Positions 1 to 32,000 of a stretch of DNA of 32,000 bases are shown here, in pieces. A model generated the notes under the pieces. It searched no databases and was not told the DNA's origin. It worked only from the letters and a program-made list of their open reading frames with translations. Source of the DNA: Candidatus Saccharimonas aalborgensis (GTDB taxonomy: Bacteria; Patescibacteriota; Saccharimonadia; Saccharimonadales; Saccharimonadaceae); assembly GCF_000392435.1 (NCBI RefSeq), contig NC_021219.1, positions 981,782 to 1,013,781 of the forward strand. The letters are read 5' to 3'. Both the position numbers and the translations under genes were made by a program. Numbering within the stretch: the stretch's first letter is position 1; each line of letters begins with the position of its first letter.

Positions 1-2
1 GC

Positions 3-119
3 TTAACCCTGCCTTTGCTTATTCTTAGGTTTTTTCTTGTTGATGACACGGAGACGACCTTTGCGCCGAACCAGCTGATCATCAGGGCTGATTTTTTTGA
101 CACTCGCACGAACTTTCAT
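3..119 (-). CDS. rpmJ: 50S ribosomal protein L36 (Cys-free form)
   Basis: Not in the ORF track (<60 aa). Minus-strand ATG at 119 follows GGAGGAG. It translates to [38 protein letters not shown], the L36 signature without the zinc Cys/His. It lies directly downstream of infA, as in canonical clusters. Confidence 0.8.
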
Positions 120-197
120 GAGCGTACAAATCTCCTCCAGGAAAAACCTGTATTAGAGAGAAATCAAGTGATATCGTCTCAACTTCTCGGTTATTAT

Positions 198-422
198 TTA
201 ATCACGTGCGCGGAAAACGATTCTGCCCTTTGTGAGATCATAAGGGGTTAGCTCGACTTCCACGATATCGCCCGGTACCAGACGGATATAATGCTTGCGC
301 ATCTTGCCGCTAATATGAGCGATGATACTTAGGCCGTTTTCCAATTCCACCCTAAACTGAGTATTAGGCAGTGCTTCCACCACCTTGCCTCGCAGTTTAA
401 TAACTTCTTTGGTACTCGCCAT
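198..422 (-). CDS. infA: translation initiation factor IF-1
   Basis: 74 aa: [30 protein letters not shown]...GRIVFRARD, the typical IF-1 S1-fold sequence. Confidence 0.95.
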
Positions 423-438
423 AGATATACAGCATTTT

Positions 439-467
439 ATTATACGGTATCATATGACAAAAGTAAA
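439..467 (-). promoter_or_regulatory. putative sigma70-type promoter for infA-rpmJ
   Basis: The minus strand reads TTTACT-17 nt-TATAAT (-35 at 462-467, -10 at 439-444). The -10 ends about 17 nt upstream of the infA ATG, implying a very short leader. Confidence 0.4.
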
Positions 468-546
468 CAGATTTAACAGAGAATCGCGGTATAGTTAGTC
501 TACCGCAACTAAATTGATAGTTTTATTGTAGCGAATATCGTTCGTG

Positions 547-577
547 AGTCAAGTCAAAAGAGTGAGGATACTTGACT
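547..577. promoter_or_regulatory. 8-bp inverted repeat AGTCAAGT-N15-ACTTGACT overlapping the -35 of the RNA promoter (possible operator)
   Basis: 547-554 agtcaagt is the exact reverse complement of 570-577 acttgact. The right arm contains the TTGACT -35 box. Confidence 0.3.
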
Positions 578-600
578 TTTATATAAATATAGTGTAAAAT
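572..600 (+). promoter_or_regulatory. near-consensus sigma70-type promoter driving the G+C-rich RNA locus
   Basis: TTGACT (572-577), a 17-nt spacer, then TAAAAT (595-600), all in an AT-rich stretch just before the G+C-rich block. Confidence 0.6.
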
Positions 601-604
601 AGTA

Positions 605-1068
605 CACGAGTCCATTGTAGTTTGACAACCCCAACCCCCTGAAAGGATACCTGATGGGAAAGAGATGGCCTGGCATGGGTCGCCTGCGCGCAAAGCGCAA
701 AGCGACTGCCCAGCTCGCCGCTGCTAAGGCAGCGGCGGCGGTGAGGGCTCAGGAGGTCGTGAACGACCTCCTGTATCCCCACCAACGGGAGCACGGTACT
801 TCGCTTCTCGAGCGGCTGCACCCAGAGCCGCTCGACGTGTCGGATCACTCCGGCACGCCCAACCCTCGACGTCGTGTGCGCCATCGGGCAGACCGTCGGC
901 GACGGCTGCCCGAGGCGCTTGTCACCGAGCGGCCCTGCGCCGCTCGCGGCCACCACCGTGGCTGCGAGTGTGCTGACTACGTCTGGGAGCCGCTTCACGC
1001 ATGAAGCGTGCTCCCGACACCTACAATGGATTGGCCCTTACTGCACTCGCGGTAGGGGCCTTTCCTTT
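605..1068 (+). ncRNA. unclassified large structured RNA (~460 nt, G+C-rich, multi-hairpin, closed by a long-range helix)
   Basis: Closing helix 611-620 tccattgtag / 1021-1030 ctacaatgga. Perfect or near-perfect hairpins: 716-737 (9 bp), 750-773 (10 bp), 808-835 (10 bp), 837-856 (7 bp), 884-913 (13 bp, 1 bulge), 943-968 (11 bp), 985-1015 (13 bp, 1 bulge). Promoter upstream, terminator downstream. Counted G+C is 41/60 and 40/60 for lines 661-780. Confidence 0.6.
1033..1068 (+). terminator. intrinsic terminator of the RNA locus
   Basis: 9-bp stem ggcccttac/gtaggggcc (1033-1041 / 1052-1060, one G-U) with a 10-nt loop, followed by tttccttt. The T-tract is present only on the plus strand. Confidence 0.55.
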
Positions 1069-1086
1069 GCAGCTACTTTCGAAATA

Positions 1087-2496
1087 TTATTTGTAATCGT
1101 CGTACGTCACCATGAGGGCGCGTGAGTTGACCTGTCGCAGAGTTTCGAGCCCCACTGTCACGACGATGAGAAGACCCGTGCCTCCAATCGCCAAATTGGC
1201 AGCGTTGAGCCCTAGTTTGACAAAGACATACTCAATGATGAATGGCATCACGGAGATAAAGCCGAGAGCAATAGAACCAAACAGAATTAAGCGATTGACC
1301 GTCCGTCCCAGATATTTTTCGGTCTGAATCCCCGGACGCACTCCCTCGATGAAGCCACCTTGCTTTTGCAGGTTTTCGGCAATCTCATTTGAATTAAAGA
1401 CGATGCCCGTATAGAAGTACGTAAACAATATTACGAGGAGGAAATAGGCAGCCGGATAGATAAATACGCCCAGATCACCACTTGCAAAGGACTGGGCGTT
1501 TGGTGCCTGGAACCACTTGATAAGATCGGCGCTCAGCTGAGTATACGAGGGGTTATTGGTTGCTTTGAGCACTTGACCTGCAAAGGCAGGGAGGCTGAGA
1601 AACGCGACCGCAAAAATCACCGGGATAACACCCGCAGCAATGAGCTTGACGGGGAGGATGCTTTTGATACCGCCGTAACTCGTATTGCCAGCGACACGTT
1701 TGGCGTAGTTGATAGTGATGATACGCTGAGCTTCATTGATTTTAACGAGGAAATACAATATAAAGAGCGATAAAAGACCGATAACAAGTGCTACCCAAAA
1801 CGCCGTCGGGCTCACCGGTAGGTCAAACCAGCCAAAGACGCTTAACTTTCCTGCCGTTGTGTCCAATAGCGAGGCGATGACCGTACTGAGGGTTGCTGGT
1901 AGCTGACTGATGATACCGGCAAAAATAATGAGTGAAATACCATTACCAATACCTTGCTCAGTGATGAGCTCTCCTAGCCACATGAGGAGAATGGAACCGG
2001 CGGTCATAGCAGTGACGGCTACTATCCACTCTGTTGGTGTGGTCGTGACAGTACCGGCAGTACTGCCTGCAAGAACTGACTGGCGCAGAATATAGATAAT
2101 TGCAACAGACTGAATGACTGCGAGTGGTACGGAGATGATACGCGTCCACTGGTTTATCTTGCGACGGCCAGATTCACCATCCTTATGGAGTTCTTCTAGC
2201 TTTGGGATTGCTTTTGTGAGCAACTGGGTGATGACGCTGGCAGTGATAAACGGACTCATTCCGACCAGGACGATAGACAACTGGCTGAGTGCACCACCGC
2301 TCATAAGGTTGAGGAATCCGCCGAAGTCACTTGAGCCGATCACCGTATCAATGATACTCTTTAGCTTACTCGGTTCAGCAATGGGCACAGGGATATGCGA
2401 CATGAAACGAAACGCGACGATCAGTCCAAAGACGATCAAGAGGCGTTTTTGCATATCACGGTTTTTGAGTGATCGAAGGATAATTTTCCAATTCAT
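1087..2496 (-). CDS. secY: preprotein translocase subunit SecY
   Basis: 469 aa polytopic membrane protein with typical SecY sequence (...GMSPFITASVITQLL..., ...GGTGLLIVVTVGLETLRQ...) and operon position after rplO. Confidence 0.95.
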   Translation of the reverse strand: MNWKIILRSLKNRDMQKRLLIVFGLIVAFRFMSHIPVPIAEPSKLKSIIDTVIGSSDFGGFLNLMSGGALSQLSIVLVGMSPFITASVITQLLTKAIPKLEELHKDGESGRRKINQWTRIISVPLAVIQSVAIIYILRQSVLAGSTAGTVTTTPTEWIVAVTAMTAGSILLMWLGELITEQGIGNGISLIIFAGIISQLPATLSTVIASLLDTTAGKLSVFGWFDLPVSPTAFWVALVIGLLSLFILYFLVKINEAQRIITINYAKRVAGNTSYGGIKSILPVKLIAAGVIPVIFAVAFLSLPAFAGQVLKATNNPSYTQLSADLIKWFQAPNAQSFASGDLGVFIYPAAYFLLVILFTYFYTGIVFNSNEIAENLQKQGGFIEGVRPGIQTEKYLGRTVNRLILFGSIALGFISVMPFIIEYVFVKLGLNAANLAIGGTGLLIVVTVGLETLRQVNSRALMVTYDDYK

Positions 2497-2595
2497 ACGG
2501 AGTAATTCTGCCTGTTTTCTGTGCGTTAGATGATACTACTTTACCTACAGTATACAGGACATGTTGCTGCGGTGCTAGCGGATTGTGCCGGATAC

Positions 2596-2624
2596 TTGTA
2601 CGACATGACGATCTGTTGTATAAT
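2596..2624 (+). promoter_or_regulatory. putative sigma70-type promoter for the G+C-rich ORF 2768-3223
   Basis: TTGTAC (2596-2601), a 17-nt spacer, then TATAAT (2619-2624). This predicts a ~140-nt leader. Confidence 0.5.
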
Positions 2625-2767
2625 ATGGTTATTGATAGCATTCGTGGGCATGCTTGATCATTGACAAGCAAGCATGTAGCCTACGGTGCTCCTACGAACT
2701 CCTAGCTCACTCGAGCTGGTGAGAAAAAGACCCTATCAAGACGGGTCACTATGGAAGGAGTTGCCTC

Positions 2768-3223
2768 TTGCCCAAGAAGGTCAAGAATCTGTTCGGTAAG
2801 ACATTCGGCTACGAAGGAGGTGTGGTCAACTTTGACGGACATATGGGCATGTTCGTCGGCGACGACAACGAACCCTTCGCCGGACGTGAGGGTGAGCAGG
2901 TGGTTCCGTACCCCATTGTTCCTCCTGCCGGGGAATCGTCGGCTCGTCGGGCACTCGTCGAGCTGGTGAACCAGACGCTTGCGTCGAGGTACGGTTCCAA
3001 GTTGGATGGAATCATCGTCAGCCCACGGATGGCACGAAACCTCTTCCTCGAGGGGCTGATCACGCCGGTCCATCTGGCTGCGGCCATCGAAGAGGCATTC
3101 GAGGGAGACCTCGTTCTCGTCATCCCGGATGTCAACATCGCTGGGCACCTCCTGTACATCGAGGTCGACAGCAACGCCGCGGTGAACTCATTCGCCATCG
3201 ACCGAAAGGGGTATCTGATCTGA
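2768..3223 (+). CDS. hypothetical protein, 151 aa, G+C-rich (foreign composition)
   Basis: TTG start 7 nt after GGAAGGAG (2753-2760). Third codon positions are mostly G/C. 38/60 G+C counted for 2881-2940. I recognise no family. The overlapping minus-strand ORFs look like G+C-rich shadow frames. Confidence 0.7.
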   Translation: MPKKVKNLFGKTFGYEGGVVNFDGHMGMFVGDDNEPFAGREGEQVVPYPIVPPAGESSARRALVELVNQTLASRYGSKLDGIIVSPRMARNLFLEGLITPVHLAAAIEEAFEGDLVLVIPDVNIAGHLLYIEVDSNAAVNSFAIDRKGYLI

Positions 3224-3242
3224 TGTCGATCCGATCGATGAC

Positions 3243-3276
3243 GAGGGGCGGCGTAGCAGTTTTTGCGCCGCCCCTC
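3243..3276. terminator. 11-bp G+C-rich hairpin without a U-tail, between two convergent genes
   Basis: gaggggcggcg (3243-3253) pairs perfectly with cgccgcccctc (3266-3276) across a 12-nt loop. No T-run follows on either strand. Confidence 0.4.
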
Positions 3277-3322
3277 AGGGGGGTCTCCGTTACCATCGCT
3301 ACACATGCTTGCTTGTCGCAAT

Positions 3323-3344
3323 ACCCCATAAAGGGGTTTTATTT
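3323..3344 (+). terminator. small intrinsic terminator
   Basis: acccc-ataaa-ggggt followed by tttatttat. The T-tract is on the plus strand. Confidence 0.4.
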
Positions 3345-3353
3345 ATATCGTTT

Positions 3354-3788
3354 CTACGCAGCTTGTTCGGAAGCGCGACGAAACACGAGCACTGTATCTG
3401 CTTGTGCATCTCGATCTTTGCGCACAATGGGTAGGGGTAGCTCACCAGCGATCTCTTTGAGTGCTCCCGCAAGAAATAAATCTAAGTCCATTGTTCCTGA
3501 AGCAATCTGACGCCACCCTGTCTCGGAGACAACAACTTTCCCATCGAGGAAGTCTATAAGTTTCTCTGGCAAAAAGCCCTCTATTGCGCCGATAGTCTCG
3601 TCGCTCACCGTCCAACCTGCATCTCTGGCCAGATGCTCTAGGCGCCCCACCTGTGCGCCAATGAACTGCCTGCGGAGATTTCCGTACCCCTCGCGAATGG
3701 CACGTGCTAGTCGCTCACGACCAGCTTGCTCGTAGTTGCGCCGATGTTCATTCCAATCGATCGCTATTTCGGGTACGCGTGGCATCAT
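3354..3788 (-). CDS. hypothetical protein, 144 aa
   Basis: GGAGG (3793-3797) precedes tandem ATGs at 3788 and 3785; the spacing favours 3785. An extended -10 TGcTATAGT lies at 3815-3823 (minus strand). G+C is above the host level (31-39/60 in three counted lines). No family recognised. Confidence 0.65.
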   Translation of the reverse strand: MMPRVPEIAIDWNEHRRNYEQAGRERLARAIREGYGNLRRQFIGAQVGRLEHLARDAGWTVSDETIGAIEGFLPEKLIDFLDGKVVVSETGWRQIASGTMDLDLFLAGALKEIAGELPLPIVRKDRDAQADTVLVFRRASEQAA

Positions 3789-3845
3789 CTGTCCTCCAGT
3801 TTAGCTACTAACAAACTATAGCATGCTTTGTCACACCATCTATAA

Positions 3846-3878
3846 CAAAAGTATGCGCCAATACTGCGCATACTTTTG
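3846..3878 (-). terminator. 13-bp hairpin terminator after rplO
   Basis: caaaagtatgcgc / gcgcatacttttg is a perfect stem with a 7-nt loop. On the minus strand the 3' arm runs into cttttgttat. Confidence 0.5.
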
Positions 3879-3899
3879 GCAAAACCAAGCGAGTTGTCG

Positions 3900-4379
3900 C
3901 TATTTTTTATCTGTAGCTTCAGCTTCTTTGGCTGATTTTTGGATGGGTGTTGCGACTTTATCGAAACTACCACCTGCCTTTTCTATAGCAGCCACAACGT
4001 TCCTTGATGCGCCCTGAGTCTTGAGAGTGATCTTGCTCCCCAGTTCACCACGAGCGATTACCTTGACGGTATGGAACGGTGTCGCGATAAGATTTGCTTC
4101 GTACAGAGCATAGTTATCGACGATACCCTTGAGTCCTTCAAGCCGATCAAGGTAGACAACCTGAGCTGGTGTTCGCAAACTTTTGAATCCTCGTGATTTT
4201 GGCACCGCAGTAGCGATGCCGTTTTGGCCACCCTGAAACATCGGACGCAGCTTCTTGCCAGTACGAGCATTCTGACCTTTTGTTCCGCGACCTGCTGTCT
4301 TGCCACCACCGGCAGCAATTCCGCGGCCGACGCGCTTGCGATCCTTGTGCGTACTCATCTGGAGATCATTGTATTTCAT
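3900..4379 (-). CDS. rplO: 50S ribosomal protein L15
   Basis: 159 aa, ...RKRVGRGIAAGGGKTAGRGTKGQNAR.... TAATG overlap with the rpsE stop. Confidence 0.95.
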   Translation of the reverse strand: MKYNDLQMSTHKDRKRVGRGIAAGGGKTAGRGTKGQNARTGKKLRPMFQGGQNGIATAVPKSRGFKSLRTPAQVVYLDRLEGLKGIVDNYALYEANLIATPFHTVKVIARGELGSKITLKTQGASRNVVAAIEKAGGSFDKVATPIQKSAKEAEATDKK

Positions 4380-5038
4380 TACTTAGTCTCCTTTTTTGGC
4401 GCAACTTTTTTGGCGGGAGCTTTTTTGACAGCAGGCTTATCATCAGATTGAGCAGTCTTTTTCTCTGCAAGTGCGGCCTTTCTAGTTGTCTTTTCAGTAG
4501 TGGTCAACCATTTCTCGCGGGGAACAAGGCTCGAGAGTGCCTCAACAGTAGCGTAGGCAATGTTTACCTTGTTTGTGCTCCCGAGACTCTTTGAAAGCAT
4601 GTTCCGGATACCGGTAACGCTGATAACCGAACGAACCACGCCGCCAGCAATGATACCAGTACCAGGTGCGGCCGGCTTGATGAGGACGCGTGCTCCTGAG
4701 AGCTTTACCTCAGTTTCATGCGGAATGGTCTCGTTGACAACCGGAATCGTGACGAGATGCTTCTTGGCGACATCGGTTGCCTTGGCGATTGCTGTTTGCA
4801 CATCGCTGCCTTTAGAAACACCAACGCCGATCTTATTTTTTCGGTTTCCTACGACGACAAGCGCCTTAAAACGAAACCGTCGGCCGCCGCTGACAACACG
4901 TGCCACACGGTCAATATTGATAACGACTTCTTCGAACTCTTTTGGCGCCTCTGGCGTCTGGTTGCGCCGGTCATCGCGGCGACCACCACGAGCTGGGCGT
5001 GAACCCCGTGGCGTAGTTTGTGCAGTTGTATCTGCCAT
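4379..5038 (-). CDS. rpsE: 30S ribosomal protein S5 with Lys/Ala-rich C-terminal tail
   Basis: S5 core (...RVVSGGRRFRFKALVVVGN...). I prefer ATG 5038 (GGAG 8 nt upstream) over GTG 5041. It directly abuts rplO with no L30 gene between. Confidence 0.9.
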   Translation of the reverse strand: MADTTAQTTPRGSRPARGGRRDDRRNQTPEAPKEFEEVVINIDRVARVVSGGRRFRFKALVVVGNRKNKIGVGVSKGSDVQTAIAKATDVAKKHLVTIPVVNETIPHETEVKLSGARVLIKPAAPGTGIIAGGVVRSVISVTGIRNMLSKSLGSTNKVNIAYATVEALSSLVPREKWLTTTEKTTRKAALAEKKTAQSDDKPAVKKAPAKKVAPKKETK

Positions 5039-5040
5039 CA

Positions 5041-5394
5041 CTAAAACTCCAATCCTTCTTTACGTGCTGCATCTGCAAGTGCTCCCAGTCGGCCAGCATA
5101 CTGGCGACCATTGCGGTCAAACACAACAGTGGTTATTTTTACTTTCTTAGCCTTCTTTGCAATTTCGGTACCGATACTGGCGCACTTTTCAGTCATCCTA
5201 CCAGTCAGTTTGCTGCCTACTGAGGTTGCGCTCGCAAGTGTATGTTGCTTGTCGTCATCAATTAACTGTGCGCTAACGTGCATATTGCTGATAACAACAC
5301 TTAGTCGTGGTCTCTCGGCAGTACCGTGTACTTTTGCGCGAACACGACTCTTACGGAGGCTTCGGTTAAGCAGTTTTTTTGCTAAATTAGTCAT
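5041..5394 (-). CDS. rplR: 50S ribosomal protein L18
   Basis: 117 aa, ...VFDRNGRQYAGRLGALADAARKEGLEF, the typical L18 C-terminus. Confidence 0.95.
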   Translation of the reverse strand: MTNLAKKLLNRSLRKSRVRAKVHGTAERPRLSVVISNMHVSAQLIDDDKQHTLASATSVGSKLTGRMTEKCASIGTEIAKKAKKVKITTVVFDRNGRQYAGRLGALADAARKEGLEF

Positions 5395-5522
5395 TACTTC
5401 TTCCCTGCCTTTCCAGTCTGTGTATGAGACAAATCTACGGTTTTTCTCATCGCGCGGCGCACAGGAGTAAATCCTGATGCTCCGGCTGCTCTTTTCCCTT
5501 GGGTTATAGCTAGATCAGACAT
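5394..5522 (-). CDS. small basic ORF (42 aa) between rplF and rplR
   Basis: Not in the ORF track. MSDLAITQGKRAAGASGFTPVRRAMRKTVDLSHTQTGKAGKK*. TAATG overlaps on both sides (rplF stop/its ATG at 5520-5524; its stop/rplR ATG at 5392-5396). No family recognised. Confidence 0.4.
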   Translation of the reverse strand: MSDLAITQGKRAAGASGFTPVRRAMRKTVDLSHTQTGKAGKK

Positions 5523-6058
5523 TATTTTTTACCTGCCTTTCCTGCTTTGCGGAGGATATGTTCACCAACGTATGCGATTCCCTTGCCCTTATATGGTTCG
5601 GGCTTCTTGATGGCTCGGATCTCAGCGGCTACCTGACCGACAAGTTGCTTGTCAATCCCAGCGACTTTGATCGTCATCTTATCATTGATGATCTGAATAC
5701 CAGCGGGTGCTTTGTACTTGACCGGGTGACTAAACCCGAGGCTCATATCGAGCTCGTTGTTGCTGGTACTCACGCGGTAGCCGACACCCTTGACCTCGAG
5801 TTGTTTCTCGAAGCCTTTGGTGACGCCCTCGACAGCATTGTTGAGGAGTGCACGCTGCAACCCATGCTGGGCCTTAGCGATGCGCTCGTCATCTTTGCGG
5901 GCGACAGTTAATTTACCGTCCTCGTGAGTGACAGTAACATCGGACAGATGCGGGACAGTCAACTCGCCCTTGGCGCCAGTGACCTTGATGACATCTGAAT
6001 CGACTGTGATTGTCACACCCGAGGGAACAGTGATTGGTAGTTTTCCAATTCGACTCAT
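5522..6058 (-). CDS. rplF: 50S ribosomal protein L6
   Basis: 178 aa, MSRIGKLPITVPSGVTI...KGKGIAYVGE..., an L6 signature. Confidence 0.95.
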   Translation of the reverse strand: MSRIGKLPITVPSGVTITVDSDVIKVTGAKGELTVPHLSDVTVTHEDGKLTVARKDDERIAKAQHGLQRALLNNAVEGVTKGFEKQLEVKGVGYRVSTSNNELDMSLGFSHPVKYKAPAGIQIINDKMTIKVAGIDKQLVGQVAAEIRAIKKPEPYKGKGIAYVGEHILRKAGKAGKK

Positions 6059-6076
6059 ATCTTTACCTTTCTTTAC

Positions 6077-6259
6077 TTATTCAAGTTCTTCATCGTCGTT
6101 AACCGGAACATAAGTATTAAACATGTGCAATACCTGCTCTCGATGCTCTAGCGTTATGCCCAGCAAGGAAGATCCAGCAATTTTCTTGTAAAACTCAGTT
6201 GCCGCAGTATCGAGATAGTCTCGTTGCTCGGGTGTTAATTCTGCTCGTGCCTTGACCAT
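6077..6259 (-). CDS. small acidic ORF (60 aa) between rpsH and rplF
   Basis: MVKARAELTPEQRDYLDTAATEFYKK...VPVNDDEELE. Its ATG lies 1 nt after the rpsH TAG, and it ends 18 nt before the rplF ATG. No family recognised. Confidence 0.45.
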   Translation of the reverse strand: MVKARAELTPEQRDYLDTAATEFYKKIAGSSLLGITLEHREQVLHMFNTYVPVNDDEELE

Positions 6260-6260
6260 A

Positions 6261-6662
6261 CTAGTAAACCTTTAGGAGGACCTCTCCGCCTAGTTTGTTG
6301 CGTACGGCCTCGCTGCCGGTCATCACACCCCTTGAGGTTGAGACAAGCACGATGCCACGGCCACTCTTGACCTTCGGAATCTCGCTTGCACTGGCATAGA
6401 CACGACGTCCAGGCTTGCTGACACGGGCGATTTCATTGATAGTGCTGTTTTCGCCTTCGTTGTTGATCGTCACGACAAGTGTACCACGTGGTTTGCCATC
6501 CTCGAGCTTGACATCAACAAGATAGCCGTTTTTGACAAGTTGCTCGGCAACGACGTGCTTGATTTTGCTGGTAGGGACACGGATTTCACGCTTGCCAACA
6601 GCGGCAGCGTTCCTGATGCGAGTCAGGAGGTCAGCGATGGGGTCGGTTGTTTGTAAACTCAT
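6261..6662 (-). CDS. rpsH: 30S ribosomal protein S8
   Basis: MSLQTTDPIADLLTRIRNA... Start trimmed to ATG 6662, which follows AAGGAG. Confidence 0.95.
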   Translation of the reverse strand: MSLQTTDPIADLLTRIRNAAAVGKREIRVPTSKIKHVVAEQLVKNGYLVDVKLEDGKPRGTLVVTINNEGENSTINEIARVSKPGRRVYASASEIPKVKSGRGIVLVSTSRGVMTGSEAVRNKLGGEVLLKVY

Positions 6663-6679
6663 GAATTGATCTCCTTTCT

Positions 6680-6949
6680 TTACCAACTACTCTTAGTGAT
6701 ACCAGGGATTTCTCCCTTGACTGCTTTTTCACGGAAATTGATACGGCTCAGGCCAAAGCGGCGCATAAATCCTCGGGGTCGTCCGCTCAAAACATCGCGG
6801 TTTTTCCAACGAGTAGGGCTCGAGTTTCGAGGTAACTTCTGGAGGCCATCGACATCTCCCAACTCCTTGAGCTCTGCACGCTTGGCGGCGTATTTCTGAA
6901 TCATTCGCTGACGCTTTGCATCTTTTGCGATCATAGATTTCTTAGCCAT
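6680..6949 (-). CDS. rpsN: 30S ribosomal protein S14 (long, non-zinc form)
   Basis: 89 aa, [14 protein letters not shown]...[11 protein letters not shown]. Confidence 0.95.
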
Positions 6950-7534
6950 TTAGCGGCCTCCTTCTTTCTCAAACGGTAGTCCAAATTTCTCGAGTAACGC
7001 GCGGCTTGCTAGTTTGTTGCCTTGCTTGATGGCAAACGTGATTTGCATGCCGTGGACGAGTTGTGTTTCCTCGAAACTTAGTTCGGGGAAAATGCTCTGG
7101 TCGGTGATACCGAGATTGTAGTTACCGCCGCGATCAAACTTGAGGCCGACGCCGTGAAAGTCGCGGACACGTGGCAATGCGACATTGACAAAACGATCGA
7201 GGAACTCGTACATTTGTGTACCACGAAGGGTGACGTTGATGCCAACAGGCGCACCCATACCAGCACGGATCTTGAACGTCGCAATTGATTTCTTTGCGAG
7301 ACGTTCGACGGGCGCTTGGCCTGTGACGCGAGTCAGTGTATTCTTGACGGTTTCAAGCATACGCTTGTCGTCTTTTGTCTTACCTGTTCCTACGCTGACG
7401 ACGATTTTCTCGAGAACTGGTACTTCATGTACGTTATCGAGCTTCAGTTCGGCTTGCAGTTCCTTGACATAGGTGTCACGGTACAAGGCTTTCAAGCGAG
7501 GAGTGTAGACGGCTTGTTTCTTGGATTCTGCCAT
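6950..7534 (-). CDS. rplE: 50S ribosomal protein L5
   Basis: 194 aa, typical L5 sequence (...ITDQSIFPE...). TAATG overlap with rplX. Confidence 0.95.
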   Translation of the reverse strand: MAESKKQAVYTPRLKALYRDTYVKELQAELKLDNVHEVPVLEKIVVSVGTGKTKDDKRMLETVKNTLTRVTGQAPVERLAKKSIATFKIRAGMGAPVGINVTLRGTQMYEFLDRFVNVALPRVRDFHGVGLKFDRGGNYNLGITDQSIFPELSFEETQLVHGMQITFAIKQGNKLASRALLEKFGLPFEKEGGR

Positions 7535-7851
7535 TACTTAATCTCCTTATTTTTGAGTTGGCGAGCGACGCGCGCTTTGCCACCATCAACTTTATGTACG
7601 TAGCCGACGCGGCTTGTCTTGCTCGTCTTTTCATCGACGACAAGGGCAAGCTTGTGTAGGCTAACGGCAACATGAATGTCTTTTTTGCCACCACGCGGGT
7701 TGAGCTGACTTGGTTTGACATGTCGATGTCCGAGGCCAACTCCCTCAACAAGTGCACCTTGAGCAGAGAGTGCGAGCACTTTGCCTGTGGTACCTTTTTG
7801 TGATCCGCTTATGATCTTGACGATATCACCAGTACGAATACGCTGAGCCAT
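7534..7851 (-). CDS. rplX: 50S ribosomal protein L24
   Basis: MAQRIRTGDIVKIISGSQKGTTGKV... (KOW motif). Start trimmed from the longer open frame to ATG 7851. Confidence 0.9.
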   Translation of the reverse strand: MAQRIRTGDIVKIISGSQKGTTGKVLALSAQGALVEGVGLGHRHVKPSQLNPRGGKKDIHVAVSLHKLALVVDEKTSKTSRVGYVHKVDGGKARVARQLKNKEIK

Positions 7852-7852
7852 A

Positions 7853-8221
7853 CTAGAGTACCTCCGGCGCAAGGCTGATGATCTTTGCGTAGCCCAGATC
7901 GCGCAGCTCGCGGGGTACGGGACCAAAGACACGCGTTGCCTTGGGGGTCTTGTCATCGTTGATAATTACTGCGGCGTTATCATCAAAGCAGATTGTGCTA
8001 CCGTCGCGGCGGCGAATTTGATCGCGTGTGCGAACGATAACTGCCTTGACAACTGACTTTTTCTTGACGTTTCCGGTGGGGTTGGCATCTTTTACGCTTG
8101 CGGTAATGATATCACCAACTCTCGCATAGCGACGCCTAGAGCCACCAAGCACCTTGATACAAAGGATTTCCTTTGCACCACTGTTGTCGGTGACCTTGAG
8201 ACGAGTTTCTTGTTGGATCAT
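7853..8221 (-). CDS. rplN: 50S ribosomal protein L14
   Basis: [18 protein letters not shown]... Start trimmed to ATG 8221. Confidence 0.95.
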
Positions 8222-8222
8222 G

Positions 8223-8552
8223 CTATGCGCCCTCCTCGTCTTTCTTGTCATGGTCGAGGTCAATCTTGTCCTCGACGGCTTCGTTGACCTCAGATTTGAG
8301 TTCGATCGAGCCCTTGCTGCGCTCAACAATCTTTTCGAGCACAAATGACTTTGTCTTGCTCACTGGTCGACATTCGACAATTGTCACCTTGTCGCCTTTG
8401 TTGGCGTCGTTTTTGGGATCATGAGCAGCATAGGTACGGTTTACCGTATACTGCTTGCCATAAATCGGGTGCGTCTCTCGACTTGTCACGGTGACGACAA
8501 TCGTCTTGTCGGCAAGGCTTGAGGTCACCACACCGGTCAATGATTTGGCCAT
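8223..8552 (-). CDS. rpsQ: 30S ribosomal protein S17 with acidic C-terminal extension
   Basis: [11 protein letters not shown]...KTIVVTV..., an S17 core followed by ...[12 protein letters not shown]. Confidence 0.9.
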
Positions 8553-8783
8553 TTAGTTACCTTCCTTTCCTGCCAGCTCGGCTGCACGTTTGGCAGTCAT
8601 GAGACGGGCGATTTCTTTACGTGTCGTACGGAGGATGCGTGGGTTGACGAGCTCTCCGGCACGGTGTGAACGGCGGCTCTCAAAGAGGTCTTGGCGCTTA
8701 GCGGCAAGCTGCTCTGTCACACTGGCGGCTGGCTTCTCTGACTTAGGGGTAGACGTTTTGGTTGTCTTTTTAGGTTCAGCCAT
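8553..8783 (-). CDS. rpmC: 50S ribosomal protein L29
   Basis: 76 aa. Assigned from its position between rplP and rpsQ and an L29-like helical core (...LFESRRSHRAGELVNPRILRTTRKEIARL...). Confidence 0.85.
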   Translation of the reverse strand: MAEPKKTTKTSTPKSEKPAASVTEQLAAKRQDLFESRRSHRAGELVNPRILRTTRKEIARLMTAKRAAELAGKEGN

Positions 8784-8784
8784 A

Positions 8785-9198
8785 TTATGCCTCCTCTCTC
8801 TTTACAAACCGTGTCTTGACGGGCAATTTGTGTCCAGCGAGACGCATCGCTTCGCGAGCAATCTCTTCAGTAACACCTTTCATTTCAAATAGCACGGTTC
8901 CGGTCTTGACCTTTGCGACGTAAAATTCGGGGTTGCCCTTACCACCACCCATTTTGAGGCCCAGTGGCTTACGCGTTACTGGTGTGTGCGGGAAGATGCG
9001 AATCCAGATCTTACCACCACGCTTGATGTAACGTGTCATCGCCTGACGAGCAGACTCGATCTGGCGGCTCGTAATGCGCTCATTGTCGAGGCTTTGGAGG
9101 CCGTAGTCGCCGAAGGCAACATAGTGGCCACGCGTCGCGACGCCATCGTTTTTGCCGATGCGAACTTTGCGATGCGGAACTTTCTTTGGCAGAAGCAT
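8785..9198 (-). CDS. rplP: 50S ribosomal protein L16
   Basis: [15 protein letters not shown]...[14 protein letters not shown]... Confidence 0.95.
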
Positions 9199-9842
9199 TA
9201 GACGTCACTCCTTTCACCCTTGTAGACCCATACTTTGACACCGATAATACCGGTACCATTAGGGCCAAGTGCACGTGCAGTATGGAAATCAATGTCAGCG
9301 CGAAGCGTATGAAGCGGGACGGAACCCTCGATCACTTTTTCGCGACGGCTCATCTCGGCACCATTGAGTCGACCAGCGACCTCTATACGGATGCCTTTTG
9401 CACCAGCGTTCATGGCGTTTTGGGCAGCCATTTTGACCGCACGGCGGAAGTTGGCGCGGCGCTCAAGCTGACGAGCGATGTTTTCTGCAACCAGCTTTGC
9501 AGCGAGCTCGGGGCGTTTGACTTCCTCAATATTGATGCGAACTGGCAAACTCGTGATTTTTTCGATATCTTTTTTGAGCTCAGTGACACCAGCACCACCT
9601 CGGCCGATGACGACGCCCGCTTTCGCAGTGTGAATTGTCACCGTGATGAGGTTTGCACTTCGCTCTACCTCAATTAAATTGATCGTTGGTCGACTCGCAA
9701 ACTTAGCTTCGATGAGTTCGCGGACCCTTGCATCCTCCACCAGCCACTTGGCAAAATCACGCTTGTTTGAACTAAACCATCGTGAACTCCAGTTTTTGTG
9801 GACTTGGAGGCGGAAGCTAATTGGGTTTACTTTTTGGCCCAT
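9198..9842 (-). CDS. rpsC: 30S ribosomal protein S3
   Basis: [12 protein letters not shown]..., containing a KH domain. Confidence 0.95.
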
Positions 9843-9847
9843 ACTAT

Positions 9848-10048
9848 TTAAACCTCCTGTTCTTCTAGTTGAGCGAGAATTGCAGCTGCTTGTGCAACGC
9901 TCTCAGGTGAATGTACTGGAACCGGAGATGCTTCACGCAACTCTTGTGCGGGATACCAATCCCAGGGCATCGATACCTTACCTGGTTTATATTCTGCACC
10001 CTTAGGTAAGCCAAATTGGATAACGTGCTTGGCTTGAGAGGTAATCAT
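9848..10048 (-). CDS. small ORF (66 aa) between rplV and rpsC
   Basis: MITSQAKHVIQFGLPKGAEYKPGKVSMPWDWYPAQELREA...LEEQEV. TAATG overlap with the rplV stop. It ends 5 nt before the rpsC ATG, and its last codons carry the rpsC GGAGG. Confidence 0.45.
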   Translation of the reverse strand: MITSQAKHVIQFGLPKGAEYKPGKVSMPWDWYPAQELREASPVPVHSPESVAQAAAILAQLEEQEV

Positions 10049-10458
10049 TATTTTTCCCCCTTTGTAGTAGCCTCAGTTTTCTTCTCGGCTGGTTTCTTAC
10101 GAACTTTTTCGGTACCACTTACCTCGACGAGGATGTGGCTACTGCGCTTTTGGAATGGCAAGGCGCGTCCGCGTGATGCAGGCTTGAACCGTCGCATACG
10201 AGGACCGGCGGTAACGCTTAAAATGCTAATGACAAGGCTCTTGTTGTCAAGCCCGTGGTTGTTTGTGGCATTTGCTGCCGCACTCGCGATGGCCTTGCGA
10301 ACCGCCAGCGCTGCACGCTTTGGTGTGTGGTCAAGGATGACCAACGCATCGGCGACAGAGCGTCCGCGAACAAGAGCGGCGACCAAGCCCATCTTTCGTG
10401 GCGTCTGGTCTATGCCCTTAATGTGCGCACGTACAGTATATACTTGTGTCTCAGCCAT
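10048..10458 (-). CDS. rplV: 50S ribosomal protein L22
   Basis: 136 aa, ...ARAHIKGIDQTPRKMGLVAALVRGRSV.... Confidence 0.95.
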   Translation of the reverse strand: MAETQVYTVRAHIKGIDQTPRKMGLVAALVRGRSVADALVILDHTPKRAALAVRKAIASAAANATNNHGLDNKSLVISILSVTAGPRMRRFKPASRGRALPFQKRSSHILVEVSGTEKVRKKPAEKKTEATTKGEK

Positions 10459-10724
10459 TATTTCTTCTCCTTGCCCCCGTGCTTGCGGAACTTGCGAGTA
10501 GGGCTAAACTCACCGAGTTTGTGTCCTACCATGTTTTCCGTGATAAGCACCGGAACGTGCACGCGACCATTGTGTACCGCGATAGTACGACCGACCATTT
10601 CTGGTGTGATCGTGCATGCGCGCGCCCAGGTCTTTATAACTGTGCGATCGTCGAGACTCAGAGCCGCCACCTTTTTGGCAAGCTTCGTATCGACGAATGG
10701 GCCTTTTTTGAGTGATCGACTCAT
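10458..10724 (-). CDS. rpsS: 30S ribosomal protein S19
   Basis: [12 protein letters not shown]...[13 protein letters not shown]... Confidence 0.95.
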
Positions 10725-10727
10725 AGT

Positions 10728-11567
10728 TTACCTCTTCCTCTTAGCTTCGTGACGACTGCGGACAATCATCTTGTCGGTTGATTTACGAGTGCGGGTGCGG
10801 TAACCGAGTGTGAGCTGACCCCATGGAGTACGAGGTGCTTTACCGGTACCGTGGCGGCCACCGTCACCACCACCGTGAGGGTGATCTACGGCATTTTGGA
10901 CGACACCGCGAACAGTTGGACGAATGCCTTTGCGGCGCTTGCGGCCGGCGCTCCCGATCTTGATGTTTTGGTGCTGAACATTACCGACGATGCCGATGGT
11001 TGCTTCACATTCGAGGCGGAATTTGCGGACTTCACCGCTTGGCATACGTACCATTGCGTAGTCACCTTCTTTAGCCATCAGCTGAGCTTTAGTGCCGGCA
11101 GCTCGAACGAGCTGAGCACCTTTGCCGACAGTAAGCTCGATTGCGTAGATCTGTGAACCGACAGGAATTTGTCCGAGAGGCATACGGTTGCTTGTCTCGA
11201 TGGGTGCTTCTGCACCGGTATTGAGTACCTTACCTTTGGACATCTGTGTATCTGCAAGGATGTAGTGATACAATCCGTGCTGATCTTTGACGCGAGCGAT
11301 ACGCGCACTACGGTTTGGGTCGTATTCAATTTCCTCGACAGTCAGTGTCAAACCATTTGCAAGACGATGATTGAGCAAGCGATAGTGACGACGTACACCA
11401 CCACCGCGATGGCGAACAGTGATACGTCCGGTATTGTTACGGCCTGCTCGCTGCTTGGTGCTCTTTACAAGACTTTTGAGCGGCTTGCGAGTCGTAATAT
11501 CACTCATATCCTGACTTGTCATACCGCGACGTGCAGGAGTAGTTGGGTTGTAGCTTTGGATAGCCAT
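10728..11567 (-). CDS. rplB: 50S ribosomal protein L2
   Basis: 279 aa, ...DHPHGGGDGG..., an L2 signature. Confidence 0.95.
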   Translation of the reverse strand: MAIQSYNPTTPARRGMTSQDMSDITTRKPLKSLVKSTKQRAGRNNTGRITVRHRGGGVRRHYRLLNHRLANGLTLTVEEIEYDPNRSARIARVKDQHGLYHYILADTQMSKGKVLNTGAEAPIETSNRMPLGQIPVGSQIYAIELTVGKGAQLVRAAGTKAQLMAKEGDYAMVRMPSGEVRKFRLECEATIGIVGNVQHQNIKIGSAGRKRRKGIRPTVRGVVQNAVDHPHGGGDGGRHGTGKAPRTPWGQLTLGYRTRTRKSTDKMIVRSRHEAKRKR

Positions 11568-11812
11568 TAGTAAATACCTCCAGGTCCAAGTGGTAGACGA
11601 GTATTATCTGTGCGACGAACGTGGGCCGTATCAGGCACGCAAGTGAGGTCAAGCCCACCTGAGTCGGCAGTGGTTGCTGCCTCATCAACTCCAGCTGCAG
11701 TGTGTGCTCGGTTGCCCAGGCGGGCGAGTCGCGCAGCATCATCTGGCGATAGCTCTACGCTAACCTGTTTGCGGTCAATTTTCGTGTATGGAGGAGTTTT
11801 ATACATATCCAT
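11567..11812 (-). CDS. small ORF (81 aa), G+C-rich, between rplW and rplB
   Basis: MDMYKTPPYTKIDRKQVSVELSPDDAARLARLGN...PLGPGGIY. TAATG overlaps at both ends (11810-11814 and 11565-11569). GAGGAG lies 8 nt upstream. 35/60 and 39/60 G+C counted in lines 11641-11760. Confidence 0.45.
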   Translation of the reverse strand: MDMYKTPPYTKIDRKQVSVELSPDDAARLARLGNRAHTAAGVDEAATTADSGGLDLTCVPDTAHVRRTDNTRLPLGPGGIY

Positions 11813-12132
11813 TATTTCTTCTCCTCTTTCTTTTCGTCTGTATCAAAAACCTTGATCTTGCCTTCGCTGAGAGTCACATAGGCTTTTTTGGTGTCTTGAC
11901 GAGTCGTCGTGCCAGGATAGCGGCGTTTGCCACGGTTGAAACGGATAGATTTGCCACTTTGAACCAGTGTCGTAACGCTCGCTACTTTTGTCTTGTCGAA
12001 CTGTGCTTCGACGGCATCCTTGATTTCCTGCTTGTTTGCATCGAGCGGTACATCAAAGATATAGGTGTTTTGTACTGTAATGAGCCGATAGGCTTTTTCG
12101 GTTGCTCGTGGTGTTACAAGAGTGAGTTTCAT
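11812..12132 (-). CDS. rplW: 50S ribosomal protein L23
   Basis: 106 aa. Assigned from its position between rplD and rplB and an L23-like sequence (...ATEKAYRL...FDVPLDANKQEIK...). Confidence 0.9.
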   Translation of the reverse strand: MKLTLVTPRATEKAYRLITVQNTYIFDVPLDANKQEIKDAVEAQFDKTKVASVTTLVQSGKSIRFNRGKRRYPGTTTRQDTKKAYVTLSEGKIKVFDTDEKKEEKK

Positions 12133-12755
12133 TAGTTATCTCCTCCTGCGAGCCATGACTCAACGACCTTGAGAGCGGCTGGCGTCATAACAATTTGATC
12201 AGCATTGAGAATGTAGTAGACGCTCAGGTAATTTGCGCGGACGAGGAGCACCTGCTGCATATTGTTGGTTGCACGGAGCAATTCTGGAGTCTTGTCATCG
12301 ACGACAAGCAAGACTTTTGCATCCTCATGAAACTTCTGCGCTGTCAGAAATGCGGCGATCTCGGCGGTTTTGCCAGTTGTCTTGATATCAGTTACAGTAA
12401 TTTTCTTGTTTTGGTTGGCCAATGTCAGTGCTTGGCGAAGTGCAACAAGCTTGCTGGTTTTTGACAGCTTCAGCTTGTAATTTTCGTTGCCACTTGGGCC
12501 AAAGACGATACCACCATGGCGCCAGATCGGGTTACGCGTGCTTCCGAAGCGAGCACGACCCGTACCTTTTTGTTTCCATGGTTTTTTGCCACCACCACTC
12601 ACTTCACCGCGAGTCTTAGTGGTCGCACTTGCCTTGCGGCTATTTGCGAGAAAGGCCGTATACGCGAGTTTTAGAAGCTCGTGATTTGGCACGTCAACTG
12701 CAAAGACGCTCTTAGGCAAGGTAGCTTTTGCTGGCTTTGTTTCTGCAGTAGCCAT
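12132..12755 (-). CDS. rplD: 50S ribosomal protein L4
   Basis: 207 aa, ...GGGKKPWKQKGTGRARFGSTRNPIWRHGG... Confidence 0.95.
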   Translation of the reverse strand: MATAETKPAKATLPKSVFAVDVPNHELLKLAYTAFLANSRKASATTKTRGEVSGGGKKPWKQKGTGRARFGSTRNPIWRHGGIVFGPSGNENYKLKLSKTSKLVALRQALTLANQNKKITVTDIKTTGKTAEIAAFLTAQKFHEDAKVLLVVDDKTPELLRATNNMQQVLLVRANYLSVYYILNADQIVMTPAALKVVESWLAGGDN

Positions 12756-13369
12756 TACTTAGCACCTCCGTTAATGACAATTAAGCCCTTTTTGGGGCCT
12801 GGCACAGCACCTTTGACACCAATGAGGTTGTCTGCGGCAGAGACATAGGCAACGGTGAGGTTGCGTACTGTCACCTGCTCGGCACCCATATGGCCGGCCA
12901 TGCGCTTGCCTTTAAAGATTTTTTGTGGGTACATCGAGCCAATCGAACCGACTTTGCGGGTGTTACCCTTACCACCGTGAGTTTTGCGGTGTCGTTTGAA
13001 ATTGTGACGTTTGATGGTTCCAGCCCAGCCTTTACCCTTACTGATACCAGTTGCGTCAACTGAATCACCGAGCGTAAACTCCGTGACATCCCAACTATCA
13101 CCGACCTTGATCTCACCGAGATCGTCGATGCGAAACTCCCGAATTTCCTTCGGGGACACTTTGGCTGATTTGACATGTCCAGCCACGGCCTTGCTCAGGT
13201 TCTTACCCTCACCATATGCCACTTGAACTGCGTTGTAGCCGTCGCTTTCGACGGACTTGACCTGAGTCACAGTCACTGGGCCGGCCTGAATCAACGTGAC
13301 TGGAATAGCCGCGCCGTCCTCACCGATGATTTGGGTCATACCAATTTTGGTACCGAGAAGTGCTTTCAT
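12755..13369 (-). CDS. rplC: 50S ribosomal protein L3
   Basis: MKALLGTKIGMTQ... Start trimmed to ATG 13369, which follows AAGAGGG. Confidence 0.95.
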   Translation of the reverse strand: MKALLGTKIGMTQIIGEDGAAIPVTLIQAGPVTVTQVKSVESDGYNAVQVAYGEGKNLSKAVAGHVKSAKVSPKEIREFRIDDLGEIKVGDSWDVTEFTLGDSVDATGISKGKGWAGTIKRHNFKRHRKTHGGKGNTRKVGSIGSMYPQKIFKGKRMAGHMGAEQVTVRNLTVAYVSAADNLIGVKGAVPGPKKGLIVINGGAK

Positions 13370-13478
13370 AGCCCTCTTTGCTCCCATTTAAAATCCCCGG
13401 TGGCCAGTGGTTTCCCTCTACAGGACCTACTGATTCACACAGGAACAAGTTTGTATTACGTAATAAGTTACAATGCTT

Positions 13479-13507
13479 AGTCTATCAAATGCGCTCTACT
13501 GTGTCAA
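13479..13507 (-). promoter_or_regulatory. putative promoter for the rplC...rplO transcription unit
   Basis: The minus strand reads TTGACA (13502-13507), a 17-nt spacer, then TAGACT (13479-13484). The leader to the rplC ATG is ~100 nt. Confidence 0.5.
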
Positions 13508-13542
13508 GGGTTTTAACAGATGAAGCATAGTTTAGCGTTGAT

Positions 13543-13572
13543 TTGACAAAATCTGTATTTATATTATATATA
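13543..13572 (+). promoter_or_regulatory. putative promoter for the G+C-rich three-gene cassette
   Basis: TTGACA (13543-13548), then a TATATA/ATATAT -10 region at 13565-13572 (16-18 nt spacer). It lies back-to-back with the rplC promoter. Confidence 0.5.
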
Positions 13573-13635
13573 TGGGATGGTAACATACAGCCTGGAAATA
13601 CCAGGTGTTCCTTAGCAGAAAGAGGTGTTACTATC

Positions 13636-13881
13636 TTGAAATCACGTGTGACTGGTATGGTTCTCGGCCTTGTGGTGCTCACGGCCTGCGGCGCTTCAAG
13701 CACCGCGGCCGCTGATACTCAACCGAACATGAACCCGAGAACTGGATGGGTTGTCGTTCGAGAAGATCGGCAGGTCGGAGTGTCCAAGGTGTGTGATGGG
13801 TCAACACTCATCTACCACGCCTTTGCCTACAACGGCAATGGCGGACTGGCTGTCATCGCAAACAGTCCCGAGTGCTCATAA
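13636..13881 (+). CDS. small putative lipoprotein (81 aa)
   Basis: TTG start 10 nt after AGAGG. The N-terminus MKSRVTGMVLGLVVLTAC has a basic n-region, a hydrophobic core and the lipobox L-T-A-C. The mature part has two Cys. G+C-rich. Confidence 0.6.
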   Translation: MKSRVTGMVLGLVVLTACGASSTAAADTQPNMNPRTGWVVVREDRQVGVSKVCDGSTLIYHAFAYNGNGGLAVIANSPECS

Positions 13882-13901
13882 GCAGATAGTGAGGAAAACT
13901 C

Positions 13902-14312
13902 ATGGTCAAGCCCACGATGGGTCTCGGTGACCCGATCAGTGACAAGCAGGCAGCTCGGCTTGAGCGCGTCTACCAAGTCGTGCGAGGAGTGACCGATCGC
14001 ATCTACAGGCCCCTCGACATGGAGAGGGGCGACCAGCACTTTGTGACGGAAGTCGCGAAGTACGTCATCGGCGTCGACACGACATCGCTCGACCTGCCGT
14101 TCAACCCCGAGGCCATCATGCCATTGGGGGCCAAACTCACCAAGCGGCAGCGCCGGCTGATCGGTGACGTCGTCTATGTCTGGATGCGTCGGTTCACGAC
14201 CGACTACCAGTACATGGTGCGGCTTGTCCTCCTGGCGCGGTTCGCGCGCTTCTCGAACCCAGTTCGGGTCGAGATGGCGAATCAGGCCGTCGGCCATCGT
14301 CCCAAGGAGTAG
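13902..14312 (+). CDS. hypothetical protein, 136 aa, G+C-rich
   Basis: ATG 6 nt after GAGGA. 36/60 G+C counted for 14041-14100. No family recognised. Confidence 0.6.
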   Translation: MVKPTMGLGDPISDKQAARLERVYQVVRGVTDRIYRPLDMERGDQHFVTEVAKYVIGVDTTSLDLPFNPEAIMPLGAKLTKRQRRLIGDVVYVWMRRFTTDYQYMVRLVLLARFARFSNPVRVEMANQAVGHRPKE

Positions 14313-14363
14313 GCGCTACACACTAGCCCGCTCCTACCCGCATTCTCCGGAATCATTCCGTCG

Positions 14364-14396
14364 AGAAGCCCGTAGGAGGCGGGCTTTTCGATTTTT
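14364..14396 (+). terminator. intrinsic terminator inside the cassette
   Basis: Stem agcccg/cgggct (14367-14372 / 14380-14385) with a 7-nt loop, followed by ttttcgattttt. Confidence 0.5.
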
Positions 14397-14424
14397 AGGA
14401 GATTATATGATATAGTATGGAAAT

Positions 14425-14766
14425 ATGACGGCAACAGGGCCGTCCCGTGTCCTAGGAGGATCTGTGAGCAGAAACCGTGTACCGACGTGGAAAAAGGTTC
14501 GGCACGACGCCCTCGCATCGTTGCGAGGCAGCGGCTACGAGATCGATAAGGCCATCGTCGCCATCGTGACCGCCTGCGCTCGCTACGTCGTCGGTCAAGA
14601 CTACGACCACTCGGTCGTGGACTTCGGCGATCGCGACCTGTGGGTCGACCGCGAGTACCGCCCCATCATCAGTGCGGCGGCCGACGCCGCCGACGCACTC
14701 GGGTCTAGTCACCTGGACATCTACGAGCGTGTCGGCCACCTGTACCACCTCGTCCATCAGGACTAG
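14425..14766 (+). CDS. hypothetical protein, 113 aa (or 100 aa from GTG 14464), G+C-rich
   Basis: ATG 14425 has a weak RBS. The in-frame GTG at 14464 follows AGGAGG by 4 nt. No family recognised. Confidence 0.55.
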   Translation: MTATGPSRVLGGSVSRNRVPTWKKVRHDALASLRGSGYEIDKAIVAIVTACARYVVGQDYDHSVVDFGDRDLWVDREYRPIISAAADAADALGSSHLDIYERVGHLYHLVHQD

Positions 14767-14773
14767 GCGACAC

Positions 14774-14823
14774 ACGACGACAGATGGGTGAGCTCTCCTC
14801 TAAAGCTCCCCGTCTGTCGTCGT
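14774..14823. terminator. long G+C-rich hairpin (15-bp outer stem plus 5-bp inner stem) without a U-tail
   Basis: acgacgacagatggg (14774-14788) pairs with cccgtctgtcgtcgt (14809-14823) with one G-U. Inner stem gagct/agctc. Confidence 0.4.
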
Positions 14824-14825
14824 TC

Positions 14826-14856
14826 CAACCCTGATGCGCATCGGGGTTGTTTTTAA
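14826..14856 (+). terminator. intrinsic terminator closing the cassette
   Basis: ~10-bp stem caaccctgat/atcggggttg followed by ttttt. The T-tract overlaps the stop codon (14853-14855) of the convergent deacetylase gene. Confidence 0.55.
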
Positions 14857-16292
14857 TTTGCACTATAGATAGACTTACCCGGAGAACCATTTGGCCCAAA
14901 CAACTGCTCAATACTGACAAACACATAGCCCTGTTTTGTGAGTGTCTCGAGGATGCGTGGAACAGCCGCGACACTCGTCTGGTGAATGTCGTGCAAAATG
15001 ATAATCGCACCCGGTTTTGCCCCCGCTATCACTCGGTTGTACACGATATCTGTGTTGCGATCAGCCCAATCGCGTGTATCTACCGACCACATGATTGCCG
15101 TCATCTTACGCTCGACTAGCACAGTGTAGACCGTATGGTTGATAGCACCATTTGGTGGACGCATATAGGGTGTATCTTTGCCGGTAACTTGCTTGATTGC
15201 GTTATTTGTCCGGGTGAGCTCGTCATTGATACGAGCGGGTGTCAGATACGAAAGTGACGGATGACCCCAGCTATGGTTCCCGATCGTGTTTCCAGTATCA
15301 GACGCTCGTTTCAGTACGTCGCGGTGCTTATCGATATTTTGACCGATGACAAAGAAACTTGCATGTGCATGATAACGCTGCAATGCGTCGAGCACTTGGT
15401 TTGTATAGTTGCTCGGCCCGTCGTCAAACGTCAAAGCAATACATTTGAGTTTTGAGCAGTCTACGTCACCGTTTTTGAGTGGCTGATACTCGGGTATTTG
15501 ATCGATTGAGACGATATCAAGAAGTTTTCTGGCTTGATCGGTCTGCAAAAACAGTTGCAAGTTATCAATTGGCAGCGATACATCGATAGCGCCTGCCGCT
15601 TCGCTGGCAATCACGCCTTGGCCAAATGAGAATTGAATCGTATGCGGATTTGTGATGACAAATGACCCAAATGAAGGACTATCAAAAACCTTATTGACGA
15701 GGCGGTCATCATATTCGTTTGTTACCTCGAGACGAGCCATCAGTTTTTGTTTGAGGTAGAGCTTTGTCCGTGCGATACCATCTGTGCTTTTTTGTCCATA
15801 GAGGTCTCGGAGCGTGATTTCTTTGCCGGTTTTTAGATCAAATGTCCACGCCCTGACATCAGTTCGGGGGCTTGATCCCCCTACCTCACTTCTGCTCTGT
15901 ATCAAGATCGAGATAGTGTCGGTACCCTTGTTTGTGAGCTGGTAGGTAGCATTCAGTTTTGACATGGGGCGAGGCACGATCATACGCGCACCTTCTACAT
16001 CTCTTAAGAACTGCGTTTTTCGTTCGTCGAGGTAGCTACGCACACTAGCGGTTATCATTTTGTTGTCCATTTCAGGATATTCGACCATCATCGTTATATG
16101 CCGAGACGAAACAGAGGTAACTTTTGACTTGACTCCTTCGTAGCGTGCATCAACCCAAAAATACTGCTCATTGATGGCTTCGGTGACGGGTCGAAGCCAA
16201 CTGACTACAAAAAATAATGCTGTTCCGCTGATGATAGAGACGATTATCACCAGCGCCCAGGGGAACCGCGCTCGACGGGCACGCCGTCTCAT
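14853..16292 (-). CDS. membrane-anchored polysaccharide deacetylase (NodB/CE4), PdaC-like architecture
   Basis: Start trimmed to ATG 16292 (ATGA overlap with the upstream gene). N-terminal TM (WALVIIVSIISGTALFFVV), a ~250-aa middle region, then CE4 motifs TFDDGPS and GNHSWGHP. Confidence 0.85.
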   Translation of the reverse strand: MRRRARRARFPWALVIIVSIISGTALFFVVSWLRPVTEAINEQYFWVDARYEGVKSKVTSVSSRHITMMVEYPEMDNKMITASVRSYLDERKTQFLRDVEGARMIVPRPMSKLNATYQLTNKGTDTISILIQSRSEVGGSSPRTDVRAWTFDLKTGKEITLRDLYGQKSTDGIARTKLYLKQKLMARLEVTNEYDDRLVNKVFDSPSFGSFVITNPHTIQFSFGQGVIASEAAGAIDVSLPIDNLQLFLQTDQARKLLDIVSIDQIPEYQPLKNGDVDCSKLKCIALTFDDGPSNYTNQVLDALQRYHAHASFFVIGQNIDKHRDVLKRASDTGNTIGNHSWGHPSLSYLTPARINDELTRTNNAIKQVTGKDTPYMRPPNGAINHTVYTVLVERKMTAIMWSVDTRDWADRNTDIVYNRVIAGAKPGAIIILHDIHQTSVAAVPRILETLTKQGYVFVSIEQLFGPNGSPGKSIYSAN

Positions 16293-16615
16293 AGAGCAAT
16301 TCCGGCGGGGACAAAGTAACAGAGGATGCCGACAATGATGAGTATGGCATACCATAGTTTTCTATCAAACTGGTAGGCTTCAAATCGCCTGACAATCAAC
16401 ATCCCAAATACCATGCCGACTGGTATTGCCCCTAACGGTATTGTTGACCACAGGACGATAGGAGTGCGAAACTTTATCCAGACTGTCGCTAATAGCACAT
16501 AGAGCACCAATTTTAACAGGTATTGACCATCGGTTTCGTGTTGCTTTTCGTACCCTCGCCGAGAAAATAGGCGATTTCGGGCATACGTGCGTTGTTTGTT
16601 TCTCTCGGAAACCAT
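16289..16615 (-). CDS. small integral membrane protein (108 aa), unknown function
   Basis: Basic N-terminus followed by about three hydrophobic segments. Translationally coupled (ATGA) to the deacetylase. Confidence 0.6.
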   Translation of the reverse strand: MVSERNKQRTYARNRLFSRRGYEKQHETDGQYLLKLVLYVLLATVWIKFRTPIVLWSTIPLGAIPVGMVFGMLIVRRFEAYQFDRKLWYAILIIVGILCYFVPAGIAL

Positions 16616-16705
16616 ATCGACAGTATAGCATAAGCGCTACTTGCGTTTTTTGGTACAGTCGTAGATAATGTAGCTCAGAATAGCATAAGCAGGATAAACT
16701 CAATC

Positions 16706-17017
16706 ATGGCCACCCCAAAGAAGAAAACCACCCCAAAAAAGCGACCCGTTTCAGTCAAAAAGACCGTTGTACGCAAGGTATCGGTTGCCCAGCAACCCAC
16801 GGTACGAACATTTAAACGTTCACATCCGTCGGACCCATTCTTTACTTTCCGCATGACACACCAGACACTTTACTGGTTTATACTCTGTGCTATGGTACTC
16901 GGTCTGGGCTTATGGGTGATTAGCATTAACGAGAAAGTCCAGCAGATCTATGATCAGATTGATCAGACAAATGCGGCCGCTGATGCTACTTATGTCCCTT
17001 TAAAAGTCAAAAAATAG
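16706..17017 (+). CDS. small single-pass membrane protein with Lys/Pro-rich N-terminus (103 aa)
   Basis: MATPKKKTTPKKRPVSVKK..., then the TM segment LYWFILCAMVLGLGLWVISI. A TTGCGT-17-GATAAT promoter-like sequence lies upstream and a terminator downstream. Confidence 0.55.
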   Translation: MATPKKKTTPKKRPVSVKKTVVRKVSVAQQPTVRTFKRSHPSDPFFTFRMTHQTLYWFILCAMVLGLGLWVISINEKVQQIYDQIDQTNAAADATYVPLKVKK

Positions 17018-17037
17018 TTTTTTACAATCATTAACCA

Positions 17038-17070
17038 AAAACCCTTCTCTGTAATTGAGAAGGGTTTTTA
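17038..17070. terminator. bidirectional intrinsic terminator
   Basis: aaaaacccttctc-tgtaatt-gagaagggttttt is a perfect 13-bp stem with an A-tract on one side and a T-tract on the other. It serves ORF 16706-17017 (+) and rpsJ (-). Confidence 0.75.
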
Positions 17071-17089
17071 GAAAAAAACGTAAACCTAG

Positions 17090-17416
17090 TTACATGCGGA
17101 TTTCGGCATCAACTCCAGCAGGGAGCGAGAGATTTTGCAAGCTATCGATCGTCTTGGGTGTTGCGTTAGTTATGTCGATCAAGCGTTTGTGGACGCGCAT
17201 CTCGAACGCTTCGCCGCCCATTTTGTAAACATGTGGACTCTTGACGACAGTGTAAGTGCTTCGGCGCGTTGGAAGCGGTACTGGTCCTGCAATTTGCGCT
17301 CCCGAACGGATTGCGGTATCGATGATTTGCTTTGCTGATTGATCGATCACCTTGTGATCATATGCTTTGAGACGAATGCGGATGCGTAGTCCCTCTGCTG
17401 GTTTTGTGTCTGCCAT
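17090..17416 (-). CDS. rpsJ: 30S ribosomal protein S10
   Basis: [28 protein letters not shown]... ATG 17416 lies 9 nt after GAGGAG. Confidence 0.95.
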
Positions 17417-17517
17417 GATCAAAATCTCCTCTCAATGGCGATGCTCCAGTAACCTCTCCTCGATTCGGTGTCGACAGCGTCTGGGCGAGTTCTCTGGTGC
17501 GATTAGTATCTAGCAAG

Positions 17518-17547
17518 ATTATACCATAGGTATCTTGAGTTGAAAAG
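17518..17547 (-). promoter_or_regulatory. putative extended -10 promoter for rpsJ
   Basis: The minus strand reads TGgTATAAT (17518-17526) with a weak -35 (TTTTCA/TTTCAA). The leader is ~100 nt. Confidence 0.45.
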
Positions 17548-17554
17548 CGAGCGC

Positions 17555-17583
17555 TTGACGACTATAAGAGCGCAATTTATAGT
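17555..17583 (+). promoter_or_regulatory. putative promoter for ORF 17619-17975
   Basis: TTGACG, a 17-nt spacer, then TATAGT. Confidence 0.5.
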
Positions 17584-17618
17584 GAGGATATTATCAGAAA
17601 ACATAGGGGGTGAGAAAC

Positions 17619-17975
17619 ATGACTTCTTCTATTGATACCAGTCCACACGGTGAAACACGTCCATCGTTTATGGAGACATTGGCAGCACCGCACGTTTCAG
17701 CCATTAACGAACTCATCGAAAAGATGTTGGGGGATAAGGTTGAGGTCGCGCTCTATGATGTGGCTTCCGACGCATGGTCATCGGATGAGACGCTGCGAGA
17801 ACTTTATTCATTTTTAGCTAACTACGTGAAATCACTTGGATTTGTGTGTTACCAGGCAGATGGTACGAATAGAGTCGAGCTCCCATCGCAAAATGGGCAT
17901 GGCGTGGTGCTACGACAAACGATGCGCATCGGTATTCACATCCCCTCGCATGTGTTTGAGTCACTAGGTAACTAG
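17619..17975 (+). CDS. hypothetical protein, 118 aa
   Basis: ATG follows AGGGGG. No family recognised. Confidence 0.55.
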   Translation: MTSSIDTSPHGETRPSFMETLAAPHVSAINELIEKMLGDKVEVALYDVASDAWSSDETLRELYSFLANYVKSLGFVCYQADGTNRVELPSQNGHGVVLRQTMRIGIHIPSHVFESLGN

Positions 17976-18124
17976 TTTATACCGTATTTACTATTGCGTT
18001 TTCATAACCTTTATGCTACAATCATTGCAGTAGAACAAATCCTACCGGATGAATACTCGTTTTATACTTGCTAGAGAATAATTCTTGTCGTTCATCGTAT
18101 AGCAACGCACAAGAAAGGTTTTTG

Positions 18125-19492
18125 ATGCGCCCACGTACAAGTAACTCGAGACAAACGTCTCACTATTCACCTCGCTTTGCGGGGAAAAAACGCACTCCGA
18201 CAAAACGATCAACGCAGGAAATCCACGCGAGTCGTTTTATCAATAAGGCTATCGCCCCTGTCGATGACACGCCGTACGCCGCTACTCACTTGTTTAGCGA
18301 CTTTGGCTTGAATCCTCAAACGATTGCAACGCTTGGCCACATCGGGTATGAGACACCATCGCCGATTCAAGATCGGACCATCAAACCTGGACTTGCTGGC
18401 AAAGATGTGATTGGTCTTGCAAATACCGGCACCGGTAAGACTGCCGCCTTTTTGCTGCCGATTATCGATGCACTCGCTACCACACGTACAGTACAGGGCG
18501 CTCTTGTCCTTGCTCCCACGCGTGAACTGGCCCAGCAAATAAACGACGAGTTCCGACGTTTTTCTGCAGGTCAGAAGCTCTACTCTGCACTTGTCGTCGG
18601 TGGGGTTAATATGAGCCGACAGATCAGGGAGGTTCAGCGCGGGCCACACCTTATCGTTGGCACGCCGGGTCGTATCAATGATCTGATCGATCGAAACATC
18701 TTACGGCTTGCGAGCTGCACCACATTTGTGCTCGACGAAGCAGATCGTATGTGTGATATGGGATTTGTTCGTGATATTCGCAAGATAGAGTCAGAATTGC
18801 CACGCAAGCGCCAGACATTTTGTTTTAGCGCGACGATGACAACTGATGTCAAGGCGATCGTTGAAGAGTTTATGCATGATCCCGTCACGGTCTCTGTTAT
18901 CAAAAACGAGACCAATGATCATATCGAACAAGATGTTATTCATGCTCGAGACAAGGCTCACAAGATCGAGCTGCTACTCGAACTGCTGGGTAAAGATGGT
19001 TTCGATAAGGTAATCGTGTTTTGCGACACCAAACACTTTGCACAGCGACTTTCAGATCGACTATCCAAGGAAGGGTTTACTTCAGAAGCAATTCACGGCA
19101 ATAAATCCCAGGGTCAGCGTGATCGAGCATTACGTGCGTTTAAGTCAGGCAACGTCCGTATCTTGGTGGCAACAGATGTTGCTGCACGCGGACTCGATAT
19201 TCCCAATGTTTCACATGTGATTAATTTTGATGCTCCGAAGCAATACGAGGACTATGTGCACCGAATCGGTCGTACAGGCCGCGCGGGGCAGTCAGGACAA
19301 GCCCTGACGTTTGTTTCACAACCGGGGATATCTGCCCCAAAATCACTGACAGCACGCCATCACGAACGACCCAATAGGTCTCACTCGGTTCGTACCGAAC
19401 CCACCCAAAACACCAAACCATCTCACCGTCGCCGTTTGACGGGAGGTGCTGCTGCCGAAGACCGACTTGTTCGACTGATCGACACATTGTAG
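18125..19492 (+). CDS. DEAD-box ATP-dependent RNA helicase
   Basis: Motifs ANTGTGKT, PTRELA, DEAD, SAT and HRIGRTGRAG, with basic N- and C-terminal extensions. ATG 18125 follows AAGAAAGG. An extended -10 TGcTACAAT lies upstream. Confidence 0.92.
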   Translation: MRPRTSNSRQTSHYSPRFAGKKRTPTKRSTQEIHASRFINKAIAPVDDTPYAATHLFSDFGLNPQTIATLGHIGYETPSPIQDRTIKPGLAGKDVIGLANTGTGKTAAFLLPIIDALATTRTVQGALVLAPTRELAQQINDEFRRFSAGQKLYSALVVGGVNMSRQIREVQRGPHLIVGTPGRINDLIDRNILRLASCTTFVLDEADRMCDMGFVRDIRKIESELPRKRQTFCFSATMTTDVKAIVEEFMHDPVTVSVIKNETNDHIEQDVIHARDKAHKIELLLELLGKDGFDKVIVFCDTKHFAQRLSDRLSKEGFTSEAIHGNKSQGQRDRALRAFKSGNVRILVATDVAARGLDIPNVSHVINFDAPKQYEDYVHRIGRTGRAGQSGQALTFVSQPGISAPKSLTARHHERPNRSHSVRTEPTQNTKPSHRRRLTGGAAAEDRLVRLIDTL

Positions 19493-19540
19493 ATTTTCGG
19501 GTATTTTCAGTGCTCAACTGATGTGATACTATACGGCAAC

Positions 19541-20458
19541 ATGGAGAAGCCGTCATCAATCCTTATGGTCCGTCCTCATCGCTTTGGCTATAACCGCCAG
19601 ACTGCGGTCGATAACCACTACCAGACCCCTGCGGGGACGGTTCGAAACGCCCGCGGCCGTGCTCAGGATGAGTTTGATACCTTAGTCGGTGTGTTGACCG
19701 ATCATCACGTCGATATCACAGTCGTCAACGATACGCCAACCCCTCATACTCCCGACTCGCTCTTCCCCAACAATTGGTTCAGTACTCATAGCGATGGTCA
19801 GGTTATTATCTATCCTATGAAGGCCGAGAATCGTCGCCACGAGATAAACAAAGAGGTCTTGCCAACCCTTCGTGAGAAATTTAGGGTTGAATCGGTACTC
19901 GACTTGAGTCACCATGCAGAGACTGAGCGGTATCTCGAGGGAACGGGAAGTATCGTGTTTGATCACGTACATAGAGTTGCGTATGCCGGCTACTCGCAGC
20001 GTACTGATCCTGAGCTACTCGCATTTGTTTCTGAGCAACTCGGCTATACCGTTGTTGGATTTCATGCAACAGATACCGAAAACCGACCGATTTATCACAC
20101 CAATGTTTTAATGGCGATTGCTGATCGTTATGCTGTCGTCTGTTTGGAGGCTCTCCGTGAACATGCTGATGTAACACGGCTCAGAAGTCGCTTGGAAGCA
20201 TCTGACAAGAGAGTGATTGAGATAACCCAAGGTCAAGTTCAACAATTTGCGGGGAATATGCTGCAGGTATGGGACCATGCAGGTAATCCTTTTCTTGTCA
20301 TGTCCGAACAGGCACGACAGTCGCTTACGGAGTCTCAGCTCTCGGAATTAGAATCTTATAACCCGCTCATTTCAAGCGCCATTCCCACTATCGAGAAGCT
20401 GGGGGGCGGTAGCGTTCGTTGCATGATGGCGGAGATTTACCTCACTCCGCATCAGTGA
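19541..20458 (+). CDS. amidinotransferase-fold (guanidino-group-modifying) enzyme, CtlX-like citrulline/arginine-derivative hydrolase
   Basis: MVRPHRFGYN... at the N-terminus and GGGSVRCMMAEI near the C-terminus (catalytic Cys motif of the superfamily). Start trimmed to ATG 19541. Confidence 0.7.
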   Translation: MEKPSSILMVRPHRFGYNRQTAVDNHYQTPAGTVRNARGRAQDEFDTLVGVLTDHHVDITVVNDTPTPHTPDSLFPNNWFSTHSDGQVIIYPMKAENRRHEINKEVLPTLREKFRVESVLDLSHHAETERYLEGTGSIVFDHVHRVAYAGYSQRTDPELLAFVSEQLGYTVVGFHATDTENRPIYHTNVLMAIADRYAVVCLEALREHADVTRLRSRLEASDKRVIEITQGQVQQFAGNMLQVWDHAGNPFLVMSEQARQSLTESQLSELESYNPLISSAIPTIEKLGGGSVRCMMAEIYLTPHQ

Positions 20459-20463
20459 TATCA

Positions 20464-21672
20464 TTAATATTTTTGATGTTGTGCTTGACTTTCGATCACT
20501 AGCTCAAGCTGCATTAAATTTACGAACGGAATATCATCTGCTAGAACCTGGTCCTGAAAGCTAAGGTAGGAAATATTGAGTGTATCACCTACGGCGACCT
20601 GGAAGCCGTTATTGCTCGTAGGACGTGCATTGAAACCATTGACAGTGTTAGCGTCCGTATGAACAGTCACTATGCGACCTGCACGTGTTTGTATGGTGAT
20701 TTTGTCGCGACCAATCGACTGAATCACACCCGATGTTTCCTTCCACTTTGCACTATTTATGTAGTCCCCGGCTCCGTTCCGCCAAAACACGATGATATTA
20801 TCGGTACTCAATGGACAGAAATCGATGGCATTGTGCGTGCAAGGTCTACTAAGAACGAGATCTTTAAACCCGTAATAATACTCTAGCGGATAGCTTAGCT
20901 GCACTAGTGCGACAAGTTTTGTATCGTCGCGAAGCGTATCGCTTGAGCATGAGACTGCCGTACAGTCATCTTGGTTTTTCTGGTCGATGTCTTGGCGAGT
21001 GACAAGAAGCACTGCTTTTGATGCATCAAGCTTGTCTATCGTCGACAGCTGTCCGTCAATAAGTATCTTGGTGTCAGATTCGACTTTTGTCGTCTGCTGA
21101 TCATTGTCTGATTGTTGAAGCAAGAACTCACTGGTTGTAATCGATTGACGTGTCATCGATATATTCTTTAACGGATTACTAACAAGTGTCATGGCTACAT
21201 GGCTAACATAGCCGGGAATTGAGTGATTGATCGTACTTGAATCATTTGGCCATGTTTGCACGGCCCATTGGATGACCGCTTGTTGCTCGCAGTAGGTGCT
21301 CATCAATCGCTGCACATCGGTGTCGCTGAGAGTCGCACCTTTTTTTAGCTTGTATTCGTAGGTGAGATTACCCGGCTCGCACCCCTCTGTTTTGATTGAA
21401 TATGTTTTTCGTCCGTCGCTATCAAGTGATGAGGTGACTGCTGTATGTGAACGTGTCCAGAAATACGTAATGGCATAGGCGGTCGAAGACAAAGCGCCAA
21501 TTGCCAAAAGTACTACAAGTACGATAAATACCGGCCCCCGACGGCGTAGACTAGCAAAGACGCTCCGAGATGTCTTGGTATTGATGATGCGTTTCATCAC
21601 GGCGTCGGTGAATTGTTTATCGGCAGGTGCAGCGTCTGGTCGTGCCGCAATTAACATATAGTCCGATTTCAT
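20464..21672 (-). CDS. putative anti-sigma factor: N-terminal cytoplasmic segment, one TM, ~300-aa unknown ectodomain
   Basis: Start set at ATG 21672 (ATGA overlap with the sigma stop, GGAG upstream): MKSDYMLIAARPD.... TM segment VFIVLVVLLAIGALSSTAYAI. Confidence 0.65.
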   Translation of the reverse strand: MKSDYMLIAARPDAAPADKQFTDAVMKRIINTKTSRSVFASLRRRGPVFIVLVVLLAIGALSSTAYAITYFWTRSHTAVTSSLDSDGRKTYSIKTEGCEPGNLTYEYKLKKGATLSDTDVQRLMSTYCEQQAVIQWAVQTWPNDSSTINHSIPGYVSHVAMTLVSNPLKNISMTRQSITTSEFLLQQSDNDQQTTKVESDTKILIDGQLSTIDKLDASKAVLLVTRQDIDQKNQDDCTAVSCSSDTLRDDTKLVALVQLSYPLEYYYGFKDLVLSRPCTHNAIDFCPLSTDNIIVFWRNGAGDYINSAKWKETSGVIQSIGRDKITIQTRAGRIVTVHTDANTVNGFNARPTSNNGFQVAVGDTLNISYLSFQDQVLADDIPFVNLMQLELVIESQAQHQKY

Positions 21673-22190
21673 GATAACTCCTTTCGTAACTGAGCTTTCG
21701 CGCGTTTTATCCATGTCCCCACAGTACTGACAGGTACTGAGAGCTCGGCGGCAATCGTCTGATAGCGCTTTCCTTCCCAAAAGTAGGCCTCGATAACGCG
21801 CGCATATTCTGGTGGTTGTAATGCATGTACAGTATCGCGGATTTCTCTCTTTTCACTTTGAGTAAGTACAGGCAGTTCTTGAGGGATCATCTCTATCTCA
21901 GCAAGGTCAATCTTTTTATGACTTCTCCGTAGCTGGTCTTTCGCCAAATTTGTTGCTATCTGGTACAGCCAGGTCGAAAACGCCCCCTTAGTTTCGTTGT
22001 ACGACTTGAGAGCTTGATAAGCACGGACAAATGCTTCTTGTGCGATATCCTCTGCTAGATCGCGATCCTTAACTATATTGTCACAATGAATGATGAGGCC
22101 TGTCTGATATCGATCCACAAGTGCGCTATATGCCTGTGTCTCCCCATTTTTTATAAGTGTGATTAGTTTTTCTTCGTGCATTACCTTCAT
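21669..22190 (-). CDS. ECF-type RNA polymerase sigma-70 family factor
   Basis: 173 aa with region 2 (...DIAQEAFVRAYQAL...FSTWLYQIATNLA...) and region 4 (...YQTIAAELSVPVSTVGTWIKRAKAQLR). Alternative start ATG 22181. Confidence 0.9.
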   Translation of the reverse strand: MKVMHEEKLITLIKNGETQAYSALVDRYQTGLIIHCDNIVKDRDLAEDIAQEAFVRAYQALKSYNETKGAFSTWLYQIATNLAKDQLRRSHKKIDLAEIEMIPQELPVLTQSEKREIRDTVHALQPPEYARVIEAYFWEGKRYQTIAAELSVPVSTVGTWIKRAKAQLRKELS

Positions 22191-22217
22191 TATACGAAGT
22201 TATCAAGTGGATTATTT

Positions 22218-22258
22218 CAAAAACAAAGACGCCCCTGTTTATTGGGGCGTTTTTGTTA
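22218..22258. terminator. bidirectional intrinsic terminator after tuf
   Basis: acgcccc-tgtttatt-ggggcgt core, extended by flanking A-tract/T-tract pairing. Confidence 0.7.
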
Positions 22259-22271
22259 ATTACAAGTGTAA

Positions 22272-23456
22272 TTATTTGGTGATGTTGGTGACAACACCTG
22301 CGCCGACAGTACGGCCACCTTCGCGGATAGCGAAGTCTTGACCTTTGTCCATAGCGATAGGAGCAAGCAACTTAACCTTGAAGGTCACTTGATCACCTGG
22401 CATGACCATTTCTTTGTCAGCAGGTAGTTCAACTTCACCCGTCACGTCAGTGGTGCGGAAGTAGAACTGTGGCTTGTAGCCCTTGCTAAACGGTGTGTGG
22501 CGTCCGCCTTCTTCTTTCTTGAGAATATAGACTTCGGCTTCAAACTCGGTGTGAGGTGTCAGAGTACCTGGTTTGACTACTACCTGACCACGCTCGATTT
22601 GCTCGCGCTCGATACCGCGAAGCAAGAGACCAGCGTTGTCGCCAGCCTGACCTTGATCGAGGTTCTTCTTGAACGCCTCGATGCCGGTAACAACTGAGGT
22701 CTGTGTATCTTTGAGTCCGACAATCTCAACTGCATCGTTGATCTTGACAACACCTTGTTCGATACGACCGGTCGCAACTGTACCGCGACCCTTGATCGAA
22801 AAGACATCTTCGATTGGCATGAGGAACGGCTTGTCAAGGTCACGCTTTGGCTCATCGATATAATCATCGAGTGCCTTGACGAGTTCCATGACTGCATCTT
22901 CGTTAGCTGCATCGCCTTCGAGAGCTTTCGTTGCACTACCCTTGATGATAGGTGCATTGTCGCCATCGTAGCCGTTCTTGGTGAGGAGCTCACGAACGTC
23001 CATCTCGACGAGTTCGACGAGTTCAGGATCTGCAAGGTCCATCTTGTTGAGGAAGACGACGATCTTTGGCACACCAACCTGGTGGGCAAGCAGAACGTGC
23101 TCGCGGGTCTGTGGCAATGGGCCATCGTTTGCAGCAACCACGAGGATAGCACCGTCGATCTGAGCGGCACCCGTGATCATGTTCTTGACATAGTCGGCGT
23201 GGCCTGGCATGTCAACGTGCGCATAGTGGCGCTTTTCTGACTCGTACTCCTGGTGGGAACTCGCAATGGTGATACCACGTGCTTTCTCCTCGGGAGCGTT
23301 GTCGATTTGGTCGTAGGCGACCGGCTTGTTTGTGTCACTAGGGAGCTTTTTTGCAAGCACCGCAGTGATAGCTGCTGTCAGCGTTGTCTTACCATGGTCG
23401 ACGTGACCCATAGTACCGACGTTGACGTGAGGCTTTGAACGATCAAAGTCTGCCAT
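22272..23456 (-). CDS. tuf: elongation factor Tu
   Basis: 394 aa, [22 protein letters not shown]. Confidence 0.98.
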
Positions 23457-23566
23457 AAAGGTGTATTCTCCTAATTATTATTATTACGTATTCACGACGC
23501 GAGCCGAGGTCGCACAAAAACAAACCCGTTTTCATACAAACCAACACGCGCCGCGCGTATGGTCTT

Positions 23567-23595
23567 ATTATAAATGAGGCTTTATCAGATGTAAA
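23567..23595 (-). promoter_or_regulatory. putative tuf promoter
   Basis: The minus strand reads TTTACA (23590-23595), a 17-nt spacer, then TATAAT (23567-23572). The leader is ~105 nt. Confidence 0.55.
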
Positions 23596-23605
23596 GAGGC
23601 ATATA

Positions 23606-24343
23606 CTACCACGGCTTTTTGATTGAATAATCTGCCTCTCTCGAGCGATAATCACTCTCTTGGCGACGTACTTCGCCCTCTTCGATTAGTTTTTCAAGCT
23701 TATCCATCTGGTCCTTTGACGGAGCTTGATTAGCTTCTTCCACCTCCTTTCCTGTGCTATTTGGGTCTTGGTAGCTTTTTTTCTTTATAGCATTTGTAAC
23801 CGAAGAAAGCTTTTCGGCAATACGCATACTTAATTTCTCGTACTCCTTAAAACAATCGTTGTTTGCCCTTATCTCCCCAATCGCTTTTGTGTAGTACTGG
23901 ATTGCTTCTTCCGGCTTTGCACGAGCAATAGCATCATCACCAGCGAGCTCTGTAGCGAGCACAGACTGAGTACGTATAAAGCATTTTTTGTCCTCTGGCG
24001 CTAACACTATTGCTGTCCTAAACTGTTCGATCGCAAGATCAAATTGTTTCTGATGCATGGCAACAATTGCTTTATTAAATGGAACCTTATACTTTTCAAG
24101 TACTGTACCATATGCCGCGTAGTTCAACCACTGTTCCGCAGTGGTATAATCACCTCTATCTGTGGCCTGTATTGCGACTATCGTCGCGACTGTCGGTAGA
24201 GCAAGCCAACATGCTAACCCTACCAAAACCAACATTAGAGGCAACGACCATCGAAATAACGTACGTCTCCGCGCGTATCGTCTCGCTTCAAAGTCGAGCT
24301 TAGTAATATCGAGAGGACGCTCCACTGTGGCCATACTACTCAA
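23606..24343 (-). CDS. TPR-repeat membrane protein (BatC-like)
   Basis: One N-terminal TM followed by TPR-like helical repeats. It is the last gene of the MoxR/vWA operon and overlaps the upstream gene by 8 nt. Confidence 0.65.
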   Translation of the reverse strand: MSSMATVERPLDITKLDFEARRYARRRTLFRWSLPLMLVLVGLACWLALPTVATIVAIQATDRGDYTTAEQWLNYAAYGTVLEKYKVPFNKAIVAMHQKQFDLAIEQFRTAIVLAPEDKKCFIRTQSVLATELAGDDAIARAKPEEAIQYYTKAIGEIRANNDCFKEYEKLSMRIAEKLSSVTNAIKKKSYQDPNSTGKEVEEANQAPSKDQMDKLEKLIEEGEVRRQESDYRSREADYSIKKPW

Positions 24344-25355
24344 CCCCTTTCATACCTAGGTGTATCGTAGGTAGTATTTCCATAAACCACCAAACAAGAA
24401 GAAGCGTCATAACGATGCTTAGCATCCAATACGTACTCAAGTAAAACAATACCTCTCGGTGCGTATCGACGACAACCTCCAATCGACTCTCACTCACAAT
24501 AGCATCAATCGGCTCGTTCTGATTTGTTCTATGAAAATACTTTAATCCTAGGCTCTCAGCGATTGTGCGAAGATTACGTTCATCGACTTTCGATACAGCA
24601 CGGCCTCCTGGCTTCGTTGCTATCTCACTATAGTCCGGAACATATTTAAACGACTCAGCTATCTTAACGTTGCGTATGCCATAGTAAGTAGTCATGTATG
24701 CTCCAGCTTCTGTACCATAACCCAGTACGGCTCCTCCGTCTATCATTGGCCTCAATTCTGCAAATGAGCGTGGTACATTGCTACTCGTCTGCTCCCCATC
24801 TCCAATGTAAAAGAATAACCTACCTCTGTCGGGGTGTGACTCCCCACTTTTTTCGAGTAAACGCTTCACTACATCGATGGGCTTATCAATGCTCGTTCCG
24901 GTAGAGTAATTTGAATTTTCAAGATCAAGTACTTTTACTGCTGTCATGACTGCGCTAGCATCCGTTGTGAGCGGAACACTGACTCGCGCACTTGAGTCAA
25001 AAGTTACAATTGCAATATGGGCGCCATTAATCTTATGAATTAGCTTCATGAGATCTGTCCGAGCTCCCTCAATACGTGGTTGTTGATCACTGTAATCAAG
25101 CGCCGACATACTTGTTGTTCGATCAATTGCGATAACTACATCGACATTTAGCATCCCCGCGGGAGATCTCCCGCCAGGATAGCTCGGCCCCAGCGCTATC
25201 AGAATCAAGACGATGCCCATGGCAACACCACGCCAGTATGCATGTGACCGTAGCCCGCTACCTTTGGTTCTGATAACAGATAGTATGCAAGCAACGAGAA
25301 AACAACTTCCACATGCGATAATAACCCAGTAAGGAACGAGTGGCTGTAAAATCAT
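24336..25355 (-). CDS. vWA-domain membrane protein (BatB-like)
   Basis: Start at ATG 25355 (ATGA overlap, AAGGAG upstream). N-terminal TMs, the MIDAS-like motif VVIAIDRTTSM, and a C-terminal TM. Confidence 0.75.
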   Translation of the reverse strand: MILQPLVPYWVIIACGSCFLVACILSVIRTKGSGLRSHAYWRGVAMGIVLILIALGPSYPGGRSPAGMLNVDVVIAIDRTTSMSALDYSDQQPRIEGARTDLMKLIHKINGAHIAIVTFDSSARVSVPLTTDASAVMTAVKVLDLENSNYSTGTSIDKPIDVVKRLLEKSGESHPDRGRLFFYIGDGEQTSSNVPRSFAELRPMIDGGAVLGYGTEAGAYMTTYYGIRNVKIAESFKYVPDYSEIATKPGGRAVSKVDERNLRTIAESLGLKYFHRTNQNEPIDAIVSESRLEVVVDTHREVLFYLSTYWMLSIVMTLLLVWWFMEILPTIHLGMKGVE

Positions 25356-26425
25356 AACTTCAAGCTCCTTATTACTAACACAAGACAAATTATGGTGATA
25401 GCTAATATAATGAAACTAGGTCCAGGAGTATCAGTCGTTGTATATTGCGACTCACCGACAAAGAGTTTCGCCTCTTGCTGAGATATCTTTTGAACCACAT
25501 CTGAGATCACGTCTACCGAAGAAAGCCGGTAGTAGGCTCCACTTGTCATTATCGTGTAAAGCTTCAGAGTTTCATGCTCCTTAAAACTAGTGTCAGGTTC
25601 GTTTGGATCAGACTGTCGCGTCGCGTCATTATAGACACCTGGATCAAGAGAGTAGACGCGAATGTTTTTTTGTTTTGCAAGCATCATCGACTGTTCCGTC
25701 GTGATTATTCCTTGAGTTTTTGGATCTCCACCACCAAACTCGTTGTCCGTCGCAAGAATAATTGATTGTGAGCGACCAGTTGTGTTCTCACCGAGATGCT
25801 TAACACACCCTGCTAGACCCAATCCAATATTTGATGTTGGCAGATCACTGCGGAACAAAAGAGTCCCTCCTATGAATCGTTGGTACTCTTCAAATTGATC
25901 TGATGAAGCGGATTGGGGATTAATGGAGAGGGCCTTTTTTATCTCAACTAATTTTTCCTGAATCAAATTATAGTCATCTGTCAGAGGAAAAACCTGCGAA
26001 CCGACCATGTTAAAAATATCAAGTCCTACTCGTTGTCCTCGGAAGCTAGTAATGAGATGTAAGTATGTATCAACCAATGATTCATCCACTGCCCTCATAG
26101 AACCCGACACATCTAGACATAGCATGATATCTCTATTTCGTTCGGAAGGCGTAATGATGTTTTGTTCAGATGGACGAAGTGTCAATAATAACGATGCGCA
26201 GAGAGCTAAACAAAAGAGTATTAGTACAGCTAAAGTCATGAAACGATACCGTTGCGCAATACGCTTGTACTCGGATAATCGAGTAATCCGGCTACTATGA
26301 GCCGTCCGAATAATTACACGAGAGGACCTCGTATATTTTTTAAGCCAACTTCGTTTATAAGCAATTCCTAAAATGATTGCTAGTACCAACCACACGACGA
26401 TGAACCATAGGTTTAAGAAGACCAT
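25352..26425 (-). CDS. vWA-domain membrane protein (BatA-like)
   Basis: N-terminal TMs, the MIDAS motif LCLDVSGSM, and a C-terminal TM. Confidence 0.8.
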   Translation of the reverse strand: MVFLNLWFIVVWLVLAIILGIAYKRSWLKKYTRSSRVIIRTAHSSRITRLSEYKRIAQRYRFMTLAVLILFCLALCASLLLTLRPSEQNIITPSERNRDIMLCLDVSGSMRAVDESLVDTYLHLITSFRGQRVGLDIFNMVGSQVFPLTDDYNLIQEKLVEIKKALSINPQSASSDQFEEYQRFIGGTLLFRSDLPTSNIGLGLAGCVKHLGENTTGRSQSIILATDNEFGGGDPKTQGIITTEQSMMLAKQKNIRVYSLDPGVYNDATRQSDPNEPDTSFKEHETLKLYTIMTSGAYYRLSSVDVISDVVQKISQQEAKLFVGESQYTTTDTPGPSFIILAITIICLVLVIRSLKL

Positions 26426-26895
26426 TCGCTCACTACCTTTCGTGCACCTGCCAACGCTTCGTCGACATTGCCATTTTCTACAACGGAGAACTCGGGCGCA
26501 TAGTACCCCTCGATTATAGGAACTAGCTTGGTATGACGAGAACGTTTCAGATCGGCTAGTGTCATAGTCGCCACCGATGATTGAGTAGCATGAGACGCAA
26601 ATTGTCTCACTACAGTTGATAATTGCTGGTGAAGAACACGAGCGTAGATAGTTCGACTACGATACTCATGCTCAATAGCGTCGATTTTTTCTAGGTATTC
26701 ACTTTTGAGTAGTGTCAAATCCATGGCGAGAGAAGGAGCTGGCGAAAGAGATGCAAGGGTTTTTTGTTGACGGCGACGCGTTATCAACAGGATACTTACA
26801 AGAATAGTACTAAGTAAAACGATGCATCCGCCAGCATAAATCATAGCCAGCGGACCCTGTGACAGCAAAGGTGACAAATCAGGTATATCGTGCAC
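26413..26895 (-). CDS. single-pass membrane protein (DUF4381-like position in MoxR/Bat operons)
   Basis: 160 aa. TM segment MIYAGGCIVLLSTILVSILLI followed by RRRQQ. Overlaps both neighbours. Confidence 0.5.
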   Translation of the reverse strand: MHDIPDLSPLLSQGPLAMIYAGGCIVLLSTILVSILLITRRRQQKTLASLSPAPSLAMDLTLLKSEYLEKIDAIEHEYRSRTIYARVLHQQLSTVVRQFASHATQSSVATMTLADLKRSRHTKLVPIIEGYYAPEFSVVENGNVDEALAGARKVVSEWSS

Positions 26896-27760
26896 TTCGA
26901 TGCCTTTCTAAGAGGCGAAATACTTTGGGCACTGCTTCTTCCTCAGACGATACTGTCTCTGTCGCTATAGCCATACGGTTTAACTCACGTTCAAACTTCT
27001 GGCGGTTTTCTGCTTCTTCACGCCGAAAAGCAGCCATGACAGTTTTATTTCGCCGAATAAAGGCCGGTAGTATATGCCCAATCTGCTCTACGTCCGCGAT
27101 AAACGAGCGCATCGTCAGGTCAGCATCAGATACGCGCAGCCATAGTATTTCGTGCTGTGCGCGTAGCCTCTTTACGACACTGCGCACTGACTCATCAAAC
27201 TCAATTTCATCAGATATGACAACTACTATCATCTTGCGTCGAACATTTCGCACAACGTACTCAAGTTGGCTCGCAATATTACTCTCATCAGACTCGTCAA
27301 CAACAGAAGTATCAATGACTTGAAGTAACCGTTCTAGATGAGTCATGCCCGTCTTGAGCGGGTGATAGCGTGAATGCCCTTTGTCTCCAGAAACCATCCC
27401 CACTAGATCGCCGTGTTTTAACGCAACTGTTCCGATAACTCCGGCAAGCATGATGACTGTGTCCTTTTTTGAAGAGCCACTATCCGTTACTGCTGTCATA
27501 TTTCTCCCCGTATCAATGACAAGCATGATGTTATGTTTGCGAACGGCAATATAGCGTCGAATACGCGTAGCTCCGCTCCGTGCTGTTGCTTTCCAGTCAA
27601 TATCCTTTATATCATCTCCCGGAATGTACTCGCGAAGATCATCGAAATCCATACTCCTTCCCTTAAAAACCGAGCCATACTCGCCAACTAGCACCCCCCG
27701 CACTCTCTCGTGTGCGTATATTGCCATCTTGGCCTTAACGTTTGTTAGCAAGCTACCCAT
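26879..27760 (-). CDS. DUF58 family protein (vWA-like, MoxR partner)
   Basis: ...FDDLREYIPGDDIKDIDWKATARSG..., the characteristic DUF58 motif. Confidence 0.85.
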   Translation of the reverse strand: MGSLLTNVKAKMAIYAHERVRGVLVGEYGSVFKGRSMDFDDLREYIPGDDIKDIDWKATARSGATRIRRYIAVRKHNIMLVIDTGRNMTAVTDSGSSKKDTVIMLAGVIGTVALKHGDLVGMVSGDKGHSRYHPLKTGMTHLERLLQVIDTSVVDESDESNIASQLEYVVRNVRRKMIVVVISDEIEFDESVRSVVKRLRAQHEILWLRVSDADLTMRSFIADVEQIGHILPAFIRRNKTVMAAFRREEAENRQKFERELNRMAIATETVSSEEEAVPKVFRLLERHRSARYT

Positions 27761-27763
27761 AGA

Positions 27764-28819
27764 CTACGGTGCAGTAACTGCCCCAAAAATCGCATCGATA
27801 ATTGCTTCTGGATGAATCTGATCTGCAATAGCCTCAAAGTTCAAGATTATGCGATGTCGCAAGACGCTATGACGAAGTTCTTTAACGTCCTCAGGTATAA
27901 CGTAGTTGCGTCCATTGATAATCGCAAGTGCTTTCGCAACCTGTTGAAAAGCAATACTAGCGCGCGGACTTCCTCCGTACTGTATATATTTTGCATAGTC
28001 CTGACTAATATAGGTACTCGGCTGACGAGTTGCTGCTACGATTGTTACGATATATTGTTTTATAGCGTCATCAATATAGACCTTATTAACTAATTCTTGG
28101 AGAGCAAGTATATCATCGATTTCAACATGAGCAGATACACCCGATTTTGCATCTTCGCCTAAAATGCCTGATTCAATACGTTTGAGTATCTCAAGTTCCT
28201 GCGAAACTGTCGGGTAGTCGAGTACTTCTTTGAGTAAGAATCGATCAAGTTGGGCCTCTGGAAGTTCATAAGTACCCTCCTGCTCGATGGGGTTTTGGGT
28301 AGCAAGAACAACAAATGGTTTCGGCAATGGGTAATTTGTTCCGCCAATACTTGTCTGTCTCTCCTGCATCGCTTCGAGCATCGCGCTCTGTGTCTTTGCG
28401 CTGCTTCGATTTATCTCATCTAGCAAAATAAAATTTGCATGAACAGGACCGAGTTGCGTACGGAACTCACCCTTTGAGTAGTCGTATATTTGCGTACCGA
28501 TAATATCGCTTGGCAGCAGATCCGGTGTACACTGGATGCGCTTAAAGCTAGCATTAACTGATTTGGCAAGCGTATGAGCCGCAGTTGTTTTTGCTAGACC
28601 CGGTACACTCTCAAGAAGAACATGACCACCCGTTATCATACTGACAAGTAACGCCGTCTTGAGGTTTTCTTGACCAACGACATGTTGGCCAAACACCTCA
28701 GCTATTGTTGCGAGGACGTTCCGCGCACGATCCATTTGCTCTTGCCCAATACTATTTGTACCCGGCATTGAGAAATCCTCTGTTGGTGATTGTAGTGGTT
28801 GTCCTTGCTCTTGTTCCAT
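27764..28819 (-). CDS. MoxR-family AAA+ ATPase
   Basis: Start trimmed to ATG 28819 (AAGGAGAG upstream). Walker A LLESVPGLAKTT and Walker B ILLDEINR. Confidence 0.92.
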   Translation of the reverse strand: MEQEQGQPLQSPTEDFSMPGTNSIGQEQMDRARNVLATIAEVFGQHVVGQENLKTALLVSMITGGHVLLESVPGLAKTTAAHTLAKSVNASFKRIQCTPDLLPSDIIGTQIYDYSKGEFRTQLGPVHANFILLDEINRSSAKTQSAMLEAMQERQTSIGGTNYPLPKPFVVLATQNPIEQEGTYELPEAQLDRFLLKEVLDYPTVSQELEILKRIESGILGEDAKSGVSAHVEIDDILALQELVNKVYIDDAIKQYIVTIVAATRQPSTYISQDYAKYIQYGGSPRASIAFQQVAKALAIINGRNYVIPEDVKELRHSVLRHRIILNFEAIADQIHPEAIIDAIFGAVTAP

Positions 28820-28838
28820 GTACTCTCCTTTTCCCGTC

Positions 28839-29501
28839 TTATGCCCAATATTGCGCGATGTATACGGCAAGCTTTTGCTTCTCCTCATCGCTGTATATAT
28901 CTTGATTCTCGAAATAATGATCCTCACCCATAACAGACGAGGGCAGTACATCGAGTATAATTGATTCATCGGTGTTTATACGAAACTGTTCAGAAACATC
29001 TATGGTTACATTGCCGACGGCTCCATAAACCCTGTGTGGAGTAAGGGGCTTAAGGAGAAGCTTGGCAACTTCTAGCTCAAGTGAATTCATCATGACATCT
29101 CCAACAAGAATAACAGTTCTATTGTTGAGAATATGTGGATCAGTCGTTCCGTGATACTCATTAACCGCCTGATTGAGTCGGCTCATCGCTTCACGTTTCT
29201 GGTCCTCTATCTGCGCCATGAACTCTTGCTTAATGTACTCGTAATCATTCTCTGTTATAGATGGATTGAGACAGAATTCTCCAGACTGTTCGAGCGCACC
29301 TAGTTTTGCAGTTGTATCAAGGGGGTTGGTCAGTTTTTCGTAAAAAAGAGGCAATATCCATGCGCGCAATTTTATAGCCATACCAACGGCAACCATCATA
29401 GAACTTGGTTTCATGCAGACAAGAACTGCGTCAGTACCTCTTACATTCGTAAGAGTATCCGCCAGCTTGTTACCCAGTGCCATGCGATCAGTAAAATACA
29501 T
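28839..29501 (-). CDS. phosphoribosyltransferase-like protein (COG1926-type) with degenerate PRPP-binding motifs
   Basis: The N-terminus MYFTDRMALGNKLADTL matches the family's MxFxDRxxAGxxLA pattern. The expected VDDGxATG loop reads VGDVMMNS, and the LPRGG loop reads MKPSS. Confidence 0.6.
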   Translation of the reverse strand: MYFTDRMALGNKLADTLTNVRGTDAVLVCMKPSSMMVAVGMAIKLRAWILPLFYEKLTNPLDTTAKLGALEQSGEFCLNPSITENDYEYIKQEFMAQIEDQKREAMSRLNQAVNEYHGTTDPHILNNRTVILVGDVMMNSLELEVAKLLLKPLTPHRVYGAVGNVTIDVSEQFRINTDESIILDVLPSSVMGEDHYFENQDIYSDEEKQKLAVYIAQYWA

Positions 29502-29515
29502 GTAATTTCCTATCT

Positions 29516-29544
29516 GCTATAGATAGTATACGGTTATGGTTCAA
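29516..29544 (-). promoter_or_regulatory. putative promoter for the PRTase-like/MoxR operon
   Basis: The minus strand reads TTGAAC (29539-29544), a 17-nt spacer, then TATAGC (29516-21). Confidence 0.4.
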
Positions 29545-29602
29545 CTCTCACAATAGCCTTATTTTTTATTGTCTTTTAGCTTATTTTAAGGTTTGATACG
29601 AT

Positions 29603-30917
29603 ATGCTAGTGAATAGCATGAAAGAACACAGTAAACGTGCTGCACTATATGCGGCTATCTCAATTTCACTCGTGCCCTGTTTTGGGCTTCTCACATTTCC
29701 CAGCGTAGTTTCACCTCCCTCCCTGGCACTCTATGCATCAGCAATCCTCGGGTATATCGGACTCGTCTTATTGCTGTGGATGTATGTTTTGGGTACAAAA
29801 AGCGTGATGGGGCTCTGGTTTACTGACTTGGCACCAGTACTATCAATTCACAAGTGGATCGGTAAGTACGGCGTTGTGCTAATTGCTATTCACCCCTTAC
29901 TGATTACCTATAGTTACGGAGAGTCGCTGCTCTATTCGTTTATCCCAAAGCTTGACACGGTCGCTGAACGACATATTTTGCTAGGACAAATTGCATTTTG
30001 GCTTCTCATCATCATTTGGATTAGTTCAGCAGTTATCCGGGACAAACTATCATGGCGTACCTGGAAATATTTCCATTTTGTCACCTATGTGTGTCTTCCC
30101 TTTGCCCTGCTTCATGTGCTTGACTTGGGTTCTCAAGAGCAAACACACGTTCTTATCAAGGCCTATCTCCTCTTGTTGGGACTTGTCCTTCTCACCTTTT
30201 CACTCCTGAGGATGCGGTCATTTCTTAACCTTGACCGGACTCGTTATATCGTAGTCAGTCAGGCAAAATTAACAGAATCTGACTACTCTCTTCTGCTACG
30301 TCCCCTCACTTCTCACCATCTGACTCCAAAGCAAGGTCAATATGTGTATATAAAGCTGGGGTATCTCAGCGAAGATCACCCCTTTAGTGTTGTTCGGTAT
30401 GACCAGGCAACGGACGAGATGGTGCTCGCCTACCGTGTCTTTGGCATGTACACAAAGGAACTAAAAAAGCTGCAAGCCAATTCGACCGTATTCCTGAGCG
30501 GACCCTATGGCAGCTTTATGGAAGAACTGGTCTCCGATGGTACTACGCCTGTCGTGTACCTCGCGGGTGGAATCGGCATTACCCCCTTTGCCTCGCATCA
30601 TGCAGCAAGGAACTATCCGCGAACAGTGGCTTTTTGCCGCCAATCGCAGTCGCTCTTCAGCTGTTCTGATACCGACACTTAAGTCTGCTCTCGGCGACAG
30701 GTGTATTTGTGTTTATAACCGCGAAGACGGCTCACTCGGCGAAGGAGAGGAAGCCGGCTATATTACCGCTGAGCTCCTCAAAAAATACCTGATTGACCCG
30801 ACGCGTTTCCATTATTATCTCTGTGGCCCCCCTGGTATGATAGCTGCGATGCGCAGTAACCTCGCGGCGCTTACTGTACCCAAACATGCCATCCACTCAG
30901 AGAAATTCGAATGGTAA
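29603..30917 (+). pseudogene. ferric-reductase/NOX-like flavocytochrome (FRD TM domain + FAD + NAD(P)H domains) interrupted by a 1-nt frameshift
   Basis: Frame 1 (29603-30682) carries the His-containing TMs, HPFSV and GGIGITPFAS, then degenerates. Frame 2 (from ~30582) continues IMQQGTIREQWLFAANR...CGPPGM...EKFEW. The shift lies within 30582-30597. Confidence 0.7.
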
Positions 30918-30935
30918 TTTCGAGCAATCCTCCTC

Positions 30936-31778
30936 TTATTTATTGCGTACCAGTATAGTCTGGAGGCCATATTGTTTTTGCAGCACGCGTTCAAGATCTG
31001 GACGAAGAATTAGGACAGTTGCCATCGTATCAGCAATACACGCCGTAGTGGCTCGCACATATGTCGCGACAACATCGCTATCGCTTGAATCATCACGACG
31101 GGGATCGATAATATGATGCTTGGTCTGATTGCCATCTTGCCAAACGCGCTTGAGGGTATTACTCGCCGCCAGTGCTCCTGATGTAATCTGTGTTTGGCCA
31201 ATTTTTTTGGTGGAGTCGGTGGGATGCTCCAGCGCGAACTCAATCGGTGTTTCTGACTGGCAGTAGAGGTCACCGCCGCCATTGACAATAAACGCATCGA
31301 TACCAAAGTCGCGCAAATGCTGCGACAAGACGTCGATAAGCCAACCTTTACCAAACCCTCCAAAATCAAGCATGACGGGTTCTGGCAAGACAATTTCATT
31401 ATCCGAAACGGCAACATCACGCCAGAAGTCTCGCACGTGAAGTTGCCGCGCAGCCTTCCGCTTGCCGTAGCCGAGACGATGGAGCGTGTTGCCTATCGTG
31501 ATATCAAACACGCCGTCCGATGCATGGTACATCTCTCTTGCAAACTCCATCATCTTCACCATTTCAGTTGGTGGATTGATCACTTTTCCTGTCCTTAGTA
31601 ATTCAGCTACTAAAGAATCATCACGAAAGCGTGAGTACCGTTTGTCAAACTGGTTGACAATGTCGTCGAGATCAGCTCTTAGTTCTTGACTAAACTCCTG
31701 ATCACTCAGTATCTCAAGCCACCAGTGCGTGCCGATTGCATCAAACTCATAGAGTTTATTTATGGCGCCCTCCCTCAC
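30936..31778 (-). CDS. apbE: ApbE-family FAD:protein FMN transferase
   Basis: Motifs FDITIG, DFGGFGKGW, NGGGD, ALAASN and HHIIDP. Apparent GTG start at 31778. Confidence 0.88.
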   Translation of the reverse strand: MREGAINKLYEFDAIGTHWWLEILSDQEFSQELRADLDDIVNQFDKRYSRFRDDSLVAELLRTGKVINPPTEMVKMMEFAREMYHASDGVFDITIGNTLHRLGYGKRKAARQLHVRDFWRDVAVSDNEIVLPEPVMLDFGGFGKGWLIDVLSQHLRDFGIDAFIVNGGGDLYCQSETPIEFALEHPTDSTKKIGQTQITSGALAASNTLKRVWQDGNQTKHHIIDPRRDDSSDSDVVATYVRATTACIADTMATVLILRPDLERVLQKQYGLQTILVRNK

Positions 31779-31781
31779 TAC

Positions 31782-32000
31782 TTATGCTTTTGCTTGCGCA
31801 CGAATCGTATCAATGGCATTACTAAACGCATAAGTAGTCAAGCTTGCCCCACCAATCCTACTTGGTGAGTAGCCAGCGAGTGACTGACCGGTGGCATCTG
31901 AGTTCACGTAACTGTTGAAGCTGTCGATGTACATAGCCGATTCACGATCAGTGTACGAGTTGGTCGCGCTTGCAGCGGTAATTTTACCTCCCGAAATGGT
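31782..32000 (-). CDS. FMN-binding-domain protein, C-terminal part (5' end outside the window)
   Basis: The open minus-strand frame to the window edge ends ...SRIGGASLTTYAFSNAIDTIRAQAKA*. This resembles the [S/T]GA[S/T]xT flavinylation motif and sits directly upstream of apbE. Confidence 0.55.
   Translation of the reverse strand, partial: TISGGKITAASATNSYTDRESAMYIDSFNSYVNSDATGQSLAGYSPSRIGGASLTTYAFSNAIDTIRAQAKA

Follow-up and report, generated by a model that had tools for sequence, protein, structure and literature searches.

Between secY and infA of Candidatus Saccharimonas aalborgensis lies a hairpin-dense, G+C-rich block, and the question raised by this locus is whether it specifies a non-coding structured RNA, a protein, or both. 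We analysed it within a stretch of 32,000 nt, referred to here as the window. The G+C content was 0.66-0.75 over positions 661-1020 as compared to 0.31-0.33 in the spacer at 421-600 and 0.488 in the whole window. The contrast noted in the original prediction was real, although its values of 25% for the spacer and 42% for secY were somewhat low. Promoter, terminator, transcript ends, translation, and fold as described below are predictions, and the evidence for structure and selection is computational.

A promoter-like site (TTGACT-17-TAAAAT, 572-600, + strand) and an intrinsic-terminator-like hairpin (1033-1068, + strand) were found where they had been proposed, and these sequence predictions support an autonomous + strand unit from promoter to terminator. 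The promoter-like site has 10/12 matches and a predicted start at about 606-608; its hexamers were unchanged in all alleles, with variation restricted to the spacer bases. It stands back-to-back with, and divergent from, a promoter-like site of infA, listed as context only (525-552, - strand; -35 TTGACT at 552-547, -10 TACAAT at 530-525), which forms the left boundary of a lineage-specific insert. By direct reading, the hexamers of the infA promoter were discernible in the spacers of the sister genera (L022-L024), and the sequence to the right of about 556 had no counterpart there. In L004 an IS had landed between the two -35 boxes and spared both boxes. In other alleles a MITE and its parent IS adjoin the element. 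The terminator-like unit consists of a hairpin proper of 12 pairs (1033-1060) plus TTTCCTTT; 100% of its cells were paired in nine alleles, and its three variable pairs alternate only between C-G and U-G. It stops 19 nt short of the stop codon of secY (1087-1089, - strand). The secY gene is convergent with the element and no - strand terminator lies between them; the hairpin at 1033-1068 is not a secY terminator, since by direct reading no T-run follows it on the - strand.

The locus had been described as a normally invariant slot in which adk/map was replaced, and neither point held. In the clade infA directly follows secY, and the spacer measures 199-447 nt with contents that differ among sister lineages; adk/map was absent between secY and infA also in those sister lineages that have no element. 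Sister-lineage spacers folded with z = -3.2 and -1.5 and were thus not comparably structured, so the extreme fold described below is specific to the gene and not to the slot. The element occupied the same locus in all 20 carrying loci and was single copy in the window. A tRNA/tmRNA scan of the window found none. Phage and plasmid collections (BLAST) and IMG/VR (pattern scan) gave no match to the element, so that nothing points to a donor among viruses, plasmids, or actinobacteria. The element (572-1068, + strand) is a self-contained gene whose occurrence is restricted to Candidatus Saccharimonas aalborgensis and the nearest relatives of this species.

The + strand of 605-1068 had a minimum free energy (MFE) of -266.3 kcal/mol versus -191.6 +/- 6.7 kcal/mol for dinucleotide shuffles (z = -11.2). 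This agreed with the proposal that the hairpin density exceeds what composition would give. When the whole window was scanned in segments of 200 nt, the element gave four successive segments with z-scores between -4.1 and -8.8, whereas the background averaged -0.65 (sd 1.5). The element was the top structural outlier of the 32 kb. All nine distinct alleles retained folding z-scores of -7.7 to -18, and 95.9% of the cells of the 145-pair consensus structure were paired in them. A search of the whole window against Rfam (15), which covers among others RNase P, tmRNA, SRP, 6S, OLE, GOLLD, ROOL, HEARO, and raiA, returned no match at the gathering score. The best match of a permissive Rfam search with 430-1090 was a miRNA hairpin with 26 bits at a threshold of 105 (E = 0.024). 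As had been suspected, the element belongs to no known RNA family.

The predicted RNA is closed by a long-range helix. As claimed, a perfect 10-nt inverted repeat (611-620/1021-1030) extends to 12 pairs and forms with a probability of about 1. Its 5' arm (609-620, + strand) starts 1-3 nt from the predicted 5' end, and its 3' arm (1021-1032, + strand) directly abuts the terminator hairpin. In nine alleles 99% of the helix's cells were paired, and its three variable pairs show no changes other than those between Watson-Crick and + strand G-U, apart from one A-C cell at the terminal pair. A small hairpin (637-658, + strand) holds the ribosome-binding region by pairing of AGG 644-646 with CCT 650-652 and of CCC 637-639 with GGG 656-658 (pair probabilities 0.92-0.99). 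The predicted cost of opening is about 7 kcal/mol for 641-659 and about 9 kcal/mol for 639-668.

All local hairpins that had been listed before (716-737, 750-773, 808-835, 837-856, 884-913, 943-968, and 985-1015) were recovered in the MFE fold or in the list of inverted repeats. On the + strand, H6 (678-707, 12 pairs) had 96% of its cells paired and one pair changed on both sides (UA to CG). H7 (713-739), with a perfect 9-bp core (716-724/729-737), lies within a segment coding for a run of alanines; 98% of its cells were paired, and it carries one double change in L007 (CG to UA). The following + strand hairpin (740-783) has a perfect 10-bp inner stem (750-759/764-773), which is gone in L007 and replaced by a new 9-bp outer stem, GTGCCCGAG / CTCGGGCAC. 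The adjacent hairpins H11 (808-835, with a perfect 10-bp stem) and H12 (836-857), together spanning 808-857 on the + strand, had 96-98% of their cells paired. The long imperfect hairpin of the window allele at 878-918 (+ strand) was present in both the inverted-repeat list and the MFE fold; this is the most variable part among the alleles, with consensus helices 91-92% paired. H16 (942-969, + strand, 12 pairs, 97% of cells paired) contains one double change (CG to UA) and overlaps a conserved Cys/His coding segment. H17 (985-1015, + strand, 13 pairs) spans the stop codon at 1002-1004 and had 98% of its cells paired. An alternative long-range pairing of 786-795 with 1007-1016 was dismissed, as by direct reading it was not conserved in the other alleles.

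The block had been described as unlike a coding region. It contains, however, a conserved open reading frame, ORF116 (654-1004, + strand), which fills 76% of the predicted transcript of about 460 nt and is preceded by a Shine-Dalgarno (SD) sequence, AAAGGA (642-647), 6 nt upstream of the ATG at 654-656. Eight alleles of the protein shared 66-91% amino acid identity and had 115-116 aa each, with the exception of one that is truncated at a contig end. Variable sites were distributed 34/35/65 over the three codon positions (chi-square 13.9, p of about 0.001 by our arithmetic). The dN/dS ratio was 0.27-0.36 in the frame of 654. It was 0.84-2.0 for the two remaining forward frames; among the reverse frames it spanned 0.40-2.2, with the lowest value from the non-open frame that shares the wobble position. 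Within the ORF only indels of +9 and -3 nt occurred; those in the flanking UTRs measured 1, 1, 4, 4, 3, and 1 nt. Compared to L007, 46.5 of 100 differences were synonymous when about 26 were expected (our arithmetic), and replacements were conservative, e.g., Y/F, V/I, K/R, and S/T. The substitution pattern among the alleles showed that ORF116 evolves under purifying selection.

The predicted protein has 116 aa, a pI of 10.7, and 19 Arg; 16% of its residues are Arg and 15% Ala. An N-terminal helix is followed by an Arg-rich middle part (RRRVRHRADRRRRL) and a conserved C-terminal Cys/His motif, RPCAARGHxxGCECAD; its peptides include AQEVVNDLLYPHQR and LPEALVTER. It is hydrophilic (GRAVY -0.89), and its maximum 19-residue hydropathy of 0.68 indicates that no membrane helix is present. 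The AlphaFold2 model was confident only for a helix at residues 8-40 (mean pLDDT 61.6), and outside this helix the protein is largely disordered. Its composition, in which a long helix is combined with an arginine-rich stretch and a C-x4-H...C-x-C motif, suggests nucleic-acid binding. No family was found in Pfam, PHROGs, NCBIfam, or PADLOC at E <= 0.1-1, and the best match among the PDB sequences was not significant (E = 1.4). When 1.84 billion protein representatives were searched with a profile, only the protein's own cluster came back. A second word-index search that started from the most divergent member added no members, and scans of genomes and metagenomes with the protein alignment added just two loci.

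We tested the fold against the requirements of the protein code. When synonymous codons were permuted with protein and codon usage fixed, the native fold stood at z = -6.3. The most divergent allele had an MFE of -245 kcal/mol versus -191 +/- 8 kcal/mol when the same 114 substitutions were placed randomly (z = -6.8); this control keeps base and codon-position class and does not preserve variable protein regions. The same test for L020 gave z = -3.9. Ten pairs were changed on both sides, compared to 5.0 +/- 1.5 in shuffles (2/500) and 0-6 in slid controls. The covariation term of RNAalifold was about 0 for the nine alleles. The allele set comprises only nine distinct full-length members, which are recombinant mosaics with a mean column identity of 90%; covariation is thin because the alleles are few, close, and recombinant. 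In L003, an indel-ridden assembly, the 5' half of the allele is replaced, and with it the 5' arm of the closing helix. The dS of the ORF was not below that of secY, which means that synonymous sites are not globally frozen.

Both strands fold well. The - strand reached z = -5.9 to -9.5, and its shuffles folded better than those of the + strand. The excess of folding energy over composition was 11-27 kcal/mol greater on the + strand in all nine alleles. Variants per pair were G-U in 33 and A-C in 25 cases, an excess that is not significant (p = 0.18), so the strand argument rests on the energy asymmetry instead. Selection appears to act on the mRNA fold in addition to the protein code, at the RNA level and on the + strand.

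We consider it somewhat probable (roughly 60%) that the element is an orphan gene restricted to this lineage, that its mRNA folds closed with many hairpins, and that protein code and RNA fold are both selected. Transcription from the gene's own promoter would yield about 460 nt of RNA and stop at the intrinsic terminator just before the convergent secY. About three quarters of this RNA would be the reading frame for a very basic, arginine-rich orphan protein of 116 aa. The + strand RNA would be selected to fold closed: its 5' end would pair with the 12 nt that precede the terminator hairpin, a small hairpin would enclose the ribosome-binding site, and the coding region would be packed with 8-10 hairpins rich in G+C. 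The fold may act in cis and produce a long-lived, RNase-resistant mRNA that is poorly or conditionally translated. It may also block annealing to antisense read-through from secY, a possible protection that is suggested by the missing terminator on the - strand. By analogy, the fold probably serves to stabilise the mRNA or to gate its translation.

As a rule, bacterial coding sequences have only weak structure. The ORF116 CDS alone lies 8 sd from its shuffles (z = -8.3), and its structure is kept across alleles through synonymous codon choice. This would make the locus a clean natural case of protein and RNA fold as overlapping codes in one short gene of a poorly understood episymbiotic lineage. 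Coding RNA is also pervasively structured in RNA phages (MS2, Qbeta) and RNA viruses, known as genome-scale ordered RNA structure. The element resembles them in that synonymous sites are arranged for base pairing far above the requirement of the protein; unlike them, it is one chromosomal DNA gene with promoter and terminator, and no viral homologue was found.

A possible but unlikely alternative is that the RNA, once folded, itself functions as scaffold, decoy, or regulator and is also the message for an arginine-rich protein that may bind its hairpins. This self-encoded, autogenous ribonucleoprotein might have been born de novo from a structured RNA. Selection of structure past the needs of coding, a size and hairpin density like those of dedicated structured RNAs, and a protein with an arginine-rich stretch that is largely disordered outside one helix are in line with it. 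Arginine-rich-motif proteins such as N of phage lambda bind RNA hairpins. Like N, ORF116 has about 110 aa, is very basic and mostly disordered, and has an Arg-rich stretch; it differs in showing no sequence similarity in Pfam or PHROGs, and N serves as a lead by description only. RNAIII of Staphylococcus aureus measures about 514 nt and has 14 hairpins and long-range helices. As in dual-function RNAs (S. aureus RNAIII, SgrS, SR1, SR7; PMC12310071, PMC7834092), the transcript of the element is independent, dense in hairpins, and a few hundred nt long, and it carries a translated ORF, as judged from prediction and evolutionary signature. The proteins of such RNAs usually have <50 aa and take a minor share of the RNA (PMC12310071), whereas ORF116 has 116 aa and takes up 76% of the transcript; there is also no homology. 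Furthermore, we identified neither a trans target nor a binding motif, nor any loop sequence that is both unpaired and conserved, and the family is limited to one narrow clade. If the RNA also acts alone, it would be an unusually large dual-function RNA. A self-encoded ribonucleoprotein, if true, would be located at the secY/infA junction, in the ribosomal gene cluster of a CPR bacterium.

We regard it as unlikely that the element is an ordinary small protein gene with non-adaptive hairpins, which would arise from self-complementary G+C-rich Ala/Arg/Gly codons or from template-switch mutation that perfects inverted repeats. The Arg and Ala content of the protein would favor such a by-product, both strands fold far below shuffles, several stems are perfect palindromes, and some multi-base changes in L007 hit both arms at once. 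However, the native arrangement was 6.3 sd more stable with protein and codon usage fixed. Eight other CDSs of the window, five of them G+C-rich orphans, stayed at z = -3.6 to +0.6. The + strand was favored in 9/9 alleles, contrary to compositional expectation. Closing helix and terminator lie outside the ORF, and there the variable pairs were Watson-Crick or + strand G-U, one A-C cell excepted.

The original prediction of a new, purely non-coding structured RNA is very unlikely to apply in full: the structure is real, conserved in every allele, and apparently selected, but the RNA is not non-coding. The reading frame would have to be a chance opening in G+C-rich sequence. Such frames do occur in G+C-rich DNA, here one of 139 aa on the - strand and one of 83 aa in a further + frame, and the extreme structure, the missing Rfam match, the orphan status of the protein, and its low-confidence model would fit. 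The 139-aa frame (579-998, - strand) was itself discarded as a gene, with dN/dS of 0.6-1.7 in its frame (R0). The frame-specific dN/dS of about 0.3 versus about 1-2 in the other forward frames, the synonymous excess, the enrichment of variable sites at the third codon position, the in-frame indels, the conservative replacements, and the correctly spaced SD all argue against chance. Homologues show a 3-nt periodicity that preserves frame 654-1004, the very pattern that the prediction had named as speaking against it; compensatory stem changes do occur, alongside this periodicity and not instead of it. The element resembles large ornate RNAs (OLE, GOLLD, ROOL, HEARO, raiA) in size range, in many hairpins within a long-range helix, and in having no known function. 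It differs from them by the lack of an Rfam match, by coding under purifying selection, and by its restriction to one narrow clade. Scans for ornate RNAs by hairpin density and G+C content catch such genes, and frame-aware tests are therefore needed before a non-coding call.

There is only a slight chance that the RNA is the stable, closed, and inert mRNA of a harmful protein, checked by antisense read-through from secY as in a type I toxin-antitoxin system. In the hok mRNA, tac/fbi pairing closes the full-length message from 5' to 3', an architecture tied to a stable, poorly translated message (PMC9841398). The element likewise would give an mRNA of roughly 400 nt from a promoter and terminator of its own, with the extreme 5' end of the mRNA paired with the 3' UTR and the SD partly sequestered; the predicted long-distance helix 609-620/1021-1032 was conserved in nine alleles. 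The convergent secY without a - strand terminator in between would supply the antisense RNA. Unlike hok-type genes, the element encodes a hydrophilic, arginine-rich protein of 116 aa, with no membrane helix indicated, and not a membrane peptide of <60 aa. No Sok-like antisense gene was recognised across its 5' region: on the - strand of 606-1068 no promoter-plus-terminator unit was found, which leaves secY read-through as the possible antisense RNA, and promoter-like sites on this strand (628-599 and 614-586) point away from the transcript. There was also no sequence or profile similarity to hok, no PADLOC or Pfam match, and the hairpins of the element occupy the entire coding region. Should the fold control stability or translation, the closed-mRNA logic of type I toxins would be extended to a different kind of protein.

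It is extremely improbable that selection acts on the structure of the - strand, which would then be a 3' UTR or an intercistronic RNA that stabilises or insulates the secY-infA operon. The - strand z-scores and the lack of a terminator of secY's own ahead of the element would fit, but the larger energy excess was on the + strand in 9/9 alleles, and promoter, terminator, and ORF all lie on the + strand. All six variable pairs of the two helices outside the ORF alternate between Watson-Crick pairs and G-U as read on the + strand; where the + strand has G-U, the - strand would have A-C mismatches. The single non-standard cell of these helices, an A-C, belongs to the closing helix and sits at its terminal pair. 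A mobile element or MITE with terminal inverted repeats was rejected in view of the single copy and the fixed locus in all 20 carrying loci, and the 12-nt repeat is internal to the promoter-terminator unit rather than placed at the ends of the element.

The element extends over positions 572-1068 of the + strand, with infA (198-422, - strand) as its left neighbor and secY (1087-2496, - strand) as its right neighbor. The SecY protein of the window is identical on Saccharibacteria contigs of the Candidatus Saccharimonas aalborgensis type, e.g., GCA_000390105.1 and CP064959.1. The element comprises a promoter-like site (TTGACT-17-TAAAAT, 572-600, + strand) and a terminator-like 12-pair hairpin with the tail TTTCCTTT (1033-1068, + strand). 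Its G+C content is 0.66-0.75 over 661-1020, compared to 0.31-0.33 in the neighboring spacer and 48.8% in the whole window. A perfect 10-nt repeat (611-620/1021-1030) is present and forms 12 pairs in the predicted fold. These features and the local hairpins, which were recovered in the predicted fold and by an inverted-repeat search, had all been described in the original prediction and were all present.

The original prediction had regarded the element as a non-coding structured RNA. This is contradicted on its own terms, since the homologs evolve in frame 654-1004. The relatives of the 116 aa protein encoded there (ORF116) show 66-91% identity, are all 115-116 aa long except for one that is cut by a contig end, and are encoded between infA and secY wherever the contig extends across both flanks. 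Codon positions, dN/dS and indels were counted on a DNA alignment of the distinct alleles. Variable sites at codon positions 1, 2 and 3 numbered 34, 35 and 65, and Nei-Gojobori dN/dS in the ORF116 frame was 0.27-0.36 in six comparisons. The two other forward frames gave values of 0.84-2.0 and the reverse frames values of 0.40-2.2, the lowest of these in the wobble-sharing reverse frame, which is not open. L007 is the allele that diverges most from the window (72% identity within ORF116); 46.5 of its 100 differences were synonymous, and about 26 were expected. The only indels within ORF116 were +9 nt (alleles L010 and L020) and -3 nt (L007); those in the UTRs were 1, 4, 4, 3, 1 and 1 nt long. 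A Shine-Dalgarno sequence (AAAGGA, 642-647) is located 6 nt upstream of the ATG. A purely non-coding structured RNA was therefore rejected on the basis of the frame-specific dN/dS, the third-position excess and the indels that are exclusively in frame within the ORF. Judged by these sequence comparisons, the element is a protein-coding gene, an orphan restricted to one lineage.

The ORF116 protein has a pI of 10.7, contains 19 Arg and 17 Ala, and lacks a hydrophobic segment. In the structure model residues 8-40 form a confident helix and the remainder is of low confidence. The relatives share the conserved C-terminal motif RPCAARGHxxGCECAD(Y/F)(V/I)W. A profile search against 1.84 billion representatives returned only the cluster of ORF116 itself, four profile libraries and the PDB gave no match, and no relative was found in phage, plasmid and viral collections. 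A copy search of the window led us to reject a mobile element as an explanation for the ORF116 element.

The region 605-1068 (+ strand) folds at -266.3 kcal/mol, compared to -191.6 +/- 6.7 kcal/mol for dinucleotide-preserving shuffles (z = -11.2), so that the unusual stability expected in the original prediction was confirmed. The - strand of the region gave z = -9.5. In a scan of the whole window with 200-nt segments the background was -0.65 +/- 1.5, and the element appeared as four consecutive segments with z = -4.1 to -8.8. In the predicted fold 69% of the nucleotides are paired, and the pairs of the closing helix (609-620/1021-1032) have probabilities of about 1. The transcript is thus predicted to be a closed panhandle, because the 5' arm of this helix, 1-3 nt behind the predicted transcript start at about 606-608, pairs with a 3' arm that abuts the terminator hairpin. 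A small predicted hairpin includes the Shine-Dalgarno core and the last base (G) of the ATG in its stem, and opening of the ribosome-binding site would cost 7-9 kcal/mol. No Rfam family matched the element, as anticipated, and together with the coding signature of 654-1004 this excluded a large ornate non-coding RNA. A scan of the window revealed no tRNA or tmRNA genes.

All nine distinct alleles, among them L007 with its 114 substitutions, retained stable folding (z = -7.7 to -18). The ORF116 coding sequence alone had z = -8.3; the values ranged from -3.6 to +0.6 in eight other coding sequences of the window, which include five G+C-rich orphans. When synonymous codons were permuted with protein and codon usage fixed, native ORF116 was 6.3 sd more stable. 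Introducing the L007 substitutions into the window sequence gave -245 kcal/mol, compared to -191 +/- 8 kcal/mol when the same substitutions were placed randomly within the same base and codon-position class (z = -6.8). The same test gave z = -3.9 for L020 and -1.5 to -2.7 for closer alleles. The RNAalifold consensus comprised 145 pairs, and 95.9% of the cells were paired. Both sides had changed in 10 consensus pairs, compared to 5.0 +/- 1.5 in column shuffles (2/500) and 0-6 in slid controls. At 740-783 the perfect 10-bp stem of the window is gone in L007, and changes on both flanks create a new 9-bp stem. The RNAalifold covariation term was about zero, the alleles being close and recombinant, and dS of ORF116 was not depressed relative to secY. 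Selection on the mRNA fold in addition to the protein code, i.e., a dual constraint, is well supported computationally.

Shuffles of the - strand folded about 7-16 kcal/mol better than those of the + strand. Since the native + strand nevertheless folded better than the - strand in 9/9 alleles, the excess stability of the + strand is 11-27 kcal/mol larger. The closing helix and the terminator, both located outside the ORF, contain six variable pairs, and all of these alternate only between Watson-Crick and + strand G-U pairs, except for one A-C cell in the closing helix's terminal pair. Counted per pair, G-U and A-C variants numbered 33 and 25, which is not significant alone. The energy asymmetry and these pair changes, with promoter, terminator and ORF all on the + strand, point to the + strand RNA as the selected structure.

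A paired 5' end and 5'-3' closure are established traits of stable, poorly translated bacterial mRNAs, and the best-studied example is the mRNA of hok, whose full-length form has the tac/fbi stem (PMC9841398). The closed fold and the paired ribosome-binding site would, similarly to hok, result in a stable and poorly translated mRNA. Antisense read-through from secY across the element is plausible, because nothing terminator-like divides the two on the - strand, and a tightly folded transcript would anneal less readily to such antisense RNA. We infer that the element works most like a hok-type closed, structured mRNA or a dual-function RNA such as RNAIII, being a member of neither. The hok-type product is a small hydrophobic toxin, which the ORF116 protein is not, and no antisense gene was found at the element. 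In comparison to dual-function sRNAs, ORF116 is far larger than their ORFs (PMC12310071). The degree of structure within a coding sequence is striking, and the family is tiny.

The element had also been thought to replace adk/map in an invariant slot. This does not hold, as sister Saccharimonas lineages without the element (SecY 84-85% identical) have infA as the next gene after secY, and the spacers, which are 199, 447 and 343 nt long, contain neither adk nor map. By direct reading, infA promoter hexamers were recognizable in all three spacers; the lineage-specific element sequence lies to the right of about 556. In the same slot and orientation, a sister locus (L023, 3911-4357) harbors a different small + strand ORF of 47 aa (MPRKHSKASKVYRGEGGK...) with its own strong terminator, about 60% G+C, no similarity to ORF116 and mild structure (z = -3.2). 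In L011 (about 976-1106), L012, L014-L016, L004 and L007, all carrying the element, a MITE-like element of about 125 nt with the ends CCTGAATTTCACC...GGTTTAAGATTCAGG separates the terminator from the secY stop codon (insertion point at about window 1085-1088); the window has no copy of it. Its ends match those of an IS of about 1.2 kb whose transposase (321 aa) belongs to the rve family, and in L004 this parent IS is placed between the divergent infA and element promoters. Because the contents of the slot vary in this way, the secY-infA junction is, by sequence, best described as a tolerated landing site and not as an adk/map replacement.

In allele L003 (GCA_964267585.1, 4397-5000) the 5' half of the element, which comprises the promoter, the closing helix's 5' arm and the first half of the ORF, has given way to unrelated sequence; its 3' half retains 96% identity and has 1-2-nt insertions. 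This hybrid is possibly an assembly error or chimera, since neighboring genes in GCA_964267585.1 are also fragmented. The dS values of ORF116 and secY are decoupled (0.24 vs. 0.08 in L002; 0.14 vs. 0.49 in L011) and the allele alignment shows block-wise mosaics, which points to frequent recombination in this population.

Between secY and rplO (2500-3900), the ribosomal cluster carries a second insertion, which contains two orphan genes of 151 aa (2768-3223, + strand, about 60% G+C) and 144 aa (3354-3788, - strand), whose products had no match in profile-family searches. The 144-aa gene is missing from L004, L008 and L009 and thus shows presence/absence polymorphism. Three G+C-rich orphan genes (13543-13881, with a signal-peptide-like N-terminus, 13902-14312 and 14425-14766, all + strand) form a cluster at 13543-14850, flanked by ribosomal genes on one side and a 500-aa gene on the other. 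Direct reading revealed terminator-like hairpins at about 14325-14390 and 14775-14850. The z-score was -2.0 to -3.6 for the coding sequences of this cluster and -6.6 for its terminator segment; paired terminator-like hairpins, again seen by direct reading, overlap with the strong scan outlier 14701-14900. The outlier 22201-22400 (z = -5.5) is, likewise by direct reading, an intrinsic terminator past the stop codon of a 394-aa ORF (22272-23456, - strand), which looks EF-Tu-like by its C-terminal sequence, and the structured site at 22200-22300 (- strand) appears ordinary.

Follow-up and report, generated by a model that had tools for sequence, protein, structure and literature searches.

In bacteria, the canonical spc operon carries its genes in the order rpsE, rpmD, rplO, secY, adk, map and infA. 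In type II toxin–antitoxin systems, both genes belong to one operon and usually overlap or lie a few nucleotides apart, and an intact toxin gene is always accompanied by that of its antitoxin. At the level of the transcript, pairing between 5′ and 3′ untranslated regions (UTRs) stabilizes or processes mRNAs, for example those of icaR in S. aureus and hbs in B. subtilis.

The stretch of DNA analysed here, 32 kb in length and referred to throughout as the window, has as its nearest public sequences Candidatus Saccharimonas aalborgensis MAGs and related Saccharibacteria (TM7/CPR). As in the canonical spc operon, its minus-strand ribosomal-protein/secY cluster (Table 1) keeps the ribosomal-protein gene order, with secY after rplO; unlike the canonical operon, rpmD is absent between rpsE and rplO, both in the window and in the relatives examined, another orphan gene takes the place of adk and map between secY and infA, and a probable terminator and a putative promoter part rplO from secY, with cargo genes between them. 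These cargo genes are the two open reading frames of the initial annotation, ORF A and ORF B, and both are present inside the rplO–secY gap, about 130 bp apart. Their description as a convergent pair holds for their orientation, but ORF B runs in the same direction as rplO and secY, and it is ORF A that lies antisense to both genes. The window contains no tRNA and no phage genes, and no integrase adjoins the locus; an rve-family IS is found in the neighbouring secY–infA gap, in L001 only.

Table 1. Features in and around the rplO–secY gap; positions are counted from the first nucleotide of the window.
Feature	Position	Strand	Remarks
infA	198-422	-	
secY	1087-2496	-	469 aa; downstream flank of gap; Pfam SecY, E = 3e-91
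secY promoter-like -10 element TGTATACT	2549-2556	-	putative promoter function
ORF A promoter-like site TTGTAC-17-TATAAT	2596-2624	+	-35 at 2596-2601, -10 at 2619-2624; TGTATAAT at 2617-2624
ORF A 5′ leader, predicted, ~137 nt	2631-2767	+	small hairpins and RBS; from sequence, conservation and fold
Inverted repeat, left arm GACAAGCAAGCATGT	2663-2677		15-nt perfect repeat
ORF A RBS GGAAGGAG	2753-2760	+	7 nt before TTG start
ORF A	2768-3223	+	151 aa, TTG start, acidic pI 5.0, GC3 0.73, orphan family
11-bp G/C hairpin, convergence zone	3243-3253/3266-3276		kept, with changes, in relatives
Inverted repeat, right arm ACATGCTTGCTTGTC	3303-3317		15-nt perfect repeat
Intrinsic-terminator-like hairpin and T-run, ACCCCATAAAGGGGT TTTATTTATA	3323-3347	+	kept in relatives
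ORF B	3354-3788	-	144 aa, acidic pI 5.5, GC3 0.48, orphan family
ORF B presence/absence indel	3356-3840	-	gene, RBS and promoter; from pairwise alignments
ORF B RBS GGAGG	3793-3797	-	read from sequence
ORF B extended -10-like element TGCTATAGT	3815-3823	-	motif match
13-bp perfect hairpin downstream of rplO	3846-3858/3866-3878	-	stem kept, loop different, in L001
rplO (L15)	3900-4379	-	upstream flank of gap; Pfam Ribosomal_L27A
rpsE	4379-5041	-	

The rplO–secY boundary across Saccharimonadia

The 13-bp hairpin reported downstream of rplO is present and is probably the rplO terminator. Equivalent hairpins are found downstream of rplO in relatives with short gaps, and in most of these relatives the hairpin is followed by a promoter-like motif. 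At the other end of the gap, the promoter-like element of secY is one of only two TGTATAMT sites in the 32 kb, the other being the -10 region of ORF A, and the two face apart; the same motif, as CTGTATACTG/TGTATACTG, also precedes secY in L098 and in loci of the Nanosynbacter-like type. On these matches, which are the basis on which promoters and terminators are called throughout, we infer that the rplO–secY junction is a boundary between transcription units. The hairpin terminator of rplO and a promoter belonging to secY itself would together create an insulated slot between essential genes, and DNA inserted between them should not be polar on secY, or on the essential genes in general, because rplO would end in its own terminator and secY would start from its own promoter. 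The Saccharimonadia 'operon' being broken at this point would be the reason that insertions are tolerated here.

The gap ranges from 79 to 3169 bp among 76 species-level Saccharimonadia loci. The statement that rplO and secY are normally adjacent is therefore accurate for 47 of the 76, in which the gap is 200 bp or less, but not for the other 29, in which it exceeds 200 bp. The ORFs in the 27 examined gaps of more than 250 bp are unrelated to one another and to ORF A and ORF B (blastp and HMM), and neither blastp nor HMM searches of six-frame translations detected any remote homologue of ORF A or ORF B among the cargo at the same gap in 79 other species. Identifiable cargo includes OmpA-like membrane proteins, a PG_binding_1 protein, and a UbiA prenyltransferase with a polyprenyl synthase, while most of the cargo ORFs are orphans. 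The rplO–secY slot is a class-wide hotspot of gene turnover, and the break between the two genes is a recurrent landing site for unrelated accessory genes.

Coding, composition and expression signals of ORF A and ORF B

Both ORFs are real coding genes, with dN/dS values of about 0.3 for ORF A and 0.12 for ORF B. For ORF A, dN/dS is 0.27–0.46 across orthologues, with dS of up to 0.57, and the annotated frame is the only stop-free frame of the six as well as the one with the lowest dN/dS; for ORF B, dN/dS is 0.11–0.13 against L015, at a dS of about 1.0. It is extremely unlikely that the two ORFs are open merely by chance and that this G+C-rich DNA is non-coding or encodes an RNA. G+C-rich DNA does give long ORFs in more than one frame, ORF A is overlapped by antisense ORFs (148 and 170 aa), one gene caller chose the opposite strand in L008, and the RNA of 2631–3345 folds well (z = -4.3); however, no intact lineage has either annotated frame interrupted, dN/dS is lowest in these frames, the many synonymous changes raise dS to as much as 0.6–1.0, good RBS motifs stand at the proper distance from both ORFs, and no RNA family of Rfam was matched within 300–4000 at either gathering or permissive thresholds.

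The initial annotation recognized neither protein, and no family match was found for either ORF here. ORF A, ORF B and a neighbouring ORF, ORF C, gave nothing at E ≤ 0.1 against Pfam, NCBIfam, PADLOC and PHROGs; for ORF A and ORF B, the PADLOC-DB defence models gave no match at E ≤ 1 and profile searches of the PDB gave nothing below E = 0.9. The AlphaFold2 models of ORF A (pLDDT 38) and ORF B (pLDDT 50), built from the shallow family alignments, are too poor for use, and the best Foldseek match of the poor ORF B model in the PDB, at E = 1.8, is meaningless. Relatives of ORF A or ORF B were not found in viral contigs, phage genomes or plasmids, no two of the window's G+C-rich orphans (ORF A, ORF C, 13902–14312 and 14425–14766) proved to be paralogues, and nothing relevant was found in the literature on the rplO–secY hotspot or on either ORF. 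A collection of 5.8 billion proteins holds six relatives of ORF A, and an ORF A profile run against 1.84 billion representative proteins found nothing outside the family except P0012, a 2,920-aa repeat protein in which a 33-residue stretch was matched in eight repeats and which was discounted as a repeat-inflated, spurious hit. Judged by these 1.84 billion representatives, the ORF A family is confined to a narrow Ca. Saccharimonas aalborgensis clade. ORF B has close relatives in P0007-9 and more distant ones in P0010/11, which are 158 aa long and about 50% identical and are encoded at this locus by a lineage further removed. An XRE-like helix–turn–helix noticed by eye at residues ~49–72 of ORF B found no support in Pfam or in distant homologues and was dropped. 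The two proteins are additions to the many orphan families of the CPR.

Both genes had been described as foreign in composition, and this is borne out for ORF A. Its G+C content of 58% corresponds to z = 2.2 against the 450-bp windows of the 32 kb, which has 48.8% G+C overall, and its GC3 of 0.73 compares with 0.38–0.58 in neighbouring genes, which suggests a foreign origin or a different mutational history. As no donor lineage was found, it is the codon composition alone that speaks for foreign origin. The claim fails for ORF B, the G+C content of which is 54% (z = 1.1; 12.5% of the 450-bp windows equal or exceed it); the raised G+C sits at first codon positions (0.69), and a GC3 of 0.48 represents native codon usage. 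The hydropathy of ORF A is 0.13 and that of ORF B is -0.31.

Each gene would form an expression unit of its own, with promoter, RBS and ORF. The promoter proposed for ORF A is present as a TTGTAC-17-TATAAT arrangement, but its -35 hexamer matches TTGACA at just three of six positions and for this reason was omitted by a generic promoter scan. This promoter-like site is kept in all carriers of ORF A and is divergent from the promoter-like element of secY; the transcription start site used below is placed from its -10 element. The RBS proposed for ORF A, with its spacing of 7 nt to the TTG start, was found, as were the extended -10 element and the GGAGG of ORF B. There are six TGNTATANT sites, and two of the others, at 14408 and 17518, likewise stand immediately in front of ORFs. 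The 11-bp G/C hairpin on which the two genes were said to converge does exist, but it has no U-tract on either strand; the hairpins of the convergence zone lack this element, and the sole canonical terminator-like site of the zone is that at 3323–3337 on the plus strand. This hairpin with its T-run is the probable end of the ORF A transcript.

The inverted repeat around ORF A

ORF A and the G/C hairpin are enclosed by a perfect 15-nt inverted repeat. We estimate that about 0.006 such repeat pairs would be expected by chance in the 3.6-kb region. The repeat is kept in every lineage carrying ORF A, with single-base changes only, although the ORF between the arms has diverged to a dS of about 0.5, and it is absent from the lineage that has ORF B only. 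The left arm lies about 32 nt from the predicted 5′ end of the transcript and the right arm 6 nt upstream of the terminator-like hairpin at 3323–3337, and when 2631–3345 is folded, the arms pair with each other in the MFE structure as well as in the centroid (z = -4.3). There are no compensatory changes in the arms. The repeat is predicted to form a 5′UTR–3′UTR duplex by which the ORF A mRNA would be closed, and this duplex probably affects the stability or processing of the mRNA. A role at the level of DNA, as the ends of an element or as an inversion site, is possible. As in the mRNAs of the icaR and hbs type, the ORF A transcript is predicted to contain a long perfect duplex, which would join a sequence about 30 nt from its putative 5′ end to one just upstream of its terminator hairpin; unlike in those mRNAs, the duplex is here a prediction from sequence, and its arms are invariant, without covariation.

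If the repeats acted in the DNA, ORF A might be the cargo of a small mobile or invertible element bounded by them, whether MITE-like, IS-derived or an inverton. Terminal inverted repeats are a trait of MITEs and IS elements, and here a perfect repeat surrounds ORF A together with its leader and the G/C hairpin, occurs in all ORF A carriers and is missing from the ORF B-only lineage; the GC3 of ORF A and the rve-family IS in the next gap of L001 point in the same direction. However, ORF A is found at one locus and in one orientation in more than 20 assembled contigs, no target-site duplication (a direct repeat abutting the arms) was found, the window holds just two exact copies of the repeat motif, and neither a transposase nor a recombinase is encoded next to it. 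Just beyond the arms stand the putative promoter and terminator, an arrangement that suits sequences inside a transcript better than the ends of an element. A mobile or invertible element is therefore unlikely, although it retains some weight.

A wider reading combines the hotspot with the repeat: the rplO–secY boundary would serve throughout the class, in epibiotic Saccharibacteria, as a capture site for strain-specific genes swapped by recombination, possibly with host-interaction or cell-surface functions, and ORF A would be a horizontally acquired protein of new fold with an mRNA closed and controlled by the UTR duplex. This is quite unlikely. The conserved UTR–UTR repeat remains a small lead that is open to testing.

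Strain distribution and history of the two genes

Contigs with ORF A or ORF B always carry them at this same locus, in four configurations. Both ORFs are intact in the window and in L015/L016, which belong to a more diverged lineage; ORF A occurs without ORF B in L001-6, L013/14, L017 and L102; L007-12, L018 and L103/104 combine ORF B with a frameshifted ORF A; and ORF B occurs without ORF A in L098-L101. The frameshift is owing to a 19-nt deletion that splits the gene, and this allele is present in at least five independent assemblies. In L001, L013 and L102, ORF B and its promoter are swapped for about 25 nt in a clean indel. Which genes the locus carries varies even between near-identical strains. 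The ORF B-only lineage is more distant, with a SecY that is about 81% identical, and in it rplO and its hairpin are followed by the ORF B homologue and, after 90 bp, by secY; no trace of ORF A was found in it. Both ORFs are intact in two diverged lineages, those of the window and of L015, so that a looser functional link between them is possible.

These configurations bear on the leading proposal of the initial annotation, namely that ORF A and ORF B constitute an addiction, immunity or other conflict module, for example a toxin–antitoxin pair in which one product neutralizes the other. In common with type II toxin–antitoxin genes, they are small, adjacent and strain-variable; each has a promoter-like site of its own, the composition of ORF A is foreign, and the window and L015 retain both. 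However, each ORF occurs alone, without its partner, in near-identical or related genomes, and because an intact copy of each exists where its partner is missing, neither can be a toxin dependent on its partner; moreover, genomes with a frameshifted ORF A retain an intact ORF B. Unlike type II toxin–antitoxin genes, they are convergent rather than co-transcribed, about 130 bp apart and separate as transcription units with their own promoter-like sites, and they match no known toxin or antitoxin family in Pfam, NCBIfam, PADLOC, PHROG or PDB sequences. Their codon compositions also differ, which suggests different histories. The singleton configurations already largely refute a conflict module, which is very unlikely, and the picture of such a module inside an essential operon is corrected here.

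The initial annotation named conservation of both genes at this position, together with housekeeping functions, as what would refute it, and half of this applies: the position is conserved within the clade, but neither gene has a housekeeping annotation and both are dispensable. An alternative is that the ribosome or the Sec translocon has a lineage-specific accessory factor in ORF B, and perhaps in ORF A too, recruited to this site for co-expression with its partners. ORF B is co-directional with the operon, has native codon usage, is under strong purifying selection (dN/dS of about 0.12) and keeps its position in two lineages with SecY proteins only about 81% identical. On the other hand, it stands behind a terminator-like hairpin with a putative promoter of its own, its product is acidic (pI 5.5) whereas the local ribosomal proteins have pI values of 9.7–10.7, and it has no Pfam family match. 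It is also deleted in strains with ribosomal-protein genes 100% identical to those of the window, and is lacking in 79 out of 80 retrieved loci that represent Saccharimonadia species. Such a factor is unlikely.

The divergence around the locus is mosaic, with patchy identity profiles. Between the window and L001, rplO, rpsE and infA are identical (dS = 0), whereas secY has a dS of 0.105, made up of 34 synonymous and no nonsynonymous changes, and ORF A and ORF C reach dS values of 0.40 and 0.24, respectively. Between the window and L007, rplO has a dS of 0.147 but ORF B only 0.024, and the part of secY at 1800–2400 falls to 80–91% identity. Because of these contrasts, the window appears as a combination of L001-like ribosomal-protein genes with an L007-like ORF B, and the mosaic pattern may be attributed to homologous recombination anchored in the conserved flanks. 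The notion of a horizontally acquired cassette is partly sustained, namely in lineage-restricted cargo, promoter-like motifs of its own, the foreign-looking codon usage of ORF A, strain variability and mosaic surroundings, but not in the composition of ORF B, which is not foreign.

Taken together, ORF A and ORF B are probably, although with room for doubt, independent, non-essential and lineage-restricted accessory genes that do not form a pair and that occupy an insulated slot. In the history that we propose for these accessory genes, the ancestral content of the slot in the Ca. Saccharimonas aalborgensis clade would have been both genes. Of the two, ORF B may have resided there longer, since the more distant lineage has it without ORF A. 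The losses would have been separate, that of ORF B through the clean indel, a deletion of about 485 bp, and that of ORF A through the 19-nt frameshifting deletion, and homologous recombination, with the strongly conserved genes on either side as anchors, would have exchanged alleles among strains.

In conclusion, the locus is an ordinary accessory-gene hotspot in an unusual place, and its mildly unusual points are only the class-wide hotspot and the UTR repeat. For the annotation and binning of CPR genomes, it is relevant that a marker-gene cluster carries strain-variable cargo and mosaic recombination, both of which can affect marker-gene phylogenies and strain resolution. The closest comparison is with accessory hotspots flanked by core genes. 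Unlike the usual examples of these, the present hotspot lies inside a ribosomal-protein/secY cluster, its inserts are tiny, comprising one or two genes, no integrase, tRNA or phage gene accompanies it in the window, and relatives of the ORF A and ORF B proteins are confined to one clade. Like them, it varies in gene content between the same conserved genes, here rplO and secY, its cargo is lineage-specific and mostly without assigned function, part of this cargo is atypical in composition (ORF A, with its GC3 of 0.73 and z of 2.2, but not ORF B, with 0.48 and 1.1), and the divergence of its flanks is mosaic, consistent with homologous recombination.

The secY–infA interval

The interval between secY and infA, which is usually occupied by adk and map, holds in the window a G+C-rich stretch and an orphan reading frame, ORF C (see the table). 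This is a third G+C island, and a stronger one. The plus-strand frame of ORF C looks coding from the substitution pattern, since its dN/dS of 0.33–0.37 lies below that of the opposite-strand ORF (0.65–0.81). Homologues in relatives are called as genes of 116 or 119 amino acids, no family match was found for ORF C, and the ORF C segment is the most diverged stretch among near-identical strains (84–90% identity). In three of the related loci (L001, L003 and L006), a gene for an rve-family transposase is inserted in the same gap; it is absent from the window. The secY–infA gap, like that between rplO and secY, therefore tolerates insertions.

Features of the ribosomal-protein cluster and its surroundings (GC3, G+C at third codon positions)
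Feature	Locus	Positions	Strand	Location	Properties
G+C island	window	600–1086		between secY and infA	64–68% GC, z = 3.5
ORF C	window	654–1004	+		116 aa, Arg-rich, pI 10.7, GC3 0.71
Transposase gene, rve family	L001	2621–3586		between infA and ORF C homologue	HTH_23 + rve, 321 aa
Repeated element	window	5395–5521	-	spacer between rplF and rplR	conserved core ~75 nt
Repeated element	L001	10304–10411
Repeated element	L024	530–576
Acidic ORF	window	6077–6259	-	between rpsH and rplF	60 aa
G+C-rich island	window	13650–14800		upstream of S10-type operon	58–60% GC
Orphan ORF	window	13902–14312	+		136 aa, GC3 0.82
Orphan ORF	window	14425–14766	+		113 aa, GC3 0.77

Other segments of the cluster and its surroundings

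In place of the 60-aa ORF between rpsH and rplF, L007 has a different ORF of 44 aa and L098 one of 94 aa, and this interval is therefore a further small variable slot inside the cluster. Neither of the two orphan ORFs upstream of the S10-type operon gave a Pfam match or showed similarity to ORF C or to ORF A, the plus-strand orphan of the rplO–secY gap; ahead of the second, at 14408, lies an extended -10 motif, TGATATAGT. The secY gene itself (1087–2496) is a recombination mosaic with respect to L001 and L007: compared with L001, it carries 34 synonymous and no nonsynonymous differences, mostly toward the 3' end; compared with L007, the identity is 80–91% across 1800–2400 and 95–100% elsewhere in the gene.

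Conserved elements in the spacers

Spacers of the ribosomal-protein operon are also the sites of a repeated element, for which no Rfam match was found. A paralogous copy lies in the rplX–rplE spacer of L001, L002 and L007–L010 and is missing from the window; in L001, a 17-nt sequence of the L24 stop/L5 start junction is directly repeated on either side of this extra copy. Both copies share the hairpin loop TTTAC, with compensatory changes in the stem. Because the called 42-aa and 35-aa 'ORFs' read its conserved bases in different frames, the element appears to be an RNA or DNA one and not protein-coding.

A separate structure is common to a set of lineages with rplO–secY gaps of 79–101 bp (L027, L031, L033, L045, L084, L087, L090, L093 and L094), namely a long hairpin in this gap, GCAC..TTTCNGGAGTATAC…GTATACTCCG..GTAGC, without a U-tract. 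Rather than a terminator, this hairpin could be a conserved structure with a leader or processing role.

Follow-up and report, generated by a model that had tools for sequence, protein, structure and literature searches.

The S10/spc ribosomal-protein supercluster is normally among the most conserved gene strings, and Saccharibacteria have tiny, highly syntenic genomes in which little is known of the genes for dealings with hosts and phages. What three small G+C-rich genes are doing directly beside rplC in Candidatus Saccharimonas aalborgensis, and where they came from, is the question raised by this locus. In the 32,000-nucleotide stretch of DNA analyzed here (the window), the block in question spans positions 13543-14856 and holds three small plus-strand genes, C1, C2, and C3. 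The original prediction described an 81-residue lipoprotein with a textbook signal and two further proteins of 136 and 100-113 residues, and these open reading frames (ORFs) were reproduced. It also placed the block between rplC and the rest of the S10 region. The block does adjoin rplC, but it is not all that separates rplC from rpsJ (17090-17422), since a polysaccharide deacetylase gene and two small membrane-protein genes lie in between as well. The latter two are the usual occupants of the rpsJ-rplC gap across Saccharibacteria. With regard to both anatomy and evolution, it is proposed here with moderate confidence that the block is a genuine, lineage-restricted accessory cluster of moron-like units that accumulated in an rpsJ-rplC hot spot of Saccharimonas-type Saccharibacteria.

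The block appears to be organized as two units (Table 1). In unit 1, the promoter P1 would drive C1 and C2 as one transcript that ends at the terminator T1. In unit 2, the extended -10 promoter P2 would drive C3, with a 3′ hairpin behind it and then a terminator that also serves the convergent deacetylase gene. The TTGACA element predicted to diverge from the rplC promoter was found, and it stands back to back with the rplC promoter-like site. P1 is kept as TTGACA-N16-TATATA in two related loci (L105 and L011) despite an overall identity of only ~74% there. The same two loci keep the TGTCAAGGG core of the rplC promoter-like site and the stem of the 5′-UTR hairpin CCTGGAAATACCAGG, the loop of which differs. 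A consensus promoter scan returned overlapping 9/12 matches in the P1 region, and the promoter function of P1 is inferred from these sequence features. The P2 element TGATATAGT is absent from the output of a two-hexamer promoter scan and is invariant among four strains, and T1 is almost invariant among the same number. The tail-less hairpin at the 3′ end of C3 is conserved between strains with only G-U/G-C and U-A changes; lacking a U-tract, it is not itself a canonical terminator. The T2 hairpin with its U-tract has a dG of -50.1 (z = -7.5), and its pairing is preserved in strain L107 through compensatory changes at two pairs (covariation). The U-tract of T2 overlaps the deacetylase stop codon at 14853-14855. 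The predicted internal hairpin with T-tract, 15+5-bp hairpin, and final terminator were all confirmed. Both T1 and T2 consist of a stable G+C-rich hairpin with a U-tract directly after it, as expected of intrinsic terminators, and consensus matches and conservation suggest that each unit has its own promoter and its own terminator. No tRNA genes or Rfam families were found in the window.

Table 1. Positions of genes, putative transcription signals, and related islands in the window.
Feature	Position	Strand	Description
Island A	570-1080	+	Near-consensus promoter; 116-aa Arg-rich orphan ORF 654-1004 (G+C 0.68); hairpin terminator
Island B	2640-3345	+	151-aa orphan ORF 2768-3223 (GC3 0.73); 14-bp G+C hairpin, then U-tract terminator
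rplC promoter-like site	13479-13507	-	TTGACA-17-TAGACT with TG; divergent from cassette promoter
P1 (unit 1), putative promoter	13543-13572	+	TTGACA 13543-13548; 16-nt spacer; TA-rich -10 tract TATATATATG; read from sequence
Small 5′-UTR hairpin	13591-13605	+	CCTGGAAATACCAGG; ahead of C1; stem detected
C1	13636-13881	+	81-aa predicted lipoprotein precursor; TTG start; lipobox LTAC; dN/dS 0.21
C2	13902-14312	+	136 aa; basic (pI 10); predicted cytoplasmic, five helices; GC3 0.825; dN/dS 0.16-0.24
T1	14325-14397	+	Terminator; compound hairpin 14325-14385, then UUUUCGAUUUUU; dG -35.6, z = -4.2
P2 (C3), candidate extended -10 promoter	14408-14416	+	TGATATAGT; read from sequence
C3	14464-14766	+	100 aa from GTG 14464; 113 aa if ATG 14425; C2 paralog; dN/dS 0.16-0.18
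Tail-less G+C-rich hairpin	14774-14823	+	15+5 bp; 3′ end of C3
T2	14826-14859		Terminator; 10-bp hairpin 14826-14849 plus T-tract; common to C3 unit and convergent deacetylase gene

The plus-strand frames are considered real on the basis of their codon-position G+C pattern (GC3 > GC1 > GC2) and of dN/dS values of 0.16-0.24. C1, C2, and C3 are all under purifying selection, with dN/dS of about 0.2. The confident structure model of C2 and the recurrence of the block across assemblies also speak for real genes. Long antisense ORFs at 13827-14297 and 14452-14775 were ruled out as genes, being by-products of the high G+C. For C3, an AGGAGG Shine-Dalgarno sequence at 14454-14459 precedes the GTG codon at 14464, which makes this the best candidate start.

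The block stands out by its composition. In 400-nt windows, G+C is 0.56-0.61 across the block against a background of 0.48, and the earlier count of 36 G+C in 60 nucleotides at 14041-14100 was exact on recount. GC3 reaches 0.825 in C2 (z = 5.5) and 0.822 in C3 (z = 5.4), compared with 0.488 ± 0.061 (maximum 0.627) in 37 host genes, while that of C1 is only mildly elevated (0.585, z = 1.6). Enrichment extends to codons ending in C as well as to those ending in G, among them CGG, TCG, CTG, and ACG, which are shunned by the host's highly expressed genes. Translational selection was rejected as the cause of the high GC3, since the cassette uses G-ending codons avoided by the ribosomal-protein and tuf genes. 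Third-position singleton changes among strains comprise 40 from GC to AT and 14 from AT to GC. Thus, the block is compositionally foreign, as had been claimed, and its G+C is decaying; such a composition suggests a source rich in G+C without singling out a phylum. P0014, a homolog ~35% identical to C2 (34% in alignment A4, 37% over aligned codons), still has a GC3 of 0.79, and another homolog, P0015, has a GC3 of 0.68. Since high GC3 persists in P0014 despite its divergence, a single ancient acquisition followed by steady amelioration does not easily explain the pattern.

Two further G+C-rich islands occur elsewhere in the ribosomal cluster. Island A sits between infA and secY and island B between secY and ORF 3354-3788, and both are conserved in S. 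aalborgensis assemblies. They are G+C-rich orphan units of the same kind as the cassette units. The three islands have no repeats in common and no att- or attC-like sites. An IMG/VR match for island A (L127) was discarded as spurious, as it involved 11 residues in a non-coding frame. The window holds at least three units of this kind, and more are stacked in sister genomes.

Of the three cassette proteins, C1 is the one with relatives in phages. Its N-terminus (LKSRVTGMVLGLVVLTAC, followed by GAS) ends in the lipobox L-T-A-C, and with K2 and R4 as a positive n-region and the stretch GMVLGLVVL as a hydrophobic h-region (MKSRVTGMVLGLVVLTAC, followed by GAS) it conforms to a bacterial-lipoprotein signal peptide with the lipobox pattern [LVI][ASTVI][GAS]C. 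The mature part of ~63 residues carries two conserved Cys residues. C1 is therefore predicted to be exported and lipid-anchored at the outward-facing side of the membrane; no lgt or lspA gene lies within the window. Relatives exist in other Saccharibacteria (L018 and L076) and on six IMG/VR viral contigs, where they are of equal length, have an anchor at the N-terminus, and carry a C-terminal SPEC motif, which lay outside the pattern used for the IMG/VR search. Invariant positions in the family alignment (A11) are G37, K51, C53, D54, G55, T57, L58, Y60, S77, E79, and C80. The lipobox is retained in P0018, L018, and two high-G+C viral homologs, and is swapped for a plain membrane anchor in L076 and the low-G+C viral members. 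On the viral contigs, the neighbors of the C1 relatives are RtcB, exonuclease, methylases, DnaN, and RusA. C1 belongs to a family of small envelope proteins, with a predicted ~45-residue ectodomain and one disulfide, whose members are also encoded in the non-structural small-ORF arms of phage genomes.

Two of the viral contigs are phage-like with 68% G+C, and their lipoproteins are ~40% identical to C1 over the full length and have the same architecture, with the signal peptide and CGAS lipobox included in the match. The DNA of one of them (L122) was compared with 50,697 phage genomes, and actinophages made up 32 of the 33 matching records; the two contigs look like actinophages. The family also occurs on viral contigs with 38-44% G+C. 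C1 is about equally close to the high-G+C phage-like homologs (53 bits) and to those of other Saccharibacteria (48 bits), and neither C1 nor its high-G+C homolog had a tblastn match in the 50,697 phage genomes. The structure model of C1 (pLDDT 47) was too poor for a structure search.

C2 and C3 have a narrower distribution. A search of 5.8 billion clusters and a profile search of 1.84 billion representative proteins found no homologs outside Saccharibacteria. Only six 50%-identity clusters among the representatives match, and every match that could be placed lies in Saccharibacteria, usually at the same rplC site. Neither protein has a homolog in the 50,697 phage genomes (tblastn) or in IMG/VR, and C2 has no tblastn match on PLSDB plasmids. 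The two are paralogs in a small alpha-helical family, as P0015 bridges them (library-wide E = 7.8e-5 with the C2 profile; BLASTP 2e-12 with C3) and hhalign aligns C2 with C3 at a probability of 63% (E = 7e-5). C2 is the founding member of a new family restricted to Saccharimonas-type genomes. Its AlphaFold model (pLDDT 80, pTM 0.77) predicts a fold with confidence, for which Foldseek gave no match better than E = 1 in PDB and BFVD, and a PDB search with the C2 family profile yielded only a chance-level match to a dehalogenase subunit (E = 0.02). C1, C2, C3, and islands A and B have no Pfam, PHROG, NCBIfam, or PADLOC matches, and searches of the same four resources with C1, C2, C3, and P0012-P0015 gave no match to a described anti-phage defense or toxin-antitoxin family.

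At least 10 independent assemblies, CP065015.1 (1.0 Mb) and CP065017.1 (0.94 Mb) among them, carry the block with an identical protein in an identical setting. When sister genomes were compared, a sister species whose rplC is 90% identical (dS 0.76; the divergence range for the species split is dS 0.76-1.26) proved to have C1-C2 at this site too, and distant C2 homologs (28-48% identity) lie at or beside this site in further Saccharibacteria. Because the sister species shares C1-C2 at the site, the block was not planted recently but predates the species split. Across 50 Saccharibacteria species, the gap from mem108/p103/rpsJ to rplC ranges from 137 bp to 5 kb with varied cargo, and the comparison marks the rpsJ-rplC gap as a putative recombination or insertion hot spot. 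In several other species, too, small divergent ORFs with high GC3 lie next to rpsJ or rplC.

Exchange at the site is modular. The window and L014 are 97-98.6% identical, yet the segment from 13491 to ~14000 is replaced by a non-homologous promoter and a 75-residue gene (p75), such that C1 with its promoter is the part exchanged for an unrelated gene between near-identical strains. In L106, the p75 module is joined to a window-like C2 N-terminus. The third slot holds C3, p125, p465/p488, or nothing, and in L105 a further complete unit (p131) is stacked in front of C1. Allelic variants of the block lie between the same flanks. The deacetylase and p103 genes also recombine and have ordinary G+C. 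The orphan proteins of the units are mutually unrelated except for the pairs C1-L076 and p121-p128. The swapped-in orphans p75, p131, p125, p66, and p465/p488 had no matches in Pfam or PHROGs, IMG/VR scans with the C2 family, the C3 family, island B, p75, p125, and p131 found no homolog, and islands A and B, p131, and p125 had no tblastn match in the 50,697 phage genomes.

An origin of the cassette as actinobacterial host or actinophage DNA, taken up by the epibiont and placed beside rplC, is unlikely in light of these distributions. Part of that claim stood: the composition is donor-like, with a GC3 of 0.82 in C2 and C3 and C- and G-ending codons enriched, tail-less G+C hairpins follow the foreign ORFs, GC-to-AT decay is ongoing, and C1 resembles lipoproteins on 68% G+C contigs, one of which mostly matches actinophages. 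However, C2 and C3 had no actinobacterial or actinophage homolog in the searches, nor C2 a plasmid homolog, and the best homologs of these two of the three genes are confined to CPR genomes, an outcome that the prediction itself had named as contrary to it. C1 and its high-G+C relative found nothing in the phage genomes, and since viral contigs of 38-44% G+C and other Saccharibacteria equally carry the C1 family, C1 fixes neither donor nor direction. The promoters are of host type, one per unit, and the block is older than the species split. Published work likewise reports no strong indication of gene transfer from Actinomyces to TM7x (PMC7427843).

The sharp change in composition at ~13.55 and ~14.85 kb is the only indication of an assembly chimera or mis-binned contaminant, which is refuted by the recurrence of the same junctions in assemblies of different samples from NCBI, ENA, JGI, and Logan, two of these assemblies being ~1 Mb. 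With flanks continuous with rplC and the deacetylase gene and common to the allelic block variants, an artifact has a negligible probability. The genes might otherwise be native, fast-evolving Saccharimonas genes whose high GC3 was made locally, for example by GC-biased gene conversion at a recombination hot spot or by mRNA selection. Substitutions in the block are strongly A/T-biased (40:14), leaving its composition off equilibrium, and its genes use the G-ending codons that the highly expressed genes of the host avoid. The deacetylase and p103 genes likewise recombine but have ordinary G+C, and we know of no bacterial case in which gene conversion gave rise to a GC3 excess of +0.33. This native origin is therefore considered improbable, even though the C2/C3 family occurs only in Saccharibacteria, at a single fixed locus, recombination there is clear, GC3 stays high in the very divergent members P0014 and P0015, and similar ORFs recur beside rpsJ or rplC in other species.

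In the preferred account of an accessory cluster of moron-like units, the units would have entered the lineage from a G+C-richer pool, probably phage-borne, before S. aalborgensis and its sister species split, and would have been slowly losing G+C since. Modules would still be reshuffled between strains through recombination anchored in the rplC promoter and the conserved C2 core. The composition and the relatives of C1 speak for a foreign origin linked to phages. The 32-kb window lacks phage structural genes as well as integrase and transposase genes, so the term moron-like refers to architecture only and not to a demonstrated prophage origin. The lack of viral homologs for C2, C3, p75, p131, p125, and islands A and B counts against the preferred account. 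The only gene related to phage genes, C1, shows the least G+C anomaly of the three, and its history may therefore not be that of C2/C3. As to function, it is tentatively suggested, by analogy, that the products would modulate the cell surface in encounters with phages or hosts, with C1 serving as an exclusion or receptor-masking lipoprotein, as small phage-encoded envelope proteins do, and C2 and C3 as small regulators or adaptors.

The locus indicates that even the ribosomal-protein supercluster has a slot where small foreign-looking genes gather and swap between strains. It also defines the new lineage-specific C2/C3 family, with a fold that is confidently modeled yet unmatched, and ties a small lipoprotein family to phage genomes, including actinophage-type contigs. 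A broader and decidedly speculative proposal is that Saccharimonas repeatedly captures self-promoted G+C-rich orphan units from the gene pool of its high-G+C hosts or their phages and parks them at the boundaries of ribosomal-protein operons. If true, the C1 family, which actinophage-like contigs share, would supply a surface factor that passes across phyla between the phages of the host and the epibiont, the C2/C3 family would be a new small-protein family active in the epibiotic lifestyle, and the locus would represent the first sequence-level trace of gene flow from host or host phage to epibiont. Proof of a host or phage origin would provide a concrete handle on gene flow in epibiont-host communities.

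Several known systems resemble the cassette in part. As in integrons, small single-ORF modules with hairpin-forming 3′ ends are arranged in tandem, but there is no integrase in the 32 kb and no common attC-like repeat, and every unit comes with a promoter, which integron cassettes typically lack. Genomic islets and hot spots are likewise flanked by conserved core genes, and the locus shares with them a length that varies from 0.14 to 5 kb, cargo that differs by species, and non-homologous replacement between ~98%-identical strains. It differs from them in lying inside the S10/spc supercluster, in its tiny units, and in the absence of an integrase, tRNA, or att repeats at the locus. Small phage-encoded envelope lipoproteins, such as T5 Llp, phi80/N15 Cor, and TP-J34 Ltp, mediate superinfection exclusion. 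C1 has no sequence similarity or demonstrated structural similarity to these proteins, but like them it is a very small predicted lipoprotein with a short ectodomain, and its family occurs in early, non-structural phage regions. Phage morons, described in lambdoid-phage genomics by Hendrix and colleagues, are autonomous promoter-ORF-terminator units between genes, often with deviant G+C. Unlike morons, the cassette units are found on a CPR chromosome, within its ribosomal-protein cluster, rather than between prophage genes, their neighbors are rplC and the deacetylase gene with no phage genes nearby, and two of the three proteins lack phage relatives. Like morons, the units each appear to be equipped with a sigma-70-type promoter and a hairpin terminator of their own and deviate in G+C from their surroundings; they sit in tandem at gene boundaries and are swapped between close relatives, and C1 has homologs in phage accessory regions.

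The G+C-rich cassette at 13543-14856, located between rplC and a convergent deacetylase gene, encodes a lipoprotein (C1) and two orphan proteins (C2 and C3). The predicted elements, namely three plus-strand ORFs, a lipobox, a G+C count of 36/60, two terminators, and a tail-less 15+5 hairpin, are all reproduced in the sequence, and both codon-position G+C and a dN/dS of ~0.2 identify the plus-strand frames as coding. C3 likely begins at GTG 14464, which has a perfect AGGAGG in front, and probably forms its own transcription unit, since an extended -10 element lies directly after terminator 1. The exact C2 protein and its entire neighborhood also occur in two ~1-Mb Saccharibacteria assemblies (CP065015.1 and CP065017.1), in DCNO01000024, and on several ENA, JGI, and Logan metagenome contigs. 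Database annotation assigns close homologues to Candidatus Saccharimonas aalborgensis, and the window is therefore chromosomal DNA of this species. On its minus strand lie infA, secY, and the genes for the spc/S10 ribosomal proteins; after these come rpsJ, tuf, and a MoxR/VWA operon.

Positions of the cassette, the islands, and associated features (window coordinates unless a contig is named)
Feature	Position	Strand	Remarks
Island A	570-1080	+	G+C 0.61
Island A ORF	654-1004	+	116 aa, Arg-rich, Cys-rich C-terminus
Island B	2640-3345	+	G+C 0.56
Inverted repeat GACAAGCAAGCATGT	2661-2677 / 3303-3320		brackets island B
Island B ORF	2768-3223	+	151 aa
ORF between rplO and secY	3354-3788	-	144 aa, no family match, adjoins island B
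ORF between rpsC and rplV	9843-10047		~66 aa, co-oriented
ORF between rplW and rplB	11567-11812		81 aa, co-oriented
Segment upstream of rplC start	13388-13473		~85 nt
C1	13636-13881	+	81-aa lipoprotein
C2	13902-14312	+	136 aa
Terminator 1	14325-14397		after C2
Extended -10 element TGATATAGT	14408-14416		just past terminator 1, invariant in four strains
C3	14425/14464-14766	+	113/100 aa
Terminator 2	14826-14859		shared with deacetylase gene
Deacetylase identity dip	15367-15666
p103 identity dip	16667-16966
MoxR AAA ATPase, DUF58, two VWA proteins, TPR protein (BatA-like) operon	23606-29501	-	then ferric-reductase-like and ApbE genes
p131 repeats GTCAAGGGTTTTAAC / GTCAGGGGCATTAAT	L105 7240-7259 and 7866-7885		degenerate, 15 bp, direct
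C1 homologue	L128 10001-10264
GC3-rich small ORFs	L036 5428-5775, L091 4248-4802, L067 3234-3533, L075 4550-4909	-

The cassette is not the cause of the rpsJ-rplC split. The stretch between rplC and the last conserved gene upstream (mem108, p103, or rpsJ) measures 137 bp to 5 kb in 50 Saccharibacteria genomes at species level. About 19 of these species have essentially no insert, and others hold a deacetylase, a VanY-like peptidase, or various orphans there. Thus, the gap is a long-standing variable slot. Where the window carries C1, C2, and C3, three relatives with 97-98.6% DNA identity to it (L014, L106, and L107) carry p75, C2, and C3. L105, L108, and L011, whose rplC is 90% identical, have p131, C1, C2, and p125 and lack the deacetylase gene; L097 has the C2-family member P0014 alone, and L104 and L101 pair a C2 homologue with a 465- or 488-aa membrane protein.

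Identity between the window and L014 is 100% to ~13490, homology is absent until ~14000 inside C2, and similarity then rises gradually. Recombination has thus replaced the promoter and first gene together with the beginning of C2. Synonymous divergence of this pair is about four times higher in C2 than in rplC (0.38 vs. 0.09), which fits import of diverged alleles. The extra p131 unit of L105 is equipped with a promoter (TTGACT-17-TATAAT) and a hairpin terminator of its own, and its flanking direct repeat derives from the rplC-promoter segment and may be the footprint of insertion or duplication-mediated capture. The p103 and deacetylase genes dip to 79-89% identity between strains whose flanking genes are 98-100% identical, marking additional patches of recombination or diversification near the cassette. 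The segment upstream of the rplC start is alignable with L105 and L097 (rplC only 90% identical) and identical in L014; it has no Rfam match and may be a ribosomal-protein leader or regulatory RNA.

Islands A and B are units of identical style to the cassette, being self-promoted orphan units that break the minus-strand infA-secY-rplO stretch and end in long G+C hairpins. Both are kept in S. aalborgensis assemblies, including that from Aalborg sludge (GCA_000390105.1). The ORF adjoining island B is an unusual additional gene in the spc region. Two small ORFs within the S10 operon, both of ordinary G+C, are missing from L105 and L097, and the one between rpsC and rplV differs in length in strain L003.

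The GC3 of C2 and C3 is 0.82, compared with a mean of 0.488 (s.d. 0.061, maximum 0.627) for 37 host genes in the window, an anomaly far beyond chance; that of C1 is merely mildly elevated. An extreme form of host translational preference is rejected as the source, as the ribosomal-protein and tuf genes prefer codons ending in C or T and avoid CGG, TCG, GGG, CTG, and ACG, the very codons that C2 and C3 use heavily while avoiding T-ending ones. Third-position singleton changes in C2 and C3 among four strains number 40 GC>AT vs. 14 AT>GC (93 vs. 77 at all positions of flanking host genes), and therefore their G+C is not at equilibrium and is declining, the behavior expected of foreign DNA undergoing amelioration. 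In other genomes, C2-family genes have a GC3 of 0.61-0.80 vs. 0.50-0.58 in their neighbors, an excess that varies in degree. Even very divergent members retain high GC3, which would require recurrent import from a pool not yet sampled or, alternatively, some local force that keeps G+C high. Other Saccharibacteria species have small, unrelated ORFs lying divergently beside rplC or rpsJ whose GC3 exceeds the genome's by at least 0.2; G+C-rich orphan genes may more widely neighbor the starts of ribosomal operons.

None of the three proteins matches any curated family searched. A word-indexed search left C1 as isolated as C2; in tblastn, diverged C1 relatives do appear, next to rpsJ in L018 and L076, two further Saccharibacteria. 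An IMG/VR pattern search built on the alignment including these two recovers six viral contigs encoding C1-like proteins that match it in size and build, every one with an N-terminal lipobox or membrane anchor. They share the motif NPxxGxVxV...KxCDG(S/T)TL(I/V)Y and, outside the search pattern, a C-terminal S(P/T)EC motif in all six. Two contigs have a G+C of 68-69%, and C1 matches these members at 53 bits and 40%, covering the signal peptide and lipobox too; four are at 38-44%, and the two annotated ones among them carry phage-type RtcB, exonuclease, and methylase genes. One high-G+C contig (L128; IMG 3300044711; 82.5 kb) is phage-like, with DnaN, RusA, three DNA methylases, and long series of small ORFs in one orientation. 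Compared with 50,697 phage genomes, its DNA matches almost exclusively phages of Mycobacterium, Streptomyces, Microbacterium, Rhodococcus, Gordonia, and Arthrobacter. Its C1 homologue sits within such a series between RusA and a HIT-family gene. C1 is therefore a member of a family of small envelope proteins associated with phages.

At 90% identity, C2 accounts for just eight clusters out of 5.8 billion, and a profile search of 1.84 billion representatives yields six clusters in total. Every cluster that could be placed has a saccharibacterial context: P0014 lies between rplC and the deacetylase gene, P0012 upstream of a 465-aa membrane-anchored protein and a deacetylase-mem108-p103-rpsJ string, P0015 between rplC and p103, and P0013 beside IS elements and a deacetylase gene. 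C2 and C3 are paralogs, given that P0015 bridges them (E = 7.8e-5 to the C2 profile and 2e-12 to C3 by BLASTP) and hhalign gives E = 7e-5. The AlphaFold model of C2 is confident (pLDDT 80, pTM 0.77), with five predicted helices and no significant structural neighbor in PDB or BFVD. The basic character of C2 (pI 10) and the Lys/Arg-rich tails of two distant family members hint at nucleic-acid binding and prove nothing.

Composition, and for C1 homology, point to a foreign, probably phage-borne pool richer in G+C. The original prediction raised transfer from an actinobacterial host to its epibiont as an attractive hypothesis; the foreign, G+C-rich composition holds, and the host as donor is not established. 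C2 and C3, which carry the composition signal, have no relatives outside Saccharibacteria in either large search, C1-family members occur in phages that differ widely in G+C, the cassette is older than a species split, and comparative work reported no strong signal of Actinomyces-to-TM7x transfer (PMC7427843). As the recurring neighbors are envelope proteins (lipoprotein, membrane-anchored p465/p488, peptidoglycan deacetylase, VanY-like peptidase, and small membrane proteins) and C1 has phage affiliations, the most economical guess, by analogy, is a function at the cell surface when phages or hosts are met.

Some aspects are unusual: the cassette lies within the ribosomal-protein supercluster of a CPR bacterium, C2/C3 make up a new protein family whose modeled fold is unmatched, and a lipoprotein family is common to the cassette and phages. 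The cassette itself is a real, bounded feature, a horizontally influenced islet of accessory orphan genes, of a kind already known. Its anatomy is that of autonomous, moron-like units that have accreted at a hot spot.
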